In this document: positions 1 through 64,000 of the stretch, piece after piece | Position numbering within the stretch: position 1 is the first letter of the stretch | Layout: the number at the start of each line of letters is the position of its first letter | DNA from: Chlorokybus atmophyticus | Taxonomy: Eukaryota; Plantae; Mesostigma and Chlorokybus algae | Reading direction: 5' to 3' | DNA length: 64,000 nucleotides | NCBI GenBank assembly: GCA_009103225.1 | Contig: RHPI01001946.1 | Coordinates: 1-64,000 of the forward strand | Notes under the pieces: model-generated | The model's database searches: none | Seen by the model: only the letters and a program-made list of their open reading frames with translations | What the model was told of the DNA's origin: nothing | Position numbers and translations under genes: made by a program

Positions 1-3000
1 CAAGCATCTCTAGATCGCCAAGCACGCCTTCCAATCTGCAATGCACAATTGTTACTATAATTGTATTAAGCAGCACAACAGGGCGCTCAAAGCTAGCCAA
101 GCGTGTCACGCACCCCTTGAGCAAGTGTGCTGATGCCAGCACAGGTGCCTGCTCTTTAGACAGGCTCGCAGGCTTCGTTGCCAAGTGCACCAGTACACTT
201 GCGAGCATATCACGCTGAGCATCACGAACTTCAGCAGCGCCGGTCACCCAGCGAGTGACCATGTCTGCATGTTGGTCAGGTGTGTGCAGCTCCCACAGCA
301 TGTTTGCAACTTGTGCCTCCTTAACATCGCGGCCACTGCATCAAGTTCACAGTCAGTCCTGGTGTCACAGTACCCATGATTGCAGATGTTAAATGGCAGC
401 CTCTGCAGCAGATATACTTGTACAACTCGTTGAGAAACGACTTTGTGCGTTCGGTAAATTCCTCCTCGGACAGGGGCTGTGGGGTTGCAGGTGGAGACAC
501 CGCTGGAGTTGTGGCTGGTGGGCTCTTTGCTGGTGCAGCCGGTGGCGTTGCCCCAGGCCGCAGCGATGCATCTCCTGAACTCAGCCTACTCCTGTCTTGT
601 GCAGCTGCAGCGGCGGGTGCAGTGCGCCCAGCGCTCATAGGCCTGAGTGCCCCAGCATTGGGTCCAAGGACAACACCAGTACCGGACTTGACAGGATCCC
701 GCAACGGAATACCAGGACTGGGTTCTGACAACCTCACGTCACCAAAGTTAGCGCCAGGCGGCCCTGTCCTGGCCATTGAGCGAGGTACAGGCATGGCTGC
801 AAACATGAGTTGAGTAACTACTAGGAGCTTGCAAGTTAAGCAACACACCCTTTTTGGCAAAGTTGCAACGAACCTCCAGGTCCGGAGAGGCCTGGTGGAC
901 CAGCACCAGGTCCATACAGGTTGCCAGTAGAGGAGCTCCTGGGGGGAGGCATTCCAAAGCTCATTGGAGGCTCCGGCCCTCGCCTGCCCGGCCCGCCACT
1001 CATGGGTGGGGGGCCGGGCATAGGACCTCTGCGACCACCACCTCCGCCACCTCCGCGCATAGCCTCCGCAGCATCTCTGTGCACCTCTTCAATTTTCTTC
1101 GGCCCTTCGACCTGGCGGGCAGCAGCACAGTTGACAGCTATCGCATCTCAACTCCAAACAGAGTAACTACTGCTTTTGAGACACACACTCAAACAGTAGA
1201 AGCTTTCACACCACGCGACAATACAGCCAGATATGACAAACAGCCCACCTTGCGTCGAGTAACCCAGCGGTTGTTGCGCAGATCGATTAGGTCTTGCAAC
1301 ATGAACCTGATTCGCGAGGAGAGCTTCATGTTGTGAGACAGTGCCTCAATGCGCCTGAAGTACGAGTCGAAGATCTGCTGCGCCTTAGCATGGTCGAGGC
1401 GCTGGCCAACAGTGGAAACCAGCTTGCACAAGGCTTCCACGTCTTCCTCGTCTGGGTTTTCAACCTCTCCCAGCAGCTTTCGGATGCACTCGTGCATAAT
1501 CCTTTCTGTGAGCATGCTTTTCTTGTACAATTCACCAATGAAGCGGATATTGCCGAGAGAACGGCGCCGTGCCTGCATAAACATGGAAAGGGTTATGAGA
1601 GCTCCTCCGCCACTGCAGGCAAGTTACCTACAGAATGGGATGCTCACCTTGGTTTTCATTTCTGCAATTTCCTCTGCACTCAGCTTTACATCACCCTCCT
1701 GCTTCGTCTTTTCATCCTCTTCTGCCTTCATAGCTGCTGCTGTTTCAGCCTCTCCTCTCTCAAACTCTTCTTGACACTTGGTAAGCAACACGCGCTTGAA
1801 GGTAATCTTCTCTTCGGTGTTCTCGTCAGAGCGGGTGAACTCTGGTAGCTTCTCAGCAAGCTTGACGCACAGGGCAGCATACATCTCACAAAACGTTGGT
1901 TCAAAGACCGCCTTTTCAAAGATTTGCCCAATAGCAGCATTCAGAGTGTCTGCTGAACTGATGCCAATCTGTACACCAAGGGCAATGCGTTAGCCTTGTG
2001 TGCTATGACTGCGCAAAAACGTGCAACCAGCAGTTACGTAAGTACCTCGTCAAACTGGTCCACCATCTTGTCAAAGTTTTGTGGGGTCAACTTGTTCAGG
2101 ATACCCTTCACCAACTTTTGCTTCTTCTGCTCTTCATCAGTTACCTGTAACACAGCGCAGAGTTAGGATCACTGATGACCAGTGAAATAACAAAGCACAT
2201 CACATATGCAGACTACATGTCTCTGACCTGGCCAACCGTGAAGCGCTGCTCAGCCTTGTGAAGGGCAGGGGCTGGCCCGCGCATTCCCATGCCATGTGTG
2301 CCAACGGGCGGAACTCCGCGTGGCTGCGGCAACGGTCCCTTTCGTGTCCATTGATCTGCATCAATTCCACGCACTGGGGGCACAAGACCACCAGGACCAA
2401 ACTGACCAGGCCCCATGCCTGGACGGTCAGGGGCGCCGCGCATACCTGGACAGTATACTAGATTGTCAGATACTGCAAGACACATAGTTAACTAGTTGTG
2501 CACATGCTACCAATCAGCAGCATACCCGCAGCCATTCCCACTGGTCTGAGCCCACCCATCATTCCGCCAGCCTGGGCCATGCCAAAACGTCCCATGCCAC
2601 CACCTGTCCCGACATGCGAGGAGCCAGTAAATACCAAACCATCGACCAATCCCATGGCCTATGCAACATAAAGTACCTGGGCCAAGTACTGGGCCAGCAC
2701 CACCGCCAGGTGCCAGACGTCCAGGACCTAGTGTACCAGGTTGGCCCATACTAGTGAGTGCGGAGAGGGACAAGCCCGGAGTTTTGCGCCAGTCATCGCC
2801 CAAGCCCATTGCCCCACGCGTTGCAGTGGCAGCATTGACGGGCACATTGTCGGAGTAGATTCCTCCCAGCATCAGCTCCTGCAATCAATGTGTAGTAAAT
2901 CAGTAAAGCCAGACACCAGCTGCTTGCATTTTGCAATGTCTGGCATTGCTTGACAAGCAGTCAGCAAAAATTGCCAAACCCGCATTGCAAAATCTCGCCC

Positions 3001-6000
3001 ACCAACGGTACAACATCAGCACACCTGGAAGAACTGCATGTCCTCAGGCTGATACGCGCACATGTCCCTGAAGCGGAAAAGGAAGTCGCGGCTGTACGTT
3101 ATACGGCCATTGGTGGATTCCCCTCGCACCTGTGCCATCCACAACAAAACGCACACAGTGCGTATGTAAATAGGTATACAAAATGCTTGAACACATTACA
3201 CGACACACCAAGCCATCTCCTAAATCATGTCCAATCTGGCAGGTGCGCGTACATTCCAACCACACCTACACATCGACTAACCTTTGGTGTTGGAAGCTCA
3301 GCAGCATCTTCCCAATCCTCCAACTCTTTGGGGCTCGGAGGTACGACACTCTTTTGCTTCTCTTTGCTTTTCGCTGCTGCCACCTGTTGGGCAGCAGCCA
3401 CCTGGGCAGCTGCCACAGCACACAATGGACCAGTAAGCAAACCTATCAGCTGCCAATGCAGACTGCAAATGGGCCTTTAATCACAAACCGGCTGCTGCCT
3501 TCTTGTCAGGTTTTGTATCAGAGCTGTACGCGTCATACAGATAGTCACCAGAACTGCTGCCCAAATCTGCAGCCTTCAGCATAGCCCTCTTCTGAGCCTT
3601 TTTGTTGACAGCCATGCCAGCCTTCAAACCACCCATGTCTGCCAGTGGAACCTCTGTGACACACCACACAGTCACAACCATGTACATGCGTCTGTGCACA
3701 ATAAAGCTGCAACATAAGAAGACCACAATCATGCAAGCACACTTTGAATCTTTTGCTTACCAGCTAAAAGCGCCTCTTTGGGCTCCTTTTCAGTTGGTGC
3801 AGGTTGCGCCGCTTCAAATACAGCCAATGGAGACAAAGGTTTCAACTGCTCAACCTCCTCTGTGCGAGCTGCACCTTGAGCTGCTGCAGGGGCAGGCGCC
3901 ATGCCATCCTTGATCTCCACCGCTGCTGGTTGCCCCTTGCCAGCAGCCTCAACGTCGGCAGGCTTGGTAGGTGACTGTATGCAGACAAGTGCTATTAGCA
4001 AGCAATATCCAACAGATACATGTCAGATCTACTGCACACAATGTTTGCAGGAACACAACCGGCGCACCTTGGGAGTTGGCGATCTTGGTGACTGAAGCTT
4101 CGATTCGGTCGCCCGACCCTCCTGGGCCTGCGAGACAGCACGGGTTTCCGGAATTGAGACTGATGTATCTTGTTTCCCGGGTGCCTCAGCAACTGTCGCA
4201 GCCTCAGAAGGATTCAGGCTACGCTCGTCTGACATCTGCTTTGCATCAACTGCTGATGATGGAGGGGCCTCTACAGCAGCAGCCTTTATGTCTTTTGATG
4301 CTGCAGCACCGGAGGTGGTCTCACCAACAGGCGTTGGCTGCTTCACCACATCCTTGGCCTCCACAGAAGCCAAGGCTGCCTCTGGAGTACCTGGCTTCTG
4401 CTCGGTTCGACCCCTGGTCTCCACTGCGGGAGCTGATGCAGTGGCCTTCATGTCCTTCAAGGGCCCTGCCGCACTCTTGGGGCTACCCTTGCGATCCTTT
4501 CTTGCACCAGCCAAGTCTTTGTGTTCCAGTGGTGCTGGTACCAGTGCTGGAGCTTGAGCTGCAGGAACTGAGGCAGGTGCTGGGGCAGTAGCAGGTGCTG
4601 GTGTGGCAGGCTTGCCGGCAGCAGGCTTAGCAGCTTCTGGTGTTGGTGTTGAAGGCTTAGCAACTGCCGGCGACACTGGTCTCTCAACAGCTGCTGGAGG
4701 TTGACTAGATGGCGCACCAGCTGCAGGTGCAGATGTTGCTGAAGAGGGCCTACTTGCAGTGGACGAAGTTGCAGATAACAGCGTAGGGTTGGGCTGTGCA
4801 GGTGCGGGTGCGGACGCAGGTGAGGGTGCTGGTGGGCTTGCCACTTTGGCATCAGCAGCTGCCTTTAAACCAGTATCCTTCTGTGCGCTGCCCAAAGGCG
4901 TGGGCTTGCTGGCTGCAATGGTCGACCAAGCAGGTGCTGGAGGTGTGCTGGAGGTTGGTGCCTTCGTTGTCGCTGCTGGGGGTGCCAGCCCTGGAGGCGC
5001 TGAGGTAGTGCCCAGGGCGGCAGCATCTAGCGAGCCAAACTTTATGTCCTCAACACTAGACGCAGGTGTCGTTACTGCAGCCGGGGCAGATGCAGGTGCA
5101 GCAGCGGGTTTGGGAGACGACAAACCAGGAGGAGCTGCCATACCAGGGCTGCGGCTGCTGGGAGGGGGTGCGGGACCGTTTCCAGTTGGCCTTGCCTGAG
5201 CTGCTGAAGGCACCAGGCCAGGAGGACCCTGAGGATATGTACGTCGTTATGACATGTCTTGCAACAAAATCTACTTATTAAGATGCACAGCACGAAGTGT
5301 TCAACCAGGAGCTCACCTGAGGTATGAACTGCATCCCCGGATGCATCTGCCCTTGCGGCACAAACCCTGGCGAGTACGGCCTTGGTGGGCCACCAGCTCC
5401 TGGACCACCTGGTTTACCAGCAGGAGGAGCCTGATTGTAGAAATAAGGTCCTGACAACATCCACTCTGAATTCAGTTACCATTTTGATTGATTAATTGAT
5501 GTCACCACCCAAGGACATCAGGAGGTGGTGAGACGAGCAAAACCCACAAGGTATACCTGCACCAGGGTAGTACTGAACACCCCCGGGCACCTGCATCGGA
5601 TACGATGGTGCACCCATTGGCCGCTGGGGCTGCATACCGGGCCTCTGGCTGCTGGGTGATGGCATGCCTGTATAAAGCAATGAATAACTCAGTTGCGCCC
5701 ACAAAACCCGCAACTGCCCATGCCACTAGCAATACCTGTGGTGCCCGGCCCATCACCAGCCGATTTGGGCTTTTCGTCCAAAGTCACTTCCTCATTTGTG
5801 ACAGGGTTGACAATCTTGATCTTTTTGCTTTCTTTGCGCATGACAGGGTACACAGGGTGATGCCCTGGTGAATAAGGCGCTTGCCCCTATGACAGCAACA
5901 TGACTCTAATCAACACCACCTGCAGGTTCGAAGCATACCACGAGCAAACGTTGCGCACAAACACATACCTGCTGTACCATCATGGGGCCTTGCATGGGCA

Positions 6001-8432
6001 CCATCTGTGGTACCGCATGCATTGGCTGCTGAGGAGGCTGTTGTGGGGGCAACTGCTGCTGAGGCACCGGCTGCGGCTGCGGAGCCTGCTGGGCAGCCTG
6101 TTGCGGGGGAGGTGGCTGCTGCAGTGACTGACCTTGCTGTGGACGTCCCAACTGACTAGGTGGGTGACGCACTGAAGCCCCCGCCGCCTGCAATTGCATA
6201 ACTTGGTCATGCTCACGAAACTGATGCTGTTACAACTGTGAAGCAACCGCTGCAATGCGAACATGCAAACGCGTAAGTGAGAGCAGACAGCCAGTGCAAA
6301 CTAAACACCTTCACTGCACGACATGGCAATATGCTCAGTACCATTGCTTGCAGCGTTCCACCTGCAGGCATTGGACCTGCAGGTGGAGTATGCGGGGGAG
6401 CTGGACTCGCTCCATCACGCGGAAAGAAACCACCACTGGCTGCGGTCTGCAGTGCAATACACGTTATTCACTGCAAACACCTAACCGAATTAGGTCAACT
6501 TGCAGCCCGTGCATCAAGTATGCTCACATAAGCCTGTGGCTGTGCGAACTTAGCACCATTTACTGACTCAAAGTGAGCCTGCACAATTGTTGAGCAATAA
6601 GTAATTGCTGCCAAATAAGTGTTAAGAAATACTGTGATAGGTACAGCCAAAGCATGTTACTGCATGCTCTGACAGATTTGCACCTTCTCGGGTATGACTG
6701 GGTAATGCCCAGGAATGCCAACAAGCAAGCCTTGCTCCTGCACGACCCAAAATATTATTCTCGACTTTGCAGAAGTGTGAAAAGTCGGCATCCTCTTCTA
6801 ACTACAAGACAGAGCTAGCCACACATGCTAACTTGCGTCGTGCATCCCACGCTCATGCACACCGTGACTAACCTGTGCAGCTCGCTCTTGTTCAATTAGG
6901 TTGGGAGGGGCAGAGCTGGTGCGCGGGGGAAGCTACAGCCAACACGAGTAATTCAGTAGCCAGTATTTCATTAGCCAAATGTTCACTTGCAGGGTACGGT
7001 ACTGCAAGAATCACTTGACAATGGCGCACGCATGTGAATCACAAGCTGCGATGTTGCTGCAGGCAACTTGACACGCATTGCACCCAAACACCCGCGCAAC
7101 ATTGCACAACACATACCACCCCATTGATGAAAATGTCCATAACCAATTACCTGTAAAACGCTATTCCCACCGCCACCAAAAATCTGCTCGTTGATTGTGC
7201 CAAACTGAAAATGCACAGCTGCAAAAAGCACAACAGTTAACCTAATTGTGCATTTCACAAGTCTCCTAAATTGCAAGTACCCATGCGCGAGGTTGCTCAC
7301 CAGCTGGCGCAGCAGCTGTATCCTGCTTGGCACCGGCTGCCATGGCTGATGCATATGAGACAGGAGTGCCAGATCCTGGTGCAGCAGATGGAGGCCTTGA
7401 GCCTGGCTGACCAGACGGCTGGGCATGAGACCCTGCTGGTGCTGCCGCTGCTTGTGACGTTGGAGGAGATGGTTGCCGGGCAGCAGCTTGCTGCTGTGTT
7501 GAGGGCTTCACATCTGCTGCAGCATTGGCAGGGGCGCCTGCTGCAAGCCGTACAGCTGATCAAATGTGCTAACTTTGCGCACTTAGTAATGTATAAATGT
7601 GAGTACGCAACATCTGGGCAGGGCTGGCTGACGTTTATTACACAGTGCATGCAACAAGGCATCGTCCTATAGCATACAGACAGATTTGTCCTTGGTTGCT
7701 CACATCCACCGCAAATCAAACAACCAATCAAGGCCTACCAGTAACAGTCTTGGCCGCTTGCTGTGGCTGTTCTGATGGCTGACCACCCGCTCCTCGATAA
7801 CCAGGTGCGGATCCATTGCTGCGCTTGCCTCTACAGAGCATTGAGTGATGTAAGAAAATACTCAATACCAGAACCTTGCTCCTCTGCAATGCTCGCAAGC
7901 AGTCCTGAGCAAGTTGATGACTCCACAGGAAACTTGTCAACAAGGTGAATTTACTGTACGGCAACACATGCGGGTAGAAGCTGCGACAACTCAATAACTT
8001 TGCCACAATAAGCTGGACACCATGCAAAGCCGCCAATGTAACTGCCATGAGAACTGAAGAATTGGCCAATGACAGTTTAAACATGCAACACAACATATCT
8101 GTGTGAATCGCACCATCGAAAAGGGACAATGTCGCCATAAGAAGTCGTGCATGCTACTTGTCTTAACCAGACATGCCAGGAATCAATTTGCCAATTCATA
8201 CTCGACAGCTGCTTGTGAACCAGAGACTCAACCCTAACCCTAAAATCAGCTGGCACAAATCAAACCCATACCCGCGATGCGAGGGCTGCCCCTGAGGGCC
8301 CTTTGCGGGCGCACCACCACCGCTGCCGCTGAACTGCTGCTGACGAGCAGCACCGCTGCTGCCGCCGCCGCCGAAAGGGCCGTTGCCTCTGCCGGGCTTC
8401 TTACTGGGCTCCGTCCTGGGTGGATGGGACAT
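1..8432 (-). CDS. eIF4G: Eukaryotic translation initiation factor 4G, multi-exon; 3' end runs off the left edge of the window
   Basis: eIF4E-binding motif YSRDFLF (YxxxxL-phi) at 3076-3096. MIF4G exons (...FIGELYKKSMLTERIMHECIRKLLGEVENPDEEDVEALCKL..., KRVLLTKCQEEFERGE). Start of MA3 domain (PLSEEEFTERTKSFLNE; PDQHADMVTRWVTGAAEVRDAQRDMLASVL). Long Pro/Ala/Gln-rich N-terminal exons. Probable start MSHPPRTEPSKKPGRG at 8432. Confidence 0.93.
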
Positions 8433-9480
8433 ATATCCTGCCGACAAAACCCTGAACTGGACAAAAAGGGATACTGGGGAGCGAACACCCCAGCAACTTC
8501 AAGCACCCGCCGCCGCCTGGAAGTGCTACCTCCAAGCTGATTGCGGCGAAACTACCACCCCTGCGGCCCTCACGGGCACTGCAGGGTGACACGCGCCACC
8601 CCTAGCACACTCAGTCAGATATCCGCCCTGCTCCAGCTGAGAGAAAAGAAAGGGAGAAAAAAATGTCCACCTCCCCAACAACACCAGCAAGGAGATTGCT
8701 GATGACGCCGCCGCCCATATGGCCGCAGGGGTGGGCCTTGGGTCTTACCAGCCGAGACAGTCCGCAGCCGATCTCGCAGCGCACCGCTCCAAACCGCCTG
8801 CAGGCGGAACAACTAGGTTCCAACCTGGCCGGTACTGACCTCCCGCGTGTCGTATAGATCGGCCAGCAATGACGAGCACGACTGCGAGGCGTCCGGCTAA
8901 AGCAAGGCACACAAAAGTTTGTGACAAAACCAAACACTAGTGTACGATGTTAGGACTCCTGCCTAGTAACGTATATAACTAACGAGCCATTAGCAGTTGT
9001 AAGGCCTACCACTTACGAGTGCCGGTAGTGCCGGTACAGTAAAAAAGGGTCAATCGCGTCCATACACCAATCAGTCAAGTGACGCCCTGCATTTGAATCC
9101 GGGATTTTTGGCGGCAATTGCCATGCCACACTCTCAATCAAGTGACGCCTGCGTTTGAATTAGGTTCCACTCAGGATTGTGGCGGCATTTCTCCGTGGCA
9201 CTGTCGGTGTCGGGGTCAGTGTGCGTGTGTGGGCGTTGGCGTGGTCGGGGTTGGTGGGGTCTGCGGCGGCGACTGTTGTGGTCAGAGCAACGTGTGGCTC
9301 GGAGGTTAGGTTAGGGAAGTGTCTCTGCTGCCTTGGCGTTGTAGATGTTGGAGCGTGCTGTTGGCGTGCGGGAGATCTCCAGCGTTAGGGTTAGGGCTAG
9401 GGTTAGGTTTGACAGGCATGGCCTATTGGGTAGGCCAGCCAGGTACAGTCAGGTGATTCCATAAGCTGGACTTGACATTT

Positions 9481-11528
9481 ATGGCAAGGTCGGTTCTATC
9501 GCTGCCTGTTCTGCTGGTGCTGGGGCTCTTCGGGTTCATCTACTGCAGTGTGACGTTCTGGGCCATCTTACCATGGCTGAGCTTCTCTGCCCCTGGCATT
9601 TTGCACTTAGGCCTGTTCTCTAGCCTCACCGTTGCGTCCCTGTTGAGTTACTTTGTCGCCGTGTTGACGCCTGCGGGCAGCGTGCCTTGGGGATGGTCTC
9701 CTGAGCTGGAGGATGCAAGCTCGTCGCTACGGGAGGTCAAACGCAAGGTGGGACCCAAGTTGCATGTTTAAAACTTGCTTTGGGGGTGCCTCTTCTGCTT
9801 TTGCCATTGCCTTGATTGCCTTTGCATGTGGTAACAAGAAACATGCACACCATGGTTGATATCCTGCCAAGATTGCAGTTAACTCATGCATGGCTTGTTG
9901 CGTGCGTTTTGCACGTCCCTGCTGCTGATGCCGGTCATGCCCCATGCTTCAATGCTTCTAAACGCTTGATGATGCAGGGACAATCCCATTTTGCATGAAC
10001 TGTTATCTTGCATTCCAACAGACACTGGTAAACGTGGAAGTACTGTTTCTAGTACCATACAATCATGTTATGGGCACTTTCGAATCAAACTCTGATCATT
10101 GCCCATCAGACCTGCTCCGACTTGTGCGAGAATTGAACTGGCACAACCTGGGGTGTCTCACACTATACTCATTCTCACATATGCATTCTCTCATATGGAT
10201 ACATCCTGGGACTAAACAAAGAACTAAGGAAGGCATGATTGACTGGGTAGATGTGTGAGTATGTGAGGCAATGCGCGAGCGAGTTCCTAAAAGTTAATAG
10301 TGCTTTGAGTAGTGAGCATCCTTGCATCCCTACCTTAAACAATCTACTCAACACAGGGCGGCGACTTGCGCTACTGCCAGAAGTGTTGTCACTACAAGCC
10401 AATGCGAGCACACCACTGCCGAGTTTGCAACCGCTGCGTGTTGAGAATGGACCATCACTGCGCCTGGATTAACAACTGCGTCGGTCATGGAAACTACAAG
10501 CCATTCGTTCTGTTTTTGCTATACACCTCGGCTTCCTTGTGGTACGCATTGGTAAGCTATGCTGCAGTAGTTCATCATAACGAACGTACTATCTCAGCGG
10601 TTCTGAACAGTCCATGTTATTGCTGCAGGTTCTTTTGGTTACACGCGGTATTCATGCGTTGTCAGAGCCCGATTATCGCTCCGCACGGGATCAGGATGAT
10701 GCAATGGCATCCGAGATGCTGTCAGCCCTTGTACAGGTGATTGCAGTTCTACTGCTTGTTGTACATGCACTGGCGTGATTACTGCAGTACGCTCGCACAG
10801 TGTGTCCATGCCTTGTCCACCCTCATACAGCTTGCAAACATTATACCAAGTTGCAGACCGCATTACAGCCTCTACCGGTGTTCCGCGTCATACCAGGAGT
10901 TTGTTACAGTTATCCTGGCGATGCATGTGATATTTACTTATTCTCCAGTGTAAAATCAGGCTATTTGCGCAACATTTACTTTCCCATTGGCCATTGTTTT
11001 GGCGGTTCTGTTGGGGTGGCACTTCTACCTTATATCTCAGAACAAGACGACTATCGAGGTAGGTTTCTCCATCGGACCTGATTGCGTGCAAGGTTGAGGC
11101 ATTGTGGGGGTGTGTAATCAATCAGCTTTACATTCAGTACCACGAGGGTGTACGGGCCAAGGTGTTAGCAGCTCATGGCTCAGCAGGCTCACCGTCAGCC
11201 ACTTATTATCCACCGCATCCTTACAACCTTGGGTTCTGCCTAAACCTGCATCAGGTACCGATGTGCTGTATGGGCTTGGTTTGTCGTTGAATGAAAACCC
11301 AGCTAGTGTCATGTTATACTTGCTGCGCAGTTTGCCTGCATCATTGGTTTTGTCGGCTCACAAGGAGGTCAAGACAGACTGTATCACCATTGCAGCAGGT
11401 GTTTATTTTGGCGCTTGTTGCTAAGCCGGGTTATCCTGTGGCAGGTGCTGGGTGAGAACCCAACCGCGTGGTTCCTACCCAGCAGCAAAGCAGAGGGCAA
11501 TGGGTTATCATTTGCAACGTTGCATTAG
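9481..11528 (+). CDS. DHHC-type protein S-acyltransferase (plant PAT15/16-like), multi-exon
   Basis: DHHC Cys-rich domain [44 protein letters not shown]. Hydrophobic N-terminal TM segments from [13 protein letters not shown]-terminal [12 protein letters not shown]|[12 protein letters not shown] ending LH* at 11528. Confidence 0.92.
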
Positions 11529-13308
11529 CGAACTACATGTGGTGTCAACAGCTGTAGTACATACTTGCTCTACCATTGCTGAGTTATATATATTGCTGCG
11601 CTTGTAATATAATAGCACGCAAGGTTTGTAATGTCATGACTGTTTCAGTAACAAAGGCCTCAACTTGTGAGCGGCTTGAACGTGGTTAACAAACACTGCT
11701 TACATAAGATTGGCATTGTATGGGAGCACATTTGCAGTATACCGAGCGTCGCAACAACTGCGCTAACTGCCGTTTCGCATTGTTTGTACACTGTATTGCA
11801 CGCAGTTAATACCCTCGACGTTCTTTTGTGAGCAAGAGGACGTACTGGCTCTTGACACTTGATAACAAGTAATAGTCGCATACTTGTCACCGGGCATGGT
11901 CGAATTATAGTTTTCCGAAGAGTTTGGCTCCTTCAATTATTGCCATTACTTGTCAGGATATCAAGGTCAATCTTTGAAACGTACATAAAGAAGCTTCGTA
12001 TGCTCAAAGACAATAGCAAGCTGCACGACGACAACTCACAGCATGAAGCAAACCTTACCAACCACAATAACCACACGCACTTAGCTTGGCAAGCCCTTGT
12101 ACGTGGCACATGAATGTGATATTATCAACAAGTTGTTGTGCCATTGTTTTTGATATCAATGTTCACGGCCTCATCTGATGTGGGTATCATGTTAAAACAT
12201 GATACCCTATGGATTGTTGAAATTGCCCAACCCTTTTGCATGTTACAATGTATGATATAGCCGCTGTGCAGGTGACTACCATCATTGCCAGTGATGCATG
12301 CATGCATGACTAACAGGGGGGCAGTAGGAGCAGAGGTAGTGACATAGTTAGCCCGGTGGTCGTGCATGCGGCATTGAGGTGCGTGGGTGTGTTGCATGTC
12401 ATGCATTGCGTTGAAATGCATGCTTATGACAGCCTTGTGCTTATCCTGTATATTGCTTGCATATGACGCCCCTGCTGGTGCTGGGCGTGCATATGAGGGC
12501 AAAAAAGGGGACTAGAACTGCCCAACAATGCCTTGTTGTGCAGCGCAGATTACTCACGCATGCGCAACATGCCTACCATGCAACTGTCCAGCCAAGACCA
12601 ATGTAGTGTCAAACAGTAGCGACACAGACCAGGCACATAAACACAAGACTATCAAGCATGAGTGTATACACAACTCCAAACAAACAAGATGTAAAGGAAA
12701 GCAAAGTAGCAAAGTAGCGCACACGAGCCTGGCCTGTAGCTTACAGCGGCAAAACACAGCAATAGAGCACACAAATAGTGACTTGGAAGCACTACAAGTA
12801 CACAGACACGCACAGATACACCTACTACTACCTGTCCAGCTACACCACTGATATCTACTAGGCATCCAGACCTACAATACTAAGCGCAAAAATGGGAGAC
12901 AGAGTGCAGACTCTGCTCCACAGATATACCTGATGTGCCTACAGAGCAATACAAGCTCTAAACACGCAGATGCTATGCGGGACAGCGAACTCCAGGGGGA
13001 AGTGCACGGGTGTGACTGAGGCCATCTACTCCAAGAACATGAAACGATGCCGATGCCAACGACACCCATGCTTCGACCAGGACGGCAGCATGGCCACTTG
13101 CCAGGGAACTTGCCATGCGCAAGAAACGCACAGTGCATTGGGATTGACACGCTATACAAGTACTGCAGCTGAACAAAGCAGTAGTTGCAGATGCTGTCTG
13201 GCCAAAATGTCAAGGCCAGGCACCCGAAAACAAGTAATGCAGTGCCTGAAACCCTCCATCTGCTTGAATCCCAGGTGCAGGGGCAGTGCGAAACAGGTGC
13301 TTGCAGGC

Positions 13309-16300
13309 TCAAAGAGTGTAAAGACTTGCAAGCTTGTTTCGCACGGGTGGCTGCAATGCACCAAAGTACTGCGGCCACGAATCCCCTAGCATCTGCAAGT
13401 CACAGTGAACATCACTGTCACCAACCTGTCAAGTGCTTGGAATGCTGCTTGCAACACATCAATCTTACATGCTTATAACCATGAAGAATGGATGCCAATC
13501 GTTTAGCAAGGTCATCATTGTGCACCTCCTGCAAAACACACAACCAAGCAGGCGAGTCACAAAGCAGTTGTGAATAAACATGCAATCATAGGCATGACAT
13601 GGAAGAGGCCGTTGCCAAGTACTGCGCATCAAGCGCAACATTGCTTCGCAGCAAAATCAGGGCCATGCAATAATGTACATAAATATCCAGGACTATGTGT
13701 TCTGCAATTGAACAGGACAACTTAACTGGTTTGTGCAGATTACTGACATGAAGAGCATATCCGCAGTACCACTTACTTGCCAACTTGCAATGGCTTCAGA
13801 CATCTGCACAAACGCGCTTGCCGCTCCAGCAGGATTGACGCTGACCTGTGACGCGACACGTGTACACACTTGATTGACAGCACAACGCAAGCAGTGCACA
13901 AGCTGCAGTCAAGGCACGGCATCTTTGTGCAACAACTGCAAATGTGAACTCACCATTGCACAAAGCCCGTAGAATGCATGTTCCTTTTCAATGTCATCTC
14001 GGATGCTGCAGTCAGATGTCGTTACAAGTTAGGCAACACAAACATGCAAGATGAAGTGCGCAGCAGTGCACAAGTGTCAATGGGACAAGCACATTGGTTT
14101 AACAGACCACCACAACAAACACGGACAACAAACACTGCTATGCAAGCAAACAGCTACACAGGCAAACATGCGAAGATGATGCGTACGTGCGCAGCGCTTG
14201 GCACCAAGGAACCATGAAGTGTTCAAGGTGGGGAGCAACTTGTTCTGGACACACCCAACCCAAGCGCCCGAGGGTGATTGCGCTGTTAACTAGAAGAGAC
14301 TTGTTCAAGCCTTGCATTGATAGTATGGGCACAATACAGGAGACACAACTCATGACATAAGGTGCCATTTCACCCTGCACCTGTCATGCGACACAACCTT
14401 TCAGCATCTTACTTCTGATGCAAGCGGCAATAACATCAAGCCTAAACGCACAGGCGCCATGAATTGTATGCATGTCTATGAAGTACCTTCACTGCAATCT
14501 CCCCAATCGCCCAGCATGCGTTGTTGCAAACAGACACACTGCCTTCCTTCTGTACAGCCTCCATCGCCAGATTCTTGGTCGCTAATGACAAGAAGTCCGC
14601 AAGAGATGGTCGCAGATGTACAATGGAAGCCTGTGCCGGAAATAGTTGTGATATAAGTAATAAGCATCGTGCACGGTGGCAACTACTCTGTAATTAAAAA
14701 CTGCACCTGACAGAGAAACATGCAACCGCACATAACATCTGGTACCTTGGCAAGGTCCCCAAGGAGGGCAAACGAGCTCTGCCGAACATCTGCCGCTTCG
14801 TCTGAGCAGCATTGCAAGAGGAGCTCCCTTAATGGACCGGAACCAACCTGTGGTTTCCAGTAGCATGACTAAACTGGTCTACAACATGGCAACATTGGTA
14901 TATTTGTCACTGGTTCCCAGCATAGCACACAACTGCTACTGACCAACAGGCACCCACCAAGCTCTCAACAGCTGTTCCTAGGCCTTCAGCCAAGCCGGAC
15001 AGCAAGTCAAGCGCGCATACTACGAACTCTTTGTCATACTCCCCAGGTTGCTGATCCGTCTGCAAATGACATTGCCAAACTCCTCATCAGCATCATAAGC
15101 CAGAAGGCTTGGCTGCAGCTGACCACAAACTTATTGCCACATCACAACGCATCCTTCACCAATCATGCATACCTTTACTAGCTGCATTAGCTGTACAATG
15201 TTGATGCATCTTCGGAAAACGTGTTCTGCATACTCTGCAAAGCCTGGACCAAGCGCCTGCAACAAAGTTGGTATCACATACCAGAAGTCCAAGACTGTGC
15301 ACAGCCATGCAATATGTGTGCACTATAAACGCACCTGGGCAATTGATGTGAGGCACTCAAGCAGCGGAAAAAGGTCTTTGTCTGTGTCAGATAACCTTTG
15401 CCATTTGTCAATCAAGGGGGGCATGAGAATTGAAATGTACTTGGGCTGCAACACACACCAGGTCAGAGGTCAGACGAGTAGCTATGCTTGACTGTAAAAG
15501 TCGCCAGCTTGGAGCATCTGCCTTGTACTGCAAGGAAATTCTGCAAGTACATGACAAGATGAACCATAAGCTGCCTTGCGTGAGGGTGCTTACCTCATTC
15601 AGCTCACCACCGACAGCATCTGCAAGGGTGCCAATGGCATCGTATAGTATTCGCAGGTTTTTCCGTTGGTACTTTCCATAAGCAAACATTAAATGCTGCA
15701 AGATTGGCTCCAAATGAGGAGCAAGATCTGCTGCCGCTTCCTGCGCAGCAAACACAGTTACCACTTCATATAGTGGGCAAGCAGACAAGTTGCAATGCAG
15801 GACAGCTGCGACCATGCCTCTTCCACTGTGGCAAAAGCTGAACACGCAGCCTCTTGGACACGCTTTGAGTTGTCAAGGATTCGCTGGAGCAAGCTCATCA
15901 GCATGGCTTCAAATTGAACTCGATCAGCAGCCGTGTGGCTGCCTTGTGTGACCCACTTAGAATACCGTGAAATGGTCCAACACGCAATGGAGCGAACGAG
16001 AGGCCGCGGATCTTCAAGCAGCCGCAACAGCACCGCCTGCAGCAGCGGTGAGCAACAGTGGCTCAAGCGCACAACAATATTACTGCGACAGATGCACAGC
16101 TGACCATTAATTGAGGCAGATGTGGCATCAACCCGCCAATGCAACCCTCTGCTACCGCACCCAACGCAAGAACTGCGGCTTCCCTTTCCTTCCATGCCAT
16201 ATCACTGGTATCTTGCAGCTTGGCCTGCGCACGGCAAACCAGCATCAGTACCGATTGCCTGCGCAGAACCATGCAGTGCATCGTACCTGTGCCAGAGGCA

Positions 16301-19300
16301 TCAGGAATGGTAGCAACTCGTCCCCATAAATGTTGGAGAGTATGTCCAGCCCTGCTGCACTGCACTTCCGTAGGTTCCATGTGTTTACCTCATCATCGTC
16401 ATCCTACCAATCATAGACACGGCAAAGTTCAGCCAACAGCTGCAGTAATGGGCACTGGCATATCGCAGAGCTGAATTTACCTCATCATCACCTTCTCCCT
16501 CTGCACGCATCCGTGATCGATGAATGAAGGGCTTCAAGTCCTGTGCAAGAGAGAATGATCAACTGAGTTATTCCTCAAAACTAAGAACTTGATCTGATTG
16601 ACTGACATGGATAACTGATTGGGTACTCTGTTGACTGTATCAGCTACCTGTTGTCTATCGGGAGCAGCATCATCCTCTTCCTCAGCAGCAAGCACAGCCT
16701 CATCATCGTCAGCGTACACCATGTTCTTTAACAAGATCTGCAACCCTCTTGTGAGCAACTGATACCAGACATGCACGACCAACAATCAATATCTGTGGCA
16801 TGTACCGGAACCAGCCGCGGCAAGAACTCTCTAAGAAGCTCTGGCGGGCACCTTGCTTCGCAATATGCCGACCTGCGCCATAAGAGCATTTACTGCTTGT
16901 CACAACAAGACAATGCATGCCATCATATGTAACGAGTGCGCACAATAACAGACCAGAACTCGCATGCTTCAAGTGCAACTTCTTCATTGGCATCCTGCAC
17001 AGTGACAGCCACATTAGACCTGAACCAGCTTGAAACGGGGCACAGCCAGCACAACCAGCACCTGGGTGGCTCCAAGCATGTACTCGATCACCGCCCTAAG
17101 ATTTGCCTGCGAAAATGCATCATCAGTGCAGGAACACAATACTGCCATGCTCCATACCATCCGTATGAACAAGTTTTGGCAACGAATGAATACCTTGCAC
17201 AACAACAGGCACAGTGCATGTGTTAGCTAATGACCAGGTCATAAACTCGGTTACCTGCAGCACTTCAGGCTGTACTTCAAGCAAGGCTACCAGACCAGCG
17301 CATACCTGTGCAATTCCACAGTGAACAAACGCACTTCAAGGAGTCTTGGGTGAGACGTTGGTGGCACTTACCAACTTCCTAACATCTGCAGAGGTATCAT
17401 GCGCTAAGGAGAATAAACCTTGAAGATACATGTTCATGTTGTTCACCAGAGCCTGCATGTACCATGGCAGTCAGTGTGCCACCCATGTCACCCATGATAT
17501 AGGGTGATTCATTATGAGTTGGCTCCCCACAGAGATGTACGTAACAGTGTGTTTGTTGTTCCACTGCACGCTACTCATGATACAGAAGCTGCTCAATACT
17601 GACCAGTGGCATCTGCACCGTGAACTGGTTTACACTGCCCACAGCATACTTGCGTACGACGGCGTGTTGCGAGGAGAACAGCTGCACACGATGACTGTCA
17701 GCGAAGGGAACAATGGACTGTGCTAGCTTCATTAAACGTTCTGAAGGATAGAGTCAGTGCCCTATTTGCAGACACTGACTCCATGATGACTTTCCAAAAC
17801 TAAACACAACCGCCACATCTTGTACAACAAAACTGACACATCAATCTGAAGCACTGGTGTTGACTGAATGTTCCAGGGCAGTTGACGTATTACAACAGTG
17901 CGCGTAGAAGCTTGCAAAACATGCAATGCACGCACCTTTAATAAGCGGGGTATAAGAAAATTGACAGGTCGTTCAGCAAGTCCTGGCACATCCTGGTCAA
18001 GCTGCTCTGGCATATCCTCGCAGATCTGCATGACCCGTGTGGCCAGCATTACTGCAACTGATGAGGAGTAGTGGCTGTTTTCGCATCAATGTGACGATGT
18101 CACGAACAGACTGTGTGGCAAAACACAAAAGCCCACCTTGAACAGCGCATCCAAAGCACCCTCCATGTGGTTATAATCACCGGAATCGATGCACTTGGCA
18201 ACGCCATCTAACAGATCTGGCCAGCCAGCAACACCAACGGCCTGCACAATGACAGAAATAACCGTGCCCACAGTGCTGCGTAGATGTCGATCAGGTGCTC
18301 CCATTCCTCTGAGAAGCTCAGCGCGCAGAAAAGCCTGTGCACAAGCATGTCAACAGCAGTTCCAGGCTTGTTGTATACATAAAGCAGGCAAGGGGCCAGC
18401 CCTCTTCAGGGGCGCACACTTGCTTGCGCACGCGCACAACATGGGACGACGTATGGAAAAGAGGGGGGGGGGGGATGTTATGCTGTCAAGATATAACCAG
18501 AGGTACCTCTGGGATAGTACTCCATGAACACACAAAGGCAGCATAGGCAGCCTTGATACCTGAAATGGAACCGGCATGGTGACATAGCCAGTTTTTAAGT
18601 TGTTCTTCAGCAATAGGCCAGCTGACTGCCGAACCTGCAGTTAAAGTACAAGCACACGATGTATACAACATGGTCACTACACAGTGCTGCGATTTGAATA
18701 AGTGCACTCATATGAGTCCAGTCCAGCTATGTAAGAACACCTTCGCGCAGTGAAGCGTAAAAACCTGGCTACACAAGTTGAAGTACAGCAGCAAGCAGAT
18801 ACGTGCAACAACAAAAGGCAATCGATGCATATCTATGCATGCAGCTGCATGGGGCCGCAACGCTGATGGGGACAACCATACAAACAACAGTAAGCAGCTA
18901 CCGATTTGCTGATGTAATCATGTACCAATGCATGTTGCTGCAACAATATAATCCGTTCAACAAACACAACATACGGAAATATATGCAGCAAGTTGATGCA
19001 CCTTCAAAAGCCACAAAGGAGCACCCCTGGAACAGTGCTATGACGCGGACACACGACATGAACAACAATACCACTATTTACACGTAACCTATGCTGGACT
19101 GTAAGCCTTTTATAGCCTTTTTTATTACGCAACAACCTGCCATGCATTGCGGGTTGTTGTACTCACTCCTGTTCCTTGAAACACACGCCTAGGTTGAAAA
19201 CCCTCAGAGCAGAACATGCACAGCACAAAAGCGTCACAAACGTTTGACATTCATTTGTCGAGTGAGGGTTTGGCACTGACGGGACTCACCTCGGCGGGCT

Positions 19301-19493
19301 GGTTTTCCGCACGCGTCAAGACGTGAGCCAAGTAATTGTTGAAGTCGGGGAACTGAGCGCAGGCCTGCAGCTGTCGGAGGATCCTGGCCTGGTCGGCGCC
19401 TGGGCTCATGTACTCCGTGAGAAGGCGGCATATCTGGACAACCCCCTCCACCTGAGGCTCCCAGACAACGGCCCCTCCGGCCGCAGCGGCCAT
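13309..19493 (-). CDS. TRN1: Transportin-1 (importin beta-2 / karyopherin beta-2), multi-exon
   Basis: N-terminus [14 protein letters not shown]...[13 protein letters not shown]|[18 protein letters not shown] exons [93 protein letters not shown]-like. C-terminus [27 protein letters not shown]. Confidence 0.95.
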
Positions 19494-19972
19494 GGCGGAG
19501 TATACCACCGACACCAGCCGTTCGGATGAGCCTTCAACGGTGCATCGAGGGTGTCCTTGCCCACAACGCGCAACCCCAGGCCCAGGACAACGCCCAAGCC
19601 AACGCCGCCGCCGACACCGCGGCCCTCCGCAACACACAGGCCGGCGAGATTGTTGAACCTACTGCACCAAACATCATAAACCTAGCTGAGCACGCTGATC
19701 GTGCTGATCACGCTGATCCCCGGCCTGTTCGTCGCAACAGGCGCTTCTGAGGTTTGGAACTGAGTTTCAGTATACACGGACTGTATAGGCCTATACCCTA
19801 CCTCATGACAGCTGCGGATATTTTGTTCCACATGTTTGTGTCGTCGTGTCCATTTCGTGGTGTCATGAAACTGCACGCCCAAATAGGCTGTAATTGAGGC
19901 CAATGATTGCAGGCTCCCCGGTCTGCATGTGTAGTGTCTATGGCACGGCTCCAATTGTGTGATCAGCGCGCA

Positions 19973-19994
19973 CAAACCCTAGCACTAGGGTTTG
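19973..19994. promoter_or_regulatory. Palindromic double telo-box (CAAACCCTAG-CA-CTAGGGTTTG) in the TRN1/PP4R3 divergent promoter
   Basis: Perfect 10-bp inverted arms, each containing AAACCCTA, located between the two divergent start codons. Confidence 0.55.
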
Positions 19995-20307
19995 CTGCTG
20001 TGTGGTTGTGGGCGACCGGGGCGGCGGCGACGGCGACAGTGGCGGTGGCGGAGAGCGCGGCGGTGAGGTCGGCGCCTGCGTGGACGGCGGCGCGAAGGAG
20101 ATGGAATTTTGAGGTCAGAGGATTGTCCGTCGGTGGAACGTGAGGAGGCTGCGTTTGTGGGTCGTCCACTGCCACGAACAAGGTGGGGTGGAGTCGCTGC
20201 TGGGCTAAGATTGGGCCTGGCTGGAAAGCTCGTTTGCTTAATGGCGAAGCGTTCGTGGTGGCGGTGCGGCAGGGTTTGGAAGCCTTGATGCTCGTTGCTT
20301 CCAGCGC

Positions 20308-23300
20308 ATGGAATATCACAGCTTCATGCAGGTGCGTTGCTGCTGCGTGTTCGCGCGCGTGCAGCTTGTGCAGAGCCTTTGTGGGGCCAGGTGCCCCGTC
20401 CAACAGGGCACATGTCGGGATTGTGGCGATTTGTTCACACTTGATTGGCATTGAGGTAGAGTGGTTAGCAATGCTGAATGGTAGGTGGTGTGCGTGTGCA
20501 CCATCGCATTGGTCGCAGTGTGAATCAGGCGTTCGTGGTCGGCTGACAGGCCATATTTTGAGCCGTTACATTGTTGCTCGTATTGTATGCTCTCGTCACG
20601 CGTCACATTGCTAGAGCTTTTGGCCTGTGTTAGTTGGCAAGTTTGGTTGTGCCTGATGAGTAACTGCGAAGCGAAGTGTATTAAGCAAAATTTGCAACAG
20701 TTGGTTGCTCAGTCAGTGTGTTGCAGAAGCGATATGCTGCAGCTTGCACTTTTTTGCAGATCGCATGCAGTGGTGCACATTGTCTTTGCATTGTACACCC
20801 ACAAGCGTGTTGTGCAAATATGCCACCTATTGGTAGCTGCTGCTCTATAGCTCAAGACTGCATTGAGGTGACGTAATTGTATGAGTGCCGGACAAGCAGC
20901 TGCCTCAATTTGTGAGCGCGTGTGCAGCGTGTAAAGATTTATCGGCTGAATGAAGAAGGCAACTGGGATGACAAAGGAACAGGTCATGTTTCCGTAGAGT
21001 ATCTTGAGGTGAGCAAAATCATGATGATTGCTATTGGTCACAGCGCTGGTTGAAACAGCATTTAATACCAATTGTCACAACTTATTACATTGTCTATTTT
21101 TGCGTGCAGCACGCCACAGTGGTTGATGTATGGTAACTCCGCGTTGTGAATCTGTTTTTGTGCAGCACTCGGATGCGCTCGGTCTTGTTGTGACAGATGA
21201 AGAGGACAACTCCACATTACTGGTGCATCAAATAGTCGCCGACGACTTGTACAAGCGCCAAGCAGGTAAATTGTCAGTGCAGCTTGCGCTTACTACTATA
21301 TGCACTTTGGCACAAGCAAACCTATGTTGGGTAACTACTGCATAGTGGGTTCATCGGAAGTGGCTTGCGTCCAGCCTGTGGCTCTGGCAGAGTGCATAAG
21401 CATGCACGAAGTGTTGATGTCGGTTGTCAACCATGTTGTATTGTTGCAGATACTATTGTATCTTGGACGGATAATGAGGCTGGGACGGATTTGGCTCTCA
21501 GCTTCCAAGAAACTGCTGGATGCTCATATATCTGGTGAGCTTGGTTTGACAGTCCAACAAGCTTTGATGTGCCAGTACTAACTGCATGTTTCACACGCAG
21601 GGATCAACTATGTACAGTACAGCGTGAAATACAGTTTCCTTCTGCGCATGGTTAGTTCGCTTGTCTGTAGTACACCCCTGTAGGTCAATGTGCTGGCAGG
21701 GCAGGATCAGAGCATGCTGCCACTTGCATCTGCAGAACTGATATCATCACGAAGACATGATGTAGATGAGCTGGACCGGGTTGCTGCTGCTTCCAATGAT
21801 GATAATGGTATGTGTCGGGTGGGACAGGTGTTTCCTGGCTAGGCATGCGCATGTAGTAGGATAAAACAACAACGCTGGTGCATTTGCTTTATGTCAGTCG
21901 ACTGCTGTGTGGAAAGGTCTGTCTGATTATTGGTTTGCTGATTCTACATCACTGTGCAGATGATCGCTTTCAACAAGCGACGGTCAGTGAAGTCGACCTT
22001 CCGTATGCAGAGTTTAACACAGAAGTTCTCGAAAAAATTGCCAAGGTGAACTCAGTTTTGTCAACCGCAGTGCTACACATTTTTGGCTTGCTTGCCGTAC
22101 ATAAGTGCTTGCACGTACCGAGTACCGAATACATTGTGCGGCTACCCAGGTGTTGGGTGAGGTGACACCCTTTGGCAGGGAGCAGGTCGCCAATCTTGTT
22201 CTGCGAGAGGTACACATGGCTGCATTGCAGCGAGTTGTCGCTGACATGTTAAGGAGCTCTTGCAAATGCCTGCTTGGACACACCATTGTAACTGGCACGT
22301 GTATGCAGAACTGGTTGCAGAGGCTGTTTGAGGTGTTCTCCATGTGTGAAGATCTTGAGAATTTGGAAGCATTGCGGTGTATGTACCGCATTGCCAAAGG
22401 TTTAGGTCAGTATATGATGTCAGTCTGCACGTGCATTGGTTTTCTTGGAACAGATGGCGTATATGGTGGTTTCAGCATCTGTTAGCTCTTTGTTTGCATG
22501 TTCTGACCCCAGATGCAGTTGCACAGCTGTTGATTGGCCAACCATGTGTGCTTTGGCAGCGATGCTGAATGAAGCACACGTTTTTGACGTCATCCTTCAT
22601 GAAGATCACATCCTGGACCTCATCGGCTGTTTGGAATGTAAGCCACTGCAGGCGTGCGGAAGAGCTCAGCCCTATGATTGTGTGCGCTTGTTACTACATT
22701 ATGCGTTCTTCGTCGTGCTGCAGATGACCCAGAAGCACCAGAACGCCAGGAGCATCGGCAATTCCTTCAAGGCCATGTGCTCTATAAAGAGGTTCGCTGT
22801 GGATTGGGCACATAAGGACACTGTCCTGTGCGCTTGGTGTAGATTTCTGCTTAACTGTGTGCTCATCATGTCACTTCTGACAGGTTGTGCCCATTGCTGA
22901 CATGACAGTCAAGTCTAAAATTCATCAGACCTACCGCATTGGATATATCAAGGTGCCTGTTTACTATGCCATGCTGCACATGTAACTGTGTCAGTTGTGG
23001 TATATGCGTGTGGTACATAAGTCTGTATTTGGGCTGCCGGGTGGTTTGCTGATTGCTGCTTGTAAAGGACGTGATCCTGCCAAGAGTGCTGGATGATGGC
23101 ACATTTGCCACGCTGAACTCGCTCATGCTGTTCAACAATGTTGAGGTACCATTGTACTGTGCTTTCTGTAAAGTTGCTTTGTTTTACAATTGCGACTCAA
23201 GTTACGTCATATCGGGGTGCGCTTTGATCCCGAAGCCTGGTGTGTTGCTGACAGCAGTGCAATTGCAGGTAGTCACCGCCTTGCAAAGCGATCCAAAGTT

Positions 23301-26269
23301 TCTGGTGGAGCTGTTTGCGCACTTGAATGCGAAGGATGAGTGCAAGCACAGCAGCAAGGATTGGAAGGATTTGGTGTTGTTCCTGCAGGAGTTGTGCAGC
23401 TTGACAAAACACTTGCAACCAAATCAGCGGTCTCAGCTCTTTCAGTAAGTGGTTTGTTCATTTCATGTACAATGTGCATGGCTGTGCCTTTCCCAAAATG
23501 ACGGCAAGAGCAACATTGTATCCTTCGTTGCCTAACAGACTGCACACGCGTGACCATGGTAACTCATGCAGGCGTATGAACCAGCACGGTTTGTTTGAGA
23601 TATTAACGACCGCCTTGGACTTCCTGGATGAGGCTGTACAGCTTGGCGCGTACGTACACACCTTGCGCTGTTGATGCATGGCTTATGTTCAATGTGTATG
23701 TTGCGTACTGTTATAATAAAGCAGTCGATAAAGTTGCGCGTAAACTTACTGTGTTGACTTTCTTGGCAGAGCGGATGTCATGGCGTCAACATTGAATCAT
23801 GACCCGGCTTTGCTGCGCAATTTCATGGTGTCCCAGAAGGAGCATATGCTGTTCACGCTACTGGTTAGAGCCACCTTGAATACCCCACGCATGCATTTGG
23901 TTTGTGCAAGTTGCAGGTCAAACCGTCTTTATATTTGCAGGTGCGTGGCTTCATTGAAGGTGCCAATGGTGGTCTACAAGCTCAGTTGTTGGAGATCTTG
24001 CGCATGTTGCTCGATCCTTCTTCTATGGAAGCCCTTGTGGAGAAGGGCACCTTTCTGGAGCTGTTTTATGAGGAGTACGTAAAGCACCTCATCAGTGCCT
24101 TGGAGACAGGAAAAAGCCCATTTCAGCAGCACAACGCCGAGGTGTCAAACGGCACATCAGGTGTGTTTGTCAAAAGGCGCATGCACAGGTGGGAGACGGT
24201 AGTAGCTGCAACTTGTGCATATGCATGGGTGCAACATGTTGTACTGTGAGGACTGTGCTGACTAGCATCTGTGATGGTAAAGGCAGTCATAATGTGCCAT
24301 GTATTGATCTTGTCCGCTGTCACAGAAAACGGGACAGATCTAAGTGCTCCTTTGGCACCAATGACGCTAAATTACATCTTGGAGTTATTATGTTTTTGTG
24401 TTCAGCACCATGGTTTCCGCATCAAGTATTATGTACTCCGGCACAATGTCATTGAAAAGGTGCGCAGGTCATGTATTTACAACCATGCTCCAGTTGCAGC
24501 TTTGCGAATACTTGCAAGCAGGCCGTCGTTGTGTATATGCAACCATTTGACTTTGCTGTGCAACACAGGTTCTCAGGCCATTGGTAAGGCGGACAGAGCG
24601 CTTTCTAGTTGTCGCTGCCATCCGCCTTTTTCGAACTTGCATAGGATTGAAGGACGAATTTTACATCCGATACCTTATGAAAAATAATTTGTTTGAAATC
24701 ATTGTACAGGTGGGTGTCCTTGCCTTTTGGTATCTGTGGCATTGCTAGACGGCTACGCAGAAACGATTGGCCAACTCAGGTTACAACACTGACTACGGCT
24801 GTTTGCAATGCAGGTTTTCTTAGAGAACGGCGCAAAATACAACTTGCTCAACTCCGCCATCATTGAGCTCTTTGAGTTTATACGCAAAAACAACCTTAAG
24901 AATGTAGTCGTTCATGTGTGGGAACAGTTTGGGAGCCGGCTGGAAGACATCACGTATGTGGACACCTTCCAGCAACTGAAAACTAAATACGAACAAATTC
25001 AGGTACCCCCCCCCCCCCTTCTCCCTTTCTGATTTGGGTCAGTGATTCTCCATGTGCACTTGCCCTGCTGTTGCATTGTGCGCATCAGCAAGGTTGTGCT
25101 CTACCAGTTGACTTTTCGTTCTGCTACACTGGAGTGCACTGACACTGCAGTTGGTTGTCTGCATGCCTTGCCATTTGATAAACTTTTGTAGAGGTTTGGG
25201 TACACACCTACGTTGGACACCTAGTGTACTAGAGTCAGTCGCATGTGTTGTTCTGCTTAATGTCCAATTGTTCCTTACCTATGAGGTCCACATATTGGTA
25301 TATTGTTAACAGGGCAGCATCATTTTACCTATGCCGTCACCGCGCACGGTATTGGCTCATGCTCAGCTGATTGCAGGATGGCAATGCGGAAGCAGCAGAT
25401 GCTGGCCAGGGTGGCGAGGCAGATGCAGGCCCCAGCATTTCAAGGCCAGTTTCTCGGGGGGCAGAGACACGGTTAGCTGGAAGGAATGTGCGAAGGCGAC
25501 GAGAAGGCAGCATGGATGAGGAAGAAGAGAGCTATTTCAATGAGGATAGGTGAGTGTGTTGTTGATGGAAGTCTCACTGTCTGTGTGTGCAGTTGGTCTT
25601 TTCAAAAATGGTGACGGTGATTGCACAGTGATGACGATGACAGCGGCAATGCGGCATCAGTGCCATCTCCACCACGGCCTCCCTTTTTGGCAAACGGTGC
25701 ACACGCCCCTGCACCTGCGCACAGGTACTGCTGTTATGCTGCAAGATCAGCAAGGTTTGACATGTAACCATATATAACAGGGCAATCATGCATGGTGCAG
25801 GGGTCCTTTCGGACTGGTCGATTACGATGATGACGATGATGACGAGCAGAGCTCAGGCTTGAGCCCGCGCAGCAGCCCTCGCGCGCGCAGTCCACCACTT
25901 CCGCCACGGCCGCAGAGCGCGCTGGGACTGCACGGCAAGGAGCGACCCTGGCCGACAAGCAAGAGCCGTGTGATCGCTTTTGCGCACGCAAAGGACGCTA
26001 TACATATTGATGCTAGCAGGCGGCGCAATGAGCCGGCCGCCACCTCATCTGCTGTTGATGCAGACGGAGAAAGACCTAAGCCCTCGCAACCTGCATCCCC
26101 AACTACAACTGCAGCAGAGCATACTGTTTCGCCCGAGTCTCCTGTCAACGTTGATACGGTGGAAGATGCGGGCGTACGCGAAGGGGAGCCATTTACAAAG
26201 AGGAGAAGGAGGGATTCACACGAACAGAACAGTGGGTCTGAAACACCGCCTGTGCTGGTCAATACATAG
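20308..26269 (+). CDS. PP4R3: Ser/Thr protein phosphatase 4 regulatory subunit 3 (SMEK/PSY2), multi-exon
   Basis: EVH1-like N-terminus MEYHSFMQ|RVKIYRLNEEGNWDDKGTGHVSVEYLE|HSDALGLVVTDEEDNSTLL...|DTIVSWTDNEAGTDLALSFQETAGCSYIW. SMK-1 region (VKDVILPRVLDDGTFATLNSLMLFNN; ILELLCFCVQHHGFRIKYYVL; NGAKYNLLNSAIIELFEFIRK). Acidic/Ser-rich disordered tail ending PPVLVNT*. Confidence 0.95.
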
Positions 26270-26779
26270 TACTACTGTCTTCTAGCGCTGGATGTTCCTA
26301 GGTAATCAATCAAATTGAGAGTGCGCGCGCCTGTTGCTCCTTGTTTGCCATGAAGTGTCTGCTTAGGTGCATGTTTTACCGGCATGCTATAGCTGACAGC
26401 CAATGGCATTGGGTCAATATTACTCTTGTACAAGTGCCTGACAAGCAGCAGGCTCCCAGCTTGCGCATCCGGCAGCTATCCAGGCACTGGCTGGGTAATG
26501 CTGAAGAGCAATGTGCCACGCGCGCGCACGCACACATTCCATGAAGCATGGCGAATTCACAGAAGATTTCGGGGGATCAGACCAGTTCTTTAAACTCTCG
26601 ACACTGTATTATTTAGGAGGGAGCTGTAGTCCTTGCTCTTGCCGTGCTTGCCATTGCCAACAACGACTAACCCCGGACCATGTGAGCAGGTATGCCAATG
26701 ACTCTGTGCTTGTTTGGGGCTGTGCATGTAGAGGGTAGCTAGACTGAGTAGGTAGAGCACTCAGCCTGGCGGTGGTGGT

Positions 26780-27545
26780 GCAAGTATGATGATGATGGTC
26801 AAAGCTTAGACGCGTGCATATAGCTGATGTACATGTGGTGTACGGAATAGGTGCTGTGTGTACAAGAGTAGTATGCTAGATCAGTAGCATGCGGCATGGT
26901 GTACGACAGCACCTATCCACACCTGTTTCAGCTAATGTGCAAGTGGCTGGCAACCACGACGCTGACCAACAGGTAAGTGAGGTGTGTAAATGGTAAGGAG
27001 AGTGCGGGGAGCATATTACTTCTGCCCGCATGTATGTTAAGTGTTATGTCATGCTTGGTACTTTCCTACTCTATCACAATGCAATGCTGCTGGCTGTAGT
27101 GCAGACTGGGTGCTAAGTGCGGCGTTGGAGTGCGGTGCTCACTGCTGCTTGCTGACATCATGTTGCGTAACTAGTCCAAACTTGACTGCTGAGCCAAAAG
27201 GGGCTGCAGCCATTTTGCTGACAGCGTAATCTTGGGTCTTAAGGGGTGCGCGCAGGCATTAATGGTAAGACTGCACCAAGGTTGCAAGCAATGGCCGCCA
27301 CTCCAGCGCAGGAGGCCTGGCAGTCGTCGTCGTTACAAGCGTCGTCGTCATTGTTTTGCATGCTGCCACCGCTACCCACAACGCCTCATCTCTCCTTTGT
27401 GCGCTCTCCCTGCTCTCTGCTGCTCTTTGCAGGTGGTTGACTCTTGCCATGGTATCCTGTTCTGCCAATTCCCACTACTTGAGGGTCTTGGTGTCTAGGG
27501 TTGTCTTAGTCGCTTTAGTTGAGTAAAGCTCTGCCTTGGCCCCCG
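26780..27545 (+). mobile_element. Degenerate 3' fragment of a Penelope-like element related to the copy at 35-37 kb
   Basis: Translation ...VYDSTYPHLFQLMCKWLATTTLTNR* parallels the C-terminus VTYQRLYMLVATRCAPTP* of the 36.2-36.5 kb ORF. Both are followed by aggtaagtgaggt...agtg(c/t)ggggagca (26971 vs 36493). Confidence 0.55.
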
Positions 27546-29862
27546 CGTAATTTTATCATTGCTTGCTTGTGTTCAACAAAGTTTTGCGCTTGTGATTGTG
27601 CATGGATTGTGTATGGTGTGCAACACATCATGGCTCCCCTTTCCGCTTGAGACTGCTATGTAGCATCTCTACTGTAAGGTATGTCCATGTGGTGTGTATC
27701 TAACACCTATCCAAGCAAGACCCGACGGCTACACCCCGCATTGCATATTTTGTACACCACCGACTCTCGGGCAGGAGCAGGGCAAGCAGGGCAAGCAGGC
27801 AGGCAGGCAGGCAGACAGGCAAAGGGTCACCACTTGCATGTCAATGGCGAGGAGGAGGGTGCGGTAGAACACAGACGACGCTAACAATGAAGGCGCTGAC
27901 GGGATGCGGGTTTCATGTAGACGGAGCAGACACATTCGTGACTTTCTTTACTGCAGCATTGCTCGGTTGCACATGTGGTGCTGTTGCTCGAGAAGGGGCA
28001 AACTTTATTCGGTTACACACCCGAACAGCAGAGGAAAAGTCACAGGTGACGCTACGTTTGCCACAACTACGAAATACTAGTTCGAAAACTTATCTCATGT
28101 AACTCATTACCATATCGCTTTATTCCGCAATGTTTTGCTTTGCTAGCTATAAGCGCTCCCTTCATCCCTCCCTTCACGCACACGCACACGCACACGCGCG
28201 CGCGCGCGCGCACGCACCATGTGCACATGTATTACAGCAACTGCTCATGTCACATTGCTTTATGCCAGCATGTATGATGGAGCACCCCGTAGACATCCCA
28301 CATGCATGCCAGTGTTCGAATGCAGGCAATCAATGCTACAAAGCGCCACCGGCCATTTACAACAACGCATGCATTGGCCTCCGTGGTGGGTGGGCATGGT
28401 GCTGATAGTGCCCTACCCAGTACCGCCGTCACTGCTGCTGCGCCTCACTTTATGTTCGCCATGGTATGCGCCCGCTACAAGCACAGGCCACCCCTTGTCG
28501 GCACAGCCGCACAACCCCCTCCAGCCGGTGCTCCTGCTGTTGCTTGGCCATCCCGGGGCGCGCGCATATATATAGGCGTAGCATAAGTTGAGAGTCCTTC
28601 CGTGGTGCGCTGCATCGCCATTGCCAACAGGCAGAAGGTGTCCCTTGACCGGTAATCACTAAACTTGCGCCGTTCGACTGCATTAGTCGCCTGCCCCACC
28701 ACACCAACTTTGTATCCACACATTGTCACAATACACAACCCCTACACCAGCACATATAAAGTGCATACACTGCGCGCAACGCTCATTGTATACTCACACA
28801 CAACACACACAGCACGTACGCAGACATTCCCACGCAAGCAGCTATTAATCTACGCGAGAGCCGCGTACGCTTCCATGATAAAGGGTCCCTGGCTCATTGG
28901 TCCTCAGCCCAGCACTGTTGCCACCGCCGCGCTCCAGAGTAACTGTGAAGCCAGTAACATTTGCATGTCACCATTACGCTTTTGCTTATAATGCCATCAC
29001 GTTGATGCGTTTGCCAGGTCACTCTTACGAGTGGATGGGCATGAAACACAAAAAAATTTCATGCAAAGTAATATTGGCGAACACACATCATCAGTTGTTA
29101 CGAGTCGTAAAAGCAGCCATCCATGAGTACAACGGCTGGTTGCGCAGGACATCAATCACGTAAAATGTGCGTCGTCAACTATGTGTAACGGTATGTTTTA
29201 AATTTAATGGATACGTAAATATAATACATTATTATATTGAGACTATGATCCAAAATCCGCTAAGTCATGATGAGACCTTAAAGCTATTGAGCAAACAAAC
29301 GCTTGGATCTGTTGTACGTGCCGCGATACGCATCACGTGCATCAGATGATACTATAAAGTATAAGCTTATACTTGATTGCGTGTCGGAATTAAATGATGT
29401 TAAAATGGATTAAATCTGATCAAAGTGAACCACATTATCAAGATGATTGTGCACTGTGCACTGTGCACGCAAGGCAGTGTTGTAATGTGAGCATATACAT
29501 ACATACATATATACAGCATATACAAGACACACACGCATGCTAGCCGCTAGCATGCACGTGTGTCTTGTGTGTTGTCATCTTGTGCATTGCGTGCACTCTA
29601 TAAACTATAGGCATCATCATAGCCTTGTGAGCTATTAGCTAGCTATAGTTTGTGTGCATTGCTATACACGTCAGCTTAAGTGTGGTCACAACCACTGCAT
29701 TGCAACAACCGACGTATTGCCTCAGACCACAGCGTTGGCTTCGGCGGCGTTGTCGGCGGCGTTAGTGGCGTCGGCGGCAGCGACAGCTTCCTCGGCATGT
29801 CGAGTTGAAGTGCTTGCTAGCTCAGGAAGAAGCTGTAAAGAACTCTGCTCGCCGCCGCCAGC

Positions 29863-32800
29863 ATGCACGGGCGCCCCCGCGTAAAGGCCGCCGCTGCGGA
29901 GGGCGGCGAAGGTGAAGCAGCGGTCGCAGCGGCGGCGGGCAGGAAGAAGGCGGCGCTCTACACACAGCTGTCCAAGCAGGCCAGTATGCATGAGCGCGTG
30001 CTCGCAGAGCAAGTCCTCTGCATACTGCAATTGCATGGACGGCTGCAATGAGCGGCAAATGGGCGGCTATTGCTTAACAACCCGCACTGCGTGAAGCATA
30101 CAGGCCTTTGACAGTTTGTGCATTTGTGCTGATAGTTGCAACTTGTAACCATTCAGCCGCCACCCTTGCCTACTAAAGAGTGCATGCAGAGAGGCGTCAG
30201 ATAGCTAATTCCCATTGGACACGCAAAGTTGCTGTTGACACTGTGCTGTGTGCGTGTGGTAGCTGTGCTTAGTCAGTCCTACAGGTGTGTCTGTGCACGT
30301 CGTGTTCGGAGAGGATGAGCGTGTATCAAGCCCAACTTTGCTTTCAAGTTTAAGAAGCAGGCGGCTTAGCATGTTGTGCTCAGTATCGCATGACTGCGAT
30401 TCAATAGAGAGAATGCTGCCTGAGCACTCAGTCAGTACAACAGCGTTTCCCGTTTGCAAAGTGTGTCCATAAGTGTTCTCCATTGCAACTACGCAACCCA
30501 AACCTGCAACCATGCATCCTACAGTCTGGTAACGCATGCACACACAAACAGGTTCTGGCAGCCAAGCACGCACGCGACTACGGCACGCAGCCCCTCGCTC
30601 TGGCTGCGACGCTGCTCGAACTGAACCCTGAGTTCGCCTCCGCGTGGGCTTACAGGCAAGCAGTGAGTAAATCACTCTCTGTTGTTTTGTTCATATTGGG
30701 TTTTCTATAGGGGGACGCCCTGTATAGGAGTGACTCAGTAGCTTTATCAGTATCTTACCATGAAGCATTGATTCACTTGAATTTAGTGGCAACAAGTGAT
30801 CCACCGTGGTGTCCTGCCTTCACTGCAACTCCCATCTCCTGTGACTCAGTAATAGTGAATTACAGTGAATGAGTTGCAGTAACCCGGGAGTTATTGATGA
30901 TACAGTGAGCTATTGCTCCGTGATGGCTTTCACTATCGCTCAGCAATTCAATGGTTCATTGATTGTCAACAATTGACTCCGCTTCAGGCGGGAGGCGCTG
31001 GAGGCATTGGCTTGGGATGGAGATGGCGCGGGAGTAGGCGCTGAGCGGGTGGGCCAGGAGCTTGCTGTGAGCGAGAAGGCGCTCCGCAAGAATCCCAAGG
31101 CTTATGGCGCCTGGTATCAGCGCAAGGTACACACTTGAGAGGCGTTTTTGTGTGATTGCTAGCAAAGCAGCAGCCATAGCAACATTACAGCAAGAACGTG
31201 TTGGTACATACCGTACCAGTCGTATACACCCTCCTGACGTGACTATAGTAAGTCCTCCTCTACCCCTACTAAGGGGAGGATCATGTTCAACCAAACGGCG
31301 CTTTCGTACGAGCAAGTGATCTGGCATAGTGTCGGTGTAACAGTGTATGCATGTACTCTCGTGCGCACATGCTTCTGTGAAACAACATTTGTGCACATGA
31401 TTGTAAGTAGGTCCCAAGCGATGTCTGTGCGTATATGTACATGTTCATGTACATGCGTGTGCTACTTAACAAGTCATTTTCTTTCAGTGGTTGGTGTTGA
31501 AGTCAGCAAGGAGGCGCCTGGCTTCAACGGACCGCGAGCTGGCGCTGGTGACTAAGCTTCTAGCGCTGGACGCACGCAACTTCCATGCATGGGACTATCG
31601 GAAGTTCCTCATACGCGCAGTCAGCGACGCTGCAGGGGTGGACACACCTGCCAAAGGCTTTACCCCTGCTGATGAGCTTTCTTACACTGCCAGTGCCATA
31701 AACAAGAACTTCTCCAATTACTCTGCGTGGCATTATCGCACGTATGTACTTACTGTCTTGCATGCACGTCATGTTCTGTCCAATGCTTGACCGCGTGCAT
31801 GATGTGTAGTTGTGTGTGCATGCGTGTGTGAGTACGCATGTGGGTACGCATACGCGTGTGCCCGTATACTTCTGCACGTGCATGTGCGTGTGTGTCTGTG
31901 TGCGCGTGTGGTTGTTTGACTCAGTGTGTCCACTGCAGAGCATTGTTGGCAGAACTTGCAAAGGACAAGCCACAAGGTGCGCCTTCTTGCAAGTGTTTTG
32001 TGTCGGCGAAGTCATGATTGTCTTGCACATCATGCTAGCATGTGCACGCATGCAGAGTGGCTGAGTTCGCAGCTGCGGGAAGAGTTTGCGCTTGTTCGTC
32101 AAGCATTCTACACTGAGCCGGACGACCAGGCAGGGTGGTTCTATCATCGCTGGCTCATATGCAAACTGGTCAGAAAGTTGAATACCTTTGCAACATTACA
32201 CCAACAAGTCGAAGCAGATTGTGTCCAACTGACCATACGTGTTGTGGTGTACGTGCTCAACAAACATAGTCTGATGATTCTGAGCACGCGAAGCCACATG
32301 TGCTCACGGTGGACCCGCCTGATGGTGGCACGATGGGCAACAATGACAAGCACTCCATCACGCTGCTGTTCTCCGAGCCAGTCACCAACGTGGACAACAC
32401 GTCGGCGAGCGTGTCGATCCCCACGAGCAATGGTTGGCGCCCGGTTGGGGACAACACAGGCCGAAGCGGAGAAATATATGCCAACACGTGGACGTGCGAT
32501 TTGGATGCATCATTTATAGAGAGCGTGTCTCAGCCGGCTGAAGTGCATATTGAGGTCAAGGCTGACGGGAGCAACAACATCAAAGGGACCAACGGGTCCC
32601 GTGTATCGGCGTTTGTTGCCAGCTTCTATGTTGATGCAGAAGCCGCGGATGAAGAAGATATCGACCAGCCGCGGCCTGAAGTGGACGGCTGCTGGCCAGA
32701 AGGGTGCGCGCCATCTTCAGCAACATTGATGTTTGACAACAGCGACATTGGCGGGCCGCTTGACCTGGAAGGACAGGGATATCGGCGAGGAAGCAGGTCG

Positions 32801-34126
32801 GGTAAATCAAGTTTTGACCTGGCAAGCGGCGCGGGATATGAAGGCGACACGGATGATATCGCCAACTCAGAGACGGTTGGCGCTCGTGATATAATTCAAC
32901 AGGAGATTGCCATGTGCAGAGAGCTCATCGAGTTGGAACCAGACAGGTGCGTTTGGTACTCAACCATCACCAGTCTCATGCTCTTCATCCCAACATGCCG
33001 CTTGTGCGTGTAATTATATTGTGCAGCAAGTGGCCCCGAACGGCCGTGGCTATGCTTCTTGATGCCACCTCTAGCGGTGGTGATATCGCTGAGATGGTTG
33101 CTATATATGAGCGCCTCGCCGCAGTGGACCCCATGCGCGGGGGCTTGTACAAAGACAGAGTTGGCAGTCTTAAGCTGCGCCAGGTGATGGCTCACTATTG
33201 GCAACATCGACATCAACATGTTGGGTTGGGTCGGCACGTGCATGTGTGTATGTATGTGTGCGCGCGTGCGTGCGCTCTTGACCTCGCGCATGTGTATGTG
33301 TGGTGGACGTGCAAAACACGCCCTGTTCGCCTCAGGCTGCAAGCAAGGTGGACGCGGAGGTGTGGTCGCAAGAGCGGTCAGTGCGGGCGTGGCTAGACCT
33401 CTCGCGTCTGGGCGCGCCCCTCATCACCCCTCCCGCCGCTGCCAGCTTCATGTGGATGCGCCGCCTGGACCTCTCCCACAACCGCCTGCGCTCCCTTGAA
33501 GGTGCGTCAGCACCTCCCCTTGAGGCTGTTTAGAAAATGCATGCACAGCGTTATGCAATGCAGCATGCATGCATGCACTGCGCCACTACCAGAAGATGGT
33601 AGATTCCATGAAGATCATACTGCACAGCACACCACATGACACGCCAATACTACAGTACCATTCCAATGCAATGCCAAAGTGCCTACACCAAGCTTTATGG
33701 TTGGTTTTGACGGGTATGCGGTCTGTGACAGGCGTATCCAATGCCGTACAGCGCTTGCATGCCTGCCGCAATATGATAATGACATTGCGTTCATGCTGCA
33801 CTGTACCTGCAACAGGAATCGAGGCATTGCAGCAACTCATTGCACTCTGCGTGCGGCACAACAAGTTGGAGAGGCCCCACGCGCTGCTGCCGTTGCGGCA
33901 TTTGCACCGCTTACAAGCGCTGGACATTGCGTACAACGAGCTCAGGGAGCGCGCGCTCTCGTGGTTTTTAAGTCCTGGCTTAAAGGCAGGGTCCAGCGCA
34001 CCGCAGCTCACCTGCCTAGACCTCAGAGGGAACCCTGCCCTCGCACAAGGTGAGGACTCATGGCTCAACGCTGCGAAGGGTGCATCTAAGGGTCTTCGGT
34101 GGCTCAATGGCGTGGACGTGTCGTAG
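29863..34126 (+). CDS. RGTA: Rab geranylgeranyltransferase (GGTase-II) alpha subunit, PFTA repeats + Ig-like insert + LRR, multi-exon
   Basis: Start MHGRPR. Prenyltransferase alpha repeats LELNPEFASAWAYRR, ALRKNPKAYGAWYQRK, LDARNFHAWDYRKF, INKNFSNYSAWHYRT, QAFYTEPDDQAGWFYHRWL. C-terminal LRRs (RRLDLSHNRLRSLEG, LQALDIAYNEL, LTCLDLRGNPAL). Confidence 0.94.
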
Positions 34127-35179
34127 CCTTCTTGCTTTCATTGGTAAGGTATGATCCATGTAGCTCATGTGCCGATGCCTGGCTGGTTTTGGGCATTGCG
34201 GTACACATCCTCTCACACATGGATGCAAACCAAGTTCACACTGCACATGCGAATAACGTAATGATTGGCAAGGCATTACACATAGGAAATTAAATTAAGC
34301 CAAGTGCCGCTTGCTAGCTGAGTTTTCAAAACAGAAGTAAGCCAGGGACGTGTGGCAACAGTAAGCAAGGGTCCACCTGCTGTACATCTGTATGTGTGTG
34401 AGTGTAATCTGTTGTCAGAAGAGTGTAACTAGTTATTGAAAGAGCGCGCACATGCCAGGGCGAGGCGGTGATGGTAAGATTGTGGGAATCTGTGCGACAG
34501 TGTGTCAGTCACTCTTTATGAATGTGCAGCGTCAGTGGCGGTGTGTGTTTGTGTACATGATCAAGGGAAGGAGTCTTTGGTGCGCGTGCGCGCGTGTATG
34601 TGCACATGTGTGGAATGTACAACAATGCGAAGGGTGATACAGATGCCTGTGTGTGCGAGCTTGAGTAACAATGAGCGGCAGTGTGTCGTGAGGCGTTGGT
34701 GCTGGTGTGCGTGAGCATGACAGTGGGAGCGTAGCACAAACCATGTTTGTGCACAGAATGTATCAGAGCTGCGCGAAGCATGCTTGGAGATAGGTGTGCA
34801 AACACAACATCCTTGCACGTGCATAGTAGACTAGAGATTGATGTATATACAAGAGGTGCACGAAGCACACTCCGAGAAGTAGTTGTGCCGACATGTTAAC
34901 AAGCAGGTTTAGGCAAAGAGTAGTCAATCAGGCGGGTGCACCATGGCTCAAGCAGAGCTTACAACTTGCGTTATGACAACTTGGACTTCCGGAGATCCTT
35001 GATTGATTCTACGACTCAACCATAAGCTAGACCCTTAAACAGCATGCATGGCAGGGGCAAGTGGGAAGCAAGAAGGGATCAACCACAACGTGCAGAATGT
35101 AGGGGAGAGGCACATACCACAAGGCAAAGCAAGGCAGAATCCAGTTGGTGGTGCCAAGAAGTAGAGCTTACAACCTTGA

Positions 35180-36950
35180 TTGAGACACCAACAAACCATG
35201 ATAGACACAATAGTTGGACTCAGCCCCTTAAGCCGTAACATGCAGGGGCAAGCAATGGTTGACGACAGTATGAGAGCACAACTTGCAACACGCAGGTTAC
35301 GGTATGCAGTGCATTGCACCAGCAAAGCATCAGTATACTCAAGGACAAGAAGGGCTTTGCTCGACGCGTGAGCACTTCAACCAGACACGCAGCCAGTAAC
35401 GGGAAGGAACATTATATAACAACGAATCGACCATAAAAGCACAAAGTCTTTTATGGTCGAGTGGGCTGTGACACAGCCCACAACAGAACGTCAGCATGTT
35501 TTGTTGCAAACTTTGGATTTCACTACCTTGTATACAAACCTTGCACACAATGACTTGTTGCAATGCATGCAAGGCTTTGTGGACAAGGGTTTTAACTGTG
35601 TGCTGTGTCGTGAATGTAGAACCCGTTTGCACATTAACATTCAGGTAGGGGTAGTAACGCATACTTGGGTAAGAGGCACTACTGTGGTGCGAGCGAGGGT
35701 CATACGTGTTTTTACAGCACCTATGCTACATGCTATGTTGCAGTTTCTCATTAACAACCTGTACATGCAAACAACACTGAACCAGCTGTTTCAACAACTT
35801 GTGTAACTTGAAGTAATAGGCATCCCGATGGATAATAGTGCTGGGGTGTACCTGGCTAACCATGACTTGTTTACGTATGTGTTGGACTTTGTGAACAGGC
35901 TGATTGCTGCAGGGCAACGACCACTGGCCTTGAGGGTCGCACGGCAAGTCTTGCGTCATGTAAATGATTTATTGGTGGTTGCTCTACCTGAGTTTATGCA
36001 TTGCATGTAACTTAATAACCCAATAGTGCCAGGGCGGTAGCATTTACCCACAGGCAATGCTAACACTCTCGAGACAGCACGTGGTGTCAGCATACTATTC
36101 TTGGACTTGCTCATATTTTAGGATCCACAGGTGGGGCTGGGCACAACTTGTAAATTGCACACCTTGATAGGTACACAACAAATTAAACACCGCACCTTTT
36201 AAGTTCGTGCCAAGAACCCATGCACCGCACCCAGACAATAACATGTTTAACTCTGGTAAATTAGGTGTCGTGGTGTCCCAATTTGTACGGTTTGAGCGCA
36301 TATGCACCTTTCGGCATCACTTTCTTTCGGAAATGGTGCAGTTGTTGCGTAACATGCAAGCAAAGGGCTATGATATGCATGTGCTATTAAACCAGCTGCG
36401 TGGAAGGATGTACAGAAAGACGGGGACGGTTAATAGAGTTACCTACCAACGGCTATACATGTTGGTGGCAACAAGGTGTGCTCCAACGCCGTAGGTAAGT
36501 GAGGTAAGTGTAATTGTTGACAGCAAGTGTGGGGAGCAGTGTTCCATGCACATACTATGTCTGCTGGTGCCTTGCATGCCGCGTTCTTAGTCACTCAGTT
36601 AGTTGCCTTGCCACATTATCATTCTTATCGTATCTTATCTTAGCTACTTCTGTGTGGACAGTTGCCAATTAGACCGTGTGAGAATGCTTGCAAGCTATGA
36701 ATACTCAGTGAGTACGGGTCTTACATCAACACCAATGTCGCTATAGCGGTCGCAGTACATTGCGCGACCACCACAATGCACAGCACAGCACTCCCACCCA
36801 CGCCCTCGCCTTTGCCTGGCTGCTGCTGCTGCTATTGTTGCACGAGCTCTCCGAAGGGGTCTTCTGACGCTTGGCGCTGCGTGCCCACAATGGTGCACTA
36901 TTGCCGCTACTTTGCTTGCCCTGCCCTAATTTCTATTCCACCCTCACCCC
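35180..36950 (+). mobile_element. 5'-truncated, decayed Penelope-like retroelement (Naiad/Chlamys-type reverse transcriptase)
   Basis: RT motifs across broken frames: LDFTTLYTNLAHNDL, GIPMDNSAGVYLANHDLFTY, RHVNDLL (degenerate RYxDD), IYPTG...LFLDLLI, then PHPDNNMFNSGKLGVVVSQFVRFERIC...KGYD. Stops and frameshifts indicate an inactive copy. No GIY-YIG endonuclease seen. Confidence 0.85.
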
Positions 36951-37795
36951 CGCCCTTACCATTCACTTAGATACGCCACATGCATAGCATTGCCTCTGGT
37001 TTAATTTCATTCCCCTTTGCCTAGCTTGCTGGCTTTGTGTGCTTTGTGTATGTTAGTGTCGTGGCTTGTGGTGTGCGGTTTGCATCTACTTGGATAGCTC
37101 ATACATGTGCTGCAAGCCACAAAGGATATGACCACCATCTGCAGCCACAGCGGCCTTACCTAACACGCATGCACGCGGTGTTGGAGATCTGATGTTATGC
37201 AATATAGAGCAAGAACGCATGCTCATTGCGCAATAAACTCACGTGGTATGACACTCAACCACATTGCGGCGATTTCGCAGGTGATTGTTGCAAGCATGAC
37301 TTACAAGGTGGGGCAGTAGAATCAGCGAGGCGAAGAGTAGTGAAGTAGGTGGTGGCAGAGTGTGCTTGACCCGGCCAGCGGTAATTGAGGTGAGTGTTGT
37401 GGCTGTTGAGAGTTATGTCCGTGCATGTACACACAATGCGCGCGGGATATGCTGCATAGTGATGTCATGCTTGTGGCACCTCATTGCGTACTTTGTACAC
37501 AGGTCAGGGTTTCTGCAGCAACAGCAACGCCAAGCAACAACAAGGGCGGGCACGGACTAGCCCAAACCCCAAACAACCAGCCTCACAAACCTCCAGCGTC
37601 CCCCACACCCGAGTGCGCCTGTGGTTTGGCAAGTGTGCGACATGACGATGACTCACTGCAAGACAACTGGCATGTTGGCTGTGCAATTGCAATGAATGTA
37701 CTACTATACTGTTCTATATAGCGCTATCAAACCGCAGGCTTGTTGAACCAACCACAACCAATCACCTAACCCCAAACTCCGCCCATCAAACACTG

Positions 37796-39261
37796 TCATT
37801 GAGATATTGATGACCAAGACTCAGGCGCGCCGGTAAAGAACGCATGCAACCCAAACCCCAGGAATAACAAACCCGCACAAAGCGCAACCTGCATAGAAAC
37901 AGATATCAGCAAGTGATGCGATTGTGCTGGAAAAGCAGGACTGCCCATAAACCAGCACTACATCAAGCGTACCGTTCTTTCAGATATACTTGATGCTAGC
38001 TGCCTGCCTCCTACAACTGCCAGCCCTGTACAAAGCCCATGAGCCCTGCCACACAACAATGTTGGTCAGCACAGATCGCACACCAATGAGCAACCAACAT
38101 ATTGACAGCACTTACAGCACTGCGCCAATCGACACCCCCACAGGGTTCTCATCAGACGCCAACCCTATGGTGGCAATCTGCAGCAAGGAGATGTGAACAT
38201 GGTGAGAAACATGCACAGTGCTTATGCATGCTCAAGTGTACATGACGTGCATGTTTGCACAAGATTCACCTGACTTTTATCTCCCCACTCAGCTAAGAAA
38301 GTCAAGGTAAATGCCTGCACAGCACAAACCAAAGCATGTCATAACACAACTATCAACAGCAACTCCGATTGGTCTCTGTACGCACGCGCGCTGCTACCAG
38401 TGCTTTAATGCAAGGACACACATGTTGCAATTGCATGTGCATGTTACAATGATGCTGCACTGCGCAATGCAACCTCAATGATAACATGCGAAAACCTGTT
38501 CAGGTTTTGTAAGTTCAGGAAGCACATACCTGCAGAATAACTGGTGACACCAGCCTTGAAAGCATATTCGCAGGTCCTACCCGCTTTTTGGCATCATCGT
38601 CATCCTCCTCACCCAACTCCTTTTCAACCTGTTGATGTGATACCAAACACAGCACTTAGCAACCACACGCACACATGCAGATCACAAATGCCGCATGGAA
38701 GGAGACGCTTTGTTCCAAAGCCCGACCTGTGCGAGCATGCTTCACTGCGAGTTGGGGTTCGTGAAACAGGCATTACTGAGAATCAGGGGATCGTGAGGGT
38801 TTTGAGGGAAATGGTGGAGCAAAATGTTACAATAATCTGTGCTGACACGCTGCAACGCTCAAGCATGTCGCATGAGACTGTTTTTGGACGTGAGACCAAA
38901 TTTGAGAGCGGACCTCAGCGAGCTCAGCGGCGGCCTTGGTGGAGGCATGTCGAGCGTCGTTGAAGGAGCGGGCGCTGAAGAGGAAGAAGAGGCAGGTGGC
39001 GGCGATGTGGGCGATGCTAGGAGGGAGGACGGAGGGGGCGGCCCAACCGAGGGCGCAGGAGAGGACAGTCATGACGGCAAGGGCACCGTGAGCGCCAAGG
39101 AACACCAGGCCGCGACGGCGGCGGCGCATCGCCAGTAACGCCGCTATGAAGAACGTCTTGTCGCCGATCTCCGACGCCACCGTCATCACAAACGACTTAG
39201 CAAAACCCTCCTGCCATGCTCCTCCCGCAAGCAGCGCCCCCGGCCCGCCTCCCACCGCCAT
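37796..39261 (-). CDS. GDT1/TMEM165 (UPF0016) family Ca2+/Mn2+ transporter, multi-exon
   Basis: Both E-x-G-D-K family motifs present: VASEIGDKTFFIAALLAM and AFTLTFLAEWGDKSQ|IATIGLA. Also AHGLCTGLAVVGGRQLASSISERT|VALCAGLLFLGFG; stop at 37796. Confidence 0.93.
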
Positions 39262-40333
39262 CGCCGCCGGCCGCTGCCGCTCTCCCTGCCGACACCCTGG
39301 CGGATGTGCCAGTAAGCAACAGACATGCCTTGAGACCTACGCTTGTGACTCATGGTCCTCGTTGGAGCCTCGTTCAGCCTCGGAGTTGATTACTGGTAGG
39401 TCCTAGTTGATCAAGTCACTGCCAGTGATGAGTCCATCATAAATTGATGGCACCCAACCTACCAGGTAAACTTGTGTGTCTTCAAGACACTGTCTTGTCA
39501 ATGATTCTTAACATGTTAAAAGTCATCACTGACAAAATACTACATGACTTAGCTTTGCTGCCAGCATAGCTATCATTCAAGATGGGTTATTGCATGACCT
39601 GACACGGTGTCAAGCATTTTCTTCTAATAGTTGATTTATGTTTTTATTACACTTATCTTAAGTGACTGAAATTGAGTTAAGTAATAAGCAATGGCAGATT
39701 GCAATATCACGGCCTGTCACTTGTGTTAACATTAACTGATTTGGCATAAACCTCTCACCGCCAATATTTAATGATACAATTATTATGTTTATGACGCATT
39801 GCGATATTTGCATTGTTGATGTATTATTTGATGGGACATCATATCCAAATGCATCGGCAACAAAAGCAACGGCGGCCCCACATCTATTGAATTTGGCTGA
39901 CTCACATAGGCCGTGGGGTTGTACACGCATGTTAATGGGTTCGTGCATTGGTGGGGGAGCGTGAGCGCAACCATACAAGTGTGTCAATGTACGAAGACGC
40001 CTTAACCACCAAGAATGGCAGCAAAAGTCGATGCCAAAGAAGGAGCCACATGTCCAATATATGTTCCGTATCCACATATGTTACAATTGCCATTAAGTGG
40101 TGTAGGTTCCCTTAACTCTGGGCTTTTGCATGTTTTGTTTATTCGCTTGCTTGTTCAATCTTGAAATTACTAACAAAACGCTCAGCACTTATTATTTTCA
40201 CTACAAGTATGCAAGCACTGCATTTTATAATTACATATATGAGCTTGTGCTTAATTAAATTAAGGTATGTTGATATTTTCCAAGACAAGTCATCGATGCA
40301 TACCGTACATACTCGGATAGAGCCCCCCCTCCC

Positions 40334-40455
40334 NNNNNNNNNNNNNNNNNNNNNNNNNNNNNNNNNNNNNNNNNNNNNNNNNNNNNNNNNNNNNNNNNNN
40401 NNNNNNNNNNNNNNNNNNNNNNNNNNNNNNNNNNNNNNNNNNNNNNNNNNNNNNN
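40334..40455. other. Assembly gap (run of N)
   Basis: 122 consecutive n. A second 6-nt gap lies at 48002-48007 next to a poly-G run, and a single n at 49628. Confidence 0.99.
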
Positions 40456-40783
40456 CCTCTTAAATTTGAGTGCGCAGCGGTAAATGAATAAATCAATTAT
40501 TCAAGTTAAGTTAAAAGTTTTTATTTTTTGTGACTTGGTTTTACCTATCAGTATATTGTAGTATATACATAGTATAGTATATAGAACAACAGTTTTACCT
40601 GGGTTTTACCTGGAAGTTTTAGGTGAATCATGCAGCTTGCCAACGGCTTGCCAAGTTGTCTGTTGGTGACACTTGGTAACACCAAGTTGGTGTGGACTGG
40701 AAGTGCTGTTTGTGCGCTGCCGCACAAGAAGCACCATAAGCTTATCCACGTGGCGCTGAGCAGTTGAGCTGACGTGGATAACA

Positions 40784-43700
40784 ATGTGGCGCGGCGCCGC
40801 CGCTTCCACGTGGCGGCGCCGGAGCTGGGCCAGGGCGGTGACACCGTCGCCTGCCTCCTCTTTCTGTTCATCCTCGGCACCACGCTCATCAACAGCAGAG
40901 GCGCCCCCTCTGCGCCGCATTGACACAGTTAGTAGCAGCATTGCATCCAGACCTGCCTTGCAAGCATGTTTAGCTGATCTTTGTGTGAATTGATATCCTG
41001 AACACAGTTGTTTTAGAATTTGCTTCAAAACTGATAGGTACAGGTTGTCTGGTAATGTGCAAATATATTACCAACAAACTCTCCAAAGTCAAGAGGGAGC
41101 ATTGGTCTTTGCAACTACGGCTGTGCTGTGCCTGATGCGCTCGAGAGTGCTGCCGTTCAGTTTCTAGTTGTGTGGTTGCGCTCGATGTTGCTGTCAGATG
41201 GCACGCATGTACACACGTTCACAATATGTGTACATGACGTGCCAACAACAGCGTACGAATAGTCTCCTGCTCTCCTCTTGTCAATGTGGTGCACAAACTT
41301 CAGCACATGGCATCCGGCCTTGCATCCTTTTCAAACCCCAAGTCAACCTCACTTCAACTTCCTGTCTTCTGGAGCAGCTTCTGATTGCGAACAGAGGGGA
41401 GATATCGCGGCGAATAGCGCGCACGTGCGTTCGTGAGAGCGTGACGCCCGTGGCGATATACTCCCCGCTGGACGGGCCTGCCGCACCACACTGCCGACTG
41501 CTGCCCGGAGCCTCCTCTCGGGCCCTGCGTGTGCCGTCCTACCTCGATGCCGAGGGCGTGCTGGAGGCTGCAGAGCGCGCAGGTGCACAGGTGAGAATGG
41601 TGATGTTGTTGGTGTCGTCGTCGTGGTCTTCATTGCTGCTGCTGCTGCTGCTGTCGCCATTCGTGCGCATGCATGGGCATGCGTGTGCGTGCAGGCGTGT
41701 CCGCATGCAAGCACGTGTGCGCGTGTGGGCGCGTGTTTGCGTGTGCACATGGGGTGGTCGAGTGCAACCCCGTGCGCATGCATGTGCGTTTGTATGTGTG
41801 ACACTTTGTCTGTTGGTCTCAAGTGCAGGCAATTCATCCCGGGTATGGCTTCTTGTCCGAGAACGCGGAGTTTGCCGAGCTGTGTCGGCAGCGGGGTGTT
41901 GTGTTTGTTGGACCCCCACCCGGTGCTATACGAGCCATGGGCTCCAAAAGGTGCACTCCAAAGTCACTGTGTTGTGATGGTGGAAGAGCCCACTGCATGC
42001 ACACACAGTACCGCATGCACTTACATGTGCCCACGCAGCGCATCCAAGGCTATCATGGAAGCCGCCGGCGTGCCCATAGTCCCGGGCTATCATGGCAGCG
42101 ACCAGTCCTTTGAAACATTCCGCTCGCATGCAGAGAGGTATCATGTGTGTGTGTGCATGCATGTGTGCTTGTGAGCATGCGTGTATGCCTAATCGTGGGT
42201 ACATCTGCTTGTGCACACGTACACATTGCCATGTTGCCAACCTGTTGTCTCCTCTCCTCTTCTCTCGCCAGAATCGGTTACCCTGTGCTGGTGAAGCCGG
42301 TGGCGGGGGGCGGCGGCAAAGGCATGTACGTGGTGCGGTCTGCGCATGAGCTGGCGGACGCCCTTGCCGCTGCTGCTCGTACCGCTGACGCCGCTTTTGG
42401 CGACCCTGCGCTCCTTATTGAGAAGTATGTGCAGCGGGCTCGTCATGTTGAAGTGCAGGTGAGAATCAGAGAAGATGCAAGTTTGCTCGTGAGCGTTTAT
42501 GCATGGTTAGCTGGTTAGCTAGCATGTCCACACGCACGCATAAGCATCTGTTGGCGCTTTTTGTGTGTGGTGATATTGTGTGCACTTGTGCATTGTGCTT
42601 TTGTTTCTGCACACTCAATGTGTCCAAGGAATTGCAGCTCAGCTGTCATCTTCAGCATGATCTCGCACATGTGTGCGCGCATGCGCACTTGTGCATGTGT
42701 GTGCTTCAGTGTGCATGCACACACGCACGCCATGGTCAGATTGCGCACACCATGCTCGTCTTCAACAGGTGTTTGCGGACGCGCATGGAAACGTGGTGCA
42801 CTTGTTTGAGCGCGACTGCAGCGTTCAGCGGCGGCACCAGAAGGTGGTGGAGGAGGCGCCGGCGTTCAACCCGGATCGAAGTAGCGATCCTGCTTCGATC
42901 GCTAAGTTTGAGCGGTTTCGTGCCGACATCTGCCATGCTGCCGTTGAGGCCGCCCGTGCCGTTGGCTATGTCAATGCCGGCACGGTCGAGTTCATTGTCG
43001 ACTGCGACTCGGGGGAGTTCTACTTCATGGAGATGAACACGCGCCTGCAGGAAAGGAGTTGCTTGCATCAACTGCAATTTTACCAACAGTAATAGCAGCA
43101 TCAGCATCAGCATTACCATCACCATCAGCATCAGCATCAGCATCAGCATCACCATCACCATCACCATCACCATCACCATCACCATCACCATCACCATCAC
43201 CATCACCATCACCATCACCATCACCATCACCATCACCATCACCATCACCATCACCATCAACATCAACATCAACATCAACATCACCATCACCATCACCATC
43301 ACCATCACCATCACCATCACCATCACCATCACCATCACCATCACCATCACCATCACCATCACCATCACCATCACCATCACCATCACCATCACCATCACCA
43401 TCACCATCACCATCACCATCACCATCACCATCACCATCACCATCACCATCACCATCACCATCACCATCACCATCACCATCACCATCACCATCACCATCAC
43501 CATCACCATCACCATCACCATCACCATCACCATCACCATCACCATCACCATCACCATCACCATCACCATCACCATCACCATCACCATCACCATCACCATC
43601 ACCATCACCATCACCATCACCATCACCATCACCATCACCATCAGCATCAGCATCAGCATCACCATCACCATCACCATCACCATCACCATCACCATCACCA

Positions 43701-45343
43701 TCACCATCACCATCACCATCACCATCACCATCACCATCACCATCACCATCACCATCACCATCACCATCAACATCAACATCAACACCAACATCAACATCAA
43801 CATCACCAGCACCATCAACATCATCGTCAAAATTTATGCAACCATCGTGCGTTACACCTGCACACCCACATGCACATGCGTACGCACAGGCACAGGCACA
43901 CGCACAGGCACGCAGACATACGCACGCGCATATCATTTGTCTCATCACACAACACTCTCAGGTGGAGCATCCGGTGACAGAGATGGTTACAGGTGTGGAC
44001 TTGGTATCTTGGCAGCTGGCGGTGGCATCAGGCCAGCCGCTGCCACTGAGGCAGTCCAACATCCGCGCGCGCGGCCACGCCGTAGAGGCTCGTGTGTATG
44101 CGGAAGACATCCCCGCAGGCTTCCTGCCCGCTGCCGGCCGCATTCATGCTGTCCACTGGCCGCACAGAGACAATATCCGCGTGGAGGCCGGCGTGGACGG
44201 CGGCGATGAGGTGTCCATACACTATGACCCCATGATAGCGAAGGTGCGGTTGTTGTGCTTGTTGCCAAAGCCAATATGACGTGCTGTGTAGTACGCAAAC
44301 TCATTGAACTTGGTGTTACAAAGGTGGTTGCGCAAGGACCGGACCGTAAGAGTGCCATCAAGACGCTGCATTCTGCGCTTGGTGACTTGCGCATTGCGGG
44401 TCCGCCCAACAACGTTGGCTTCCTGCGCCGCGTGCTCGCGCACGAGAGCTTTCTTGCCGGAGACGTGGACACGGGGTTCATCAAGCAGCACGAGGGAGAC
44501 CTCTTGAGCGCTAACAACAAACAAGACACGCAACGTGCGCTCGCGCTTGCCGCTGTTGCGCAATGCCTGAGAGAACGAGAGTCAATAATGTCGGAGGGAC
44601 CCAACAGCTCTGCGTGGGCGTGTGCATACGGCAAACGCCTCAACCACAACTATACGCGCGATGTGTATCTTGGTGATAAGGACTTTGCACATGTGACGTT
44701 GGAAGATGACGACGTCTATAGCGCTGATGTCAACAGTGCCAAGCGCGATATCCGTGCCACGCTGCATGGAGATAAGCTTAGGGCCGATGTTGATGGCGAG
44801 CTCTGCACAGCGCATGTGGCGAATTTTACACAACAGGGGAAAGCACACACGGTGTTGTGGGTCGGCGGGGACGAGCACCACTTTGCTGTGGATGTCAGCA
44901 CGCACGCTGTTGGCGTTGGAGCCGCTGGCACCAATGTCGGCACCATCAGCGCCCCAATGGCGGGACGCGTGGTGAAGGTTATGGTTGAGAAAGGGGCCTT
45001 GGTGGATATCGGCACCCCGCTCGTGATTATCGAAGCTATGAAGATGGAGGTGAGTCTGGCTGCCGCATGGCGGGTGTGCGCGTGCGTGTGCGTGTGTTTG
45101 CGTGTTCTTGTTTGTGAGTCCGTGTGCGTGTCTGTGCACATGCGTGTGCGTGTCTGTGCACATGCATGTGCGTGTTGAGTGCTACTATAACTCGTCTCAT
45201 GCTTGGGATCATGTGTACAGCACACCATGCGGGCGCCATGCGCGGGCACAGTGGAGTCACTGTCTGCGGTTTTGGGAAAGACCGTTGAGCACGGGCAAGT
45301 CTTGGCAGTCATTGCACCTCAGACTGCTGATAGCCCAGCTTAG
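40784..45343 (+). CDS. MCCA: 3-methylcrotonyl-CoA carboxylase alpha (biotin-containing) subunit, mitochondrial, multi-exon
   Basis: Arg/Ser/Ala-rich presequence [15 protein letters not shown]...RRIDT|LLIANRGEI. Biotin carboxylase motifs [61 protein letters not shown]|[16 protein letters not shown]. Biotinyl domain EAMKME|HTMRAP; stop at 45343. Confidence 0.93.
43095..43823. repeat. (ACCATC)n hexanucleotide microsatellite with AGCATC/AACATC variants, inside an MCCA intron
   Basis: About 730 bp of tandem catcac units read directly. This explains the spurious SP, DG and MV dipeptide ORFs in the track. Confidence 0.98.
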
Positions 45344-45350
45344 CTCTAGG

Positions 45351-45668
45351 CAGCACATTGACAGCACACGTGTACATACAAGAAAGCACACAACAACTCA
45401 ATAAGCAACGAGTTCTTTGGCCAGGCCAGTCATCCCTGGCTTTGTTGGGAACTTTAACTTAGTTGCAGCCTTTGATAGCAAGCTGTGTAGTTGTGCAGAT
45501 GATATATGATGCAGCACACTGACAGCACACGTGCACATACAAGAATAGAAAGCACACAACAATTCAATAAGCAACGAGTTCTTTGGCCAGGCCAGTCATC
45601 CCTGGCTTTGTTGGGACCTCTAACTTAGTTGCAGCCTTTGATAGCAAGCTGTGTAGTTGTGCAGATGA
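45351..45668 (+). repeat. Tandem duplication (~155 bp x2) just after the MCCA stop codon
   Basis: cagcacattgacagcacacgtg...gcaacgagttctttggccaggccagtcatccctggctttgttggg...gtgcagatgat at 45351-45503, repeated near-identically at 45512-45668. Confidence 0.95.
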
Positions 45669-47387
45669 TGTCTCTGCACCTTTGGGTTGAGATGGCTGGC
45701 ACAGGGCAGCAATCGGTAGTCACTGCATTATTTCATATTCCCCAGCGTGCCAGCCGCACATGCATACACAGCAGGGCCAGCAGGAGCCGTTACAGGTGCA
45801 CTGCGTATTAGAGCCTCAAGGGTTTTCTAGCTCATGCATTTCTCATTCTCAAACATTGCAGGCATGGCCGCTGCTCATAAGAGGCGTACGAGAGAAGCGT
45901 AGCAGTAAATGGAGGCAGCACACAGCACGGAACAACCTGGCAGCACCGGGTTGGCTGCGGCTATGGTTGTGCAGTGCTCGCCACTTCACCATGAATATGG
46001 GTAAGTGAGAGTGTATGTGTCTGCGACACCTAGCATATTACAAGATACAACGGGCTTGGGCCAGCCCAGATGCTGGAGCATACACATGGCATTCGCACTA
46101 CCCGGTCATCTTATGCGTGGCTTTGCATGCAAGTCGTAGTGCTATAACATGATGATGCTAGTGTCATATGTCAGCAATGGAGCACAAGTAGAGGCAGAAG
46201 CTGCACAACCATTATGATTTGTTACAAGCAGCACATGAAAAAAGCAAAGGCTGAGACCATGCTCAGTGGGCTGCTCTCTTGCTCAATGCAGAGGGGGGGG
46301 ACCCTATACGAAATACGGGCGGTATAGACAAACATAATGGCACCCAAAACCAAAGGCATCAAACCATATAATGTAGCTTTGAGTACGCTATGCCATTCAC
46401 GCCAACCGCTTGTACTTGCGACATGCAATGCGCTCTTTTATCAATGGAATTGCACAAACAACAAGCAAGCAGTTAGGTAGCACCAGAGGGCTAGTAAAGG
46501 GCCCTACTGCGAGTGAGTGATACAGTACAGCTCTCTCTCTCAGTCACAGTAGGCTGCTACATGTAGCAGCGGGCAGCAGATTGGCGACAGCAGCAGAACA
46601 TGCAGGCGACACAGCTGTACCTGCAGTGCAGCCGGCGTATCAGCTCCGCCAGCAGCAGGCGTCGCAGCAGTATCACAAGGATAACACGACCGCGACATGA
46701 CGACGATGACCATGACGTTTGACTTGACAGCCGCCGCCGCCGCCATACAGGTGCACGTGATGTGATTCTCTGTGAGCGATGTGCATGGGTCAAAGCAAGC
46801 GAGCAAGGGAAGGGCGCGCATGCCAAGCACGCTGTGCACGTGACTGGACCCACGCAGTATGCATGTAGCACACGCGGCTTCTGCCGTAGTCTCAGGGTGG
46901 CGGAGATTAATTTGAAGTGAGACTCTCATTATTCAACTCTCATTAAAAAGTTAACTTGAATTGAGACTCGCGCCAATCTGCCGCCATCAAGTGTCCAACG
47001 ACCTTGAGAACTACTGTTTGTAACGCTGTATGTCAGTGCCTTAATCTCTCTCGCGTTCGTTGTATGACGAAAGCAAGGTATTCAAAGTTTTTGCCTTGCT
47101 GTTAGCAAGTGAGTTACTTTCTGAGGGTTCTCGTCGCAGGGCATTGACACGCTCTGAATTGTGCCTAGAACGGTTAGCAGAAAATTCTGCAATCGGCATG
47201 CTGTGAATATTTACAATGGCCAATGCGCCTGTTGAAGCCAATCCAGTGGATATTTTCCTGTTTACTGTTGCCTTTCTGAAATTTTTTGATTGGTTTGTGG
47301 ATTTGAAGCAGCAGGTTGGTCGCTGGTTGGGCGGGGAGGGGGGTGTTGGGCGCGGCGGCGTGGTCGGTGTGTGGTCTCTTCGTCAGC

Positions 47388-50197
<2,810 letters not shown>

Positions 50198-51323
50198 TCT
50201 TCTTGGTTGCTTGCTCATTGACTGTATATCAGCCATGCGCAGTCGTTGAATGTAGAGATATAATCTGTACAGTAGGGTGGTTGGAGTACAGGTTGGTTGC
50301 CAGGACCAGTATGTCATAAGTATCAGCAGCAAGTAGGTGGCAGTTTTTGGCAACCAAAGTGTCTGCGCTATGTGCTGCAGAGCTCTCAACTATGTTAGCA
50401 GTTGTTTGGCTGCGCACGTTTGACTAGCATATTGGTAGCAGCAGCTGTCGTGTAAATGTATGCAACTGCTAAAGCTTAAACTCAGGCGCATCTCGTGCGT
50501 AGATGCAGATTGAGAGCGCAAAGCAACGCGAGTGTGTAAAAGCTCCTGTGTACGAAGTGTGTCTAGCATGTTGCTCGTTAACTAGCATGTTGCTTGGCTG
50601 ACTGTTTATTGATGAAAGCTGATTGGACAGTGTCCTGTCGTACACAGTTGCGTTGCTACATACATCATGTTATGTGCTGAGGCATAACGCCTGGCTTTGG
50701 CATTGGAAGGCTAGTGAATATGCAGCTGCGCGAGCGTACACATTTACACGCTCGTACTTAAACTTATGTACCTAGGTGTACACATTCGTACACACCACGA
50801 AGATATAGACGTAATTGTAGTGCACAGGTACAGTATTGTTGTAGGAACGTACACGACAGTACCAAGGTAGTGTGCAACGGTATTTCACAGGTGATAGGGT
50901 GTTTTTGAGCAGTATCTCGCACTTTTCTAGGGGTAACAGCTATGCATAGTTTTGCAATACATACCTGTCGCCATGTTGATGACAAGATAGATATCTGGAC
51001 TATCATGTGAACTGGCCAGCGTGTGGAAATGTACTTGTGACAGCTTCTGTTAGCATAAAATCACAATCTGCGCAAAGCTTGAGACATGACAGGCGAAACC
51101 CTTCCATGCACTCATTCCGCAAGCAATGCACAACATGTCTGCATACATCACTGTCGTTGATATTGGTTGTAGCACATCACTACTCACAACCTCGTAAAAG
51201 CACTAAAACATCATCCGTAAACTATTCTGTCAGCTCTACACATGAGACAAAAAGCAACAAACCATTTAACGCCTTCTCTCTCGCTGATAGTCCACTATTA
51301 CTGCAAGGCTTACGACAAGCAGC

Positions 51324-52066
51324 CTACTTGGCACCACCGTAGGCGGCGATAGCCTGAGCGAAGGTAATGTCCAAGCCGTTGGGTCCGGACTTGGCCTTCA
51401 TGACGTCAGCTGCGCAGCCTGGGATAAGGGCCACAATCCTGAAGGCCAGCGTATCAACGGCGGCTTCGACTGTGCGCAGGATGGCGGCCACGGGCTGACC
51501 GATGAGAGGGACAGTGCTGAACAGACCAGCTCTGCCAATGAGGACACTGAGAAGGTCCTGGTGCACCTTGATGAACTGGATCGCGGACGTGCACACGACA
51601 CCCTGATCAGCCTTAGGGTAGGCCACAGAGCCAACCAGCCTCTGCGTCATGATAAGACAGTAGTTGAGAGGGTGTATGGGAGAACGTTGGTCAATGGGAT
51701 ACACATGCATGAGAAGATATAAGACAGGACCAGCGGTTATACAAGCACTCACGCACGCATTCTTACCACAGCGAGCTGAGCACCGGTGGTTGCGATCATG
51801 CCGAAGCGGGAGAGGATCTGCACGAAGGGTCCCTGACCGATGAGTAGGAGAGGGCCGTTGAGCACTGTAAGCGTCTTCGCGATGGTGCGGATGCCGATGG
51901 AGTCGCTCGTCAACATGTCAATCAGGTTGGCCAGGTCGATGTTGCTGGGCTGGGTGGTGGGCATCGGGCAGGGTGGGCATGACTGCGCGTTCGCCACTGA
52001 TGCTGCCATGCCAGACAGCAGCAGGCAGCAGAGGGCAGCGCCCAGCATGGCTTGGTTCTGAGCCAT
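51324..52066 (-). CDS. Secreted protein paralogue A (~205 aa), similar to fungal UVI-1-type proteins; 2 coding exons (52066-51767, 51641-51324)
   Basis: Signal peptide MAQNQAMLGAALCCLLLSGMAASVANA, then ...TVLNGPLLLIGQGPFVQIL...GAQLAV|RLVGSVAYP...QFIKVHQDLLSVLIGRAGLFSTVPLIGQPVAAILRTVEAAVDTLAFRIV...AIAAYGGAK*. Canonical GT-AG intron; clear paralogy to 53884-54591. Confidence 0.85.
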
Positions 52067-52351
52067 CGTTCTTGAATTGACTGCAGAGTGTAAGGGTCAG
52101 TTTGGACTGTCGTTGCGACAGTTGACCCAGTATGACGCAATGCGACAGGCAACACTTGGCATGCATCCCATGCGTCAAATGCGCATGTGCAGAATGCAGT
52201 GTCCATCAACCAACGCATAGCCACTGGACACACCAAACAGTGATGCAAGCGAGGGAGTGCAGAGTACCAAAGCACTAGACATACCTGCTTGGAGTTGCGA
52301 ACTTCTTCCGACGACGCTGGTTTCGATCGACAACACCTGCCCTCCGGCCGT

Positions 52352-52465
52352 TCTCTCCCACCTATATATACATATGGTTGTACATGTATGGGGTACACTT
52401 CTGCATGCCCTTCAGCCAGCCTCGCTTCTTCCTACGGAGTGAGGGGGCATCATTGAACTTCCGCC
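52352..52465 (-). promoter_or_regulatory. Core promoter of paralogue A: upstream GGCGGAAGTTCAATGATGCCC motif and TATATATAG box
   Basis: The same two elements occur in the same order upstream of paralogue B, followed in both by a CCAAGCAG|GT 5'UTR splice donor. Confidence 0.6.
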
Positions 52466-53422
52466 CCTCTGGGAAGATAGCAGCACACTTTTTCCCATTG
52501 TTTTGAAAAATAGTCTTGATTCTCTTACGTAATCCTGCGGTGCCGTGTTTGCGGTGGGTGGCCAACCGGGGGCAAAGAGACAAGCAGACACGTGCCTCAA
52601 ACACAGTGCACGCCTAAAGTTGCCAAGTCGTCACGTGCGCGACTTGTGTGGTGACGCCGTCACCTGTTGTCAGGTAGCACGCTGTAGCAGGTCTTGTACC
52701 GAATCAACCCGTACAGGTGTGTCATAAGGCGCGCATTGCTGTTCTGTGAGGAAAATATGGTAACTGACAGTGTCAGTGTCAGTGGAGGCCCCTTGGTCGA
52801 AAGACGCCTTCACCACAAAGGCCACCAATGCCGCCGGCGCGCGGTGCCAGCAAGTTTACCACGCAAGAAGGCGCGCATTATAGAAGCTATTCTCGTATGG
52901 GTAGCCATTCATGTCTGGCTATAGCCAAGATTGCATGACTTGACGGCTTTGCACCTTAGAAGGCGTGGAGCTCTGAGAAGCCGCTGATCAGCCCAACATC
53001 ACTATACTTGGCAATATCTGGTGTCGTGACAGAGAACTTGTGACCATCATGGCACGGTAGATCGCGCCAAAAGCTCTCAAAAGCACATGTGACCTCGTCA
53101 CTTGTGGTCTTTACTCGATATCCCCTAGCACAGATTGCGTCGAACTATAGAAACGGCAAGTACATTGCGCGCTGACTCAAGATGCAATCGACAGTCAGAC
53201 ACAGCCGCGACTGATAGCGGTCTTTGATGGCGCGCGGCGGGCCCGACAGCCTCCGCACCACCAGTTTTTGCTCTTTTCAAAGGGACAATCTGTTCAGCCA
53301 CAGAAGACGGACCAAATCTACCGCAAACGCACGTGACAAGCGCTTCTTGGTGCTTCTTGCGTGCATGCATGCGCGCCCTGCTGGGCAGCCACCAAGGCAG
53401 GAAGGAGGACAAGGGAAGGGGC

Positions 53423-53502
53423 GGCGGAAGTTTAATGATGCCCTCTCTCTGTAGGAGGTGAAGGGTATGGACAAGTATACGTACGCACATGTGTATATAT
53501 AG
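53423..53502 (+). promoter_or_regulatory. Core promoter of paralogue B: GGCGGAAGTTTAATGATGCCC motif and TATATATAG box
   Basis: 21-nt motif at 53423-53443 (one mismatch to the copy at 52445-52465); TATA box at 53494-53502. Confidence 0.6.
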
Positions 53503-53883
53503 TGGCCAGGGTTACCAGTTCTGGCAGGTGTTGCCGAGCTGATTCAAGTGACTCTGAGAAAACCCACTACACCAAGCAGGTGGGCCTCAGTGGCTTGGTA
53601 TGCGCTCCCTCGCTTGCGTCGCTGTTTGGTGTGTCCAATGGCTATGCGTTGGTTGATGGGCACTGCCTGTTTACCATGTGGGGTTTGGTGCATGTGTTGC
53701 AGTTGTGCGTCTTACGCATGTCATGCATGTCGAGTGCTACCTATCGCATTTGAACGCGCATGTCTTGCGGCTGTTGCCTGCGCACTTCTTACCTTGTCAC
53801 ATCCAGCGCCATTGCGTGTACCTAATGTGACCTCACTTTCTTCTATCTGTCTGTGTATCAGTTCTCAAAGAAAGACAGCCAAG

Positions 53884-54591
53884 ATGGCCCGCAAGATGGC
53901 CGTCGCGGTCCTCTGCATGATGCTGTTCGCTGTGGTGTCGGTCGACGCCCAGACATGCAGCTGCACAGGAGCCAACCGCCCCTCTGCGTCCAGCCTGGCC
54001 GCATCCATCAAGACATTGACCGCGCAGTCCCGCGCCATCCGTTCCATCGCTGAAACCATCACCACCATCAACGGCCCCCTGATCATCCTTGGCCAGGGTC
54101 CCTTCCCTGAGATCATCTCACGCTTTGTCACCATCACCACCACCGGCGTCAACGTGGCTGTGGTAAGTGTGGGTGTGTCCAAAGGGTGTATGTGCATCCG
54201 GGTGCATTTGAGTGTTGAAAATTTTACGGTTGCATACTTGGAGACTCTGCAACAAAGCTCACGTTCTTCTTGATTGCAGACCCTCGTGGGCGCTACTGCC
54301 TACCCCGCCGCTAACCAGGGTGTGGTCTGCAACGCCCTGATCGAGTTCATCCATGTACACCAGGCTCTCCTGGGCGTCCTCATCGACAAGGGTGGACTGT
54401 TCTCTGAAGTCCCCTTGATCGGCCAGCCTGTTGCCGCTGTCTTGCAGACCCTTGAGGCCGCTGTGGACACGCTCGCATTCGGCATTGTTGGCACCATCCC
54501 CGGCTGCAGGACGAAGGCCATGAACGCCAACCAGGGCCTCAAGTCGGCCTTTGCCAGCGCTATCCAGACATACCAGGGCCTCAACATTTAA
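53884..54591 (+). CDS. Secreted protein paralogue B (~196 aa), similar to fungal UVI-1-type proteins; 2 coding exons (53884-54162, 54280-54591)
   Basis: Signal peptide MARKMAVAVLCMMLFAVVSVDA, then ...TTINGPLIILGQGPFPEII...GVNVAV|TLVGATAYP...EFIHVHQALLGVLIDKGGLFSEVPLIGQPVAAVLQTLEAAVDTLAFGIV...AIQTYQGLNI*. Intron at the same codon position as in paralogue A. Confidence 0.87.
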
Positions 54592-55306
54592 GCTAAAAAC
54601 TTAGAGAGTTTTTTTGTTTCTGAGCTTAAGTTTCCGGCTGACCTGCAATGGCAGAGTGGAGCTTAGTAGTAAAAGGTGTAGAGTTGGGTTTGTGGACAGT
54701 ATGCTAAATTCAAAATCAAAGTGAATGCTGCCAAGTGACAGTAGCTTTTGCACCTTTTTTGTGGGCTTGGTATTGTCTCACTCCGACGTGACGATAATTC
54801 ATCTACCATGAAAAATACTCTGCGCTACCGTGACCTCTACGTAATGTTGATGTGTTGGAAACTGTGAGTGTCGGCATGCACCAAACAGTTGGCTCTCTGG
54901 TGATGATGAGTATGTAACATTGATGAGTTTAGATTGAGACAACTGACTCATCCTATTGCCAGTACTGTTATTGCCAATAATTACAGTGACAGCATTGTGG
55001 TTAGTCATTGAGTAAGCAGAACAGCATGTCATTCAATTCAGTCCATGCTATTGGCTGTGGTTGTTACTTGGAATGAGCACGTCTATTAGTAAACCTTATC
55101 CAGTGTGACTGAATCCAAAGCCCTTTGACACTTGATCATCAGCCCAACCAGTGGAACATGCACCAATGTCTTTGCCAATGTCTTGATCTTTGAACCAATG
55201 AGACTGTAATTCAATGTTGACGCTGTGACAATTCATACATGGCCATGCTCATACAATGTCCAGTGTAGAGCAGATAATCTCACAAGCAGCAGTGTGCTAC
55301 TTATTC

Positions 55307-58300
55307 TCAATTGCACATCTGCGTCCTGAGCTCATGCAAACACTTGCTCAGCCTATCAAGGAACAATTCCACTTCTTGCTTTGTGGTCCCAATCGCTGCC
55401 GCAGCCGTAAGATACGACACAGGATACCTACCAGTATACAGGCTGATCATAAAACAAGCAACAACAACAATACCAACCACCACTACCGAAAAAACTCAAT
55501 ACACACCTGTCATGTGAAGCACCAAAGCCTTGGAGTTTCATGCCGCAGACGGTTTTGTTCTCACCTTGCGCGATGACACGTGTCCCGGACACATTCCTGT
55601 CCAAGAGAAAACAGGTGAGTCTACCACTCGTCACTCACACAGCATCAAGTACATGTACAGTGATACATCCATCACCGTTACCTTGAGAATAGCATTGATC
55701 CCAGCATTGTCAACGCCTTGGGTGATGAGGGTGCTTCATGTTCTGATGATGAGGAAACACTAGGCGCATTGTTCTCTGCTTGGTTGCTGCCTTCGCAACA
55801 AACATGCAAACGCTCTGTACCAGTCTCTTCGCCTTTGTTGTCATTGGCCTGAACAGAGTGTGCTGTAAGCAAGTGGAGCTGCGCTTGCCAAAGAGCCAAT
55901 GTTCATGCACACTTATGCACACGCGCGCACATACACAGAATGGCGGGTACAAGGTAGATCAGCAACACTCAAGAGAAAGGCCGACCCAACAGCATGCAAG
56001 CAACACACCTTGCCAGTCGCACCACTTGAACAGGTAGTGGTATGTCTCAAGGAGACAGTCATTGCCAGTGAGATTGGGTTGCCGGGTGTTTCCAGCACGC
56101 GCTCACCTGCACGCATGTGCGTTTTGCACATTGCGACTAGTAGTCGCACTGCCAACCTACAACATGGCATGCAACACACGGCTGTGTCGTCTGTGACCAG
56201 TTGTACGAACACAAACATGCACAACGGACAGCAGCTGCTGTTGTTGTTGCAAGCACATTGACTGAAGCAGGTTTGGCAACATGTACACACTGTGACATAC
56301 ACACACGTGCATGCGTGCGCACACATGGGCAAACATTCTGCCACACACGCACGCACACAAACAACGCATTGTCACCATGCACAGGCAAACTAAGCAGGTC
56401 ATGGTTGAAATGAACGAACCATATTGCCGCGCAACCTCACTCATCTTCGTCTTCATGTACACGTAGAGCTCCTCACGCTCTTCAAGCAGCCGCAAAAAGC
56501 CTGACAGACACTTACAAGTTGGTTACACGCTTGACACTGTTAAGCTTCTGCACTGTTGGTTTGCCGATGTTGAGATGAAGCAGGCAAGACAAACTGATGG
56601 CATCTACCCACAATATGACCAAGAATCAGTGTATGCTCATGACATGTTAGCATGCATGATGCAATGCGTGCTAATGGAAGGGGTTGCTGTTGGCGCACGC
56701 TTACCTGTTTTGCCCATTGACAGCAGCGTTATAAAAAGATCCAACAGCGGCGAGCTTGACGCACGGCCTAACAGCAGCATCAACACTGATGCTCAACAAC
56801 TGTGCGCGCACATGTAGTTTGTGCTTCTTGCGCCAACTGTGCGTGTGTGCGTGTACGCGCGCTGCAATAAGTGTGGAAATCTTGCATCATAACAACACCA
56901 CTCTCACCCGGATAAAGCTCATTGACTCGAGGCACAAGCGCGTGGCTTTTCTTCCCCTCAATCACAATCGAACCGCCAACCTGTACCAAACATCAACAGT
57001 CAACATTCCTACCAGCTCGTTACCTATAAGATGCAAAGTATGTACACAAGCAGGACCTTACAGGCACCATGAAGTTCTTGTCCGTGCTTTGAACCACCGC
57101 ATCTACGCGGCCCCGACGCCACGCCGCTGTTATCAACTTGCAAAGCTCCCGGGACTGGCACACAATGGATGTTGAACATGTTATACATGTTATACATTAC
57201 TGCTCGGATGAGTCGTTTGTACAACTGGTTGCAGGGCTGGCTACTTGAATGTGTTGAAGCGCTGGACCATATGAGAGAAGCAGCCACTCGATGAGCACTT
57301 GCTATGTTGTGTGTTATGTTAGTTGCTTAACGGATTGGCTTGTTGATCAAGCCGCACGCAGGTTGCATTGACCAATAACTTGATATTGATGAAGATTGAC
57401 ACACCTGCACGCCATATGCATTGTTGATGACGTGGGCAACTCCTGCCTTGCTGCACAGCTTGGCCACTTCAATCACACTGCAATGGGTAACAGCCGTGAG
57501 CCATACTCATCATTTGCATGAAGTTGATGGTGTGTTGCAACCAGCTGGCATGCATGCGTGCCTGTCGGCAGCGCGCGGAGTGAAGCAACTTGTTGTCGTG
57601 AGCATGCAAAGCACGTTCTCGGCGCCAACACGGGTCAATTCTGCTTCAACCCTGGCCAAGTCAGTGCGGAGCTGGTCGCCCTCGATGATGTTGGGGACCA
57701 CCTGGGCTAAGTGACACATACAATGCGACGAAGAGTGATGAGACAATATTGGGTCTGGATAGTAGATGCTTATGCGCGTAACATACCAGAAGCTCCAAGC
57801 CTGCGGCTGCCACACATTTTATGCAGGTCTTCTGGTCGATGCGCGGCCATAGCACATACCTGCGCAGACCAATATAAGCATGACTAACACACCAGTGCCA
57901 CCGGCATTTGCACTGTGAACACGCAGCAACAATAAACACGTGTACATAAGAGCTCACGTGTAGCACATGCAAGCGTACTTGCCCGTGCACACGCATGCAG
58001 GCAGGACTGTACGCATGAACGCATATACCAACGTGTGCACACGCACTCGCACACACATCCATCTAAGCCATGTACAAAAGTACCTTGGAGCTGGCCGTAG
58101 CTGTTTCAGTGCAAGCAAGCAGAGTGTTATCGCCATGCCGGTTGCCACGGGCAGCACGGTCACGCTGCCAATATCTGTAACGCACATGACAGAGTATGAC
58201 AAATTGTCAATGTTTGCATGGTTTGCTGTTGATATATGATTGTTGTATTACCACCAAAGCCGGCCGTCGTCAAAGCATCTTGCGCCAACAGGTTGCATAG

Positions 58301-59623
58301 CTTGGCCATGAGCGTGGAGCCTGCAGCCTGTGGCATGCATGAACAGCGTCAAAAACTCCTGCAAGTGAGTGTTACCAACAGCTCATGAGCAACACCAACT
58401 GTGCACTTCATCACTGAGACGCTGTGGCATGCATGGAAGCATGTTGGCTCGTTTATACATATATGTGCGTGCGCGCATGCATTTGCCCACGTGCATGTGT
58501 GCGCCCTTACGTGCGTGCCAGCGTGTGTGTGTGTGCACGCGCGTGCACACACACACACACGTGGGCGCATGCGTATGTGCGTATATGCGGATTGTGCGTG
58601 TGTGCATACACATGCTGGCGTGCACGCACGCATGCACATGTGTGCTGTTGCGCACAACATGCATACACACGCATACAGTAGATGGCGTACACCAACACAT
58701 GCTCTAGGTGTATATGCTGTACTTGCCTTTGGCTGGTCCTCTGTGATGTTGCCGGAGCGTCCGATGCCGTGCGCCATGCCATGGTGCCGCCGCAACACCA
58801 GCGCGCTGTACACGCGGGCCTCGCGCTCCCCGACACCCGCGCTGCCAGGAAAGTTGTTGCTGTCCATCGCCGCCAACTCCTGCCGCGCAACAATAACAAC
58901 ATCAACATCAACAAGGCACAAGCGTCAAAGGATGACAACAGCAAAGACAGCAGCAGCAGCATTGCCCCCCCACCCCACCTCACCACCACCACCACCAGCA
59001 CAACAACAACAACAACAACAGCATTGCCTTCCCGGGTTGAGCACATTGTTGTGCTCGCAGTGTGGGTACATTACATTGTGAGTATGAAATACTCAACAGC
59101 ATGCACACTCTCCTACAAGCCACTTGCATTGGCATGTAACAGCATGCACACTCTTTTGGATTAGCTGGCATGAACCAGATTGTACATGCTGTTCTCAACA
59201 GACATATACTCACAAACAGACGGTGCTGACGTTGTGTAACCTGCTCACAACCTGACTACTAGCTTCAATGCCAGCTTGCAAGTAAGCATGTTGTAGGATT
59301 GTGAATGAAAGCTAAGGCAATCTGCGCAGTGGCTGCTTGCCTGCAGGAGAATCTCAATGGTGTGATCGTCCCAGCCAGTCTGGGGCATGCGCCTGTTGGC
59401 CAGCAGAGCTTTCACCTGCACGACGACAACGACAATGAATAACAATAACCTCAATCACGACAACAACGAGGACGACGATGACCACCTTGTTGATCTGCTG
59501 GTGCACCACAGCAGCTTGCACACTCACCAGCGCCCGGCGCTTGCCAAGGCCGGCCGCGGCGCCCTGGCGGATGTACGCGGGGTTCACGAGGCCCTCCGCC
59601 AGCGCCAGGCTAGCCGAGTCCAT
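55307..59623 (-). CDS. SEPSECS: O-phosphoseryl-tRNA(Sec) selenium transferase (selenocysteine synthase), multi-exon
   Basis: Motifs [34 protein letters not shown]|[65 protein letters not shown]|VGGSIV, LYP|[33 protein letters not shown]; stop at 55307. Confidence 0.96.
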
Positions 59624-59868
59624 GGCCGGCGACGTCGACAATGGCAAACACGGCGGCAGACTGCTCCTCCACCGCCGCCGCCCCTCAAGGCGACAACTTT
59701 GTGAGCAGCGTTGGCTGAATGCTCAAGCAGGCATGATGATGAATTGCGAGTACCAGCACCACAACGGCGACAAGTTTAGGGATGGACAAGATTAGGGATG
59801 TGGCCTAGGTTGTGGCCTCCCTCCAAACATTGCCACACCAGCTCTAACCTCTGTCATTGTGAGTCTCA

Positions 59869-59900
<32 letters not shown>

Positions 59901-60722
59901 CAGATAGCGCACTTGATGAGGAAGGTTCATCTAGGGAGGCCCCGGGTGTGTAACATATATGCAATGTTATGCATATATGTAGGCAGAGTAGTAGTGTAAG
60001 TGAAGCGGTCCATGATCTTTGTGCTGTGGTGAGCACACAAGAATTGGCATACTTGTGTCCATGATCTTTGTGGTGTCAAGTGTCAAATACCTTGCATTGT
60101 TTGTACATGATGCTCCAGTCTTGTTGCGTTACTCGCACCTTCATGCCTGCCCATGGAAATTAAGTGTTGTCCTGCATGAACGTATGTGCACAATCAGCAT
60201 CGAAGAGTGAGTGTTGCGCACTTTCGCCATGCAGGCATGCATGACTGCTGGTGCACACAACAAAGGGACCACGTAGACAGGCATACGGCTCACACTTGAT
60301 ACAATCTGTTGCCACCAGAACCATACTACGGGTCGAGGTTGATTGTCAACCGATTGCAAAGGTGTTTACACAACACAACAACTCATAGATGAGGGGGCTC
60401 AATATGTGCAGCCCCTCTTTGTGACCCCCAACACAACAATCAATGCCAACACACCAAAAAGCTGCACAGACAAAGGAGACTTGCTGTCCAACCTTGTGAG
60501 GCTGTGTGCAACTCGGCCACGACTGAGCAAAGCGTACAGCCGCGCTGCTATTTACATTAGTTCAATGTTAGCTTCTTCGCTAATAGCAACTCATCCAATC
60601 TAGGAGTGCTAGTAGTACAATGCGACACCTCGCGGCCAGAGCGCAAGCAGCCGCGCGTGCACCGGGACTTTGTACATAGTGCGCATCCGCAACCACGCAA
60701 ACAAGATGCTTGAAACCCCCTC

Positions 60723-63690
<2,968 letters not shown>

Positions 63691-64000
63691 AGTTAGTCCA
63701 GTAAGTAACCAAGCGTGCAACTCCTTGCAACCACTCACACAGGTGCTGAAATCGAGCACATACACCAACGTAACTGGCCTGGTTTTACCATTTGAGTGGT
63801 GATTTGTTGCAAGAGAAACATCCTACTTCTAAGGGATCGCCACCCCTGTAATTCAATCTAACTTTATGCAACATGGAGATAGAACGCGCCACGTCCAGAA
63901 GGCAATGTTGGAATGCAGCTTCCAACTTTACTGCCTGGACTGGGAGGTCACCATACAGCCGAGTTATTTGCGTTTGGCCATGCAGTCGCCTCGGAACGGC

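What the first reader, a model, noticed from the sequence alone, without database searches (positions are those of the whole stretch)
51324..54591. Head-to-head pair of secreted proteins resembling ascomycete UVI-1 proteins: candidate fungus-to-alga gene transfer followed by duplication
Seen in sequence: two ~200-aa paralogues with signal peptides, a Cys-containing N-terminal stub (QSCPPCP / QTCSC), further shared Cys (GVVC, IPGC), an amphipathic helical core and an intron at the same codon. Recalled, not searched: the blocks NGPL(L/I)(L/I)xGQGPF and (Q/E)FxxVHQxLLxxLIx(R/K)xGLFxxVPLIGQPVAAxLxxxEAxVDTLAF closely match secreted proteins annotated 'UVI-1' (near-UV-induced, Bipolaris oryzae) in filamentous ascomycetes, and I know no land-plant members. 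Inference: an acquired fungal surface or stress protein, fully domesticated (TATA promoter, host-type introns, C-ending codons) and duplicated as an inverted, co-regulated module, possibly for terrestrial, UV, desiccation or fungal-interaction biology. All neighbouring genes are ordinary housekeeping genes, so the scaffold is not a fungal contaminant.
Basis: partly seen in the sequence, partly recalled or inferred. Interest (0 to 1): 0.82.

Follow-up and report, generated by a model that had tools for sequence, protein, structure and literature searches.

The report
Fungal-type UVI-1 gene pair, Chlorokybus
The early-branching land-plant relative Chlorokybus carries two expressed, back-to-back genes for secreted proteins of a family that is otherwise almost entirely fungal (UVI-1 / Pfam PF17615, a lipid-binding helical bundle), most likely captured from an ascomycete fungus. 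Liverworts and mosses also have the family, apparently from a separate capture.

Summary
Two divergent genes (A, minus strand, 205 aa; B, plus strand, 196 aa) each have a 5'UTR intron and one phase-0 coding intron at the same codon. Transcript contigs from two studies match the window 100% and confirm every splice joint.

All four coding exons match Pfam PF17615 (C166), the family of Bipolaris oryzae UVI-1 (44-56% identity to the founder protein). They carry the UVI-1 signature NGPLxxxGQGPF. A high-confidence model of UVI-1, built with a family alignment that includes the algal exons, superposes on the fatty-acid-binding domains of Mp1p and AfMP4p.

A scan of 1.84 billion proteins found 352 relatives. 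All named ones are Dikarya fungi except Chlorokybus and Marchantia, and a paper reports PF17615 in a secreted Physcomitrella protein.

Separate trees for each exon both place Chlorokybus inside a Pezizomycotina group, next to Lasallia, Thelocarpon and UVI-1. Marchantia groups with Morchella among polypores. AU tests reject one green clade only weakly (p 0.03-0.05).

Fungal intron positions are not shared, and the SepSecS neighbour rules out a fungal contaminant. This is a sound new example of a known kind of event. The scan's first readers noted further copies elsewhere in this genome. Joined-exon analyses were left out.

The parts
52285..52359 (-). Gene A, 5'UTR exon (the transcript contig ends at 52359; the true start is not determined)
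   Evidence: X1 contig record 1, 100% identical
52081..52284 (-). Gene A, 5'UTR intron (204 nt, GT..AG on the minus strand); holds the conserved block 52196-52261
   Evidence: Joint 52080/52285 in X1; inverted repeat I1
51767..52080 (-). Gene A, exon 2: 14 nt of 5'UTR plus CDS 52066..51767 (100 aa: signal peptide, QSCPPCP stub, helices with NGPLLLIGQGPF)
   Evidence: PF17615 E 5.6e-5
51642..51766 (-). Gene A, coding intron (125 nt, phase 0)
   Evidence: Joint 51641/51767 in X1 and X2
51200..51641 (-). Gene A, last exon: CDS 51641..51324 (105 aa plus stop) and 3'UTR. The contig runs about 61 nt past 51200, the end of the stretch that was laid
   Evidence: PF17615 E 1.4e-14
53508..53579 (+). Gene B, 5'UTR exon (an X2 contig reaches back to 53431)
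53580..53861 (+). Gene B, 5'UTR intron (282 nt, GT..AG); holds the conserved block 53601-53666
   Evidence: Joint in X1 and X2; inverted repeat I1
53862..54162 (+). Gene B, exon 2: 22 nt of 5'UTR plus CDS 53884..54162 (93 aa: signal peptide, QTCSC stub, NGPLIILGQGPF)
   Evidence: PF17615 E 5.3e-10
54163..54279 (+). Gene B, coding intron (117 nt, GTAAGT..CAG, phase 0, same codon as in gene A)
   Evidence: Joint in X1 and X2
54280..54752 (+). Gene B, last exon: CDS 54280..54591 (103 aa plus stop) and 3'UTR to about 54752
   Evidence: PF17615 E 5.5e-11
52362..52465 (.). Gene A promoter-proximal blocks mirrored at gene B: a TATATATAG-like motif (52362-52388) and a GGCGGAAGTTnAATGATGCCC block (52438-52465)
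   Evidence: Inverted repeats I2 and I3; alignment A4
53423..53502 (.). Gene B promoter-proximal blocks, the partners of the above (53423-53450 and 53476-53502)

Best explanation
These are two old paralogues of a small Chlorokybus gene family. Each encodes a secreted, disulfide-stabilised five-helix bundle of the fungal UVI-1 / PF17615 family, a sister family of HsbA and of the Mp1p fatty-acid-binding domains.

The family most likely entered the Chlorokybus lineage by horizontal transfer from a Pezizomycotina ascomycete of the UVI-1 / Lasallia / Thelocarpon type. The donor's introns did not come with it. The gene then gained a 5'UTR intron and one coding intron and took on host codon usage. 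It was duplicated as an inverted, head-to-head unit whose promoter-proximal blocks and a 66-nt 5'UTR-intron block stay conserved.

Inferred mechanism, not shown: after signal-peptide cleavage the protein sits in the wall or mucilage. There it holds a fatty acid or other lipid in the core of the bundle, or coats hydrophobic surfaces, as Mp1p, AfMP4p and HsbA do in fungi.

The bryophyte members (Marchantia, Physcomitrella) probably come from a different fungal donor.
For: - Real, expressed, spliced genes: transcript contigs 100% identical to the window in two studies.
- Family membership: PF17615 hits on all four exons. Identity to B. oryzae UVI-1 is 44-56%. The UVI-1-type motif N(G/A)PLxxxGQGP, with its 4-residue-longer loop, is shared only with the UVI-1 / Thelocarpon / Lasallia-type sequences.
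- Fold: the UVI-1 model has pLDDT 92. It matches Mp1p LBD1/2 and AfMP4p bound to arachidonic or palmitic acid, with TM 0.65-0.75 by query and 0.78-0.90 by target.
- Disulfide: the two Cys columns co-occur (29 sequences with both, 69 with neither, 2 with one).
- Distribution: 352 relatives among 1.84 billion cluster representatives, and only two reach E <= 1e-30: a Chlorokybus protein and a five-domain Marchantia protein whose score is summed over its five domains. All other named relatives are Ascomycota or Basidiomycota.
- Trees: the exon-2 and exon-1 rows, analysed separately, land in the same place. They sit inside an Ascomycota + Chlorokybus group (95/86* with exon 2; 98/93* for the narrower 23-row group with exon 1), and with exon 1 they are sister to Lasallia (95/81*). 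Marchantia groups with Morchella at 100/99*, among Polyporales.
- AU tests: one green clade gives p 0.032 and 0.050. Ascomycetes as one clade without Chlorokybus gives p 0.021 with exon 1.
- Not a contaminant: the intron positions differ from the two conserved fungal ones; GC3 is 0.71-0.83 with C-ending bias; SepSecS and biotin carboxylase genes flank the pair.
Against: - Each tree rests on only about 60 or 100 algal residues.
- AU tests do not reject {Chlorokybus + Marchantia + Morchella} as one clade (p 0.058 and 0.12).
- With exon 2, AU does not reject ascomycetes forming a clade without Chlorokybus (p 0.16).
- The family tree is unrooted.
- Chlorokybus keeps the Cys pair that the UVI-1 clade proper lacks, so it is not nested deep inside that clade.
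- The fold was predicted for the fungal founder protein, not for the joined algal protein.
- Secretion, lipid binding and any physiological role are untested.
Confidence: 0.7

Rival explanations
1. There was one ancient acquisition, or ancient vertical presence, in the streptophyte ancestor. It is shared by Chlorokybus and bryophytes and was lost in most other lineages. The Morchella gene is a later plant-to-fungus transfer.
For: The family is present in Chlorokybus, Marchantia and Physcomitrella. AU does not reject {Chlorokybus + Marchantia + Morchella} as one clade (p 0.058 and 0.12).
Against: Both exon trees separate the two green groups by several starred branches. A strictly green clade is rejected at p 0.032 and 0.050. 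Chlorokybus shares the NGPLxxxGQGP loop with the UVI-1-type ascomycete proteins, while Marchantia shares the short loop with Morchella and basidiomycetes. Exon 1 of A and B gives no BLAST hit to the Marchantia protein. Many independent losses would be needed.
Confidence: 0.17
2. This is an ancient eukaryotic family inherited vertically by both fungi and green plants, with the tree root on the Chlorokybus branch.
For: The tree is unrooted. Chlorokybus retains the probably ancestral Cys pair.
Against: Named relatives are restricted to Dikarya plus three streptophyte genera among 1.84 billion representatives. The exon-1 AU test rejects placing Chlorokybus outside the ascomycete group (p 0.021). 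The UVI-1-specific motif is shared.
Confidence: 0.05
3. The genes come from fungal contamination or a chimeric assembly and are not algal.
For: The best per-domain matches are fungal.
Against: The genes lack both conserved fungal introns and have their own introns. Their codon bias resembles that of neighbouring genes. SepSecS, which Dikarya lack (established knowledge), lies 1-4 kb away on the same contig. Identical transcripts occur in runs of organism A from 2013 and 2021. A paralogue is in the published Chlorokybus protein set (P0002).
Confidence: 0.02

Closest known systems
UVI-1 of Bipolaris oryzae (Q9P338; P0227) and its Pezizomycotina orthologues ('UVI-1', 'UVI-1h')
   Same: Same Pfam family (PF17615). 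About 185-205 aa with a signal peptide. Identity of 44-56% over both halves. Shared NGPLxxxGQGPF and FxxVHQxLLxxLIGKxGLFxxVPxIGQPVAAxL...VDTxAF blocks.
   Different: The algal proteins keep a Cys pair that the UVI-1 clade lacks, and they add a CxxC or CxC stub after the signal peptide. They have no introns at the two conserved fungal positions and instead carry their own 5'UTR and coding introns. Near-UV induction, which I recall from the original UVI-1 work and did not find in the searchable library, is untested in the alga.
Mp1p ligand-binding domains (Talaromyces marneffei; 5ecf, 5csd, 5fb7, 6j6f) and AfMP4p (Aspergillus fumigatus; 5j5k, 5j5l)
   Same: Five-helix bundle fold. TM is 0.65-0.75 by query and 0.78-0.90 by target, with rmsd about 2 A, for the UVI-1 model. 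Both are secreted or cell-wall proteins.
   Different: Sequence identity is only 12-15%, and a profile search of PDB sequences finds nothing. Fatty-acid binding has not been shown for any PF17615 protein in anything I could read.
HsbA, hydrophobic surface binding protein A (PF12296)
   Same: Related family. Fungal and Marchantia-type PF17615 proteins give sub-threshold HsbA hits (22-33 bits against a cut-off of 33.5). The language-model search puts A exon 2 next to HsbA clusters (0.93). The family is described as interface-associated factors for adhesion, enzyme recruitment and surface interactions (PMC13537970, abstract).
   Different: The window's exons give no HsbA hit at E <= 1. Membership is in PF17615, not PF12296.
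PF17615 proteins of bryophytes (Marchantia Mp_4g06545/06550, Mp_5g00760, OAE24857; a secreted, Hyp-bearing Physcomitrella protein)
   Same: Same Pfam family in the green lineage, and also secreted.
   Different: They are often tandem multi-domain proteins (up to 5 domains, 899 aa). They have the short loop and no Cys pair. Their closest relative is Morchella importuna (100/99*), within a polypore group, not Chlorokybus.
Documented fungus-to-early-plant gene transfers (e.g. the macro2 domain gene of bryophytes, PMC7181705)
   Same: Same kind of event: a fungal gene fixed and domesticated in an early-diverging streptophyte.
   Different: The recipient here is a streptophyte alga of the earliest-branching class. 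The donor type is Pezizomycotina, not Mucoromycota.

Membership tests
Pfam PF17615 (C166 / UVI-1 family) | Match to the family HMM above the gathering score (36.7 bits) | tested here: met
   B exon 1 scores 40.3, B exon 2 43.5 and A exon 2 55.2 bits. A exon 1 scores 23.9 bits on its own (E 5.6e-5). The exons cover profile positions 11-90 and 106-170 of 171.
Pfam PF17615 (C166 / UVI-1 family) | UVI-1-type signature N(G/A)PLxxxGQGP with the longer helix 1-2 loop | tested here: met
   A has LNGPLLLIGQGPQ and B has INGPLIILGQGPE. The feature is shared with UVI-1-clade rows and absent from the Beauveria-type, basidiomycete, Morchella and Marchantia rows.
Pfam PF17615 (C166 / UVI-1 family) | Secreted: N-terminal signal peptide, no membrane anchor | tested here: inconclusive
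   The sequences show n-, h- and c-regions ending in VDA|Q (B) and ANA|Q (A), with no hydrophobic C-terminus. No signal-peptide predictor or proteomics data were available.
Pfam PF17615 (C166 / UVI-1 family) | Five-helix bundle fold | tested here: inconclusive
The fold was shown for the founder UVI-1 (pLDDT 92) using an alignment that includes the algal exons.
UVI-1 (functional definition) | Transcription induced by near-UV light | not testable with these tools
   Only assembled contigs of RNA runs were available. They show presence and splicing, not induction.
HsbA (PF12296) | Match to the HsbA HMM above the gathering score (33.5 bits) | tested here: not met
   None of the four exons gives an HsbA hit at E <= 1. 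Fungal relatives reach only 22-33 bits.
Mp1p-LBD / AfMP4p lipid-binding bundles | Structural superposition on the solved ligand-binding domains | tested here: met
   Foldseek probability 1.00, TM 0.65-0.75 by query and 0.78-0.90 by target, rmsd 1.9-4.4 A, for the family's founder model.
Mp1p-LBD / AfMP4p lipid-binding bundles | Binds fatty acids in the bundle core | not testable with these tools
   This needs a recombinant protein and a binding assay or a co-crystal structure.
Horizontally transferred gene (fungus to alga) | Recipient sequences nested within donor-group diversity, with statistical support | tested here: inconclusive
   ML placement inside Ascomycota comes from both exons separately (95/86* and 98/93*). 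AU for ascomycetes as one clade without Chlorokybus gives p 0.021 with exon 1 but 0.16 with exon 2.
Horizontally transferred gene (fungus to alga) | Patchy distribution in the recipient's wider group | tested here: inconclusive
   Named green hits come only from Chlorokybus and Marchantia (plus Physcomitrella from a paper). No other hit scores at the level of the Chlorokybus sequences themselves. Most of the 352 hits are unnamed, however.
Horizontally transferred gene (fungus to alga) | Physically integrated in the host genome, not contamination | tested here: met
   The pair lies on the same contig as SepSecS and biotin carboxylase. It has host-type introns and codon bias, and identical transcripts occur in two studies.

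The most novel reading that the evidence does not exclude
The same fungal secreted lipid-binding bundle family was captured at least twice, independently, by early-diverging streptophytes. Chlorokybus took it from a Pezizomycotina donor whose nearest named relatives today are lichen-forming fungi (Lasallia, Thelocarpon). Liverworts took it from a Morchella- or polypore-like donor. In both lineages it was then kept, amplified and strongly expressed. That would point to a recurrent adaptive value of this protein for life on exposed land surfaces. It would also point to intimate fungus-streptophyte-alga contact, for which a 2025 study says no complex symbiosis has been reported among modern organisms (PMC12592215).
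Probability: 0.35. Interest if true: 0.7.

Novelty: new member of a known kind. Interest (0 to 1): 0.5.

Why it matters
Chlorokybus belongs to one of the earliest-branching streptophyte lineages and lives on land surfaces. A domesticated, expressed, multi-copy fungal surface-protein family in its genome is concrete evidence of past physical association between ascomycetes and a streptophyte alga. It also adds a datable fungus-to-plant transfer.

A second, apparently independent acquisition of the same family by liverworts would make the family a candidate recurrent tool for terrestrial life, for example in surface hydrophobicity or lipid handling in the wall. It would also give an experimentally tractable entry point, because Marchantia and Physcomitrella can be transformed. 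It further gives the uncharacterised Pfam family PF17615 a fold and a testable ligand hypothesis.

On the other side, fungus-to-early-plant transfers are already a known class of event, and the statistical support here is moderate. This is a good example rather than a surprise.

Tried and rejected
- Word-index protein search with the stop-free ORF that holds A exon 2: no hit. This is uninformative, because even the Chlorokybus paralogue P0002 was missed.
- Paper searches for UVI-1 with Bipolaris, with near-UV, and with horizontal gene transfer: nothing usable.
- Paper searches for HsbA or PF12296 together with bryophytes, Chlorokybus or HGT: only fungal papers. I found no prior report of this transfer, but large HGT catalogues and their supplements were not searchable.
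- Profile search of PDB sequences: only coiled-coil noise. The relation to Mp1p is visible only by fold.
- Context of the Marchantia-type metagenome protein P0174: no informative neighbours. The origin of the P0085 / P0003-type metagenome sequences, plant or fungus, stays open, and they were left out of the labelled trees.
- Rfam scan and single-strand folding of the conserved 5'UTR-intron block: no family match, z-scores -0.7 and +0.9. A structured RNA is not supported.
- The TATA motif as a proven promoter: rejected as unproven, because transcript contigs abut or overrun the motif.
- Rows left out of the labelled trees: all unnamed hits, and the Marchantia P0014 / P0001 partial domains with an HMM span under 90 positions.
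Full report
**What is there.** Reading the region gives two divergently oriented genes.

- Gene A lies on the minus strand. Its CDS is 52066..51767 (100 aa) and 51641..51324 (105 aa plus stop).
- Gene B lies on the plus strand. Its CDS is 53884..54162 (93 aa) and 54280..54591 (103 aa plus stop).
- In both genes the coding intron is phase 0 and falls at the same aligned codon, after ...AV and before (R/T)LVG (alignments A1 and A2).
- A and B are 63% identical in exon 2 and 45% in exon 1.
- Both begin with a typical signal-peptide-like segment ending ANA|Q (A) or VDA|Q (B), followed by a small Cys stub (QSCPPCP in A, QTCSC in B). Neither has a hydrophobic C-terminus.

**Expression and gene models.** One search for public runs found two probably-RNA data sets of one organism (coded A; 2013 and 2021) that hold 43% of the sampled words, roughly the transcribed part. 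Laying their contigs on 51200-54800 gave an 892-nt and an 846-nt transcript contig with no differing letter. The joints are:

| Gene | Intron | Positions | Length |
|---|---|---|---|
| A | coding | 51642-51766 | 125 nt |
| A | 5'UTR | 52081-52284 | 204 nt |
| B | 5'UTR | 53580-53861 | 282 nt |
| B | coding | 54163-54279 | 117 nt |

All have GT..AG ends on the coding strand. Both genes are therefore expressed and spliced as modelled, and each also has a 5'UTR intron. Contigs cannot give true transcript ends. They reach to within 3-6 nt of the TATATATAG-like motif, and one X2 contig extends 64 nt upstream of it at gene B. The 'TATA promoter' is therefore unproven.

**Family.** All four exon translations hit Pfam PF17615 (C166, 'family of unknown function'). 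Exon 1 covers the first half of the profile and exon 2 the second half.

- The word-index search with the stop-free ORF that holds A exon 2 was blank.
- I therefore ran the exhaustive HMMER scan with the A+B exon-2 profile. It found 352 proteins at E <= 1e-3 among 1.84 billion representatives, and only two at E <= 1e-30.
- Names:
  - P0002 is a Chlorokybus atmophyticus protein (JGI Chlat1 8772). It is 84-87% identical to gene B and mis-modelled, lacking the NGPL..GQGPF segment.
  - P0001 is a Marchantia polymorpha protein of 899 aa with five tandem domains, whose high score is the sum of the five.
  - The next hits are Ascomycota (Pestalotiopsis, Trichothecium, Beauveria, Thelocarpon, Lasallia, Lophiotrema) and Basidiomycota (Trametes, Cubamyces, Exidia, Psilocybe, Mycena, Pholiota).
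- Together with earlier notes of this scan, P0002 identifies the window's genome as Chlorokybus.
- Searching with the best two-sided fungal-type match, P0006, returned 157 proteins. All the named ones are Pezizomycotina and many are called UVI-1 or UVI-1h. They include the founder, Q9P338 of Bipolaris oryzae (P0227).
- Direct comparison with the founder gives B exon 1 50% over 58 aa, B exon 2 44% over 91 aa, A exon 1 48% over 46 aa and A exon 2 56% over 72 aa.

**Land plants do have the family.**

- A search with a Marchantia-type protein found Mp_4g06550 and Mp_5g00760 on contigs of about 27 Mb, besides MPTK1_4g06545 and OAE24857.
- A preprint on Physcomitrella prolyl hydroxylation lists a secreted protein with validated hydroxyproline whose only domain is PF17615 (10.1101/2024.03.26.586753, Suppl. 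Fig. S12f).
- The statement 'no land-plant members' is therefore wrong.

**Phylogeny.** I built a full-length backbone of named sequences (49 rows, 165 HMM match columns; LG+C20+F+G4 PMSF; ultrafast bootstrap / SH-aLRT). I then added either the exon-2 rows or the exon-1 rows of A, B and P0002.

- With exon 2:
  - The Chlorokybus trio is one clade (100/99*).
  - It lies inside a 25-row Ascomycota + Chlorokybus group (95/86*).
  - It sits beside Lasallia, Thelocarpon, Lophiotrema and the UVI-1 clade (99/97*).
- With exon 1:
  - The trio lands in the same place, inside a 23-row ascomycete group (98/93*).
  - It is sister to the lichen fungus Lasallia pustulata (95/81*).
- In both trees Marchantia forms a clade with Morchella importuna 'UVI-1 protein' (100/99*), nested among Polyporales.

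AU tests:

| Constraint | Exon-2 set | Exon-1 set |
|---|---|---|
| All green rows one clade | p 0.032 | p 0.050 |
| Green rows plus Morchella one clade | p 0.058 | p 0.12 |
| The 22 ascomycete rows one clade without Chlorokybus | p 0.16 | p 0.021 |

Two independent parts of the protein thus agree on an ascomycete affinity, away from the bryophyte sequences, but the tests are only moderately strong.

**Rare characters.**

- The loop N(G/A)PLxxxGQGP, four residues longer than in the other subfamilies, is shared by Chlorokybus and the UVI-1 / Thelocarpon / Lasallia-type sequences. It is absent from the Beauveria-type, basidiomycete, Morchella and Marchantia sequences.
- The two cysteines (GVVC and IPGC) co-occur across the family: 29 sequences have both, 69 have neither and 2 have one. 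This argues for a disulfide.
- Chlorokybus has this pair while the UVI-1 clade proper does not. The algal branch therefore left before that loss and is not nested deep within UVI-1 proper.

**Not a contaminant, and domesticated.**

- In Bipolaris oryzae and Lasallia pustulata the gene has conserved introns just before FVxVHQ and after VVD|TIA. Lasallia has a third after GFGPIP.
- The Chlorokybus genes have no intron at these positions. Their single coding intron lies 21 codons upstream of FI(H/K)VHQ. The donor's introns were therefore not inherited. The shared A/B intron arose in the alga before the duplication.
- GC3 is 0.71-0.83 with a C-ending bias, at or above that of neighbouring gene pieces (0.61-0.70). 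The introns are 45-53% GC.
- SepSecS exons lie on the minus strand at about 57.5-58.9 kb, and biotin carboxylase lies at 41-44 kb. Dikarya lack the selenocysteine machinery (established knowledge), so the contig is not fungal.

**Fold and likely mechanism.**

- AlphaFold2 of B. oryzae UVI-1, with a 74-row family alignment that includes the four algal exon pieces, gave pLDDT 92 and pTM 0.85, with five long helices.
- Foldseek against the PDB returned as top hits the ligand-binding domains 1 and 2 of Talaromyces marneffei Mp1p with arachidonic or palmitic acid, Aspergillus fumigatus AfMP4p with the same lipids, and the Drechmeria virulence factor g7941. TM was 0.64-0.75 by query and 0.74-0.90 by target.
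- Fungal and Marchantia-type PF17615 members give sub-threshold HsbA (PF12296) hits. The language-model search puts A exon 2 next to HsbA clusters.
- I therefore commit to a secreted, disulfide-braced helical bundle that sequesters a lipid or coats hydrophobic surfaces in the wall or mucilage.
- Shown: the family, the fold of the founder, and expression. Inferred: secretion, the ligand and the physiological role. Near-UV induction is my recollection of the original UVI-1 work and could not be checked.

**The duplication unit.**

- The two ATG codons are 1818 bp apart.
- Aligning the reverse complement of A's upstream region with B's, together with the repeat search, shows mirrored blocks:
  - GGCGGAAGTTnAATGATGCCC (28 nt, 89%);
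  - the TATATATAG motif;
  - GGCAGGTGTTGnCGA;
  - the 5'UTR donor site;
  - a 66-nt block inside the 5'UTR intron that is 92% identical (61/66), although the coding exons are only 65-66% identical at the DNA level.
- That block has no Rfam match and no folding signal. It looks like a DNA-level regulatory element or a gene-conversion tract. It is the subject of another note of this scan.

**Prior knowledge.** I found no paper that reports this family as a transfer into Chlorokybus or bryophytes. The HGT catalogues' supplements were not searchable, so this is not proof of novelty. First-reader notes of this scan record a second divergent pair 28.6 kb beyond the window's end and a single copy on another piece of the genome. 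I could not read those sequences.

The evidence above comes from exon-wise analyses and from database proteins.

**Verdict.**

- It is a new member of a known kind of event.
- Interest is 0.5.

Noticed in passing
window 52196-52261 and 53601-53666: A 66-nt block inside the 5'UTR introns of both genes is 92% identical (61/66), while the coding exons are only 65-66% identical in DNA. It has no Rfam match and no folding signal (z -0.7 and +0.9). It is probably a DNA-level regulatory element or a gene-conversion tract.
   Followed up: partly
window 52438-52465 and 53423-53450: A mirrored promoter-proximal block, GGCGGAAGTT(C/T)AATGATGCCC (28 nt, 89%), lies upstream of the TATATATAG-like motif of both genes. 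It is a candidate shared transcription-factor site.
   Followed up: no
P0001, P0014, P0178, P0186 (Marchantia polymorpha) and P0189 (Morchella importuna): Marchantia has several PF17615 genes, one with five near-identical tandem domains (899 aa). Their closest named relative is the Morchella importuna 'UVI-1 protein' (100/99* in both trees), nested among Polyporales sequences. This is a separate candidate fungus-liverwort transfer, direction open.
   Followed up: partly
P0243 (record named UVI-1 [Zoysia japonica]): A UVI-1 protein filed under a grass is 65% identical to P0006, an identity in the range shown by the Colletotrichum and other Pezizomycotina proteins listed beside it. It is probably a fungal sequence from infected or colonised plant material.
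   Followed up: no
window about 57500-58900, minus strand: SepSecS (O-phosphoseryl-tRNA(Sec) selenium transferase) exons lie next to gene B, so this alga has the selenocysteine machinery.
   Followed up: partly
window 48100-49650: Long overlapping ORFs on both strands give only low-complexity, proline-rich or repeat-type Pfam hits (PARP, TonB_N, keratin head). GC skew here is strongly negative (-0.33). This may be a repetitive or proline-rich gene.
   Followed up: no
window 52069-52285 (run X2): One X2 contig joins the 5'UTR exon to 52069 through 11 letters that differ from the window, instead of using the 52080 acceptor. It could be an alternative acceptor, an allele or a paralogue's transcript.
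   Followed up: no
P0002 (Chlorokybus atmophyticus, JGI Chlat1 8772): The published model of this paralogue (84-87% identical to gene B) lacks the roughly 31 residues that hold NGPL..GQGPF. It is probably a mis-called exon boundary.
   Followed up: partly
L001 7851-8893 (JGI metagenome contig 3300047327): Marchantia-type PF17615 genes occur in tandem on a 25.8-kb metagenome contig with no other recognisable genes. The source organism, bryophyte or fungus, is unknown.
   Followed up: partly
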